Below, piece by piece: positions 1 to 53,402 of a stretch of DNA of 53,402 bases. Source of the stretch: Okeania sp. SIO2G4 (GTDB taxonomy: Bacteria; Cyanobacteriota; Cyanobacteriia; Cyanobacteriales; Microcoleaceae); contig NZ_JAAHGW010000045.1 of assembly GCF_010672295.1 (NCBI RefSeq), forward strand, positions 1-53,402, in the 5' to 3' direction. How positions within the stretch are numbered: position 1 is the first letter of the stretch; each line of letters begins with the position of its first letter. The position numbers were made by a program, and so were the translations under genes. Under the pieces are notes generated by a model. It worked only from the letters and a program-made list of their open reading frames with translations, was not told where the DNA came from and searched no databases.

Positions 1-424
1 GCAAAAGCTTGGCCAAAAATTTTGTTTGCGCAGCATTCCGCAGGAAAAGAACCTTAGAAAATGCCACAGCCAAGGTCAATCTTTGTTTTGTGAGACTGCT
101 GCTTAAGAGATTGGCGATCGCCTGATTATTGAAAAAAAAGATACCATCAGGGTTCTATATAACCGGATTTTATATTACAGCAGTTTTCGAGTTGATCAGG
201 TACAAGGTACAAGGTACAAAGTTCTATGCTTTTAGGGAATAGAGAACAGGGAACAGCAGTGCAACCCCGCGTCAGCGACAGACGCAAGCGGTCGGAATCC
301 GTCTTTTGCTCGCGCAAAGCTCCGCTTTATATGTTGCAGAGCAAAAGGTAAACTACAGACAAAATATAAGTATCTTTGAAGTTTAATAATTACAGACTTA
401 ATAACTGTATTCTATGTTAATGAA

Positions 425-585
425 AACTGCTATAAAATGACGGTTATTTAAGTTTTTATGGATAGATATAGAATCAGAAATACTGGGCGATCGCTCTGTT
501 AAAATTATAGCGTTAGCGGAGCTTTGCGTCAGCAATCGCTCTATTTGCAATGCGCCATATATAGTGTCTTTCCCTAAGTCCTGAC
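425..585 (+). repeat. ~160-bp direct repeat, copy 1 (second copy at 776..935)
   Basis: AAAATGACGGTTATTTAAGTTTTTATGGATAGATATAGAATCA...TAGCGTTAGCGGAGCTTTGCGTCAGCAATCGCTCTATTT...TATATATAGTG is ~90% identical between the two copies. Both end in the GCGTAAGTCCTGA / CCCTAAGTCCTGA motif that recurs at 14988..15080. Confidence 0.85.
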
Positions 586-775
586 TATTTATCAACTCAA
601 ACATCAATTATTATCCAAATATCTAGTATCAGAGCTCAAATATCCTAGGCGTTGGTGATGCGTGGTTATGATTGTGCTTGAATGGCAATTGTCTAACTAT
701 TAACTGAAAAACATTTTATATTTGGCTAAATTTAGGTTTCATAGCTTGATTCACCAACGCCATATCCTACAATTA

Positions 776-935
776 AAATGACGGTTATTTAAGTTTTTAT
801 GGATAGATATAGAATCAAAAATAGTAGGTGATCGCTGCAAAAATCATAGCGTTAGCGGAGCTTTGCGTCAGCAATCGCTCTATTTACCATGCGCTATATA
901 TAGTGTATTTGCGTAAGTCCTGATGTATTTAATTT
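776..935 (+). repeat. ~160-bp direct repeat, copy 2
   Basis: See copy 1. It contains GCGGAGCTTTGCG, whose reverse complement is also present at 310..324. Confidence 0.85.
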
Positions 936-983
936 AATTGCTGTAAATATGTCGGCGACAGTCGAAACAGACGGTAGAGTATG

Positions 984-1388
984 TCAATTAATGTGGATTT
1001 TTTTCAGAGCAGTAATAATCTGACTATTTGCTTGGGGAAATGTAAATTGCTCGATATTATCTAAAGTTACCCACTTAAACTCATCACATTCTATAGTTTT
1101 TGCTGTTCCCCGCAAATAGCGACAATGATAGACATGAAGTGTTACTTTAACTTCAGAATAACTATGTTCTATAGTAATTAAATGTTCTTCTACTGCAATC
1201 TCAATTCCTAACTCCTCTAAGATTTCTCTTTTAATACAATCTTCTATTGTTTCCCCTGCTTCTATTTTGCCACCTGGAAATTCCCATAAACCGCCAAATG
1301 CACCCCCAGGTAGTCGTTTATCAATTAAAATTTGTCCTGCTTCATTCCAGATGACAGCAACACCAATTAACTTATGAGGCAATATCAT
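984..1388 (-). CDS. mutT: NUDIX hydrolase, MutT-like (8-oxo-dGTP diphosphatase family)
   Basis: 134-aa ORF with a canonical Nudix box (GGKIEAGETIEDCIKREILEELGI) and the MutT-like N-terminal 'IGVAVIWNEAGQILIDKR' motif. Confidence 0.8.
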   Translation of the reverse strand: MILPHKLIGVAVIWNEAGQILIDKRLPGGAFGGLWEFPGGKIEAGETIEDCIKREILEELGIEIAVEEHLITIEHSYSEVKVTLHVYHCRYLRGTAKTIECDEFKWVTLDNIEQFTFPQANSQIITALKKIHIN

Positions 1389-1460
1389 ATTTTAATCTTT
1401 TCTATTTCAAACAAAAATCCTCTGGTTAATTAACCAAGAGGACGATCAAAACTTAATTAA

Positions 1461-1802
1461 TTAACCTTCATTATTGCTGATTTGATTTCCTGGCAAAGAT
1501 TTTTCAAATGTCATTCTCTGTTCAGCATTTCTGAGAAAATAACCACTGATCATTGCTGAAGCTAATAACTTACCTAAATTTTCTCTACTGGTTGTTACAC
1601 TTACATTAAATTGTTCTGAGGGTAGATTGCCTAAAAGTCCAACAATGTTTCTTTCCATCACTTGAAAAACTTCTTGAGAATTTGGCTTTGATAATTGAGA
1701 AACTGTGTCTGAACTCATAGATTGGACATATTCCCAGAGTAAATTACTTCCTTCTGAACTTTCTTCAAAAAACTCTCGGGTTTGATTTCTTCTATTGGTC
1801 AC
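1461..1802 (-). CDS. conserved hypothetical protein (cyanobacterial, possibly DUF760-like)
   Basis: 113-aa ORF ending just upstream of the mutT-like gene on the same strand. No recognisable catalytic motif. Family assignment is from memory only. Confidence 0.4.
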   Translation of the reverse strand: MTNRRNQTREFFEESSEGSNLLWEYVQSMSSDTVSQLSKPNSQEVFQVMERNIVGLLGNLPSEQFNVSVTTSRENLGKLLASAMISGYFLRNAEQRMTFEKSLPGNQISNNEG

Positions 1803-3141
1803 TTTACTAACTCCGTTTCAGAAACTTTGTTTATATCGACAAATCAAATGTGGTTGATTGACTTAACCACATAATATATTGGGGTTGTTAATATTCTTAC
1901 TTCCTATAAACTAATGTAACAGCATAATTGTCACATCAAAGTAGATATAACCGAAATTATTACTTCAGGTATTTCCAATGTCCATTATTTAAAAGCTAGC
2001 TTAAAATGTGCGTAGAAATTATGGCAGCTAGAATATTAACCATTGGTTGGGACAAAATTTGCATATCATTTTAATAGGATCTATAAGTATATATTATGAA
2101 TAATACATTTTGAAGCTTTAAATGTCAATATAACTCAAGTCCGACAGCATCGGTATGATCGAGTGCAAGCAATAACAAATTCAAAAAAGGTAGTGACATC
2201 TTAATTGGTAATTGATTCCGACAATAAAAAACCATCAATTCCATAAATTATAAAAATTCAACACTTTTTCCTCTTTTTAATCCTGTTTTTCTTTCCCTGT
2301 TTCCTGTTCCCTATGTTGTGACTGTAGAAATATTTTATGAACTATAAGGAAGAAAGAAAAAGTAGAGATTTACCCAGTTTTTATACAAACGATATCAATG
2401 GACATGATATGATCGATAAATTGATTTAGAAGCTGAGAAAGCTAAAGCAGAGAAAAAGTATTTTATTTCCTCTGCCTCTTGTTCTATTTCTTTACAGGGT
2501 TATTGACATCCTCACTCGTTAAATCGCTCGATTATAACGAGGAATTCCCAAACCTCATGATTTAGGTTTACTGCTTGAGTGGCACTTATCTAGATTGTTT
2601 CCAACCCCCGACAGTGCGCCTACACAGTCAATTTGTTGAACCACTATCTGTAAAGGCGGCAGTAACACCTCAATGACAAATCACTTTTGCAACTGACACA
2701 TGACGCATTATTTCGTGATTATAACATAATTCGGTAGTGGTGTACAAGTAGCAATCTTCTTAAAAAAATTAAGTGGGCAAGCAAATACTATTCCGATAAA
2801 ACGATTGAATTAGATATATTTTCTCTTGCCTTTTGCCAGATGAGTGGTGTTAAGTTAGACTCTTGCAAATCAAGGTCAGTATCTGTTTTTATTTTGGTCA
2901 CGATTCACCTTCCGGTAAATCTAAGATTATACCGAGAGTCCTCTCGCTCCATTTTAGATAGGTTTTGATAAACTCCCGACGCTACACTTGAGCAACAACG
3001 CGGGATTATTCAACCCGCAGAAGAGTTGCAGCTTGTATAGAGGTAATGTCTTCCCCCTATGCCCATTAGTATTCCATATTATGGCTCTCCCATAGGGCCT
3101 TGAATCAAATATTATAGGGTGGGGACTTTCCGCCAGAAAAG

Positions 3142-4098
3142 TTAACTAGCTAAATAATCATTCATATCTTGTTTTCTTTTACGAAGTTTACTTAGAGCTT
3201 CTCTTTCTATTTGTCGTACTCTTTCACGACTAATATTTAGGCGATCGCCAATTTTTGAGAGAGTCATACTTTGTCCATCCTCTAAGCCAAATCTTAAGGC
3301 CAAAACTTGCTTTTGTTGGGGAGTCAGGTCAGTCATAATTGATTCTAAATCACTACGCATGGAAGATTGGAGAGCATAATCTTCTGGAGAAGCTCCTGTA
3401 TCTTCAAGTAGGTCTCCTAACTCCGTATCTTGATTGTCCCCTACTCGTAAATCTAGTGACAGAGGTAAGCGAGCGCGTTCCAAACATTCACGAATTTGTT
3501 TTGGAGTGAAACCTAGTTCTTCTGCTAGTTCATGGGTAGTGGCAGAGCGTCCTAACTCTTGAGTTAGTTGGCGTTGGGCTTTTTTGATCTTATTCAGCTT
3601 TTCTGTAATGTGAATCGGCAAACGAATTGTACGACCTTTTTCTGCTATGGCCCTAGTTATGGCCTGGCGAATCCACCAATAAGCATAAGTGGAAAATCTA
3701 TAACCCTTGGTAGGGTCAAATTTTTCTACCCCTCTCTGCATACCGATAGTGCCTTCCTGTATTAAGTCAAGCAAATCTACATTTCGTTTGATATACTTTT
3801 TAGCAACAGATACTACCAATCGTAGATTGGCCTCGACCATTTTTCGTTTTGCTCTTTCACCTTCGCGAATAATTCGTTGCAATTCATAAGTCGATAATCT
3901 TGTTGCCTCAGCCCATTCTGCTATTGTCGGTTTGCGGCCTAAACTTTCGGTGAGGGTCTTATTTACTTCATGCAAAGCTGTGAAGCGTTGTACTTGTTTT
4001 CCATAAAGAATTTCTTCTTCATGGGTTAATAGGGGGACACGGCCAATTTCTCTGAGGTAAGTGCGTACAGAATCGGTGTCTGAGGTTTTTGTCTTCAT
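3142..4098 (-). CDS. RNA polymerase sigma-70 factor, group 2
   Basis: Contains sigma-70 regions 1.2 to 4 ([17 protein letters not shown]; [41 protein letters not shown]; helix-turn-helix [19 protein letters not shown]). I place the start at the internal ATG at 4098, which has a GGAG-type RBS (GGGAGAAGAG) upstream. The longer ORF reaches 4161. Confidence 0.85.
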
Positions 4099-4862
4099 AA
4101 CTCTTCTCCCGCTAGATATCTCTACTGATAGGGTTTTGAGCGCCCTGTTTTGAGTTAGCAAGAAAAGCGGGCGGGTATTGCGCTTTCCTTGGATTTTTTT
4201 TAAGAAGTTTGTTCTATGGCCATTTGATATAATTAATTTGGCCTACAGAAATTCTAAATTATAAATTTGATATTTCTGAGATTTTAGATCTGGTCAAAAA
4301 ACCAAATTATCTTTTATCTTTTGAATCTATTTGTAAGAATTTGTGGACAATAAAAGAAGTTTTACTATTTTTTGAGAATTTAGATTAGATTTTGACTAAG
4401 ATTCAAGTGCTTTAGTACAGAATCCAGATTGGATTGGCCTAAAGTACAGCTTTTTCGTTTCTTATCTATTCAGATAATTATGATGGCCTTTACACTACTC
4501 AATACTATGTTAAGAATGTTAACATTTATTACGTCTTATGGCTATACCTATAAGGATGATTTTTCAGATGAATGAGTTTAATTACCTAAATTAGTTAAAT
4601 TATCTATAAGAGGGTACTCATAAATTCTTAAAAAAATTGCATCCTGCACAACAAAATCACAAAAATTTTGCAAAAATACTTAAACAAGGTCAAAAAAAGA
4701 GTATATGAAGTATATTTACTTGACTTTTGACTTTCAATTTTAAACTTTTGACTATCTTGAGTATGTCTTTAATTCTGTTTGCATAACATTTCGCAGCGAA
4801 ATGTTTGCTCAGAATTACTTACTCGTTTTTGGCTTCCGCGAAGCGGTTGAGTTACTTAATAT

Positions 4863-5586
4863 ATGACTTATTGCCTTGGTATTATTACTGAATCTGGTAT
4901 TGTAATGGCCTCTGACTCTCGTACTAATGCGGGAGTAGACTATATTTCCACTTACCTGAAGCTATTTGATTTTTCTCTGACTGGAGAGCGGGTTATCCTC
5001 ATCAGCACTTCTGGAAATTTGTCAATTACTCAAGGAGTAATCACTGAACTAAAAAAAAGACTTCAAGATTTCTGAGGATACTAATCTTCATACTATTCCT
5101 ACCCTTTACGAAATTGCTCGCTATATTGGGAGTAAAATTCGACAGATTCAAGAAAAAGACCGCTCTTGGCTACAAAAGGATCGAATTGACACTGGATGCA
5201 GTATATTACTAGGGGGTCAAATTAAAGGACAAGATCCTGAATTATTTTTGATTTATTCTCAAGGGAATTGTATTTCTGCTACAAAAGAAACACCTTTTCT
5301 ACAAATAGGTGAGACTAAGTATGGCAAACCAATTTTAGACCGTGCTTTAAGTTTTTATACTTTTTTAGAAGCTGCTGCTAAATGTGCTTTAGTTTCTCTA
5401 GATTCTACAATGAAATCTAATCTTTCTGTGGGACCTCCGATTAATTTGGTGATGTATGAAAAGGATAGTTTTCAAATTCGGCATCGCCTGCAAATGCGTC
5501 TGGGCGATCCTTATTTAGCTAAAGTGCGAAAGTTATGGGAGGAGTTTATCAAACAAGTTCTTGATGAAATGCCAGATTTAAACTGA
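4863..5586 (+). pseudogene. proteasome-type Ntn-hydrolase peptidase (Anbu/HslV-like beta-subunit family), split by a frameshift in an A8 homopolymer
   Basis: Frame A (4863..5075) starts MTYCLGI, placing Thr2 as the nucleophile as in Anbu/HslV. Frame B stays open from 5053 to 5586. The two join seamlessly if one A is removed from the run at 5051..5058, giving ELKK|DFKISEDTNLHTIP and a ~239-aa protein. Confidence 0.6.
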
Positions 5587-6320
5587 TTACATGATTCTCA
5601 AGAATCTCAGGAAGATATTTTGATTGATTGAACAACACAAGAGAGTGGAGGAGTGGGGGAGTGGGGGCGAACGGCCGTTTGCCCGTAGGAGTACAGGAGT
5701 CAGGGAGTGGGGGAGTGGGGGAGAAATAAACATCAGAATTACCACTTACACAGTACAACGTATTTCCGGAATGCTCCGCAAACGAGAACATCTCAAAAAA
5801 AATCTGCTGAAAGCTGTTTGCGCAGCATTCCGCAGGAAAAGCTGAACGCTGAGGTGCTTCTTTAATAATTTAAATGCTACCTAAGTTAAGCATTAATTCA
5901 TGGTAATTGGTATAAATTAATCGAATTAAGCGATCGCGCAAGTAGAACAGAATTCTATCCCTCTAATATAGTTTCACCCCCATCGCGGAGTGTCTTTTTG
6001 GACGATAAATCTTGATCGTTGGTAAAAAAATTTAGATGCGTTGTAATACTACAAGAACTTGGTTAGGACATTTTTCAATCCTAAAATCCTTTTACAGTTT
6101 GTGATTCCCTATTCCCTGATCCCTACTCCCTAGCGCGTAGGGCTATAATTTTTCAGTTTTCCCCATTTGTGGTTGTCAATAGTATAGTTAGAAAGAATTG
6201 GTTAGGACATAGACTAATGACGAATCTTAGACTAGAAAATTTTTTTCCAACTGTCCCCTGTTCCCTGTTCCCTGTTCCCTGCTATACAATGTAACGGTTG
6301 TTTTAATTTTATTATAGAGT

Positions 6321-7616
6321 GTGATTGAACGTTACACCTTGCCCGAAATGGGTGAACTTTGGACTGAGAATGCCAAGCTAAAAACTTGGTTACAAGTAGA
6401 AATAGCTGTCTGTGAAGCTCAGGCAGAACTTGGGTATATACCTGCTGAGGCAGTAGAAGAAATCAAGGCCAAGGCTAATTTTGACCCAAAGCGGGTTCTC
6501 GAAATTGAGGCAGAAGTCCGCCATGATGTGATTGCTTTCTTGACAAATGTGAATGAGTATGTTGGTGATGTTGGGCGGTATATTCACTTAGGGTTGACAA
6601 GTTCTGACGTTTTGGATACTGCATTAGCATTACAGATGGTTGCGAGTCTGGATCTGTTGTTGTCATGTGTTGAAGAGTTGGGACAAGCAATTCGCTATCA
6701 GGCACAACAGCATCGGGAAACTGTGATGGTAGGTCGTTCCCATGGTATTCATGCGGAACCTATAACTTTTGGTTTTAAGTTGGCAGGATGGTTGGCAGAA
6801 GTTTGTCGCAACCGCCAGAGATTGGTAAAAATGCGTGATAATATTGCTGTGGGTAAGATTTCTGGAGCAGTGGGAACCTATGCAAATATTGACCCACGAG
6901 TTGAGGCGATCGCCTGCCAAAAACTCGGACTTCAACCGGATACTGCATCTACTCAGGTAATTTCACGCGATCGCCATGCTGAGTATGTGCAAATTTTAGC
7001 GTTGCTCACTGCTTCTATAGAACGTTTTGCTGTAGAAGTTCGTAACCTTCAACGTACCGATGTTTTAGAGGTTGAGGAATATTTTTCTAAGCGTCAAAAA
7101 GGCTCGAGCGCCATGCCCCACAAACGCAACCCCATTCGTTCGGAAAGGTTAACGGGAATGGCGAGAATTGTGCGGGGTCATGCCGTTGCCGCTTTGGAAA
7201 ATGTTGCTCTCTGGCACGAACGAGATATTTCCCATAGTTCTGTTGAAAGAGTGATTTTGCCGGATGCTTGCATTTTAACTCATTTTATGCTCAAAGAAAC
7301 TACTAATTTAGTCAAAAATTTGTTAGTTTACCCAGAAAACATGAAGCGAAATATGAATGTTTATGGAGGGGTAATTTTTAGTCAGCGAGTGCTTTTGGCA
7401 TTAGTAGAAAAAGGCATGATTCGAGAGGATGCTTATCAAATTGTTCAGTCTTGCGCCCATCAAGCTTGGAATCAACCAAATGGTAATTTTCAGGATTTAA
7501 TTTGCAAAAATGAAGAAATTAAAAGTAAGTTATCTGAGGCAGAAATTGCAGCTTGTTTTGACCCGAAACATCATTTAAAACATTTGGATGATGTGTATCA
7601 AAGATTAGGTATTTGA
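6321..7616 (+). CDS. purB: adenylosuccinate lyase
   Basis: 431-aa ORF with a GTG start. It shows PurB family hallmarks (MIERYTLPEMGELW N-terminus, the fumarate-lyase signature region GSSAMPHKRNP, and the C-terminal ADSL domain). Confidence 0.9.
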   Translation: MIERYTLPEMGELWTENAKLKTWLQVEIAVCEAQAELGYIPAEAVEEIKAKANFDPKRVLEIEAEVRHDVIAFLTNVNEYVGDVGRYIHLGLTSSDVLDTALALQMVASLDLLLSCVEELGQAIRYQAQQHRETVMVGRSHGIHAEPITFGFKLAGWLAEVCRNRQRLVKMRDNIAVGKISGAVGTYANIDPRVEAIACQKLGLQPDTASTQVISRDRHAEYVQILALLTASIERFAVEVRNLQRTDVLEVEEYFSKRQKGSSAMPHKRNPIRSERLTGMARIVRGHAVAALENVALWHERDISHSSVERVILPDACILTHFMLKETTNLVKNLLVYPENMKRNMNVYGGVIFSQRVLLALVEKGMIREDAYQIVQSCAHQAWNQPNGNFQDLICKNEEIKSKLSEAEIAACFDPKHHLKHLDDVYQRLGI

Positions 7617-8231
7617 AGTTCAATTTTGAGTATGTAGAGATTTTTTTCCTTGATAGTGACTTTCAAATGTTGAGCGATCGAGATAAAATACACCAAGAAA
7701 ATACTTGGCTGTTTTTACAAGTTAGGTTGAATTATTGAAGCTATAACTTACTTATTTATTCATACCAAATTTAACGCTATAATTTGGTAAAATTGTTTTT
7801 GGTTCTGAATTAATCAGTAATTCCAATTAAGAATTTCGGTAGCTCCTAAACTGAAGTTTCTATAAGAAAAAATCTCAATTTGTAGTTCCGCTAACTGCAC
7901 CCAATTAAAGTAAGACCGGGTTGAGCGGAACTATGAGTTTGGTGATAATTAGTAAAAATTAATCACGCGCTAATCACGAAACTAATGCTCCAACAGCAAC
8001 TGGTGGTGCTACTACTGCAACTATTGGAGCGATCGCTAATGCTTTACCAAGCTTACCTATTAGTAGACTAATAAGCTTAAAAATGTAGGTTGGGTTGAGC
8101 GGTAGCAAAACCCAACAAAAAGTTACTGGTTTTGAGTTTGTCTGAATCATGAGATTATTTTAGATATTCGCTATGCCACTACAAATAATTTCCTCAACCA
8201 AAAATTATACCCTGTAGCAAAATGTGCTTGA

Positions 8232-8456
8232 AGAAAAGAAGTAGCAGAAAAATTATCACAAGTCCAGGCAGATTTAAAAATAATAGGATTAGGTTTAAAA
8301 GTTTATGATTGCTATCGACCTCTATCAGTGACAAAAAAGATGTGGGAAGTTTTGCCAGATTCTTGTTATTTTGCTAATCCTGAGAAAGGTTCTCGACATA
8401 ATCGTGGTGCTGCAGTTGTCGTCTGCTTCTACTTGTTCCTCAATGATGCAAGTTGA
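8232..8456 (+). pseudogene. remnant of a VanX-like D-Ala-D-Ala dipeptidase (peptidase M15D)
   Basis: A start-less 74-codon frame encodes VAEKLSQVQADLKIIGLGLKVYDCYRP...SRHNRGAAV, matching the VanX motifs GLKIYDAYRP and SxHSRGxAVD. It then diverges and stops. There is no upstream start and no downstream continuation. Confidence 0.4.
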
Positions 8457-8457
8457 C

Positions 8458-8676
8458 CAGTTTCATAACGTGATGGCAGGTACGAGTATGGCAACGCCGT
8501 TTATTACTGGGTTGGTAGCGTTACTGTTGGAAAAGGAGCCGCAGTTAACCCCTGAAGAAATTAAGCAACGTTTGCATTCAAGTAGTTTTATTCCTGGAAA
8601 ACCTGTTGGCAGTTTCGACCCAAAATGGGGTTTTGGTTTGATCGATGCTGAAAAATTATTGACGTTGGTGAATTAG
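8458..8676 (+). pseudogene. C-terminal remnant of a subtilisin-like (S8) serine peptidase
   Basis: Encodes HNVMAGTSMATPFITGLVALLL..., which carries the subtilase catalytic-Ser motif GTSMAxP plus a C-terminal tail. No N-terminal Asp/His region exists upstream (7620..8230 is non-coding). It abuts the VanX-like remnant in another frame. Confidence 0.45.
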
Positions 8677-9400
8677 TGTATGATATTAATCTTAATTATT
8701 TTAGGAGTCAACTCACCCCTCGCCCCTCCCCCTCCCAGGAGGGAAATTCAGGAGTCAGGAGTCAGGAGGCATCGAAGGAAGAGAATTGAGAAAGATTTAG
8801 CAATGACTAAAGATATAGCAGTATGCGCTAGTATATTCACAAATTGCAGGAACTACCCAATAGATAAAAGTCTGATATAACTCCTAAGAAATAGCCTAGC
8901 TATTTGCTGATAGTATTTCTCACAAACATCGATCGTGCTTGTTATTACTAATGATATTAAATCCGGTTGAATACTTATCATATATTTGGGAGTGGGGAGT
9001 AGGAGAGTAGGGGCGAATGGCATTAGCGAACGCTCTCAGTAGATTTAGTATCCGTGCAGAGGATCGGTTTTTCCCAGGCTGCTATTAAACAAATGGACAT
9101 GATATAAGTCCTAAAATATGTTTAAGAACTTATTAAGAATCTATATCAATAAAATTAAGGTTATGTTAGGTGATTTTTTGAATAAATTATAAATAATATC
9201 ACCCATAAAAAAAAGGATTGTGCATGATGAACATTTCTTGCTACTAGGACTACTAAACTAATTGTTTCTTATATATCTCCTAGATTTTCCTGCTATTTCT
9301 TACTTGCTCTCCAACCCCAACTCAATTGATGTAACAGATACCCCTTAATAAAACTTCATATTTTATTGTTGATAAAAAATATTAATTGTGTTCAAATAAA

Positions 9401-9417
9401 ATTATTGATAATAAAGC
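9401..9417 (+). promoter_or_regulatory. candidate Fur/iron box upstream of the isiA-like operon
   Basis: ATTATTGATAATAAAG lies ~170 bp upstream of the first isiA-like start and resembles the GATAATGATAATCATTATC Fur-box core (TGATAAT). A second AT-rich TTGATAAAAAATATTAAT sits at 9368..9386. Confidence 0.3.
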
Positions 9418-9587
9418 TCAATTATAGTAGTCCTATTTCCGCTATGTAGAAAATATCCAACAGAGCAAAGGTATAAGGAATAATCATCATCAAAATTTTT
9501 ATTCTACTTTGGGATTTTTACAAATTATTTAGGACTGCTATAGAGCCTTCTTTAACTGATCTTCATCAGACTGAGGACCAAATCTCT

Positions 9588-10688
9588 ATGCAAACACTTG
9601 GCAATGAAGAAAGCAGCACCATGTCTACAACTAACGACAGTGGAGTTTTCTGGACACCTGTTTGGCGATCGCTAGGCTGGTATGTTGAGGCCACTGAAGA
9701 AGAAGGTGCAGCTTTATTAGGAGGTAATATCAGGTTCAAAGACCTCTCTGGGCAATTACTAGGTGCCCATGTAGCCCATGCTGGTTTAATCATGCTGTGG
9801 GCAGGTGCCATGACACTGTTTGAGCTATCTCAGTTTGACCCCAGCGTACCAATGTACGAGCAAAAACTAATATTACTACCTCATCTAGCAACATTAGGTA
9901 TTGGTATCGAAGCAGGGGTACAAACAATCGACACCTATCCCTACTATGTCATCGGTATGCTGCATCTCATCAGTTCTGCTGTTTTGGGAGCAGGAGGTAT
10001 CTACCATGCAGTTTTAGGGCCGAAACAGCTTGATGAGAAAGGTTTTGGCTACGACTGGGAAGATGGCAACAAGATGACTACTATTTTGGGTATTCATCTA
10101 GTGCTGTTGGGGGTTGGAGCATCACTATTAGTCATTAAAGCAGTGATTTTAGGTGGTATTTACGACCCACTAATAGAACAAGTAAGGTTAATACAGCCTA
10201 ATCTCGATCCCGTGAGAATTTTCGGTTATCTGTTTGGCTTTAGTCCTAATGGTTGGACAATTACTGGCATGGCTAGCGTAGATAATCTCGAAGATGTAAT
10301 AGGCGGTCATGTTTGGGTCAGCCTACTCTGTATTGGAGGAGGTCTCTTTCACATTATTTCCAAACCTACAGGTTGGGCAAAAAAAATACTAATCTGGTCG
10401 GGAGAAGCTTACTTGTCCTACAGTTTAGGGGCACTTGCGATCGCAGGATTTAGCGTAGCTGTCTTTGTCTCCACTAACGAAATTGTTTATCCTAGCGTGT
10501 TTTACGGTCCTATTGGCAGCGACTCTGTGCGTTCTGCTCTTGCTAGCGTTCATGCTGGATTAGGTTTTTTAGCTTTGGTCGGACACTTATGGCACGCTTA
10601 TCGAGCGCGAGCTGCTACTCGTAAAGTATTTTATGGAACCTTCTTTGACTTTATGGCTAAGAATGTCACACCTATTACACCTGCATGA
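9588..10688 (+). CDS. isiA: chlorophyll-binding protein, IsiA/Pcb/CP43' family (copy 1)
   Basis: Has the CP43/IsiA signature [22 protein letters not shown] and six predicted TM helices. At 366 aa it lacks the large lumenal loop of PsbC. Confidence 0.85.
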
Positions 10689-10740
10689 ACATGAAGTCAA
10701 AATCTAAGTTCAATCACTAATAAGAAGGAGAACAACAGCA

Positions 10741-11772
10741 ATGACTGTAGTAACTGATGAGAATCTGCAAATCCCTTGGCGGGCAGGTAATGCTCGGCTT
10801 GTTGATCTATCCGGCAAGCTATTGGGCGCTCATGTAGCCCATGCCGGTCTAATTGTACTCTGGGCTGGAGCTATTACTTTGTTTGAAGTTGCCAACTTTG
10901 AACCCTCCCTACCGATGTACGAGCAGGGCTTAATTGTACTACCTAATCTAGCCCGCTTGGGAATTGGGGTTGGTGAAGGAGGTGCCGTTGTGGATACTTA
11001 CCCCTACTTCGTGATTGGGGCACTGCATTTGATTAGTTCAGCATTTTTGGGAGCAGGTGGAATGTTCCATGCTCTCAGAGGTCCTGCCAAGCTAGAGGGT
11101 ACATTTTCCTTCTTTGGCTATAGCTGGGATAATCCAGGTAAAATGACAACTATCCTGGGTATACATCTAATGCTATTGGGAATCGGAGCCTTCTTACTTG
11201 TGGCAAAGGCGATGGCATTTGGAGGATTATACGATCCAGTAGTTCAAAATGTAAGAGTCATATCAGATCCCACTCTAAATCCGATTACCATTTTCGGCTA
11301 CTTATTTGGTACAGAAGGGAAATTCTGGCTTGCTGGTGTCAACTCTCTAGAGGATGTAGTAGGCGGTCATATATGGATTGGTGCTATCTGCATTTTGGGT
11401 GGTATCTGGCATATTCGCACCGTACCCTTTACCTGGGCTAAAGGCTTATTTGTCTGGTCTGGAGAAGCATATTTGTCTTACAGTATTGGCGCAGTTAGCT
11501 TAATGGCATTTATAGCAACATTGTTTGTGTCTGTTAACTCTCTAGTATTTCCCACAGAATTTTTCGGACCAACTTTGACTCTGGTGTTCGATCGCTTTCC
11601 TGTGTTTGTTAGCTCTGATGGGGCCTTGACTGCAAGAGTATGGTTAGCTAATGCCCACTTCTGGTTAGGATTTTTCTTCCTGCAAGGACATTTATTCCAC
11701 GCCCTACGTGCAGCAGGCTATAGCTTCATCGAAGGCAGAGTAGTCACATTTACAAGAGGTCAAGTAAGCTAG
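10741..11772 (+). CDS. isiA: chlorophyll-binding protein, IsiA/Pcb/CP43' family (copy 2)
   Basis: 343 aa, starting [31 protein letters not shown]. An AAGGAG RBS sits 9 nt upstream. It lies 52 nt after copy 1. Confidence 0.85.
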
Positions 11773-11774
11773 TT

Positions 11775-13340
11775 ATGACTGTCACTAAATCAAATCCATT
11801 AAGGTTTTTAGGCTTTTCGACAGATGATAATATTGATGTTACGAACTATGTTGGAGATTCCCAAGAACCCTATTCCTGGTGGGCTGGTAATTTTCGCTTT
11901 GTTAACCTGTCTGGAAAGTTATTGGGAGCGCACATTGCTCATGCAGGGTTGATTGTACTCTGGGCTGGAGCAATGACTCTGTTTGAGCTATCACAATTCG
12001 ACCCTAGCCTTCCCATGTACGACCAAGGGCTGATTTTGCTGCCCCATTTGGCGACTCTGGGTATAGGGGTTGGAGCCAATGGTGAAATTATTGATACTTA
12101 TCCCTACTTGGCTATTGGTGTTGTCCATCTGGTTAGTTCAGCAATTCTAGGCGCTGGTGGGATTTACCATGCCGTGCTTGGACCTGACAAACTTGATGAA
12201 AAAGGGTTTGGCTACAACTGGGAAGATGGCAAAAAAATGACTACTATCCTTGGTATTCATCTTCTGCTATTAGGGATGGGAGCATTTTTGCTAGTAGTCA
12301 AAGCTATGTATTTTGATGGTTTGTATGACCCGGCAGTAGCTGATGTGAGACTGATTACTCAACCTACTCTCAACCCACAGACTATCTTCGGTTACCTAGT
12401 AGGTATTACTCCTGACGGTTGGACTCTGAAGGGTATGGCTGCTGTCAACTCTCTAGAAGATGTGGTGGGCGGTCATATATGGATTGGTAGCATCTGTATT
12501 CTAGGTGGTATCTGGCATATTACTACTGCTCCTACTAAATGGGCTAAGGGCTTATTTGTCTGGTCGGGAGAAGCATATCTTGCTTATAGTCAGGCAGCTC
12601 TGGCTTATATGGGCTTTTTCGCAGCCTACTTTGTCTGGGTGAATGATACAGTCTATCCTTCAGTATTTTATGGTCCTGTAGGTGTGACTAATGTTGATGG
12701 TACAATCACTCCTCGTACCTGGCTGATGTTGTTCCAACTCATCTTTGCCTGTCTACTGTGGGCTGGCCACTTCTGGCATGGTCTCAGAGCTAGAGCGATC
12801 GCTAGTGGATTTGTCTTCAGTAATCTGAAATTCAATCCTGGTGCCCTCTATGGAGACACTCAGTTTAATAACGAATCTCTAGTTACTGGTATTGTACAGC
12901 CTTTCCAGAACAATCCTCAATTGGGTAATTTGGCAACCCCAATTAATTCCAGTCAGCTTACCATAACTTGGGTTAAGAACTTGCCAATTTACCGCAATGG
13001 TTTATCTCCTATTGCACGGGGTCTAGAAATTGGCATGGCTCATGGCTACCTATTATTAGGGCCTTTTCTCAAGCTCGGACCATTGCGTAACACCGACCAA
13101 GCTCTTCTGGCTGGAGGTGGTAGTGCATCTGGCTTAGTAGTGATTTTAAGTATCTGTCTGTTTGTTTATGGGGCGGTAGTGTTTCAAGGTTCTAGAGAAC
13201 CAAGAGGCGTTTTACCGGAGAACCTACAAACTTATCAGGAATGGAGTTTGTTTACCTCTGGTTTTCTCATTGGAGGACTAGGCGGTGTAGTTTTTGCCTG
13301 CTTTATCCTTATAGAAATCGGGCGAGCGGGAATTTTGTAA
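11775..13340 (+). CDS. isiA: IsiA-like chlorophyll-binding protein fused to a C-terminal PsaL domain
   Basis: The N-terminal ~340 aa form an IsiA domain ([31 protein letters not shown]). The C-terminal ~150 aa match PsaL ([34 protein letters not shown] plus two TM helices). The start is 3 nt after copy 2. Confidence 0.85.
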
Positions 13341-13551
13341 CTTTGTTTGCTTGAGCAGGGGAAGAAGGGCAGAAGTTAATATTCCTAATTTTTATCAGGA
13401 AAGGCAGAAGGCAGGAGGCAGTAGGCAGAAGGGAATTCTGACTCGCCTGTTACCTTTAGGGAACAAGGGTATAAAAACCCCATCCAATTGTTCCTTCTGC
13501 CCTCTGCTCTCAGCATAGCTGCCTTAGTTCATCGGAGATTTACTATGTTTC

Positions 13552-13688
13552 CTGCTCTATAAAACTGACACAAAGCGTCACATAACGTGACAAATTGATG
13601 TTTACTTCCTGCTTCTTGTGAGGCCGTCGGCGGTTACTCATCCACAGGCATTGACGGTCAAGCCAACCGCATCTGTTGAGTCTATACC
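13552..13688 (+). repeat. copy 1 of a ~135-bp conserved dispersed element (candidate structured RNA or MITE)
   Basis: ~88% identical to 42814..42949 in the same orientation. Contains the 15-bp palindrome GTCACATAACGTGAC and a GC-rich core GAGGCCGTCGGCGGTTACTCATCCACA. Confidence 0.8.
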
Positions 13689-14262
13689 TACATTTAAGTC
13701 TTTGTCAATCAACATCAGAAAAAATCCTCAAACCCTGACTGCGCCCTTCCTAGTAGGGAGCGGGATTTCTTCTGAGGTCTATGTCTATATAGATAGACTG
13801 CCAGAAATGTTTAAGTCGCGATTAGTGCAGAAGATACAAAGCGTCACCATCGTTACTACTTGCGTGTGAGAACTAGCGTATTATTTCGGTAAATTGCGCA
13901 AATTGTTAACTAAGTCGAAACTCTCCTGCTTCAGTTAACAGCTCAAATATGTTTTGACAACTCTATGACCTAGAAGTTGTTTGTAAATAATTATTTTGTA
14001 AATAATTATAAAGTTTTTTTACTCCTCACTAATTATAAATCTCCGATAATTAATCTCAAACCCTTGTACTACTTGGGCAAAAACTTCACTTCTGGAGATG
14101 TATATTGAGTATTTCAGAGTACAAAGTTTGGAATAAATAACTAAATTAAAGGTGTTCCTTTACCTTACAAAAATTTACAAACAGTCTCTTTGGAATTTTT
14201 AGGTAATTCACTCTATGATATAGTCGAATCTTATAATTTTTAGTTTTTACAGGATTTTATCA

Positions 14263-14976
14263 ATGACAATTCCTTTAATGTACTACCCACTCTCTAGTCA
14301 AAACCATCGTGTTCAAAGATTTGATGTCCCTGGAGATGAATATCCTATACAATACACTTTAGAGAACCTGCCTACTGCTACAGAGATGGATGAGATTATC
14401 TGGGCAGCCTATAGGCAAATTTTCAATGAGCAGCAAATTATCGCAGCTCATCGACAGGTTGCTCTGGAGTCTCAACTGCGCAATGGTCAGATCACAATGA
14501 AAGATTTCATTCAAGGTTTGTTACTTTCTGAGTCATTCCGGCGACTGATCTATGATGGCAATAGTAACTATCGTTGTGTTGAGCTTTGTATTCAAAGGGT
14601 TTTAGGACGCCCTGTCTATAACAATCAAGAGAAACTTGCCTGGTCTATTGTATTGGCAACAAAAGGACTTCAGGGTTTTGTCAATGACCTGTTAAATAGC
14701 GAAGAATATGACAAGCACTTTGGCTATAACTCTGTTCCCTACCAACGTTGCCGAATTTTACCTCAACGCACTCAGGGAGAGCTGCCTTTTGCTCGGATGG
14801 CTCGTTATGACAGCTATTACCTAAAGCAGTTATATAAAACAGGGCAACTCAGAAAATATCCTCAAGGTGTGGTAGACCCCAGCGCTAATGTTTATCGCAA
14901 AGCTCTATTATTTGTGGGAATACTCTCTATAGCAGTGTTATTAGTGACTCTGACTCTAGTACTTTCGCCCAAATAA
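14263..14976 (+). CDS. cpcL: phycobilisome rod-core linker, CpcG family with a C-terminal hydrophobic anchor (CpcL/CpcG2 type)
   Basis: The N-terminus MTIPLMYYPLSSQNHRVQRFDVPGDE resembles CpcG. A PBS-linker domain follows (YRQIFNEQ...LRNGQITMKDFIQGLLLSESFRRL...LGRPVYNNQEK...SEEYDKHFGYNSVPY), and the protein ends in a TM segment LFVGILSIAVLLVTLTLVL. Confidence 0.8.
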   Translation: MTIPLMYYPLSSQNHRVQRFDVPGDEYPIQYTLENLPTATEMDEIIWAAYRQIFNEQQIIAAHRQVALESQLRNGQITMKDFIQGLLLSESFRRLIYDGNSNYRCVELCIQRVLGRPVYNNQEKLAWSIVLATKGLQGFVNDLLNSEEYDKHFGYNSVPYQRCRILPQRTQGELPFARMARYDSYYLKQLYKTGQLRKYPQGVVDPSANVYRKALLFVGILSIAVLLVTLTLVLSPK

Positions 14977-15231
14977 TATCAATAATCGGGACTTACGCAA
15001 AAGATGAAATCATACACCATCTGTAGTGAAAAATTGTACTTAACCTCTACTATATGTGGTATTTATGCGTAAGTCCTGTAATAAATGTAACATTATGACA
15101 AACATCACAAAAACTTACATATCTACTTCACTCGATCAACACCAAAAAATCACGGTTGGTTGTACCATTAATCACTACCAAATCAGGAAAAAGAGTGGAT
15201 GATTAAAATATAGAATTTAAGATTAATCTTA

Positions 15232-15426
15232 ATGCTTCAAATTAACTTACTTCCCGGTGCAATCAACGAAATTATGGCTTCTGCTGCCAAAAGTGGCTTT
15301 CTCACAAAATTAGACTGCTATGGCCTCATGGCTGCTGTATTAGACGATTCTCTAAGCACAGAAGATCGTTCTACTGTTAAGCGACTTTCATATTTTGTAC
15401 TCAGAGGATGGGTACGAGTAGAGTAG
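15232..15426 (+). CDS. small hypothetical protein
   Basis: 64-aa ORF in an otherwise empty intergenic space. It has no strong RBS and no recognisable domain. Confidence 0.3.
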   Translation: MLQINLLPGAINEIMASAAKSGFLTKLDCYGLMAAVLDDSLSTEDRSTVKRLSYFVLRGWVRVE

Positions 15427-15517
15427 ACATAGAGTTGGCGATCGATACTTTGTTTAAATGTTATGCCTCAACAAATTCATCAGGAAATGCTTACCTTCTT
15501 CCTTCTTCCTTCTTTTC

Positions 15518-17191
15518 CTAAAACAAAAAAATCATCCGAATAATTCCCACAGTAATAGTTTCATTATCCTCGTCATGTTCGGGATTAATAACTACTAAAA
15601 CTCCCGGATTAATTGAAATATTGTCATTAATTTGATAACGATAAAAACCCTCCAAATGCCAAGCTGTATCATCATCATCTGGACCATTATCAGTATCAGT
15701 TACTTTAGGTGGATTTCCAATTACAAAACCAAGCAAACTTCCCTGTTTACCTAAGTCAGTAAATCCGAAAGTAACCGCCCAATTAAAAATAGTTGCTTCA
15801 TCTCCTTCCTTAACCATACCAACAGATTTTTCAGCATCAGCAAAACTCCATCCAGTCCAACCGGAAACTGTAAAATTATTCAAAGCACGCCAACTTCCTT
15901 GAATACCTAAATGATCTGCGGAAGTGGGAACTAAATTACCAAAAGGTGCATTTGCTCTTCTACTACCTGTTGCTGCTGAGACAAATAACTTCCTTTTTGG
16001 ATAGTAAGAACGGACATAAGTAACGCCAAAACGGAGGCGATCGCTTGGTCGAATATCTAGTTGTGCTAAACCTGCATTACTACCATTAAAAAATCCATTA
16101 CTTTCGCTTGGGTTTTCCGGGTCTCTTGCTAAATATCCTAATGATAAAGTTACGGATTTATTAATATTATAAACAACTGTTACTCCAGCACCTCGTGCCC
16201 CTTGGGCATAGATAGGATTGAAGCGTCCAAACCTAGAAATTGCCCCTGATATTCTATTTGCAAAAAGTCTGTTGAAGTTATCAGAAACATTCATATTATA
16301 CCTACCGCCAATAGCGTCAATATGAACTCTAAATTTTTTCCCAATGGGAAAACGATAGAATAATTTCCCAATATCAACAGTATTATTAGTATTTCTTTGA
16401 AATGCTAAACGAGTCATATTTATTCCAGTTATTGGCACTCCATAGGCAACAGTATCCAGAGCATCCAAACGAGTTCTAAATAAGTCTCGTCCTGTAAAGC
16501 TAGTATTAAAATTCAAACTTACTCGATTATTTAAAACAGTATTATCTTCTAAACTACCACCCCCAGCTTTCTCTTCTCCAAAGACATTACTAATAGCAAA
16601 TACAATTTCTCCACCTAGTTTAGTTGTGCTAGAAAACTGATTTGCTTCTAGTTCTGTAGTCCGTGCTTCTAGAGCATCTATTCTGCCTTGAATTTCTGCA
16701 AGTTCGACAGCAAAATCTTCTTGTAAACGTTGTAAAACTGCTAAATCATCTTTAGTTACTAAGTCTGCTGTAGAGGCAGCAATTAATTCGGTAATTCTGT
16801 CTAAACAAGCATTTAAACCTGCGGCAAATTCATAGCGAGTCATAGGACGATTACCACGATAACTACTATCGGGATAACCAACAATACAACCGTAACGTTC
16901 TACTAAAGATTGTAATGCTTGAAATGCCCAATCTGTGGGTTGAACATCTGATAATTGAGATACAGAAGTAACTTGACCCATTGAGTCTGTATTTTGCTCA
17001 AGTTGATTTGGTTTAACGATAATTGCATCTTTAGCAACCGGAGTTATATTTGGTTTTGATGATTCTTTTTCTAATGTTTTTATTTCAGAATTTATTTGTG
17101 TATATTTAATTTCATTTGCTTGAGTTACAGCACAAAATATTACGGTGTTACAGAATATTAAGAAAAGACAATTAAATAAAATTTTTGACAT
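15518..17191 (-). CDS. SLH-domain OprB-family outer-membrane porin
   Basis: A signal peptide is followed by an SLH motif (TDWAFQALQSLVERYGCIVGYPDSSYRGNRPMTRYEFAAGLNACL), a coiled coil, and a C-terminal beta-barrel ending in an aromatic residue (..IIRMIFLF). This is the typical cyanobacterial carbohydrate or iron-uptake porin architecture. Confidence 0.85.
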   Translation of the reverse strand: MSKILFNCLFLIFCNTVIFCAVTQANEIKYTQINSEIKTLEKESSKPNITPVAKDAIIVKPNQLEQNTDSMGQVTSVSQLSDVQPTDWAFQALQSLVERYGCIVGYPDSSYRGNRPMTRYEFAAGLNACLDRITELIAASTADLVTKDDLAVLQRLQEDFAVELAEIQGRIDALEARTTELEANQFSSTTKLGGEIVFAISNVFGEEKAGGGSLEDNTVLNNRVSLNFNTSFTGRDLFRTRLDALDTVAYGVPITGINMTRLAFQRNTNNTVDIGKLFYRFPIGKKFRVHIDAIGGRYNMNVSDNFNRLFANRISGAISRFGRFNPIYAQGARGAGVTVVYNINKSVTLSLGYLARDPENPSESNGFFNGSNAGLAQLDIRPSDRLRFGVTYVRSYYPKRKLFVSAATGSRRANAPFGNLVPTSADHLGIQGSWRALNNFTVSGWTGWSFADAEKSVGMVKEGDEATIFNWAVTFGFTDLGKQGSLLGFVIGNPPKVTDTDNGPDDDDTAWHLEGFYRYQINDNISINPGVLVVINPEHDEDNETITVGIIRMIFLF

Positions 17192-17400
17192 ATTTAACTC
17201 CTTTTTAACTCCTTAAAAAAATTAAATTTATTACTAATAAAATTCTCAAATATATACCACATAGGGATTTCTATTTCGACGCTTACGGAAATGGAGAGTA
17301 TGATTACCAAACCCCTAGATAAAACTGTGTTTTAATTTTTATTCTGTTAAAATAGAAGTAATTATTCATTACTAATTGCTGATAGCTGACTGCTAATAGC

Positions 17401-17430
17401 TGTTTGCGCAACATTCCGCAGGAAATGCTT
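17401..17430 (+). repeat. short dispersed repeat TGTTTGCGCAGCATTCCGCAGGAAA (one of 7 copies)
   Basis: Other copies: 23..48 (+), 5766..5786 (-), 5815..5842 (+), 18527..18550 (-), 27561..27588 (+) and 52129..52160 (+). All lie in intergenic DNA. Confidence 0.85.
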
Positions 17431-17671
17431 ACCCATAATAAAATTCATCATCGGGCAAACTTCCAGCAAAAAGTTTAGGATTTTGCTCCAATAAACGAGA
17501 ATACCAAAACTCTAAATCCTCTTTTGCATCCTTAGCACTGACCATTTCTAATGGCGTATATCCCAGAGATTTTTTAATAACAGGAGCTTTCAAACCTAGA
17601 TATTTTGCTCCCAAAGCAGCAGCATCATCAGGATTTTTTTGAGACCAATTTACCGCTTCAACTAATCCATT

Positions 17672-18448
17672 TTGAACAGTCTGAATTATATCGGGATATT
17701 GATCGATTTTGTGATACCAGCATCAATCTTGGGATTAAATAACATAATTGTTATTCTTCTTGGGGGATTTTTGGGTATGTTTTGGCTTCATTTTTATCGG
17801 GAATTTACCACTGAAACTCCGGCAAATAGACCTTCGGAAAATTCTAGAATTAGATTACCAAAAACACTGATAATCTTATTGATACTCCTGGGAGTATTTT
17901 TATTAATTGATATCCTGACAACATCCGAGATTTCTCTATGGAAACTTAGTAGTTTTTGCCTCAAGGTAGGCAGTTTATTATATGGCAGTGGTTATGTATT
18001 AATTGCCTTCCTACAAGATTTAGTAGATCAGTTTCATTGGTTAACTCAACAACAATTGTTGGATGCTATTGCTATCGGACAAATCACACCAGGACCTTTG
18101 ATTTCTAGCGTCACTTTTATCGGTTATTTATTATTAGGATTACCAGGAGCAATAGTGGGGACAATTTCAATTTTATTACCTGCATTTTTGTTTAGTGCTG
18201 CACTCAATTCTTTGGTGCCACAAATGCGTAATTTTCGGTGGACTTGTGAATTACTTGATGCGATTAATGTTACTTCTATTGCTTTGATGGCATCTGCTTT
18301 TCTGACATTATCTAGATCGACACTTATTAATTGGCAAACTTTGTTGATTGCTCTATTTGCTTGTCTGATAAATTTTCGTTGGAAACTAAATATTATTTTG
18401 ATGATTTTTTTAGGTGCTATTTCTGGTTGGATACTGTTCAGATTTTAA
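17672..18448 (+). CDS. chrA: chromate transporter, CHR family, single CHR domain
   Basis: Carries the CHR signature LKVGSLLYGSGYVLIAFLQDLVDQFHWLTQQQLLDAIAIGQITPGPL. It has a TTG start, only one CHR domain, and an unclear N-terminal 90 aa. Confidence 0.55.
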   Translation: MNSLNYIGILIDFVIPASILGLNNIIVILLGGFLGMFWLHFYREFTTETPANRPSENSRIRLPKTLIILLILLGVFLLIDILTTSEISLWKLSSFCLKVGSLLYGSGYVLIAFLQDLVDQFHWLTQQQLLDAIAIGQITPGPLISSVTFIGYLLLGLPGAIVGTISILLPAFLFSAALNSLVPQMRNFRWTCELLDAINVTSIALMASAFLTLSRSTLINWQTLLIALFACLINFRWKLNIILMIFLGAISGWILFRF

Positions 18449-18796
18449 TTGTTAAAAAGCGTTCAGCAATTCAGCAATCAGCGGTCAGCTTTGTCCTAAG
18501 GGGATTAAACCCAAGCTTTTCCGTTCAGGAATGCTCCGCAAACAGATACCATTATCTATGCACACATTTTTAGACTTATAGCTGATAGCTAATAGCTTAT
18601 AGCTAGTTAACTTTAAATAGGTAGTACCGAAAATCTATGAAAATAAAGCAAGAATAATAAAGAAAACTCTAAATAAAATTGCCACAAAGAATTCTCTTTA
18701 GAAATACTGAAATTATCTTTACTTTTGTTTCTTCCTTCTTCCTTCTTCCTTCTTTCTTCCCTCCTGACTCCTGTCTCCTGTCTCCTGACTCCTTCT

Positions 18797-19597
18797 TTAC
18801 TTATTTTTTTCACCATGATGCCAAGGTTCTAAAAATCTGCGCATGGGGCGAATAACTAAATATTCAGATATCAAAATTAATACCACCGTCACAACCACCC
18901 ATGCCATTACTTCCGCTGTATCAAGATTAATTCTAGCTAGATTCATTTCTGCACCAATACCTGTTTCTGATGATAATAACTCAGACATTATTGCTACTCG
19001 CCAAGCTAATCCTAATCCAGATGCTATTGAAGGAAATAAACTTGATAATAAATGTGGATAATATAAGTCTAATAATAAATTTTTGATAGGAATTTTCAAA
19101 GTAAAAGCCATTTCTATTAGCTGTAAATTGATATTTCTCACACCTTCCACAGCACCAATAAAAATAATTGGTAAAGTAGCAACAGCAACGGTAAATATTG
19201 AAGTAGAATTACCAGTGCCAAACCAAAGTAATGCAATAACAATCCAAGCAATAGGTGGTACTCCTTGCAAAGCAGTAATCAGAGGTCTGACCGCTCGACT
19301 AATCAAAGGTTTTATACCAGCTATTATTCCGAGGAAACTGCCACTTAATGTTGCTATTGTGAAACCACTAATTGCATTTAAATTAGTAGTTAAAATAGCC
19401 AAAGTTAATTTATTTGCCGTTGCCAAATTTTTCAGAGCAACTAGAGTTTCTAGGGGAGAAGGTAGAATAATTGAACTATAGTGCATTGCTAGTATTTGCC
19501 ATATAGTTAGAAATCCTAGAAAACCGATTAATTCAGGTAAAATAACTTGAATTAGTTTGAATATATTTTTATCAAATTTATCAGATTGAATCATCAA
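18797..19597 (-). CDS. ABC transporter permease (NitT/TauT family; nitrate/sulfonate/bicarbonate type)
   Basis: Six TM segments with the EAA-like loop (FTLKIPIKNLLLDLYYPHLLSSLFPSIASGLGLAWRVAIMSELLSS). The ATPase and the binding-protein gene are not adjacent. Confidence 0.75.
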   Translation of the reverse strand: MMIQSDKFDKNIFKLIQVILPELIGFLGFLTIWQILAMHYSSIILPSPLETLVALKNLATANKLTLAILTTNLNAISGFTIATLSGSFLGIIAGIKPLISRAVRPLITALQGVPPIAWIVIALLWFGTGNSTSIFTVAVATLPIIFIGAVEGVRNINLQLIEMAFTLKIPIKNLLLDLYYPHLLSSLFPSIASGLGLAWRVAIMSELLSSETGIGAEMNLARINLDTAEVMAWVVVTVVLILISEYLVIRPMRRFLEPWHHGEKNK

Positions 19598-19680
19598 CTT
19601 GACTATGTTATTTTCAACTTGAATATAATCTTGACAGGATTTATCGCAGAAGGAAGAAGGAAGTCAGAGTAATATAATAT

Positions 19681-19832
19681 CATGTCCGCTGGTATCGTTT
19701 GTGTAAACCCAAGGGTGAATATTTACAGGAAATTTAGGTTTTTTCAAGCTTTTAAGCCTTCTTCCTTCTTCCCTCTTCCTTCTTCCTTACCTTCGCGTTT
19801 ACAATACCGATGCTACCGGACATGATATAATT
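19681..19832. mobile_element. MITE-like element with ~28-bp terminal inverted repeats (ATCATGTCCG.TGGTATCG / CGATGCTACCGGACATGAT)
   Basis: The TIRs ATCATGTCCGCTGGTATCGTTTGTGTAAAC ... GTTTACAATACCGATGCTACCGGACATGAT flank ~95 bp that include a CTTCCTT STRR. A second copy with the same TIRs lies at 27738..27895. Single GGACATGATATAA ends occur at 2395..2420, 9095..9110, 29634..29652 and 40611..40625. Confidence 0.7.
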
Positions 19833-19852
19833 CGTTTGATCATCATACAATG

Positions 19853-19915
19853 CGTAGGGGCGAATGGCCATTTGCGCTCCGCAAAGCTCCGAATGGCGCC
19901 CCTACAATATAGACT
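19853..19915. repeat. palindromic short dispersed repeat GGGGCGAATGGCCATT(T/C)GC(G/C)CC
   Basis: GTAGGGGCGAATGGCCATTTGCGCTCCGCAAAGCTCCGAATGGCGCCCCTAC. Related copies: 53041..53065 (GGGGCAAATGGCCATTCGCCCCT, a near-perfect palindrome), 8993..9020 and 5668..5692. Confidence 0.75.
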
Positions 19916-20033
19916 CTTAATCTTAAACAATGCTGAATAACACTGATGCGATCATATTTGAGATCAAACCCTTGTAGGAATGTTCCATGGAACGCCCCTA
20001 CATTCTTTTTCGGAAGGAAAGCAAGTTAAAAAC

Positions 20034-21521
20034 CTACGAAGCACTTCCAATTACAATATCGCGCACCCGCACAGGTACACAACTATGAGTCATTTGAGCT
20101 AGCTGCATCGGTTCCCCTTTCCCACAAATATTAGTACCGCACTGCTCCCATTCTGCAGCACTTCCCACCGCATCAACACTATTCCAAAAATCTGTAGTCA
20201 TCGAATGATAAGTCACATCTTTCAACATTCCCACAACTTTGCCTTTTTTCACCTGCCAAAAAGCATCTCCACCAAATTGAAAATTCCGTCGCTGTTGGTC
20301 AATAGAAAAACTACCAACACCATCAATTAAAATCCCATCTTCAGTATCCGCAATCATTTCGTCTAAAGTAGCAGTATGACTACCACCATCTGCACCCGCT
20401 TCTAACCCCAAATTCGGAATGCGCACCATCGGTACACTCGACCAACTGTCAGCAAAAGCACAACCATTACTACTACCACGTCCAAGTCGATAAGCTGTTT
20501 CTCGGTCTGTGAGATAATCAACCAATACCCCATCCTTAACAACATACCATTCTTGTGACTTCACACCCTCATCATCATATCCCATGGTGCTACGACCCCC
20601 TGGTTGAGTGCGATCGCATTTAAAATTCACCCAGGGAGCAGCATATTGAAGTTTACCCATTTTATCGGTAGTGGCAAAACTGGTACCAGCAAAATTAGAT
20701 TCATAACCATAAACCCTATCTAATTCGGTGGGGTGTCCAACAGATTCGTGGATGGTTAAAAATAGATTCGTTGGCTTTAAAATTAGAGTGGAGCGAATAT
20801 CCGCAGGTCCTTTGGGAGCATAAACTTTTTCAATTGCTTCTTCAGCAACCCGTTCTACTTGACTCAATAGATCGGTGGGGTTAATATGCTCATAACCAAT
20901 ATTCAAAGGAGGTCGTTCGTAACTGCGACTTTGAGCATCATTATTGGCAATAGCTGTACAAGTAAACCCAGGATAACTGCGGTAAATTGTTTGCTCAATT
21001 AAGGAATCATTAGTAGAAGCAAATATTTTCTCTTCTTTAGTAAAGCGGAGAAAAGAAGCAGCTTTTTTCACTCCTCGCTCCTCATAACTCAATAATTTCT
21101 CATTCAAATTTAGAAGTAATTCTGCCTTTTCGCCAATAGGTACTGCAAAAGGATCAATTTCAATCGGAGTAACATAACTATCGCGGTAGCTTTCCACAGG
21201 TACTAACTTTACTGGTGTCTGTTGACAGAGACGACTACCCTTAGCAATATCTACTGCTAGAGCAACAACTCTAGCTACCTCTTCTACACTTTGGCGATGA
21301 CTGGCAGCAAAACCCCATGCACCATTGAGCAAAACTCTCACCCCAAAACCAGAATTGACCTTATCTTCTAATCTGTTGAGAGAGCGATCGCGAGCTGTTA
21401 AATTTTGGGAGCGATAAATACATAAACGAATATCTCCATATTCACATCCGGACTGACGAATTAAGTCTATTGCGAAGGTAGCTAATTCTGTAGTTTGAAT
21501 CTTTGCTGGTGCTTGTACCAT
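20034..21521 (-). CDS. tldD: TldD/PmbA-family metalloprotease (peptidase U62)
   Basis: 495 aa with conserved TldD blocks (GFGVRVLLNGAWGFAAS; HESVGHPTELDRV; GYDDEGV...DG). Confidence 0.85.
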   Translation of the reverse strand: MVQAPAKIQTTELATFAIDLIRQSGCEYGDIRLCIYRSQNLTARDRSLNRLEDKVNSGFGVRVLLNGAWGFAASHRQSVEEVARVVALAVDIAKGSRLCQQTPVKLVPVESYRDSYVTPIEIDPFAVPIGEKAELLLNLNEKLLSYEERGVKKAASFLRFTKEEKIFASTNDSLIEQTIYRSYPGFTCTAIANNDAQSRSYERPPLNIGYEHINPTDLLSQVERVAEEAIEKVYAPKGPADIRSTLILKPTNLFLTIHESVGHPTELDRVYGYESNFAGTSFATTDKMGKLQYAAPWVNFKCDRTQPGGRSTMGYDDEGVKSQEWYVVKDGVLVDYLTDRETAYRLGRGSSNGCAFADSWSSVPMVRIPNLGLEAGADGGSHTATLDEMIADTEDGILIDGVGSFSIDQQRRNFQFGGDAFWQVKKGKVVGMLKDVTYHSMTTDFWNSVDAVGSAAEWEQCGTNICGKGEPMQLAQMTHSCVPVRVRDIVIGSAS

Positions 21522-21904
21522 TCTATGTTAATCTGAATTTTATCTAATTTATTTTATATAATGCACCATTTTTGTCCAAAATTTTAGTTTGTAGTTGGGC
21601 TTTAGCCCAAGCAATACTTATTACCATTTCTCACGCAAGAATGCTATATCTGATTGGGTGAGAAAGTATGGGAGGTGTAGGGAGAGGAAAAGAAAGAAAA
21701 ATCTATACTAACCAACTAAATAATTGTCAAAAACAAACTTTTAATCTTGGTAACTATTTAACTGTTGAAGTGTAGCATTAATGCATGGTAATTGGTATCA
21801 TATGAGGGCTAAAGCCCAACTACGAGCGTGATTATAACTTTTCTACCGAACATCATATTCATCAAAAATGGTTGTAGATTTGAGAGAATCCTGAGGAATT
21901 AGCT

Positions 21905-23377
21905 ATGCCCAATCAATATTCATCTCCAAAAAATCTGTTAAAATCAAAGTTTTTATTAAAATTTATTGGATTAGTAGGAACACTGGTAATTAATTGGAGT
22001 TTTACTCGGCCAGTTTTTGCCGCCTTCTTAACAAACTGGTTTTTTGACCCAGACAATAATCAACTTCAGTTTACTCTCCCATCAGGTACCGCTCCTAGTT
22101 TTTCTTTGGAAAATCAACCAGCTCGTCTAATTGTATACATTCCTAATACTGAGGTTAGTGTAGATGTGACTGAGTTATATCCGGCAGGTTTGGTGCGCCG
22201 AGTTAGTCTTTCTCAAGAGCAACCAGAACAAGCAAAAGTTATTATAGATTTTGCTCCTGAAGTGGTTATTTCTACCAAACAAGTACAATTAGAACAGGTA
22301 GAACCACAGGAAAATAGTTGGCAGTTAAGTTTGCTTGTGACTGAGGGGGAATTTTCGGGGACACCAGAAGCAATAATTTCAGATCGACAGCCAACTGAGC
22401 CAGAAATTACTGAAGTTGAAAATTATCAAACTACCAACCAACAGCTAACTGAGCCAGAAACTACTGAATTAGAAAATTCTCAAATTACCGAAGAAGAAGA
22501 AAATAATCAAACTTCTACTCAACCAAAGCAAGATAGTGTCGGTTTGTTAGACACTGCTCCTGAAGAGGAATCTCCTTTACCGAACCCAGGCCCTTCTGCG
22601 GAGCCTTCCGTACCATTTCTGGTTATTCCCACTGACAGGCCAGGTAGATTTAGATCTCCAATAGTAGATGCTTTTGATAATGAAAAGCCGGAAACCGAAA
22701 ATTCTCAGGTTGTAGAAACACCCACACTTCAGACTAGAGAGGAAGAAGAGACCGCTATTTCACTTCCTCCAGAGTACAGAGAAAAACCGAAATACAATAC
22801 AACAGAATCAGTAGGTGTAATTACTTTTGGAGAACCTTTGCCTGGTTCATCGGGGCAAAAACAATCTGAAGATGATTTTGCCGTATTAATTGAGGAAGGA
22901 GAAGTTATAAGTTTAATTTATCCCTCTCAAGAAGTTACATTACCACGAGATATTGAAATACAGGAAGTTTTGCTGCTCAAAGAGGCGATCGTTGACGAAT
23001 CTGGTAGAGTTATAGTACCAGCTAGAACACCTGTAGTTGGTGGTTTTGATACTACCACTCATGGAAGTAAATTTATTGCCAGGGCTATATATTTAGATGA
23101 GCGCTTAATTCCTTTTTCTGCTGAATCAGAATTACTTCGAGGCCATCGTAATATAAATGAAAAAGTTTTGGCTGCCAGTAGCGCTGGTGGGGGGTTAGGA
23201 TTATTACTACTGACGGGTTCAGGTTTTGGTTTTCTGGCAGGAGCTGCTCTTGGTGCTGGTAGTGTTGTTCTTACTTCTCCTCGTTCTGTGACCCTAGAAG
23301 GCAATAATATCATAGAAGTTCGTGTAGTTGAGGATTTACCTAGTGCTAGGTTTTACGAAGATATTAGCAATTTTTAG
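21905..23377 (+). CDS. AMIN-domain protein with an acidic Pro/Glu/Thr-rich linker and a Gly-zipper C-terminal domain
   Basis: The N-terminal TM segment is followed by an AMIN-like domain (NWFFDPDNNQLQFTLPSGTAPSFSLENQPARLIVYIPNTE). After a ~200-aa low-complexity E/P/T-rich region comes a conserved C-terminus with TGSGFGFLAGAALGAGS. Confidence 0.6.
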   Translation: MPNQYSSPKNLLKSKFLLKFIGLVGTLVINWSFTRPVFAAFLTNWFFDPDNNQLQFTLPSGTAPSFSLENQPARLIVYIPNTEVSVDVTELYPAGLVRRVSLSQEQPEQAKVIIDFAPEVVISTKQVQLEQVEPQENSWQLSLLVTEGEFSGTPEAIISDRQPTEPEITEVENYQTTNQQLTEPETTELENSQITEEEENNQTSTQPKQDSVGLLDTAPEEESPLPNPGPSAEPSVPFLVIPTDRPGRFRSPIVDAFDNEKPETENSQVVETPTLQTREEEETAISLPPEYREKPKYNTTESVGVITFGEPLPGSSGQKQSEDDFAVLIEEGEVISLIYPSQEVTLPRDIEIQEVLLLKEAIVDESGRVIVPARTPVVGGFDTTTHGSKFIARAIYLDERLIPFSAESELLRGHRNINEKVLAASSAGGGLGLLLLTGSGFGFLAGAALGAGSVVLTSPRSVTLEGNNIIEVRVVEDLPSARFYEDISNF

Positions 23378-23424
23378 AGGTAGAGATATTTTCTACTCCC
23401 TACTCCCTGGTATAGTTAAATCAA

Positions 23425-23934
23425 CTAGAAGTTATTTTCAGGTGCATTCCCCCCAGGTCCTAACTGACCGGGCAAGAAAAGGTTTTGAGCACTATCGTTT
23501 TGATAGATACAATTAATCTCTGGATCGTCATTAATATTTCCTGTATAACCAAAGGTATTCATCCGATTTTTACAATCACGTACTTGCTCATTGTTGACTA
23601 AGTTTCTTTTCTCTAGAATTGACCAGTTATTTCTGCGGATGACACATCCTGGTTTTATATTTGGTTGAGATACATATACATTAAAAGGATTGAGAGTCAA
23701 GAAAACTCTCATATTCATTACCATAGCACTAGCTCCAAACTGTACACAAAGTTCTGGATTTGGTACACTGCGGTCGATAAATTCACGAGAGGCCACATTT
23801 TGGGGAGTAAAGTTAGCGGTAGAGCTAAAGGCAATGCCAATGCCAATACCTAAAACAAATACTCCTCCTAAAATTGCTATAGTGGCATAGTTGAATCTAG
23901 ATGGTTGGGTGGTAGTTTGAGGTCTACGTTTCAT
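23425..23934 (-). CDS. conserved cyanobacterial membrane-anchored protein (DUF3172-like)
   Basis: 169 aa with an N-terminal TM helix. The conserved block QFGASAMVMNMRVFLTLNPFNVYVSQPNIKPGCVIRRNNW...CKNRMNTFGYTGN is found in cyanobacteria and plastid lineages. Family assignment is from memory. Confidence 0.55.
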   Translation of the reverse strand: MKRRPQTTTQPSRFNYATIAILGGVFVLGIGIGIAFSSTANFTPQNVASREFIDRSVPNPELCVQFGASAMVMNMRVFLTLNPFNVYVSQPNIKPGCVIRRNNWSILEKRNLVNNEQVRDCKNRMNTFGYTGNINDDPEINCIYQNDSAQNLFLPGQLGPGGNAPENNF

Positions 23935-24446
23935 ATAAATAAAAGTTAAGTTATGGAGCTTAGGCTATAAACTAATAGTGGACGAGCTAAATTTAGATTT
24001 TTACTTTCCTAGTTTGACAAGCAAGTATGTATAATTTTACCAGGTAGATTATTTGTCCTTAAGTAAGCATAAATAACCATCAGTAAATTACCTAATTTGG
24101 AAATTTTTTGATTAATACTATCATAATTCTCAAATTAGAACGATTAAGTCAAAATTTAAAAGTCAAAAGTCAGATAACCCCCTAGTTGAGCAATGTTAAG
24201 TTTTATGTTATAATATTTCCAATATATGCTCATAATTTTTGAGTGTAGGCCAAAATATATATCAAATAATATTTAGCTATATGTTTGTTTTCGGGTAAGT
24301 TCTAATGAGTTAGCATTCCTGAAAGGTAAAATATTTGGCAAATATTATTGAACAGAGTTAAGTATTTCTACTTTATGTCTAGCCTAAGCATTGGTCTAGA
24401 CTAATGTGTCTATGTCGTATTAGAATTTTTTAATCAGGATAGAGTA

Positions 24447-24734
24447 GTGTCTGTCGAGACTATAGAAAAGCGTTCCACTTCCACAGTCCGTAAACCTGCA
24501 CCACGTTATCGTGTTTTACTCCATAACGATGATTTTAATAGTATGGAGTATGTAGTGCAAGCATTGATGAAGACAGTGCCGAGTCTAACTCAACCCCAAG
24601 CTGTCGATATTATGATGGAAGCTCACAGTAATGGTATTGCATTGGTGATTACCTGCGCTTTAGAACACGCTGAGTTTTATTGCGAAAATTTAAAAAATCA
24701 GGGACTAACTAGCACTATAGAACCTGATGAGTGA
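24447..24734 (+). CDS. clpS: ATP-dependent Clp protease adaptor ClpS
   Basis: 95 aa with the ClpS core YRVLLHNDDFNSMEYVVQALMK...QAVDIMMEAHSNGIALV. Likely GTG start. Confidence 0.85.
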   Translation: MSVETIEKRSTSTVRKPAPRYRVLLHNDDFNSMEYVVQALMKTVPSLTQPQAVDIMMEAHSNGIALVITCALEHAEFYCENLKNQGLTSTIEPDE

Positions 24735-24795
24735 TTTAATTGTAATATAGAAGCCGAGTTTCTACCTTGAGAAGCTCGGTTTCTCATTTGTATAG

Positions 24796-25833
24796 GTGTT
24801 GGTAGTGCCTAATTTATCATTTGGCAAAATTGCAAAGTTTTCGGTTCCTATCAGAATAGGAATTTTTATTTTAACATTATTTCTGGGTTGGATACCACTA
24901 GCAGCACCAATATATTTTTTTGGGCGAGATGCAAATTTAGCGAGTATATTGGCGATCGCTCTATTATATATAGAGTTTATTATTTTAGTCCAGTTTTGGG
25001 GAAAGAAAGTTTATCAACAACCACACCTACTACGTCACTACGGTTTAGAAATAAGTAGGGTCAACTTTCAGAATTTTTTTCAAGGTTTAGGAATAGGTTT
25101 AGTTAGTCTGTTTGGTTTTTTTATTTTAGAAGCGCTTCTGGGATGGGTAATATGGCAGTCACCTTCAGCAAAGTTACCTCAATTTATTCTGGAAGGTTTA
25201 TTGGTATCTGTGGGTATTGGTTTTGCTGAGGAGTTACTATTTCGAGGGTGGTTATTGGATGAGTTGGAGCGAGACTACAAACCAAAAGTAGCTTTGTGGG
25301 TAAGTAGTATTGTGTATGCCTTACTACACTTTATTAAACCAGTTGAGGAAATTTTGCGGATTTGGTTTCAGTTTCCTGGTTTGGTGTTGTTAGGTTTAAT
25401 CTTTGTTTGGGCAAAACGTGGATCAGTTGAAGAAGGAAGAAGGAAGAAGGAAGAAGGAAGAAGGCATCCCCCCTTGCCCCCCTTTGAAAGGAAGAAGGAA
25501 GAAGGCATCCCCCCTTGCCCCCCTTTGAAAGGAAGAAGGAAGAAGTGGATGGTGACTCAAAACCCAACTAATTATCAACACCGTGTAGATAGCGGGGTAT
25601 TAAACCCAAAAGAAAAAGATAAATTGACTTATTATCAACAACAATTATTGGGTTTGCCTATTGGTATTCATGCTGGTTTTGTTTGGGGTTATTACATTAT
25701 TAATGTGGGTGGTTTAGTTAAGTATTCTAGTGTAGTTGGAGAGTGGATAGTTGGGATAAATGGTAATCCTTTAGCAGGTGTAATGGGGTGGTTTTTTTTA
25801 GGAGCGATCGCTTTGTTTATTCAGCGAAAGTGA
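24796..25833 (+). CDS. CPBP-family intramembrane metalloprotease (CAAX protease-like) carrying an in-frame repeat insertion
   Basis: CPBP motifs EELLFRGWLL, YALLHF and HAGFVWGYY are present. Between motifs 2 and 3 lies a 41-bp unit duplicated in tandem (GAAGAAGGAAGAAGGCATCCCCCCTTGCCCCCCTTTGAAAG x2) after a GAAGGAA tract. It is translated as EEGRRKKEEGRRHPPLPPFERKKEEGIPPCPPLKGRRKK. Confidence 0.7.
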   Translation: MLVVPNLSFGKIAKFSVPIRIGIFILTLFLGWIPLAAPIYFFGRDANLASILAIALLYIEFIILVQFWGKKVYQQPHLLRHYGLEISRVNFQNFFQGLGIGLVSLFGFFILEALLGWVIWQSPSAKLPQFILEGLLVSVGIGFAEELLFRGWLLDELERDYKPKVALWVSSIVYALLHFIKPVEEILRIWFQFPGLVLLGLIFVWAKRGSVEEGRRKKEEGRRHPPLPPFERKKEEGIPPCPPLKGRRKKWMVTQNPTNYQHRVDSGVLNPKEKDKLTYYQQQLLGLPIGIHAGFVWGYYIINVGGLVKYSSVVGEWIVGINGNPLAGVMGWFFLGAIALFIQRK

Positions 25834-26062
25834 ATTGGTATAACCTAGAGGTAGTTATAGTCATTTAACTTTAGATTGAGACAAAGCTTTCTTGCTATGA
25901 GGGAGTTTCAGACGAAAAAACGTCTCATTTTTAAGTTAAACTACTATATATCATGTCTGGATAATAGCGTTCTGATTCAATATCAAATTGCTAATAGCTA
26001 TAATGCTTATAGAACAAGTTTTTTGGGGAATTTATAATTTATAAAGCGACAAGTCTAATATT

Positions 26063-27442
26063 TTATACAGTTGCAACAGAGGGAGGTTTTGTTTGTGACA
26101 GTATGCGTTTAGCTTTCATCAGCATTTTTACTCCTCCCTTGGGTCCTAAAGTTACTCCTCGACGTTGGGGTTTTACAGGTTGATTTTCTGCTAATTCCAT
26201 CTCGAAATTAGATAATAGAGTTGCCAATACCAAGCGCATCTCAAAATCTGCTAGTGCCATTCCCAAACAGCGACGACTGCCACCTCCAAATGGCAAATAT
26301 TCATAGGGAGAAAACTTCTTCTCCAAAAATCGCTCTGGCTTAAACTTTTTCGGTTCTGGGTACAAATCTTCTCGTTGGTGAGTCAAATAAATAGAACCAC
26401 GAATTGTTGTATCTGCTTCCAAGTGATAACCCTGCAACTCAACAGGTTGTTTTGTCCGACGAGGAAATGTCATAACTACTACTGGATATATTCGTAAGGT
26501 TTCCTGACAAACTGCTGTGAGATAGGGTAAACGGAATATTGTCATGGGTTCAGCATCTATTTCCAGAGTTGTCAACTCTTCGATCAACTTTTGATACACT
26601 TGTGGTTGTTTATGAACCCAATAAACTGCCCAAGCTAGAGCTGTTGCAGTGGTTTCGTGACCAGCCAATAACAATGTCATCAACTCATCCCGAATTTCTT
26701 GGTCTGTCATACCTTGACCTTCTTCATCTTGTGCTAATAGCATTAAGGTCAAGATATCAGTACGATTTGGATCTAGTTGAGAGCGGCGAGTGGCAATTTC
26801 TGTATATAGGAGTTCATTAAGTTTTTGTTGTTGACGCTGATACTTACCCCAAGGACTCCAAGGGCCTAAATCCTTTTGCAACCAGGGAAAAAATAATAAA
26901 CTAGCTCGGAGTGGAGAAGCTGTGAGTTCAAGAAAATCTGTCAACATTGACCTAATTTGTGATAAGCGGGGGCTATCATATAGACCAAAAACAGTTTGGA
27001 GTATCACCTGCATCGTAATTTCTTGCATCAGTTTACGGGCAATAAATGTTTTACTCACTGTTAAGTTGCTGGCTACTTCTTTGGTGATGTTACAGATTAA
27101 ATCACCATAGTTCCGCATTCTGTTGCCATGAAAGGGAGGCATTAATAATTTGCGTTCTCGACGGTGGCGATCACCTTCTAAGCAAGAAATTGAGTATTCC
27201 CCAAACACTGATTGTAAAAGTTTATTAGCAGGAACTTCATACTCATTATTATCCTTTGTCAATACCTCCTGCAAAGCTTGCGGACTGCTGAGGATCACAG
27301 CTTTCTCAGCAGGAGCAGGAGTTATCATGGTAAAAATATCTCCATACTTCTTGGCATAAAATTCAAGAGTATTGAGTGGAGCGAGAACCAATTGCAGTCT
27401 CTGAAAAAGCGGTGGTGTTTTTGGTCCTTTGATTAATTTCAT
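26063..27442 (-). CDS. cytochrome P450
   Basis: Heme-binding loop FGGGSRRCLGMALADFEMRL, an ExxR motif (ETLRIYP) and the I-helix AGHETTA. I place the start at the ATG at 27442 (MKLIKGPKTPPLFQ). The longest ORF reaches 27541. Confidence 0.85.
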   Translation of the reverse strand: MKLIKGPKTPPLFQRLQLVLAPLNTLEFYAKKYGDIFTMITPAPAEKAVILSSPQALQEVLTKDNNEYEVPANKLLQSVFGEYSISCLEGDRHRRERKLLMPPFHGNRMRNYGDLICNITKEVASNLTVSKTFIARKLMQEITMQVILQTVFGLYDSPRLSQIRSMLTDFLELTASPLRASLLFFPWLQKDLGPWSPWGKYQRQQQKLNELLYTEIATRRSQLDPNRTDILTLMLLAQDEEGQGMTDQEIRDELMTLLLAGHETTATALAWAVYWVHKQPQVYQKLIEELTTLEIDAEPMTIFRLPYLTAVCQETLRIYPVVVMTFPRRTKQPVELQGYHLEADTTIRGSIYLTHQREDLYPEPKKFKPERFLEKKFSPYEYLPFGGGSRRCLGMALADFEMRLVLATLLSNFEMELAENQPVKPQRRGVTLGPKGGVKMLMKAKRILSQTKPPSVATV

Positions 27443-27737
27443 ATTAGTTACTTGTGAATTTTTGTACTGTTTAATATTATAACTTAACAAGAGCATTTTA
27501 TCGGTTTTTTGTCTCAAATTCAATGCCCTAGTGTTAGACAAATTTTTATGTTGGCGACTGCCGTTTGCGTAGCATTCTGTAGGAAAATAATTAATAATTA
27601 ATTATTACTTATCTTTGGCCAAGTTCTTTACATTGAAAAAGTTTGATCGACCAAGAGAAGAAAAAATTTTCATTATTAGTCAATCCTCTTCTTTTCAAGT
27701 AGAGGTAATTATTAATTATTAATTATTAATAATTATA

Positions 27738-27895
27738 TCATGTCCGGTAGCATCGGTATTGTATAGCAAGGGTAGGGAACACTTAACTGGGAACAGGGAA
27801 CAGTCAGGAATACTTAAGAGCAAGAAAAAAACTTAAATTTCCTGTAGATATTCACCTTTGGGTTTACACAAACGCGCCCCAGTGGACATGATATT
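27738..27895. mobile_element. MITE-like element, second copy (same TIR family)
   Basis: ATATCATGTCCGGTAGCATCGGTATTGTATAGC ... GGGTTTACACAAACGCGCCCCAGTGGACATGATAT. The internal sequence differs from the copy at 19681 and includes a GGGAACA STRR. Confidence 0.7.
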
Positions 27896-27960
27896 AATTG
27901 TTGAATCCTATCTCCTCGCTCATTCCCATTTCTCCCCTCCTGGGAGGGGTTAGGGGTGGG

Positions 27961-28050
27961 TTGTCTCCTGTCTCCTTTCTTCCCCTCCTGTCTCCTTTCT
28001 TCCCCTCCTGTCTCCTTTCTTCCCCTCCTGTCTCCTTTCTTCCCCTCCTG
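27961..28050. repeat. 20-nt tandem repeat (CCTCCTGTCTCCTTTCTTCC x ~3.7) flanked by inverted CCCACCCCTAACCCCTCCCAGGAGG short-dispersed-repeat copies
   Basis: Direct reading. The flanking SDR also occurs at 8700..8770, 29536..29605 and 51945..51990. Confidence 0.85.
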
Positions 28051-28403
28051 GGAGGGGTTAGGGGTGGGTTGTCTCCTACCCCTACTAAAAGACTTTTGAG
28101 CGCAAACCCTAATTATTGCTCTGCTGATTAAATCTCAAAGCATTGATATATAAAGATATTAGCCTTTTTTAGCTGGAAATACCTGGTTTTGATCCCTTCA
28201 CGCTCATGCATGAAGCGCATTTTGGGGTGACTATGGCAGAAAAATCACTCTTGCTATAATGAACAACCACCTTATCTATAACTCCCTCGTTCCTCCTGAC
28301 TCTTAACTACTCCCTACTCCCTACTCCCTACCTCAACAAAAAGACTTTCCATAAGCAAACCCTAATTAGTATTAGAAGGTAGAGAGTTGAAGCGTCATAA
28401 AAT

Positions 28404-29348
28404 TCAAATATCTTGTCTATTTCTGGCATCTAAAAATTTTAATTGTTGATACAACATCCCAATTTTATCTAGCTGAATACCTGCTGCACCTGTCATTCGT
28501 AAAGGGTTGCCAATAATACTTTCTATTTCTAAAGGTTGTCGTCGCTCATAATCAATTTTCATGCTAGTTAAATAAGGGTTTAACTTGTCAGTATGGTCTA
28601 ACATATTTTGAATATAACTATTTGGAATTTCGCACTTACAACTTTTTGCACCTTCCAATACTTCTTGCATTATTTCTGTGATTAAGTTTCTAGTATTAGT
28701 ATCTCCCATCATTTCATCAGTTCGAGCATCTAGAATTACTGACAAGCTGTTATAAGGAATATTCCAAACTAATTTTTTCCATCTTTCTTGGAATAAATCT
28801 TCACTCAAATTAACTTGTATTCCAGCACTTTCAAAATCCTGGGAAATTTCACGCATTTTATTTGTAATACCAGCAGATTGATAATTTGTGGCATATTTTC
28901 CGATTCTAATCAAACCATAATCTACATGACGAATATGACCGTAACCTATTTTATTAGAAGCAAGATTACATACTCCTCCAATTACTCTTTCTTTACCAAC
29001 AGCTTTAGCTATTTCAGGTTCTGCACCCAATCCATTTTGTAAGAGTAAGACAACGTTATTTTCTTTGCATAAAGGTGAGAGTAATTCTGGTAATAAATGG
29101 TTTTGTGTTGTTTTTAATGCGACGATAATTACATCACATTTTGGTATTTTATTAGTATTGTTATAGGCATTAATTTGAGGGAGGTTAAAGTCGCCATCTT
29201 TGGATTCTATGATTAAGCCATTTTTGAGAACGTGCTGATAATCACTACGCAGTAAAAAATGAACTTCTAATCCTGATTTTTGTAGTTTTGCACCGTAAAA
29301 ACCTCCTAGTGCGCCACTGCCAATAATAGCGTAAGTATTTTTTGACAT
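28404..29348 (-). CDS. panE: 2-dehydropantoate 2-reductase (ketopantoate reductase)
   Basis: N-terminal Rossmann fold IIGSGALGGFYGAKL, the ApbA/PanE family middle region (KTTQN...LLQNG) and the C-terminal ApbA_C domain. Confidence 0.85.
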   Translation of the reverse strand: MSKNTYAIIGSGALGGFYGAKLQKSGLEVHFLLRSDYQHVLKNGLIIESKDGDFNLPQINAYNNTNKIPKCDVIIVALKTTQNHLLPELLSPLCKENNVVLLLQNGLGAEPEIAKAVGKERVIGGVCNLASNKIGYGHIRHVDYGLIRIGKYATNYQSAGITNKMREISQDFESAGIQVNLSEDLFQERWKKLVWNIPYNSLSVILDARTDEMMGDTNTRNLITEIMQEVLEGAKSCKCEIPNSYIQNMLDHTDKLNPYLTSMKIDYERRQPLEIESIIGNPLRMTGAAGIQLDKIGMLYQQLKFLDARNRQDI

Positions 29349-30664
29349 TTTATTGTTCTTAAATTAGACTCTGTTTCTATTTTATTGAATCAGGTAGAAT
29401 AAAGCTGTTTAAATCAATTTTTAACTGGTAAAAATATTGTGTTATTATCAAGTCGATGAAAGTCTCCTTCAATATTATGGATAATACTTTTCAAGCTCTA
29501 GAATGCGATACTGATATTTTGATAAAACGATGGAGGAGTCAGGAGTCAACCCACCCCTCGCCCCTCCCCCTCCCAGGAGGGGAAGTCAGGAGTTAGGAGG
29601 AAAAAAGAAGGAAGTTTTTTATCAGTAATTAAGCGGACATGATATAAGTCAATTGCCTCTTGGTTTTTTCAAGAAAAGCTAGAAATTATTGAAAATGAAG
29701 TAAGAATTATCTTCGGAGATATAAAGTTAATTTTCCCAATAGAAGGTATTGAGTGTAAGATATTAAAACTTGGCTCTAAAACTTGGAAACCTGGTAAGCT
29801 GAGAATTCAAGTAATACTCAAAAATGCTAGTATTCAAACTATGGAATTTTAATTTTGTTATGACGAACCACCACAACAAGAATCACCATTAGACGATATT
29901 CGACAAAGAGAAGATTATCAACAACTTTTAAATAATCAATAAACTTATTACTGGCAAACTGGAAAACTAAAAAAATGAAAACTAAAAAAATATTCAGTGT
30001 GACACTACTAATTATACTGTAAGTATTATTTTGAGACTATAAGTATTATTTTAAATTTATTTATACAGCAGATTTCACCTAAGTTAAGTACACCAGTAGC
30101 GGAAAAAATACCCGCACCACAAAAGTTTTATTTAAACTCTATTATTAAGGGCGAAGTCTTAATTTTTTTTACTTCATATACTTGCATTTTGCTGTATTAA
30201 ACTCAACTCTATCATTATTTTATCTGTTCAAATTTTTCAACTTTAATTTTGCTACATGAATAGTCTTTCCATTATCCAGTTTAAAATTTTTCCTAAAGCA
30301 AATCCTCCTGCCAATGCTAAGAAAATATAATACAGTAGATTCCACTTTAATCAGATACACCCGTCGCTGGCAAGATGCCCGCACTAGAAACATTTAATTG
30401 TTAATCTCTGTACTTCTTATGGGAGGAATCTGCTGTAATTTATATTTATAACTCCAGCTTAAGTTTCTAGAATGTTCTAAATAAAGAAAGATAGAAAAAA
30501 ATAGCAGGCAAAAACAGTACTAAAACTAAAGTTATAGTGTTTATAAAAGTTATAGCAGTCGAAGGAAAGGTTAGGAGAAATAAAAAACTTAAAACTCAGA
30601 CAAAGGAATATTTTTCCTTCTTCCCTCTTCCTTCTGCTATATACCAATTCCTAAAAATAATGCT

Positions 30665-31105
30665 CTACTTATATTCATTGTTAATTTTTGAATAACTAGG
30701 AAAACTCAATAACCATTTCCTCATTTCATCAGATAATTTTTGCCTACTTCTACTTTGAGGATGAATACAAACGTGCTTCGTAATAGCTCTGGCCACCCAC
30801 TTATCCTCTGTTTCTTTTAAAAATACTTGATAGGAAATCTCAAACTCATCATCTCTCCAACTTTTAGGAATTAATTCAATAGTTAACTCATCCCCACAAA
30901 ACATCGGGCGACGAAAATCAACATTAGCATAAATAATTGGAATAGCTATTTCTTGATTACTAAAAAAAACTTTCAGATTAATACCAAATTCTACTAAAGA
31001 TGCTTCATAAGTTTCATGGCACATTGCTAAAACATTAGCAAAATAAACTACTCCAGCAGCATCGGTATCTTGAAAATGAACTATTCTTGTATAGTAAAAA
31101 GACAT
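30665..31105 (-). CDS. 4HBT-fold acyl-CoA thioesterase (DHNA-CoA hydrolase-like)
   Basis: 146 aa with the hotdog-fold thioesterase N-terminus YTRIVHFQDTDAAGVVYFANVLAMCHETYEASL. It resembles the cyanobacterial 1,4-dihydroxy-2-naphthoyl-CoA thioesterase family. Confidence 0.7.
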   Translation of the reverse strand: MSFYYTRIVHFQDTDAAGVVYFANVLAMCHETYEASLVEFGINLKVFFSNQEIAIPIIYANVDFRRPMFCGDELTIELIPKSWRDDEFEISYQVFLKETEDKWVARAITKHVCIHPQSRSRQKLSDEMRKWLLSFPSYSKINNEYK

Positions 31106-31336
31106 TTATAGATATAGGTTTAATAGTAATACCATTTCTCTATGAATTTGCGCTGAATAAAAGATGATAATTATCAGAATAATAAGGTCAGGACAAAAAT
31201 TATTAAGTGCATCGTTACAAAGAAATGATATTAGATTGAATAAAGTTTTAGGTAATAGGTATTAGGTTCAATTGAAGATTAAACTTTAACCAGTTATAGA
31301 AACCGTAAAGACAGTCATATTTTCTACACTTATAAC

Positions 31337-31790
31337 CTGACACCTACCAGGAAGGGTAGGGAGGATAAATCATATATTTAGGAATTAGGCATTTTTGAGT
31401 TCTAAACACTACATATCTGTAACGTTATAGTTTTTCTCGTTATATATAGTCTGTTTACCTAAATTCGGAACTATAACGTTATAGTTTTTCTCGTTATATA
31501 TAGTTTGTTTACCTAAATTCCGAGTCGCCTACCACCTAGAACTAAAGTCCCGGTAGACAGGATAAATCATATATTTAGGAATTAGGCATTTTTGAGTTCT
31601 AGAGACGACATATCTGTAACGTTATAGTTTTTGCTCACTATATATAGTCTGTTTACCTAAATACCGATCGCCTGACACCTACCACTCAAGGAAGGGTAGG
31701 GAAAATAAATCATATATTTAAGAATTAGGGATTTTTGAGTTCTAAACACTACATATTTGTAACGTTATAGTTTTTGCTCACTATATATAG
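31337..31790. repeat. tandem array of ~3.4 copies of a ~140-bp unit with an internal ~55-bp half-unit duplication
   Basis: Units start at ~31337, 31524 and 31667. Each contains GGATAAATCATATATTTAGGAATTAGGCATTTTTGAGTTCTAAACACTACATATCTGTAACGTTATAGTTTTT(C/G)... Copies are >90% identical with no unique spacers between them. Confidence 0.9.
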
Positions 31791-31957
31791 TAGTCGAAGC
31801 AAAGGGTGCGGACATATCAAAAGCTTAAAACTCAGACAACGCAAAATTTTTCAGTCCTTCGTTCCTTCCTTCTTCCTTTTCTGAACAATGAACAATCACT
31901 ACAATAAAATTGAGTATTGTTCATTGAACATTCATCAGGACTAATTTTGTAATTAAA

Positions 31958-32404
31958 TTAACCCTTATTTTTAATCATTATTACATCAATAATCTTAGTA
32001 GCTACTGCTTCGGAAATTTCCAAAGCATTATATAACTCATTCAAAAGTTGTTCCTCCTCTTCAGCAAGGTCTCCATCTACTAAAACCAAGTCTGTACTAA
32101 CAGCAAAAACTGTTTCCCTTAACTCCTTTGGAAGTTTAGCAACTGCAGCATCAAACAAAGGCTTAATTTCTTGATTTTTAATCATACCGAGAAGACGGTC
32201 TTGCATTTCTGTCTTACGTTCCTTTGAATAATCACTAAACAGTTCCATGCGAGAGAAAATATTATTAATACCTTGAGATTCACTCTTCGTAATAACACCA
32301 TCAGCAGCAACAGCAATTAAAGCGATCGCTGCAAAAGCTTCTGCCGGTTCTAATTGAATATCAGTAGCTTGTATTGTTGTTGTTCCTTGATCGAAAAGAC
32401 CCAT
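31958..32404 (-). CDS. TerB-like (tellurite-resistance TerB family) protein
   Basis: 148 aa with two TerB-type helical repeats (AAIALIAVAADGVITKSE...; AVSTDLVLVDGDLAEEEEQLLNELYNAL). Confidence 0.65.
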   Translation of the reverse strand: MGLFDQGTTTIQATDIQLEPAEAFAAIALIAVAADGVITKSESQGINNIFSRMELFSDYSKERKTEMQDRLLGMIKNQEIKPLFDAAVAKLPKELRETVFAVSTDLVLVDGDLAEEEEQLLNELYNALEISEAVATKIIDVIMIKNKG

Positions 32405-32518
32405 TTTAGTACCTCATCAATGATTTTTTTACCATCTCTATTTTGGAAAAATATTAGGTGTTATTAAATAAGTTTTAGATTGAATATACAACCTAAAATT
32501 TACCACCTACTACCTTCT

Positions 32519-33874
32519 TCAATACTTCTCAAAAACTGCTAAATTAGCTTTGAGAAAATCAATAAATTGTCGTGCCGTTCGCCCAGAGCGACCATTATAT
32601 TTCGTAGCCCATTGTAAAGCTTGATAGTCTAAATCTTCAGGATTTAGATTAATTTTTGCCTGTTTTGCCAGATGTCTAACAATTGTTAAATAAGTATCCT
32701 GGTTAGCAGGTTCAAAAGTTAAAGTTAAGCCAAAGCGATCGCTAAAAGAAAGCTTTTCTTGAACTGTATCCCAATTATGAACCTCATCACTATCTTTTGG
32801 GCGAGGGCGATCGTTAAAAAATTCTCTAATTAAATGCCTTCTATTTGATGTAGCATAGACTACCACATTTGTTGGTCTAGCAGTTAAATTACCCTCTAAA
32901 ACAACTTTAAGAGCTTTAAAAGTATCATCATCTTCTTCAAAAGAAAGATCATCTACAAAGATAATAAATTTTTGTGGAATATCGCGTAATTTTTCTGCAA
33001 TTAATGGTAAATCTTTTAAGTCTGATTTAGCTACTTCCACTAAACGAAGATTGCGTTGACTATATTCATTTAATAAAGCTTTTATTAAAGAAGATTTTCC
33101 AGAACCGCGACTACCATAAAGTAATACATTAAGTGCTGAATATCCTGCTAGGAGAAATTGTGTATTTTTGATTAAGGTATCTTTTTGAAATTCATATCCG
33201 ACTAATTCTTTTAATTCAACTGGGTCGGGGTAAGTAATAGTAAGTAGTTGACCGTTACGCCATTCAAAGGCAATTGATTCAGCAAATAAACCAGTGCCAT
33301 TATGATGATAATGAGTGGCTAAGGTCTCAATGGCATCTGCCCAATTTTCTAATTTTTTTAACTCGTCGTAGATAGCTTCTTTTTGTTGTGATTGTATTTC
33401 CCACGCAATAGGGGGATTCTCTAATTTAGCTATTGTTTTTACCCACTGACTAATTGTTTTACCACTGCACTGATAAAGATTTTGTAAAATTTGTAAATCA
33501 TGTTTTGCAGCTGCAATTAAATTTGGAGATAGGCTGGTAATATTTATTTTTTGAACTTGTTGACTAAAGGGATTATCATCTTGAATAATCTGAGCAATTA
33601 GATATTCTTGCCAGGAAATATTTTGACTAGCAATATTTCTAAACCAGTTACCATAAGCTTGAAGGCATTCTATAGCAACTCCATCATTTTTAGACAAAGA
33701 TTCTAATAATTGGATAAAAGCTTCACCCACTGTTTTTTTTAGAACAGACTGATATAACAATAGAGATGCTATTTGCTGTTGTAAGTTTTGAATTTTGGCT
33801 AACACTTGGGAACCTAAACAAGACATAATTAATGATATGATTGCCTTATTAAATAAAGGATCAGCACTTAGCAC
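32519..33874 (-). CDS. AAA-type ATPase, DUF815 family
   Basis: The C-terminal half has a P-loop LLYGSRGSGKSSLIKALL, a Walker B motif FIIFVDDLSFEE and DUF815-like downstream blocks (VVYATSNRRHLI...NGRSGRTARQF). The N-terminal ~200 aa are unassigned. It lies 114 bp upstream of the TerB-like gene on the same strand. Confidence 0.7.
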   Translation of the reverse strand: MLSADPLFNKAIISLIMSCLGSQVLAKIQNLQQQIASLLLYQSVLKKTVGEAFIQLLESLSKNDGVAIECLQAYGNWFRNIASQNISWQEYLIAQIIQDDNPFSQQVQKINITSLSPNLIAAAKHDLQILQNLYQCSGKTISQWVKTIAKLENPPIAWEIQSQQKEAIYDELKKLENWADAIETLATHYHHNGTGLFAESIAFEWRNGQLLTITYPDPVELKELVGYEFQKDTLIKNTQFLLAGYSALNVLLYGSRGSGKSSLIKALLNEYSQRNLRLVEVAKSDLKDLPLIAEKLRDIPQKFIIFVDDLSFEEDDDTFKALKVVLEGNLTARPTNVVVYATSNRRHLIREFFNDRPRPKDSDEVHNWDTVQEKLSFSDRFGLTLTFEPANQDTYLTIVRHLAKQAKINLNPEDLDYQALQWATKYNGRSGRTARQFIDFLKANLAVFEKY

Positions 33875-34289
33875 TCAGCAATTAGTAGGAGCATTTTTTT
33901 TAGGTTTAGAAGGGGATTTCAACTCCTACTAAACTATCTGAAACAATATTTGTTAGAGATTTTAACCCAAACTCAAAAAACTTTATAATAGCTGATAGCT
34001 TACCACTGGATACTTACCTATTTCTTTGGCGTAATGTAAATCTATGTAATTCTATAATAAATTTTACTCTTTGTAGTTATAAACCACTATTTTTTTACAT
34101 TTACTTAAGATGCAATTTAAGATCGAGAAATATTTCAAAAAATGTTATTGAATAGTTGAAAATTTCATTTTTAATCATAGTTTAATAATTATTGAATCTT
34201 GATTAAGCAATATTAAGTTTTGATAAATTGGCTAGCTATTGCCACAAATAAGCTGTATAAGTTAGTTTTAGTTTTAGGAGTTAATAATA

Positions 34290-34628
34290 ATGACTATAAA
34301 TATCGCCATAATAGCAGCGATCGCCTATGGTATATTAGCCATTGTTGGGGGCATTATTGGATATACGAAAGTAGGCAGCAAAATATCTTTAATATCTGGT
34401 AGTATCAGTGGTTTACTACTAATTGTTAGTGGAATTATTCAACTAATGGGCATGAATTGGGGTCTAATATTTTCTACCCTCATTACAACTATTCTAGTAA
34501 TTACATTCATTATTCGTTTAGCAAAAACTCGTAAAATGATGCCTGCGGGATTAATGATTTTAACTGGAGTTGCTGCTGTAGCAGTTATGGTTTATGAAAT
34601 TACCATAAACAATTCAGCCACAATTTAA
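34290..34628 (+). CDS. small membrane protein, TMEM14/UPF0136-like
   Basis: 112 aa, 4 TM helices, with the motif GGIIGYTKVGSKISLISGSISG typical of the TMEM14 family. Confidence 0.55.
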   Translation: MTINIAIIAAIAYGILAIVGGIIGYTKVGSKISLISGSISGLLLIVSGIIQLMGMNWGLIFSTLITTILVITFIIRLAKTRKMMPAGLMILTGVAAVAVMVYEITINNSATI

Positions 34629-35080
34629 AAAGAAACGTAAGTATTTAGCCGTCAGCTTTCAGCTCCATTAGAACTAATGACTATAGCCTTTAAAGCAGAA
34701 GTTACCATTGACAGATTTTATCTAATTAAAAATATGAATTAAAAGTTTCCCTAGTAACTTCTAAAGTCTTAAAAAATGCTTACTTCATTTATTAATCAAG
34801 ATGAGAGCTGACCACTAATCACTGTTTGTGGAGCATTCAGGCACGGAAATCCTTATACCAATTTCATAAACTTGAGCTACTTAGGTTTGGAGTAGTCAGT
34901 AGTCAGTAGTCAGTAGTCAGGAGGTAAGGTGAGTAGCCTTACTTTTTGAATTTGGTATTACAAAGAAACAAAGAATATGGAAGAGATAAAAAAGTAGAAA
35001 CTTGCTCAATAGACATATAGATATCTCCAGAAAAGAGATAACAGGTAACAGGAAGAAATAATAGAAATCATCAATTATTT

Positions 35081-35140
35081 CTCCCTACTCCCCTACTCCC
35101 CTACTCCCTGCTCCCTACTCCCTACTCCCTAAATTGGGAT
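35081..35140. repeat. STRR heptamer tract (TACTCCC / GGGAGTA x ~8)
   Basis: CTCCCTACTCCCCTACTCCCCTACTCCCTGCTCCCTACTCCCTACTCCCT. Similar tracts occur at 28301..28335, 40411..40425, 40572..40590 and 50851..50885. Other heptamer STRRs: GGTACAA at 200..220, CCTGTTC at 6251..6280, AGTCAGT at 34893..34920. Confidence 0.9.
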
Positions 35141-35219
35141 TAATCAACCCATTAGCCGTACCAAAAATATTAATTGGACTCTTACCATCAGTAATTAAAA
35201 CACTCTGAAGACCAAGCCC

Positions 35220-36776
35220 CTACAACAACCTCGCCTGCATTTCTGGGCCATCTTGAGCGATCGCCCGAATTGTCTCAGCCCCCAAAGCCTCCACTTTTTG
35301 CTGAAACTCAGTAGCAGTAATTTCAGCCATTTGCCTTGCCTTCTCAATCTCTAAATTATTCAGTGTCTGCTGATGGGCTAACTCAGTCTCCTGACGCGCC
35401 CTCAACTGAGCCATCTCAGCCTCATGGCGAATCCGTGCTGCTTCTACTTCCTGCTGCGCCAAATTCACCGCCAACTGGCCTTGAAAAGGAGATAACATAT
35501 AAGCTTGAGGTCCATTGACTAATTTTAGTTCCCCACTTTGAACATCCCGTACATATATACCTTCATTTTTGTCTAGGGGAATAGCCTGAAGTTTTTCTAA
35601 TACTTCTAATTCCACTGGGGGAATATAATCTCTTGGCCCAGTAATCATCCATAAATCTCCTGGTTGCCGAGTAATAACGTTTGCTCCTGTTCCCTCGGTG
35701 AAAGTTTCCTCAACTCTGATTAGGAGTGCTTCTTGTTCACCAAGAATATAGACCTTTTTAATTCCTGTTTCTAAATCTTCTCCTGGGTGCAAAAAGAAAG
35801 ATGTTCTGCCCTGACGCACTTCTTTCATACCCCACTGCGGTTTACCATCTGCATCTATGGGATTAGTTACTATGCACCATTCGCGATCGCTTAAAGTAGT
35901 GATTTTGACTTCTCCCACTACTTCTTCATAAACGTCGGGAATATGAATTTCAGCATCTGCAAAAGTAACTAACTATTCATCTCCCGCTTTGCGTTGCTGA
36001 CCAAAAATATCAGTAAAAGTCCGTTTTGCTTTTAGATGTAGTGCTTGACGTTCGGTTAATACATAGGCATCAATAGTATCGACAATTTCTTCATCTACTC
36101 CAGGCAAATAAGCACCTTCTTCCCTGACCAACCATTATTCCCCAGTTCTACGTCTGTTACCTTGACGATCTATACAATTTTGTCGTGCCAGCAGTCGTAA
36201 GGCTTGGTTAGGTTTAATTATTTTAGCTATAACTGTGACTACCACTTCAACTTCTACCCTGGGAGTGTAAGTTCCTGGCCCCTCAAATAACCATTCATCC
36301 CCTGTCGTACGAGTGACAGTTTGAGACTCTCCTGCAACGGTGACTGTATCAGTAAAATCTCGTATTGCTTTGAGACGTAGAGTTTGGTTTGTGTCAATTA
36401 CTTGTAGTTGAGTTACATCTTCTTCGAGTATTTCTCCTGGATATAGTGGGAAAGTGTCTTGAGCAAAGCGAATTTCCAGATCGCCATATTTGAGTCTAAT
36501 TTAACCATACTCATCGGCCACAAGTTGATCTGAACTATTTCTTAGTACAGGGTTAGTTACTACACAATAATGGCGAGGTGGAACTACAATTGTCAGTTGT
36601 GGTTGTAAGACTAACCTTTCTGCATCTCCAAGGGTAATGGTTTGAGGGCCTATTTCTAGTCTGGTGACACCAGTGTTATTGTCAAGAACATGAATATACT
36701 GTTGTGGCTTCAGGAGAATTATACCATTGTTCTCTATTGTAATTGGATATTCTGTGGTACTTTTTATTTTACTCAT
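35220..36776 (-). pseudogene. major vault protein (MVP) homolog: one uninterrupted reading frame containing three in-frame stop codons (TAA, TAA, TAG) and no frameshifts
   Basis: My manual minus-strand translation aligns along its whole length with eukaryotic MVP. At the N-terminus, YIHVLDNNTGVTRLEIGPQT...VVPPRHYCVVTNPV matches human [20 protein letters not shown]...[13 protein letters not shown]. The Vault repeats follow ([13 protein letters not shown]; TGE*WLV; AGDE*LV), then the shoulder region (KSFFL-like TSFFLHPGEDLETGIKKVYILGEQEALLIRV; AIPLDKNEGIYVRDVQSGE), then the cap-helix coiled coil ending IRAIAQDGPEMQARLL. The stops sit at plus-strand 36501..36503, 36132..36134 and 35965..35967, replacing a Q, an E and the W of the conserved G(D/E)EW motif. 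The ORF finder reports only the fragments 36501..36776 and 35220..35918. Confidence 0.8.
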
Positions 36777-36839
36777 AGTTTAATAGTTTTGTAACTAGGA
36801 ATTTTAAGTTATTCATTATCCATTATTAATTATCTCTTA

Positions 36840-39218
36840 CTATCGTCGCCAAATTTTAATAGTTCTGTCTTTACTACCACTAGCAATACTATTACCATCA
36901 GGACTAAAAGTAACTGTATAAATCTCATCTTTATGCCCGGTCAAAGTACTAACTAATTCTCCTGTTTCTAAATCCCATATCTTAATATTATTATCCTTAC
37001 TGCCACTAGCAATATATCGACCATCTTCGCTAATATCAACAGATACAACTTCAGCAGTATGACCAAGAATAGTTTTGATTAATTCTCCTGTTTTTAAGCT
37101 CCAAATTTTAATAGTATTATCGTAACTCCCACTCACTATTTTTTCCCCATCTGGACTAATATCAACAGACCTAATTACTCCTTCATGTCCAGTCAATGTA
37201 TTAATTAATTCTCCAGTATATAAATCTTCAATTTTTATAGTTTGATCTGCACTACCACTAACCAATATTCTGCCGTCAGGACTAATAGCAATAGAATAAA
37301 CTACATCTGAGTGATCGGGGAAATTAAAAATTAAGAAACCTGTTTCTAAATCCCAAACTTTAACTGTTTTATCTCCACTAGCACTAGCAATTGTTTGATT
37401 ATCAGAACTCATAGCAACTGACCAAACAGGTGCCCAATGTTCAAATACTCGAAATAATTCTCCTGTTTCCAAATTCCAGATCATTACTCTCCAATCATAA
37501 GTACCTACCACTAATTTAGTACCATTATTATTCAAAGCAACTGACCAAATTGGAGAATCATCTGCAGCTAATGTGTTGATAACTTTTCCTGTAGGAACTT
37601 CTAAAATTTTTACCGTTGTGTCTCTACTTCCAGTAACTAAAGTTTTGCCATTAGAACTAAATGCAAGAGTACCTATAGAAGCATTAAACCTAGACAAATC
37701 TTCAACTTGATAATTCTGCCAATTTATACCTTGTTGACAATTTTGTAAAAGAGATTGAGCTTCAGCAAAAATGCTAGATTTTTCACTAATTAAAGTTCCT
37801 TGATTAATACATTCTTCATAGTTGCGCTCTATGTATAAGTTTTTTACAAAATTAAATTTTGCCGATTCTTGTTCTTGCTGTTGTAATACTTGTTGTTGAC
37901 GTAATTGTAAATAATTTTGGAATTTAAGATATCTATATATAGCAAAGATTATTACAATTAAGGTAGCGATAAATCCTAAAATCAACTGCCAGTTAAAAGA
38001 TGATTGTTTGTTATTATTGCTAAATATTTTTTTAAATTTAGTAAGTAGAGATTTTGGTAAAACTCTGTTTTCTATTAATTCTATATCTTCTTGAGTTAGT
38101 CCTAAAATTTGCTGTAGACGCTCTAACTCCTGGCGAGTTTCTTGACTAAAAGGATATTCTTCCTGAATCGCAGCTTTTAATGTTTCTTCATATCTTTCTC
38201 CTTTCATCCGATATTTACGGTAAGGATTTAATACTTCATCCTCAATTATTTCCGTTTCTTCCCGGGAGAGTTCTAAACTTTCTCTAAGTTCATCTAAAAT
38301 TCTTCTCCCGACAATAGAAATATCTCCTCTATCGCTAGCTCGACGAATAACCTCTTCCCGATAAATTTCTTTATTATCTGTAGCGAAACTTGGAAACTCA
38401 TTAATTTTTTTTAAATCTGCTATAACTTCTGCTGCTGACTGGTAACGTTCGTGAAAGTTATAGCGCACCATTTTATCTAAAATATCTGCTAGAGAAGTAG
38501 AACAATTTGTTAGGTATCGCCAAAAAATCTCTTTTTTTTCACCATTTTCATTATCCTTTAGTTTCGATAATTCGCTGCTAGGCAATCCCGTAATTGCCTG
38601 AATGCCAATCATTCCTAAAGCATAAATATCACTATTGAATTGGGGATTATATTCAAATTGTTCAATTGGCATATATTCCATTGTGCCAATCCTAGCTGTA
38701 CGATTTTGCTGACCAATATTAATTTCTTTAACAGCTCCAAAATCAATTAATACTAATTGATTATCCGATTTTCTTCTAATTAAATTAGCAGGCTTAATAT
38801 CTCGATGAATAACACTATTTTCATGCACAAATACTAAAATTTCTAATACTTCATTGAGAATTAAAATTACTTGTTTTTCAGATAGGGGTTTACCTGGTAA
38901 TATTTCATTGTCTAAAGATTGACCAGGAATAAAAGATTGAACTAGAAAAAACTCTCGATCTTCTTCAAAATATGCAAGTAGTTTAGGAATTCGATCATGT
39001 TGAGAAAGCTTTTCTAGCATCTGTGCTTCTTTTTGAAATCGATCGCGAACGATATTAATTAATCTTCGATCATAAATACTTGGTTGCAGATGCTTAATAA
39101 AACATTGTGCTTCTCCAGGACGACGAATGTCTAAGGCCAGATAAGCATGGCCAATTTCCCCTGATTCAATAATTTTAATAATTTGATAGCGTCCATCTAA
39201 AATATTACCAATCATCAT
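36840..39218 (-). CDS. Ser/Thr protein kinase with a TM segment and C-terminal WD40 beta-propeller
   Basis: Hanks kinase motifs (HRDIKPANLI, DFG, GTMEYMPIEQ) are followed by a linker, a TM helix FNWQLILGFIATLIVIIFAIY and at least 7 WD40 repeats (..GSxDxTIKIW..). It ends 63 bp upstream of the MVP homolog start on the same strand. Confidence 0.85.
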   Translation of the reverse strand: MMIGNILDGRYQIIKIIESGEIGHAYLALDIRRPGEAQCFIKHLQPSIYDRRLINIVRDRFQKEAQMLEKLSQHDRIPKLLAYFEEDREFFLVQSFIPGQSLDNEILPGKPLSEKQVILILNEVLEILVFVHENSVIHRDIKPANLIRRKSDNQLVLIDFGAVKEINIGQQNRTARIGTMEYMPIEQFEYNPQFNSDIYALGMIGIQAITGLPSSELSKLKDNENGEKKEIFWRYLTNCSTSLADILDKMVRYNFHERYQSAAEVIADLKKINEFPSFATDNKEIYREEVIRRASDRGDISIVGRRILDELRESLELSREETEIIEDEVLNPYRKYRMKGERYEETLKAAIQEEYPFSQETRQELERLQQILGLTQEDIELIENRVLPKSLLTKFKKIFSNNNKQSSFNWQLILGFIATLIVIIFAIYRYLKFQNYLQLRQQQVLQQQEQESAKFNFVKNLYIERNYEECINQGTLISEKSSIFAEAQSLLQNCQQGINWQNYQVEDLSRFNASIGTLAFSSNGKTLVTGSRDTTVKILEVPTGKVINTLAADDSPIWSVALNNNGTKLVVGTYDWRVMIWNLETGELFRVFEHWAPVWSVAMSSDNQTIASASGDKTVKVWDLETGFLIFNFPDHSDVVYSIAISPDGRILVSGSADQTIKIEDLYTGELINTLTGHEGVIRSVDISPDGEKIVSGSYDNTIKIWSLKTGELIKTILGHTAEVVSVDISEDGRYIASGSKDNNIKIWDLETGELVSTLTGHKDEIYTVTFSPDGNSIASGSKDRTIKIWRR

Positions 39219-39530
39219 TATTGTGGTAGAGCCTTTTTTAGTTGATTATGGCATGAAACAATTTACTCATTTTGACATCTACAATTATAAAAAAAATAGT
39301 TTTAATTAAGAATATTTTCCTGATTCCAAAACTGAAAATTAGAAGTTTAATTGTAACCCTTAATCATTAATTGATAGAGATATGTTACTCCAGAACACAA
39401 ATTAATTCTGATAAAAAGTGTAATATAGAAACCAAAATAATAATTTTGGCCACTCAAAACAAAAGCACAATTTTAACAGTGCTATCATAGACAGAAGCAA
39501 AGCTAAAATCAGGTATAGGGAGTTAAGTGG

Positions 39531-39980
39531 ATGAGCCATGAAATAATAGCAATTAGGAGACCTGTTAGACCAAAACAGCCTATTGAGCCAAATTCTCCAA
39601 AGGAGGCGCTTCACGAACAAATTGAGTCAAAAGTAGAAAAACCAAATTCAATAAAAAATAGCCCCTCATCAAGAACAGAAGGTACGAATGAAAGGCAATT
39701 AGGAAAACCAATAAGTAAATCAGAAAGACCCAAAAAACCAGGAAAACCAAAGCTAAAAGAATCTATCCAACAAGTCACCAATGCTAACGGAAAAGTTTTT
39801 AGTTCGGGGGATAAGATTTTAGTATCAGCACCCTGGAGTAGTATTGTAGAAGCTGAAATTACGGGTTTTTATAAAAGTCCTGGAGGTTCAATCTGGGCAA
39901 TTTTTCTTCCCCAAGAATCTCTACCTAAGTGGAAGTGGGAAAAAGGTTGCATCCGAGCTGAATTATTAAAACAAGCATAA
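39531..39980 (+). CDS. hypothetical protein with a Lys/Pro-rich N-terminus and a conserved C-terminal domain
   Basis: 149-aa ORF. The C-terminal block KILVSAPWSSIVEAEITGFYKSPGGSIWAIFLPQESLPKWKWEKGCIRAELL looks domain-like. No function assigned. Confidence 0.4.
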   Translation: MSHEIIAIRRPVRPKQPIEPNSPKEALHEQIESKVEKPNSIKNSPSSRTEGTNERQLGKPISKSERPKKPGKPKLKESIQQVTNANGKVFSSGDKILVSAPWSSIVEAEITGFYKSPGGSIWAIFLPQESLPKWKWEKGCIRAELLKQA

Positions 39981-41031
39981 TTAAGGCAAAAAAAATCTTA
40001 AATTCAGGATAATTTAGCATCTAAAAAAAATCCTAAAAAATATAACAGGATGATTTGGGTTGTGTAGAAAATATCCTGAATCAAATTAAGAGGAAACAGG
40101 GAAAAAATATCCTGAATAAAGGGAGGGGGGAGAGGATATATTTTAAACTTTTCTCCTGTTCCATAAATATTTAATCAAACTTGATATAACTGATACTAAA
40201 TCTGATTTAGATAGGTTACTTGTTAAGGTAGTAAATATTTATCCAAATGGTTAAATTCAAACAAATCAATTTCTTAAAGTGCTGAAAGTGTTAGTTTTTC
40301 AGGAGTTAATTCTTGAGCAAATTGGAAAACAAAATTTTCTTGCTGTTTAGTTTCTATTGTGTATTGAAGAGTTTCTCTGACCTTAGCGATCGCCTCACTA
40401 TCAGTTCCGGTGCTCCCTACTCCCTCTCTTGGTGAGCGTTCCTTGCCTTGGTCGATTGGATATGGCGTTAGCGCAACGGATCTGCCAGAGCGGGTTTCCT
40501 CGCCATTTCACCCTACGGGAAGCTCCAAAGATCGACCGCTTGCGTCTGTCGCACCCCGCGGGGTCGCACCGCTGCTCCCTACTCCCTAAATTTTTGATTG
40601 TGGTTATTCAAACAGACATGATATAATAGTAAAAATCCTTAAAAAAAATTTAGAGACGCGATCGCCCACATCTCTAAAATTACTATTCGACTATTTCAGC
40701 CAGAATTGATATCCTCTCGACGTTGCGCTTAGGCGACAACGTGGGATTCCTAACCATCACTGATTAGGTTTTTCTGTTCCCTCTTGCCTCCTCCGGAGGA
40801 GCTGCGCTAACAGAGGATCTGCCTCCGAGGTCTTTCCCTCTTTTTGGTCTTAAGGTCGCTCCACAGTACGTCACCAATCCGATGGCTCCCCTAGACACTG
40901 CTAGCCCAGTAGCCTCAATTTAAGTATTATAGCACATGGTTTGAAAAAAACCCAATATTGATTGGTTTTCCCATAGGATTATCCCGCACTCTCCTGAGGG
41001 CGGGTCTTCAACCAACGTTGAAATAAGTAAC

Positions 41032-42516
41032 TTAATTATTGCGTGACACAGAAGCCTCTTCTACAAAATTGTCACCATCTCTCCTCTGATTTTTAGGAGA
41101 AGGTTTTTGATGACGAATCTTCGGTGAGCGTGGCTTTGGCTTTGGCTTCGGAGTTTCATAGACAGGGATTTCTTCCTCCTGAGCATAATCAGGCCCCATC
41201 CAAGCAGGACGAGTTTCATCATAAGCTATTTGTAAAGCTGCTGCAGCGATCGCATGGGGGTCATACTCTTCACCCAACTGAGCAATCAATGGTAAGAAAG
41301 AAGCCATTCGTTCCCCACTCAGAGCATCTCGTACCTTATTCTGTAACTTCTGCAACTGTCGGGCTTCAATTTGAGACCGCTTAGGAATCGAGCGAGTATC
41401 CAAACGTTGACGTAGATGACGTTCTATCAACCGTAACTTCCGCTTATCTAAAGGATTAATTAACGAAATCGCTGTACCTTCACGACCTGCACGACCTGTA
41501 CGACCAATACGGTGAACATAATTTTCCACACTATCAGGTAAATCGTAGTTAATCACATGAGTTAAGTGGTCCACATCTAAACCACGAGCTGCAATATCAG
41601 TTGCCACTACCCAACGTACTTGTTGATTACGAAAGCGACTTAGCAACCGTTCTCGTTGGGATTGATTCAAGTTACCATGATATTCATCAACACTATGACC
41701 TGCTGACTGTAATTGGTTTGTTAGTTCAGCCGCTGCTTGCCTTGTCCGCACAAATATCAAAGCTGCTTCTGGGTCTTCGAGTTCTAGAACTGGCTGTAAG
41801 GCTTTAGCTTTCGGCCAACCACGAGGCACCATGTAAGCAATCTGAGAAATTCGCTTCGGAGTTGTCTTTTGTTGAGCAACTTTGACTGTTACTGGCGATC
41901 GCAAATATTTATTCACCAGTTTCTTGATTGAGTAGTCCATGGTAGCAGAGAAGAAAGCTGTTTGATGTTCAGTGGGTGCTGCATCCAAAATTCTTTCTAC
42001 ATCCTGAATAAAACCCATACTCAACATTTCGTCAGCTTCGTCTAAAACCATCATTTTCAAACTATCTAGTTTTAAACTATTGCGACTCAGCATATCCAGA
42101 ATCCGTCCTGGCGTTCCAACTACGATATGAACACCTCTTTGAAGGCGCTGAATCTGACGTTCAATAGATTGACCGCCATAAACAGTTAAGACCTGTAATC
42201 GATGTTTCGTTGGACTCTTGTTATCCAAACCAGCAATTTGACGAATCGCTTCTGTAACTTGCAGCGCTAACTCACGAGTGGGAGTCAAAATCAAAGCTTG
42301 AACTGCCTTTGTCTCCAGGTCAATTCTCTCCAATATGGGTAACGAAAACGCTGCGGTTTTACCTGTTCCTGTTTGGGCTTGACCTACAATATCGGTTCCT
42401 GCCAGCAAATGAGGTATTGCTTGGACTTGAATCGGAGTAGGTTCAGTAAAACCAATTGTTTCCAGATGATTTACACGCTCTTGTGAAATTCCTAAATTTG
42501 CAAACGATAAATCCAT
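41032..42516 (-). CDS. DEAD-box ATP-dependent RNA helicase (CrhR/DeaD-like) with a basic C-terminal extension
   Basis: Q-motif and motif I (AQTGTGKT), DEAD (VLDEADEMLSMGF), SAT (FSAT), HRIGRTGRAG. I place the start at the ATG at 42516 (MDLSFANLG), which has an AGGAGA RBS 5 nt upstream. The longer ORF reaches 42561. Confidence 0.85.
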   Translation of the reverse strand: MDLSFANLGISQERVNHLETIGFTEPTPIQVQAIPHLLAGTDIVGQAQTGTGKTAAFSLPILERIDLETKAVQALILTPTRELALQVTEAIRQIAGLDNKSPTKHRLQVLTVYGGQSIERQIQRLQRGVHIVVGTPGRILDMLSRNSLKLDSLKMMVLDEADEMLSMGFIQDVERILDAAPTEHQTAFFSATMDYSIKKLVNKYLRSPVTVKVAQQKTTPKRISQIAYMVPRGWPKAKALQPVLELEDPEAALIFVRTRQAAAELTNQLQSAGHSVDEYHGNLNQSQRERLLSRFRNQQVRWVVATDIAARGLDVDHLTHVINYDLPDSVENYVHRIGRTGRAGREGTAISLINPLDKRKLRLIERHLRQRLDTRSIPKRSQIEARQLQKLQNKVRDALSGERMASFLPLIAQLGEEYDPHAIAAAALQIAYDETRPAWMGPDYAQEEEIPVYETPKPKPKPRSPKIRHQKPSPKNQRRDGDNFVEEASVSRNN

Positions 42517-42813
42517 TAATTCTCCTAAGTAAATTATTTGACATCTGGTTTTGTTACCCAACTTGGAGGCAGATTTATGCTCAACTATAGCTGCTTATCA
42601 GCCCTTGCTCACGATAAACCTGTAGTTATTTGGTAGGGCAATGCCTTTGCCAATCACAGTCTCTACTAAACTGATAGCATTAGAGTTAGTAGCTAAAATT
42701 TTAGTAGTGTCTGTGTGTTCTTAACGGCTAGGTTTTAACCTGAAGATCGACGACAGAATTAAAGGCAAAATGCCTGTTCCTTTTCTCCCTAGTTGGGTAT
42801 AGTGAAGTACCTG

Positions 42814-42949
42814 CTGCTCTATAAAACTGGTACAAAGCGTCACATAAAGTGACAAATTGACGTTTACTTCTTGCTTCAACTGAGGCCGTCGGCGGTTACT
42901 CATCCACAAGTATTTACGGTCGAGCCGACCGCATCTCTCAAATTTATAC
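42814..42949 (+). repeat. copy 2 of the ~135-bp conserved dispersed element
   Basis: CTGCTCTATAAAACTGGTACAAAGCGTCACATAAAGTGACAAATTGACGTTTACTTCTTGCTTCAACTGAGGCCGTCGGCGGTTACTCATCCACAAG... It lies in the long 5' region of the DEAD-box helicase gene, antisense to it. Confidence 0.8.
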
Positions 42950-43865
42950 TGGCGTTTAAATCTCCTCAAAAGGAGAATCCACGCAGCCACCCTGCTTCTC
43001 AAGGCGGATAAATTCTGATTTTTTTTGTAGAGGCTTTCCGATTTTACAGGCAGACAAACATGAACATTATTAAGTTATGTAGTTTGTCTGATTACCTGAA
43101 CTACCGCTAGTACATATACTAGAAAATTTACATTGTTTCTAAGACCTTTTAAGTAGGTCAGGCAGGTTATCAACCACTACAATATCAACAATATAAGGAT
43201 AAAGATATAGAGATTACTACCATCTCACAGATGTCAATCTCAGGAATTTTAAACCCCTGTGATTGAGCCTTCTTTCGTCTCACTCTTAAACCTATGGCTA
43301 TAGACAGGAATTTCCTAGAGGGACTTTTTCCCAAAGATTAGAGCCTATATTTGGCGATCATTAAGCTGTTGTATATATCAAGTTATCGTTGGACAAAGGA
43401 AGAAAAAATGACCTTAATTTTGAGGTTTTCCATGTCCCCGCATATCTACCTAAGTTCCCGTAGGTATTTTATGATACTTAACAGCTTGCTTTGGGTACCT
43501 TGTCTTTATCTTCATAATCATTAACATAATAACAAATGACTTAACATTTGCCACATTTATTACATATTTTCCTGGAATTAACTTAATTTTTTAGATTTTG
43601 TACATTGATGTAGAGGTTTTGGGACATTATACACTTTTTACAGAAGTTACTTAAAAGTGATACAGGCGTTACATATAAAGTCTGTAAAGCAATCAAAGTT
43701 AAGAATAATTTCTGATGTATATATTGTAATGTGTTAAGATTTTAAGTTGGGCAAGAAGTCTAGTATAGTTTATATCTTCATAAGTATCATTTAGTTGCAA
43801 GACTTTATGTGTCTAATGATGCTTTGGCAATCCCTAAAAATTTACCCTACACTTCAACTGAATGA

Positions 43866-45197
43866 CTAATTGCTTGATTTACTCAAATCTACATAACCAT
43901 ACAAATCGTAAACATCTGCATCTGTAATCATCACTGGCACAATTGAACCCAAACGAGCTTTACCTTGGAGATAAACAAGTCCATCCACTTCTGGAGAAAA
44001 CCGTGGTGACCTACCAATCAACTCTCCTGTCTGAGGATTTTCCTGTTCAATCAGTACATCAACTACTTGTCCCACTGATTTTTGATTCTGTTTCCCAGAT
44101 ATGGGCTGCTGGACTTGCATAATTTCTTCTCTGCGGGCCTCCATCACCGCTTTGGGTAACTGATTAGGCAAAGTATAGGCGGGTGTTCCTTCTTCTGGAG
44201 AAAAAGTAAATACCCCAACATGATCAAACTCGTGGCGCTTGACAAATTCTACTAAATGTGCATGATGCTCTTCCGTTTCACCAGGGAAGCCCACTATAAA
44301 GGTTGTCCGCAACACGGCATTGGGCATAGCTGCTTTTATTTTTTCGATTATATCATCATTAACCCGACCTTGCCAAGGTCTATTCATGGCCTGCAATATT
44401 TGGGGATGAGAATGTTGTAAAGGCAAGTCTAGATAGGGTAAAATATTGGGAGTTTCTTGAATAGCAGCTATTACTTTGGGAGTCAAACCTGTAGGATAGG
44501 CATAGTGCATTCTAATCCAGGGTATATCAACTTTTCCTAGGGCGCGGAGAAGTTCGGCGAGTTTGGGTTCGCCATAAATATCGATTCCATAGTTAGTGGT
44601 TATTTGGGAGATGAGGATGATTTCTTTTACCCCTTGGTCTGCTAGTTGTTGAGCTTCAGTGACAATAGATTCTATGGTGCGCGATCGCTGATTTCCTCGT
44701 AGATGAGGAATAATACAAAAAGCACAACGATAATCACAACCTTCAGCTATTCGCACATAAGCAACTCCTTCGGATGTGGTGCGGTAACGTGGGGTTGTTT
44801 CATCGGCAATATAGGTGGGTTGAGGGGAGACTTCTGTGACGCGATCGCCTTTTTCTACCCGTTGCATCACATCAACTATTTTATGATAATCACCAGTCCC
44901 CACAACTGCTACTGCTTCTGGTAACTCTGCAAGTAATTCTTCTTGGAAGTGTTGCGCCATACAACCTGCGATGACTATTTTTTTGTTAGCTTCTGCTAAT
45001 TCTACCAAAGTACGAACAGATTCTTCTCTGGCAGTTTGAATAAAACTACAGGTGTTAACGACTACATAATCTGCTAATTCTTCGTTAGCATCTACTTGAT
45101 AACCCGCTTGTGCTAGTAAACCTATGATATGTTCGGTATCGATACGATTTTTTTCGCACCCTAAGTGAGAGAATGAAATGGTAGGTTTTGTAGACAT
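43866..45197 (-). CDS. rimO: ribosomal protein S12 methylthiotransferase RimO
   Basis: MTTase N-terminal domain ([16 protein letters not shown]), radical-SAM cluster motif CDYRCAFC and C-terminal TRAM domain, 443 aa. Confidence 0.85.
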
Positions 45198-45277
45198 TTA
45201 GAGTTCTGAGTTATTAATTTTGATCGGGAATAGTCTTTATAATATAGCATATTACCTATGGCCAAATAAGGTATGGC

Positions 45278-45365
45278 AGTCGAAGGAAAGGGTGCGAACA
45301 GATCGAGAGCTTAAAACTCAGACAACACAATATTTTTTCTTTTTCCTTCTTCCTTCTTTACTTCT
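45278..45365 (+). repeat. short dispersed repeat GCAGTCGAAGGAAAGGGTGCG..AGCTTAAAACTCAGACAAC..ATTTTTC + TTCCTTC STRR (one of 3 copies)
   Basis: Other copies at 30545..30640 and 31790..31885, same orientation. Each is followed by a CTTCCTT heptamer tract. Confidence 0.8.
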
Positions 45366-45501
45366 TCCTTCTTCTTTCTGCTATAAAGCAAGTCAAAGGT
45401 CTTAAACAGACAAAAACTGGCATTAAATCCTAGAATTTGGCATCTGCCAGTCGAAAAATAAGAGTTAAAAATTAATATTGATTTTGTGAAGAAGTTCAAA
45501 G

Positions 45502-46494
45502 TTAATTAGCGGGTGTCAAAATAATTACTGTTCGCTGATTGACATCAGCAGCAGGATCGCTACCAGGGAGTGGTTGAGAAAATCCCATTCCTTTGCCAAC
45601 AACCTGATATGGTAAATTCTGCTGTTTCAAATATTCGACTACTGCATTTGCTCGGTCTTGAGATATTTCTTGGTTTAACTGAGCACCACCGACCTGAGAT
45701 GTATGACCTTCAACTCTAATCGTAACTTTATTAGGATCGTATTCTTTAATTTCTGAGATGAGACTATTTATAGTTTGCTCTGCTTGGGGAGATAATTCAA
45801 ATTCATCAAATCCAAATTTTACTTGACCTAAAGTTTTGGCTTTACTCAAATTCTTGCCTTGTGGTTGAGATGTTGTAGATGTGTTAGTAGAGGTAGCAGC
45901 AGAAGTTTCGATTTCTGGCGATGATGTAGCAGTTGGTTGTGCAGTTCCAGATCCAGAGGTAGTAGTAATATTAGTAGTAGGTGATACGGTCGCAGATGGA
46001 GAAGTAGATACTGAGCTAGTAGTTGTTTCAGTGTCTGTGGTTTCTGTAGTTGTAGTTATAGACTCTGCTTCAGTGGTTGTTGTATCAGTTGTAATAGGAG
46101 TGGGAGACTCTGCTGTAGTAGTTGTTTCGGTTTCTGTGGTTTCTGTAGTTGTAGTTATAGACTCTGCTTCAGTGGTTGTTGTATCAGTTGTGATGGGAGT
46201 GGGAGACTCTGCTGTAGTAGTTGTTTCGGTTTCTGTAGTTTCTGTAGTTGTAGTTATAGACTCTGCTTCAGTGGTTGTTGTATCAGTTGTTTCAGTTTCT
46301 ATTCTTTGTACTTGAGTAACTTCTGTTTTATCATCTACATCTTCAGTTTCAGTCAATTGAACATCAATAGTAGGTTTTTCAAAAGCTTTAGGACCTGCAA
46401 ATGCCCAAGCACAAATCATCATAAAGCCCATACATCCTGCTAAGATACTAGGACTTAAAGTTTGTTGGTGATGTATTTTTTTTTCAGCAGTCAT
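45502..46494 (-). CDS. OmpA-family peptidoglycan-binding protein with Thr/Glu-rich tandem repeats
   Basis: The C-terminal OmpA/MotB domain (VRVEGHTSQVGGAQLNQEISQDRANAVVEYL) follows ~2.8 copies of a 34-aa repeat (102 bp) (TETTETETTTTAESPTPITTDTTTTEAESITTTTE). An N-terminal TM/signal segment is present. Confidence 0.75.
   Translation of the reverse strand: MTAEKKIHHQQTLSPSILAGCMGFMMICAWAFAGPKAFEKPTIDVQLTETEDVDDKTEVTQVQRIETETTDTTTTEAESITTTTETTETETTTTAESPTPITTDTTTTEAESITTTTETTETETTTTAESPTPITTDTTTTEAESITTTTETTDTETTTSSVSTSPSATVSPTTNITTTSGSGTAQPTATSSPEIETSAATSTNTSTTSQPQGKNLSKAKTLGQVKFGFDEFELSPQAEQTINSLISEIKEYDPNKVTIRVEGHTSQVGGAQLNQEISQDRANAVVEYLKQQNLPYQVVGKGMGFSQPLPGSDPAADVNQRTVIILTPAN
46014..46300. 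repeat. 102-bp tandem coding repeat (x~2.8) inside the OmpA-like gene
   Basis: Near-identical 102-nt units at 46030, 46132 and 46234 (AGTGTCTGTGGTTTCTGTAGTTGTAGTTATAGACTCTGCTTCAGTGGTTGTTGTATCAGTTG...). Confidence 0.85.
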
Positions 46495-46750
46495 ATCTAA
46501 TAATATAGCTCCAAACTAGGTTGATCTGAAATAACTTCTATTAAACTAATATGATATTGATAGAATCAGCAACTGGCAAAAAATCCAAAATCATTGAGAT
46601 TCTTGTTATTATTTATAGCAGCATTTTATGACAAATGGAATAAATCGTAAATTATTTTTTTTAAGTTCTTTATATCCTTTTAATATTACTATTTAATATT
46701 ACTATATTCTAAATAAATTGGATTTTAATTGAAAATTAAATATCTTAAAG

Positions 46751-46775
46751 AGACGTTCCGCCAGAACGTCTCTAG
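46751..46775 (-). terminator. stem-loop directly downstream of the small ORF (intrinsic-terminator-like)
   Basis: AGAGACGTTC-cgcca-GAACGTCTCT forms a perfect 10-bp stem with a 5-nt loop. It lies 20 nt after the stop of the 46-aa ORF and is followed by UUAAGAUAUUUAAUUUUC on the minus strand. Confidence 0.45.
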
Positions 46776-46795
46776 AAAACTTGTATTGTTGTTAA

Positions 46796-46936
46796 CTAGC
46801 CAACTGTATAAGCGGTACTAAGTCCCCACAAAAGAAGCAAGACTATTGCACCTAGAATCACAATCGCAGAAATGGCGATCGCGCTGGGAGTATCTGCTCC
46901 CTTAAATTTCATTATTCCACGGTCAAGGTCTGACAT
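46796..46936 (-). CDS. small (46-aa) single-TM membrane protein
   Basis: ATG at 46936 preceded by an AGGAGA RBS 8 nt upstream. Encodes MSDLDRGIMKFKGADTPSAIAISAIVILGAIVLLLLWGLSTAYTVG. It is followed by a perfect hairpin. It is below the 60-aa cutoff of the ORF track. Confidence 0.4.
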   Translation of the reverse strand: MSDLDRGIMKFKGADTPSAIAISAIVILGAIVLLLLWGLSTAYTVG

Positions 46937-47906
46937 AATATTTATCTCCTAATTATGTTTTTGATTTTAGCTAAGATTTTCTGGAAATATGTCTATATTG
47001 CTACTATATTTTCTCCCATTTCTGTTTATGATTTGTCTCTAATATTAAAATAATAATAAAGATTGGCAATGGTCATATTTTAGGCCGTTTATAAATTAGA
47101 TAATTCTATGATTTTGTCATCAGTGTTAATTAATTATTGACTGAGATCAGACTCAAATTGTTTCCTAATCTAATCAGGGGTGTTAAAAAAAGGGAAGATA
47201 CTTCAGAATATGATAATTATTCTGGTAATTCTGAGCAGGTTAAAACTGAGGAGGAATCTGAGCAAATTAATGAAGTTTTGCATGTTTAAACAGCAGATTC
47301 TCAGGAGTTATCTCAAGATATTAGTTTGCTCAGGGATTTTTTATACTTATTTGTACGGTTCTCTTTACAATCCAAGGGCTTAATTTACTTTTTAAATGTT
47401 CGGGAAATTAAGAAGAATGGATTTTATGTTTTTTGAACGCAGCACATAAACAACCAGAATTAATGTTGATGATGATATTATTTATTCCAAGTATCACAGT
47501 TTCATTGTTTGTGATTTACTGGCTAATACTTCAGTTTATTAAAGCTCTGGCTTTGCTTAAGCAAAAGTTTCTTGAAATATACTTCTCCGACATTAACTTT
47601 AATCCCTTGTAATACCTGGGAAAAAACTTAGTTTCCGGAGATGAATAATCCAGAAATAGGAAGGTAAAAAACATCAAAAAATTCCCGAAAAAAAAATGAT
47701 ATAAATGTTAGGTAGATTGCCTTCTCTAAATATAGAAGCTAGAAATAAGAATTGTTTAGATAGATCGGTTCTGACAATATGTAGATAACGACTGTACAGA
47801 TCTCTACATTTATAATGATAGCTTTTTGTCGAATATCTTTACTCACTAATAACTTTGATTCAGGTATAATAATAATATCTCAATAAAAGATTAAATATAT
47901 ATACCT

Positions 47907-50522
47907 ATGGATACTGCAAAAATTAGCACCGAATCAGTAAAGTTACTATCTATTATTACTGGCAATAAACTAAGCAAAAGAGATATTAATCCACCAGTAT
48001 TGTTTCTGGCAAATTTAGTCATCATATTGATAGGTGTTATTTATGCAGATGGGAAAGTAGCAGAGGAAGAAAGAGCAAGATTAAAAATTACCCTCCATAA
48101 ATTTATCCCGCCGAAAGGAAATATCTTGGAATTAACTAAGTTAATGATTAAAGGAGTATCAAAGCAACATCTTTACAAAAAAATTGAGGCGATTTTGACA
48201 TTAACTTATCCTCTGTCTCCTCCAGAAAAATTGTTATTAATTTGCTTTGGTTATGAGATGTCTGCTGCTGATGGAAATATTGATGTACGAGAAAAAAAAT
48301 ATTTGGAAATTATTAGTCGTAAGTTAGGCATTAAAACCAAACATTTGCAGGTATTAGAAGCAGGATTTACTCATCAAGAAAATTTCGCCCATAAGGCAAT
48401 GGAGGAAGTGGCATATTTACTCAATCCAGCACGTTTCCATCAGTTAGATAATATTTTTGTCAAAGCTGCTAGTGAAATGCTAAATTCACTCTTACCCAAC
48501 TACAATCAAAATCAAAACAAAAAAAATCAGCCTCAACAAACTGTTGTTTATCAAAGATTAAAAGAGTTTCAAAAATATAAACAACAATTGCATAATCTTT
48601 GCTCCGAAATTTATCAAATAGTTACAGTATCAACTGAGAGAGATTTACTGCCCAATACTTTAATATCTGAAGTAAATAAAATATTAAAAAAATTCCAATC
48701 CCAAAAATTCCGAGTTGCAGTGGTTGGAGAATTTAGTCAAGGTAAATCAACCTTATTAAATGCTTTGTTAGGAGAAGAAATTCAACCAGTCAGAGAAATT
48801 CCTTGCAGTGGCACAGTTACAGTTTTAAAATATGGCGAACAAAAGCGGGTAATTTGTCGTGATAAAAATGGTAATGAGATAGAAATTTCTTTAGCAGAAT
48901 ATCAGGAAAAATCTACTATTTCAGAATCAGCAGCTTTAGGAGATATGAGTCAAGAATTAGCACACTCAGAGATAGAATCAATATTTTTTGAACATCCAGA
49001 TTTAGAGTTATGTAAAAGTGGGGTAGAAATTATTGATTCTCCTGGTTTAAATGAAAATCCTAACCGTACAGCTATTACTCAAAAACTATTAGAAGATACT
49101 GATGCAGTGATTTTCTTAACTAATGCTTCTCGACCATTAACTCAAGGGGAACAAGAGTTAATTCAAAGTATAAAGTTGCAGTTAAATGGGAATCAAATTA
49201 ATTTACCTGCAGATAATTTATTTGTGTTGGTGAATTTTCTAGATTTGGTCAGGAGTGAAAAAAGCCGTCAGCAAATTAGGCAACGATTAGAAAATTTTGT
49301 ATTTGGTGAAAAACCGATTATTTCTACTAATAGTCATTTACATTTTATTTCTGCTCAAGCTGCTTTAGATGCAATTTTAGAGAGTGAAGAAAATGAATAT
49401 TTAACCTCTTTTAATAATTTTACAAAGTCCATAGAAAAGTTTCTGACTATTGAGCGAGGTGTTGTGGAATTTCAGCAGTTTGTAACTAAGATGAATAGTT
49501 TAATTTCTGAGTCAATAAAAGGATTAGAACAAGCAGAAAAAATTTTAGATGGTCAGGTGTATTTGCCGGAAGAGGCAAAACAGAAAATATTGGAAAAAAT
49601 AGGGGAAGCTAGTGAAGGGGATGTGAAAATTTTATCAACTACTGAAAAACTGAAAGATAAGAGTATTAAAAAAGTGGCTGAAGCATGGGTTCAATGGACA
49701 GAAGGATTGAGCGATCACTTATCTGAAAAAATTAATGAATGGGATTCAGAACATTCACCTCTTTGGGATAAGGAAAAAGTTATCAAAGATTATGCTGAAG
49801 GATTTACAAGTTCTCTTTCTACAGAATTAGAAAATTGGGGTAATACAGAAGTCAAGAAAATTGTGGTGAATAATTTACAGATTTTAAGTAAAGAAGTTTG
49901 TCAAAACTTAGAGGTTGTTAGAATGAATTTACAAGAGGTTGATGAGCAAATAAATTCTAATTTGAATGAGCAATTTAATTTGGCAATTAAAAATATTAAA
50001 GTAGATGGATTAGATATAAATTCTGTAATTAAGTTAGAAGAGTATGATGATAATGGAGGTGCTTTATGGGAAGGATTACAATTAGGTAGTCTCACGGCAG
50101 GTGCATTATTTATGTTTACAGGATTGGGAATTTTGCCTATTATTATAGCTGGGGGAGCAGTGGCTTTGATTAGCTCATTTTTTGGTATTGGTGGTGATGA
50201 AGAAAAAGCAGATATGAAAATTAAACAACAAGTTTATAATGTGGGTTTTCAAAAGTTTCAGGAGTCTTCTGAAGAAATACTTGATAAGGTTTGTGACAAT
50301 ATTGCTGAAGTTTTCTATACTCAGTTTAAATCTGTAAGTACGGTAATTGAACAGGCAATCTTGCTTTACGAAAATATCCTGGAACAACAAGATAAAGCTC
50401 ACAAAGAAACTCAGTCACAACTACAAGTTGAAAAAGTATTTATATCCACTAAACAACAGCAACTTAAACAAATACAAAGCCGACTTGAAATAATCTTAAC
50501 TCAAATTAGTGGGAGTAAATAA
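47907..50522 (+). CDS. dynamin-family large GTPase (bacterial dynamin-like protein) with an N-terminal TerB-like domain
   Basis: Residues ~30-150 form TerB-like repeats (YADGKVAEEERARL; MSAADGNIDVREKKYLEIISRKLG). The GTPase domain has G1 VVGEFSQGKSTLLNAL, G2 (Thr in SGTVTV), G3 DSPGLNE and G4 TNASRP. A long helical stalk follows, then a hydrophobic paddle LTAGALFMFTGLGILPIIIAGGAVALISSFFGIG as in BDLP. Confidence 0.8.
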   Translation: MDTAKISTESVKLLSIITGNKLSKRDINPPVLFLANLVIILIGVIYADGKVAEEERARLKITLHKFIPPKGNILELTKLMIKGVSKQHLYKKIEAILTLTYPLSPPEKLLLICFGYEMSAADGNIDVREKKYLEIISRKLGIKTKHLQVLEAGFTHQENFAHKAMEEVAYLLNPARFHQLDNIFVKAASEMLNSLLPNYNQNQNKKNQPQQTVVYQRLKEFQKYKQQLHNLCSEIYQIVTVSTERDLLPNTLISEVNKILKKFQSQKFRVAVVGEFSQGKSTLLNALLGEEIQPVREIPCSGTVTVLKYGEQKRVICRDKNGNEIEISLAEYQEKSTISESAALGDMSQELAHSEIESIFFEHPDLELCKSGVEIIDSPGLNENPNRTAITQKLLEDTDAVIFLTNASRPLTQGEQELIQSIKLQLNGNQINLPADNLFVLVNFLDLVRSEKSRQQIRQRLENFVFGEKPIISTNSHLHFISAQAALDAILESEENEYLTSFNNFTKSIEKFLTIERGVVEFQQFVTKMNSLISESIKGLEQAEKILDGQVYLPEEAKQKILEKIGEASEGDVKILSTTEKLKDKSIKKVAEAWVQWTEGLSDHLSEKINEWDSEHSPLWDKEKVIKDYAEGFTSSLSTELENWGNTEVKKIVVNNLQILSKEVCQNLEVVRMNLQEVDEQINSNLNEQFNLAIKNIKVDGLDINSVIKLEEYDDNGGALWEGLQLGSLTAGALFMFTGLGILPIIIAGGAVALISSFFGIGGDEEKADMKIKQQVYNVGFQKFQESSEEILDKVCDNIAEVFYTQFKSVSTVIEQAILLYENILEQQDKAHKETQSQLQVEKVFISTKQQQLKQIQSRLEIILTQISGSK

Positions 50523-51085
50523 ACTGCTATTGACTGAAATGAAAAGTCCTCAATAATTTATTTACTAGAAAAGGCGATCGCTCAAATTATTCAGCGGGGG
50601 AGTAGAGGAGAATTCAACAATTAATAATTAATAATTACCTCTCCTTAAAAAGAAGAGGATTGACGCTGAAGGAATTTTTTTTCTTTTTTCTCCTTTAAAG
50701 GAGAGGCTTTTAATCTTAATTATTCGGTAAATACAAGAGTAATTAACAATAACTGGTTAATAATTACTAAAAGTTTATTCAGTATATAGCGTTTTTCAAA
50801 TTAGTGAGATACAGTTGTTTTTCTTTTTTTCTATCCCCTGTTTCTCGAATTACTACTCCCTACTCCCTACTCCCTACTCCCTAAAACAAACGAATTTTGT
50901 ACCTCACCAATATGAGAATTGCTATATGTTAATTAATTAATAATTGAAGTGTTACTTAAGTATAGTATTTTTTATTTCAAATTGGTATAAAAGTGGGTAG
51001 GGAATAGTAAGTAGAAGAATATCCACGCCCTATTTGCGTAGTGCTATATTTATTCAAATTGTATAATTCAGAGGAATAAAATCAA

Positions 51086-51529
51086 ATGAGTCGCAAGAAA
51101 CCTTTTTCTCCAGAAGAGTTTAAACTGCTATATTCTCAAGTTCCTAGATTAGTTGTAGAAGTAGTTGTGAAAACTGATTTAGGTGTGGCATTAACTCTTA
51201 GAAAAGATGCTGCATGGAATAATCTGTGGCATATTCCTGGAGGTACGGTTTTTTATCAAGAATATATTGAAGATGCTATTCAAAGAATTGCCGTAGAAGA
51301 GTTGAGTATTACAGTTACAAAACAACAGTTATTAGGATATTTAGAATATCCGAGTGAAGAAAAACAACGTGGTTTTGGTTGGTCTGTAGGATTAGTATTT
51401 TTATGTACTCCTAATTCTCCGCTCCCGACCGAAAATCAAGAAGGAGAAAAAATTCAAATTTTCGATTATGTTCCTGAAAATATTGTTGAAGAACACAAAA
51501 AAATTTTGACTCAAGTTTTATCGACTTAA
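51086..51529 (+). CDS. NUDIX hydrolase
   Basis: 147 aa with a Nudix box variant (WHIPGGTVFYQEYIEDAIQRIAVEELSI). Confidence 0.65.
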   Translation: MSRKKPFSPEEFKLLYSQVPRLVVEVVVKTDLGVALTLRKDAAWNNLWHIPGGTVFYQEYIEDAIQRIAVEELSITVTKQQLLGYLEYPSEEKQRGFGWSVGLVFLCTPNSPLPTENQEGEKIQIFDYVPENIVEEHKKILTQVLST

Positions 51530-52349
51530 GAGGAAACAGAAAACCAGAAATTTATATTCTTAAAAATTAGAAATTAACTACACTGTGTTACAGGTTGAGA
51601 GTATTAGATAGGGAAAAAGATTACCAAATAATGAATAATTAGGATTTGCTGAAAAAGTATTATGATTGAGGTTAGGAGTCAGGATAAATAGGAATTATAG
51701 AGTAGGTATGAGTAAGAATTGTCCCTATATTTTTCTGCCCAACTCTTGCACAAAATGCTAACTTTTTGAGCTTGAGCAACCGAAAAGCTGGCACTTTTTT
51801 TCAGCCTAAAACAGTTAAAAACTTTATCTATCAATCCTTTGATATTTAATCAGCAAGTCCTAATTATTCATTAAAGTTTAAATTCAGATTCCCCACGTCA
51901 ATTTGTTACATAAAAAGTTTGCTGAAAAAGTCTTTTAGTAGGCGTAGGAGACAACCCACCCCTAACCCCTCCCAGGAGGGGAGAAATGGGAATGATCCAG
52001 GAGGTAGGATTCAACAATTAAGAATTAATAATTAATAATTACTTCTCTTTGAAAGCAGATAGGATTGACTCAAAGGAAAATTTTTTTCTCCTTTAAAGAT
52101 AATAAAGCTGATACCTGATAGCTGACTGCTGTTTGCGCAGCATTCCGCAAGAAATGCTTACAACTGTATTGACTTATAAATAGGGAGTATCGGAAATATT
52201 TCTCGTTGAGAAGAGGCTTCAAACCCAAATTTTTCGGTGAATATGGGGGCAATTTTCTACCTTTTTCCCTATTGTATTTCTCGAACTCCTAACTCTTGAC
52301 TCCTTTGCCAAAAACCCTTACCTTTGCAAAGATATCTAAGGGTTCTTTC

Positions 52350-52500
52350 ATTAATGGATAATTGATAATTGATAATTACCTCTCCCTTTTAGGGAGAGGA
52401 TTGACCAATAAGGAAAGAATTTATTTTTTCCCTTTGAAAGGGGAGACTTTCAACCTGAATTATTTAATTATTTAATTATTTAATTATTAATTATTCGGTC
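52350..52500. repeat. AT-rich palindromic element family ((AATTATT)n-ACCTCTCC-TTTAAAGGAGAGG-...(AATTATT)n)
   Basis: Related copies at 27650..27740, 50590..50720 and 52000..52100. Each has AATTATTAATT tracts flanking ACCTCTCCTT/AAAGGAGAGG inverted cores, which gives it a MITE-like look. Confidence 0.7.
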
Positions 52501-53123
52501 ATACCAGAATACGCGATAAATTTTGGCTACAAATAATAGAAAATTGTGATGATAATTTCTCTATATTATTGCTCTTTTCTTACTTCATTCTACTTCTTCC
52601 TTACTCCTTATCAAAAAACTAAATATTACAAAAATTTCAACTTAGATAATTAACCTTTTCTTGACTACCTTCTACTATAGCAATCAGGAATCAGTTGTGA
52701 GAATTGAGTTATTCCTTAAAAATATAGAATATAGCAATTATGATATTCATATGATACGTTTTTTTCTTCTTATCTGTTGCCTGTTCCCTGTTGCCTGTTC
52801 CCTAAAAGTTTCCAATATCTCACAACTCAAATCATATTGCTATATAAACTTACTGTCGCGATCGCAATTGCTTTACTATTACGATCTACTTTTATTATCC
52901 AAAATCTAAAAATAGTAAATTCTTGATTATATATTACTCAGTGTAATATGTATGTAATATAATTGATATAGCACTACGCAAATAGGTTAGGAAATTTATA
53001 AATACTCAAAGTTAGTCAGGGATTACTTCTAACTTTTGTAGGGGCAAATGGCCATTCGCCCCTGCTGACTTCTGACTTGCGTAGCGCCATAGCTGTGCCT
53101 CTAAAATATTTGATAGTAGAATT

Positions 53124-53402
53124 ATGGCAACTTTTCGGGACATCATTAAATACTACCAGGCATATCTACCACTTTCCATCTTAGGTATCGGAGCATCTAG
53201 CACTCTCGAACTAATTGATTTAATAGTTCCTTATGCCATCGGTCAGACTTTGAACATACTTTCAGACCGCTCTACAGACTGGCCAATGGAAAACTTGATT
53301 GGAGCAGTCTCCAATGTAACTGGACTACCAACTAATCAACTATTATCCCTATCAGTGACATTAGGACTAATATTTTTAGTCAGCATCACCAAAGGTCCAA
53401 CA
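53124..53402 (+). CDS. partial ABC transporter (N-terminal transmembrane domain), truncated by the window end
   Basis: ATG at 53124, open to the window end. MATFRDIIKYYQAYLPLSILGIGASSTLELIDLIVPYAIGQTL resembles the first TM helix of ABC exporters of the MsbA/HlyB type. Confidence 0.4.
   Translation, partial: MATFRDIIKYYQAYLPLSILGIGASSTLELIDLIVPYAIGQTLNILSDRSTDWPMENLIGAVSNVTGLPTNQLLSLSVTLGLIFLVSITKGPT

Follow-up and report, generated by a model that had tools for sequence, protein, structure and literature searches.

The major vault protein (MVP) locus on the minus strand of the window (the whole stretch of 53,402 nucleotides that was analysed) is very probably a non-functional remnant, i.e., a unitary pseudogene, in an Okeania hirsuta-type genome; we put the probability of this reading at about 0.94. 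Among the observations in its favor are the following: (i) relative to the intact 926-aa ortholog at the syntenic locus of a relative (L002), the window copy carries disabling lesions; and (ii) those lesions are reproduced in five other assemblies (L003, L047, L048, L049 and L051). The lesions, four nonsense codons and a large in-frame deletion, would have abolished function, and drift rather than selection was probably behind the loss.

The MVP frame and its lesions

Judged by profile and structure matches, the locus is beyond doubt a homolog of the MVP family. A single minus-strand frame opens with an ATG at 36776; translated down to 35220, it comprises 519 codons, three of them internal stops. 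In a profile search of the stop-masked translation, the frame matched the Pfam families Vault (9.4e-64, in four stretches), Vault_2 (9.8e-35) and Vault_4 (4.4e-08), and the rat and human MVP structures matched it at 5e-159. In the structure alignment, window residues 17-430 correspond to rat MVP 5-410 and residues 431-546 to rat 735-850; the tandem Vault repeat domains at the N-terminus are present, by Pfam as well as by the structure match, and align to the first of these two rat segments. The sequence-only reading of this DNA had already claimed Vault homology, which these matches confirm, and every peptide string that it quoted is obtained by translating the minus-strand frame from 36776.

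That reading ended the gene at 35220, but the supposed terminator is itself a nonsense codon (GAG in the orthologs). Past it, 34 conserved codons of the MVP C-terminus continue in frame to a TAG at 35115..35117 (minus strand), the true terminator, which lies within a heptamer tandem repeat (35081-35131). The C-terminus of the window frame (...NPNLGSRE) is identical to that of P0001, the closest intact homolog. By translation, Pfam and ortholog alignment, the full pseudogene spans 35115..36776 on the minus strand, or 553 codons plus the terminator, as compared with 860-930 aa for intact cyanobacterial orthologs. An uninterrupted full-length ORF is not retained; there are four in-frame stops, and the longest ORF is 232 aa.

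The four nonsense codons, all on the minus strand, are a TAA at codon 92 (36501..36503), where four related copies (L001, L002, L043 and L044, described below) have the ancestral CAA (Gln); a TAA at codon 214 (36135..36137; ancestral GAA, Glu); a TAG at codon 268 (35973..35975; ancestral TGG, Trp); and a TAG at codon 519 (35220..35222; ancestral GAG, Glu). All four are GC-to-AT changes (C>T, G>T, G>A and G>T, respectively). The first three had been noticed earlier and are real, each being one base away from the sense codon of the orthologs (CAA, GAA and TGG), but the count of three was one too few. As to their earlier placement, 36501..36503 was correct, whereas 36132..36134 is off by 3 and 35965..35967 by 8.

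The claim that the frame has no indels did not hold. Relative to every intact ortholog, 316-322 codons (~960 bp) are missing between ...AYMLSP and QGQLAVNL..., and alignment with the intact orthologs places the in-frame junction between codons 430 and 431, at ~35486|35485 (35484..35487, minus strand). The missing segment is the equivalent of rat MVP residues ~411-734. On the rat MVP boundaries of the 2009 crystal structure, taken here as 520-646 for the shoulder domain and 647-802 for the cap helix, the loss would begin in the final part of repeat 8, take in repeat 9 and the entire shoulder, and extend through at least the first half of the cap helix. Of the cap helix and cap ring, only the equivalent of rat 735-850 is kept, roughly the first half of the helix having been deleted. 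The MVP_shoulder profile (PF11978), which is carried by 120/120 of the best homologs, has no Pfam match in the window frame. The motifs that had been assigned to the shoulder region align to rat ~305-400, which we take to be repeats 6-8. Similarly, the protein had been described as having about five repeats and as being shorter than human MVP; it is indeed short, but this is owed to the deletion, and it is not a naturally short form.

A further segment, of 54-55 codons, is also absent, at ~35772|35771 (35770..35773, minus strand). It is present in L001 and L002, the two intact orthologs nearest to the window copy, and in L044; in L002, a direct repeat (TTAGAAACAGAATT / TTTGAAACAGGAATT) lies on either side of it. 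Like the window copy, orthologs at a greater distance do without it, and gain and loss are both possible. At residues that are otherwise invariant, the window copy has specific changes of its own: Pro108Thr, Ala509Asp and a Leu>Ile change in PINLF.

Six assemblies and two haplotypes

The window region is 99.3-99.7% identical to contig NZ_RCBY01000026.1 of Okeania hirsuta PAB10Feb10-1 (L003) and, over 12,450 bases, 100% identical to JAAHGU010000008.1 of assembly GCA_010692685.1 (L047). The host had been taken for a member of the Nostocales; it is of the Okeania hirsuta type, and Okeania is placed in the Oscillatoriales, family Microcoleaceae. In the O. hirsuta reference genome, a pattern scan detected a single MVP locus. 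The lesions occur in six assemblies with different accessions, some of them draft genomes and others metagenome bins, which fall into two haplotypes: type A (the window, L047 and L051), within which the MVP locus is identical, and type B (L003, L048 and, from GCA_003838225.1, L049). Both haplotypes have the large deletion and every one of the four stops. Type B has two extra stops, a TTA>TGA change at codon 57 and a GAA>TAA change in the GPEMQ motif, together with a MITE-like insertion whose ends form inverted repeats (TAGCAATGAGCGC...GCGCACATTGCTA) and which is accompanied by a duplicated TA or ATA. At 101 bp, a length not divisible by three, the insertion breaks the frame. A search of the window for copies of this element found none.

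These comparisons bear on several explanations other than a pseudogene. One proposal had been that the gene is intact and that the stops are sequencing or assembly errors. The only argument for this is the lack of frameshifts, and we found no support for it. The four stops and the ~960-bp deletion are identical in six assemblies, and since the same lesions occur in both haplotypes, sequencing error is ruled out. We rejected this explanation on the recurrence of the lesions in the five further assemblies, and its probability is practically nil.

Programmed readthrough or recoding had also been suggested, and would give a functional, shortened MVP. Consistent with such a mechanism, the frame is intact through all of the lesions in the window, and the flanking residues are well conserved. 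However, all four stops, two TAA and two TAG, would have to be suppressed, so that two stop types and not a single one are involved, and the orthologs have sense codons at these positions. To our knowledge, no bacterial recoding of TAA has been described. Moreover, neighboring genes end normally in the same two codons (TAA in 14/28 and TAG in 8/28 of the long ORFs of the window, or 22/28 together), and no tRNA genes are present within the window. The product would be without the shoulder domain, and type B adds the frame-breaking 101-bp insertion and its two stops. Recoding was rejected on the terminator usage, the absence of tRNA genes from the window and the frameshift in the sister haplotype, and we regard it as extremely improbable.

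It is also conceivable that a fragment of the locus is still functional, either as the 91-aa N-terminal peptide (36501-36776), as the 232-aa GTG-initiated ORF (35220-35918) or as a 3′ extension of the kinase mRNA. Gene callers do list the fragments among their ORFs, with Vault matches, and 63 bp separate the pseudogene from the kinase gene, with which it shares its strand. In type B, however, the TGA cuts the N-terminal ORF at codon 57 and the TAA shortens the 232-aa ORF to 225 aa. Neither ORF fragment is therefore conserved even within the species, and a retained function of this kind is very unlikely.

As a pseudogene, the locus is moderately recent: it is older than the haplotype split and young in comparison with the split from the genomes that have intact copies. 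The sequence-only reading had considered a very recent pseudogene; the pseudogene stands, but "very recent" fails because the lesions are common to both haplotypes and type B has an extra indel. The same reading had held that relatives with the same stops plus additional indels would point to an old pseudogene, and type B, with its insertion, is such a relative.

Between genera, dN/dS is 0.05-0.10, indicating strong purifying selection on the MVP family. It is 0.215 between the two intact copies L001 and L002, and 0.14-0.17 between the window copy and each of these two orthologs. Since the latter range is no higher than 0.215, relaxed constraint is visible only in the lesions and in 12 differences between the haplotypes. 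It also follows from the low dN/dS against the orthologs that most of the divergence (dS ~0.39) built up under constraint. To judge from the substitutions, inactivation is a late event on the O. hirsuta branch that precedes the haplotype split. We note that a window-versus-intact dN/dS no higher than the intact-versus-intact value is, taken by itself, an observation that counts against the pseudogene reading.

The haplotypes have diverged by 0.7% at MVP, which is similar to the 0.67% at the neighboring kinase gene. With the insertion removed, they differ at 12/1662 sites, of which 8 are nonsynonymous, 2 synonymous and 2 nonsense; the random-mutation (neutral) expectation for those 12 is ~8.7 nonsynonymous, 2.8 synonymous and 0.6 nonsense. 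The corresponding dN/dS is ~1.2, a value obtained from a small sample of 12 substitutions. The intact kinase gene next door has 16 substitutions and 9 residue differences between the haplotypes; that it too has many amino-acid differences is an observation that counts against a neutral-decay reading of the MVP differences.

The probable history of the pseudogene would begin with an ancestor in which an intact gene of about 870-925 codons occupied this position and followed the same kinase-WD40 gene. On the way to O. hirsuta, the gene would have been inactivated, with four nonsense substitutions, all of them GC-to-AT, and a blunt in-frame deletion, in whatever order. The deletion would have removed the shoulder and half of the cap helix, which, from known vault structures, are probably needed to close the vault shell. 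The five lesions would have been fixed before the two present-day haplotypes parted; both haplotypes would then have drifted neutrally, with type B gaining its two stops and the MITE-like insertion.

Repeated inactivation and stops without small indels

A comparison of orthologous loci, as the sequence-only reading had recommended, turned up intact copies in two relatives. In Okeania sp. SIO3I5 (L002), the 926-aa gene stands at the same locus and has the same flanks as in the window, i.e., kinase-WD40, Tmemb_14, DUF815 and TerB-like genes. In a related metagenome bin (L001, GCA_029976225.1), an intact gene of 924 aa is found in a different gene context. Two other relatives have broken copies. 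That of Dapis sp. BLCC M229 (L043) has an ATG>ATC change, a frameshifting deletion and a second frameshift, and its deletion differs from that of the window, keeping sequence that is lost there and removing sequence that is kept there. In the copy of Okeania sp. SIO2F4 (L044), codon 9 is a stop, one base pair has been deleted, and inserted DNA encodes sequences similar to TnpB and to the reverse transcriptase of a group II intron. Because none of the L043 and L044 lesions is common to the window copy, there have been at least three independent inactivations of MVP among the five sampled lineages.

The abundance of stops in the O. hirsuta copies can be compared with what its sequence and mutations would produce. 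Glu (55) and Gln (39) account for 94/553 codons (17%), and a stop is created by 17% of G>T and 14% of C>T changes on the coding strand; under four mutation models, 4.2-5.9% of random substitutions here are nonsense. On the O. hirsuta branch, there are 61 GC>AT versus 40 AT>GC changes, and G:C>T:A changes make up 19/121, as compared with 0/52 and 5/67 in the intact lineages, the polarity of changes among three taxa being uncertain. These branch counts were taken from the codon alignment of the window, L001 and L002 only; a five-lineage DNA alignment, with misalignments in some of the non-homologous parts of L043 and L044, was set aside. A rough division of the branch into selected and neutral portions predicts ~1-2.5 nonsense changes, whereas 4 are observed (Poisson P about 0.02-0.24). 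The excess is suggestive, at most marginal and not significant, and it is largely explained by the Glu/Gln-rich sequence and the GC>AT bias.

With regard to small indels, the ratio of nonsense changes to small indels is 6:0 in O. hirsuta and 1:2 in the relatives (hand-calculated exact probability ~0.08). With an indel rate of about a tenth of the substitution rate, as mutation-accumulation studies suggest, some 1 to 2 indels would accompany each nonsense change. That the O. hirsuta lineage has six nonsense changes and not a single small frameshifting indel is somewhat lopsided, and we regard it as a mild residual oddity. We see no need for a special mechanism behind the stops without frameshifts.

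It is possible that the inactivations were adaptive: MVP may be costly or harmful in this clade, e.g., by burdening metabolism or by serving as a phage target, and selection may have favored knock-outs time and again. The recurrence of independent inactivations, at least three among the five sampled Okeania/Dapis lineages, is what such selection might produce, and the nonsense count lies slightly above the rough neutral estimate. However, selection would favor only the first inactivating change and not four to six of them, intact copies have been kept in two lineages, and no excess is significant. In addition, 56% of the window bases are in ORFs of >=100 aa and there is a second candidate broken gene, both of which fit a generally relaxed maintenance of genes. 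We consider adaptive loss unlikely, and favor a pseudogene that decayed through drift.

The neighboring kinase and the cyanobacterial MVP family

An intact Ser/Thr kinase gene with a WD40 propeller (36840..39218, minus strand; identified by Pfam) ends 63 bp upstream of the MVP ATG, as had been reported earlier. It had been suggested that this neighbor might be related to the vault partner TEP1, which is also a WD40 protein, and the comparisons speak against this idea. In tblastn searches with the neighboring genes at ~46 MVP loci, the kinase adjoins MVP at L002, L003 and L043 only (3 of about 46); it was not found at L001 or at some 40 further MVP loci, for which flanks of ~6 kb were compared. 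All-against-all clustering of 417 neighboring ORFs revealed no family that is kept beside MVP across genera beyond clade-level synteny. Among the best 25 of 65 Pfam hits for the kinase, there was no TROVE or NACHT domain, these hits being to Pkinase and generic WD40 propeller families, and many generic WD40 models outscore the TEP1 propeller models on the kinase. The kinase-WD40 protein was accordingly rejected as a TEP1-like vault partner, given the generic WD40 cross-matches and the clade-limited adjacency. Nor did the vicinity of the window MVP yield a vPARP, TEP1 or vault RNA partner. To judge from the gene neighborhoods compared, the adjacency of kinase and MVP is coincidental local synteny and not a conserved partnership.

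The sequence-only reading had regarded MVP as very rare outside eukaryotes, which is not the case. A protein search gave 2605 matches, and the best 120 are proteins of 860-932 aa with all five vault-related Pfam domains (Vault, Vault_2, Vault_3, Vault_4 and MVP_shoulder). Most of these 120 come from filamentous cyanobacteria, including Okeania, Moorena, Symploca, Microcoleus, Planktothricoides, Aerosakkonema and Nostoc sp. T09, and they are often annotated as "colicin uptake protein". Intact MVP homologs, with 70-79% identity, are widespread in filamentous cyanobacteria, and MVP loci are also found in the genomes of Ca. Parabeggiatoa and Thiomargarita and in an Anaerolineae bin. MVP homologs had been described by 2013 in Lyngbya majuscula, Oscillatoria acuminata and Microcoleus PCC 7113, and horizontal transfer was discussed (Daly et al. 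2013, PMC3762200); a further analysis of bacterial MVPs is available as a preprint (Sokolskyi 2019, 10.1101/872010).

The window copy has the family and domain order of other cyanobacterial MVPs, such as those of Moorena producens/Lyngbya majuscula 3L (F4Y3B4) and Allocoleopsis franciscana PCC 7113, and is 72-88% identical to cyanobacterial MVPs over the parts that it retains. Unlike them, it has four nonsense codons and is without ~320 codons that include the shoulder, so that the full architecture cannot be encoded. The repeats, the cap-helix end and the cap-ring region of eukaryotic MVP (rat and human; PDB 4V60, 7PKZ and 2QZV) are also recognizably conserved. In contrast to the eukaryotic protein, the copy described here belongs to a bacterial host and has the equivalent of rat ~411-734 deleted and a broken ORF.

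A broken gene is not out of place in such a genome. Trichodesmium, a related genus, has a low coding fraction, with non-coding DNA and gene remnants. The window resembles it, within its own limits, in the low share of bases in long ORFs, in its repeat-rich intergenic regions and in the second candidate broken gene. Cyanobacterial MVP is already known and abundant, and a pseudogene in a genome of low coding density is routine. The locus therefore carries little weight as a discovery; its value is for annotation and comparison, with a corrected taxon and lesion list.

Finally, MVP is dispensable in the Okeania/Dapis lineage and has been lost there repeatedly, which bears on the role of bacterial MVP. 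Whether the repeated and independent losses, with at least three inactivations against two intact copies, reflect a change in lifestyle or selection is a tentative proposal that we hold to be rather doubtful; such a change would provide pairs of knock-out and wild-type genomes. If it were true that lifestyle or selection, and not drift, was the cause, these pairs of close relatives could help to reveal the role of a bacterial vault-protein homolog.

Differences between the haplotypes at the MVP locus

Both GGTGAC hexamers in the pseudogene for major vault protein (MVP), window 36339-36344 and 36663-36668, are replaced by GATAAC in the sister haplotype. The sites are 324 bp apart and carry an identical double G-to-A change, and three occurrences of GTCACC elsewhere in the 11 kb compared between the haplotypes are unchanged. 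The pseudogene of the sister haplotype also holds a 101-bp MITE-like insertion, at 6239-6339 of the Okeania hirsuta PAB10Feb10-1 locus (L003) and likewise in L048 and L049, the other loci of this type. Terminal inverted repeats of 13 bp mark the insertion, along with a duplicated TA or ATA, and its empty site corresponds to window ~36537; a search of the window found no copy of the element.

Of the 16 substitutions that separate the haplotypes in the adjacent kinase gene, 11 are clustered in ~220 bp of the WD40 repeats (window 37583-37806), a pattern for which gene conversion between repeats may be the source. The GC content of the MVP remnant is 41.8%, compared with 36.4% for the window and 32.1% for the kinase gene. 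The window also contains two heptamer tandem repeats: CTCCCTA x7 (35081-35131), which reaches into the MVP frame and provides its true stop codon, and AGTAGTC x4.3 (34891-34920).

Other features of the window

A candidate second broken gene lies on the forward strand, where a frameshift within an eight-A run near 5052-5059 divides a proteasome-type peptidase gene (4870-5586; PF00227, E 4.4e-05); the break reflects either another pseudogene or an error in the homopolymer. Further along the same strand are three tandem ORFs (9588-13340), which we take to be putative isiA/CP43'-like genes. Opposite each of them, on the minus strand, is a full-length Rfam match to the IsrR antisense RNA (10056-10230, 11125-11302 and 12219-12396; 121-139 bits). 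ORFs of at least 100 aa cover only 56% of the window, and long intergenic stretches packed with GC-rich short repeats are found at 8677-9587, 27542-28403, 29349-30664 and 51530-53402.

MVP homologs in other genomes

The MVP gene of Okeania sp. SIO2F4 is interrupted by an insertion (about 1230-2557 of locus L044) that encodes sequences similar to a group II intron reverse transcriptase and, after them, TnpB-like sequence. MVP homologs with 65-69% identity were also recovered from Ca. Parabeggiatoa, a Thiomargarita bin and an Anaerolineae bin (L038, L039 and L041), and their presence there suggests that a cyanobacterial-type MVP gene has been transferred to hosts outside the cyanobacteria.
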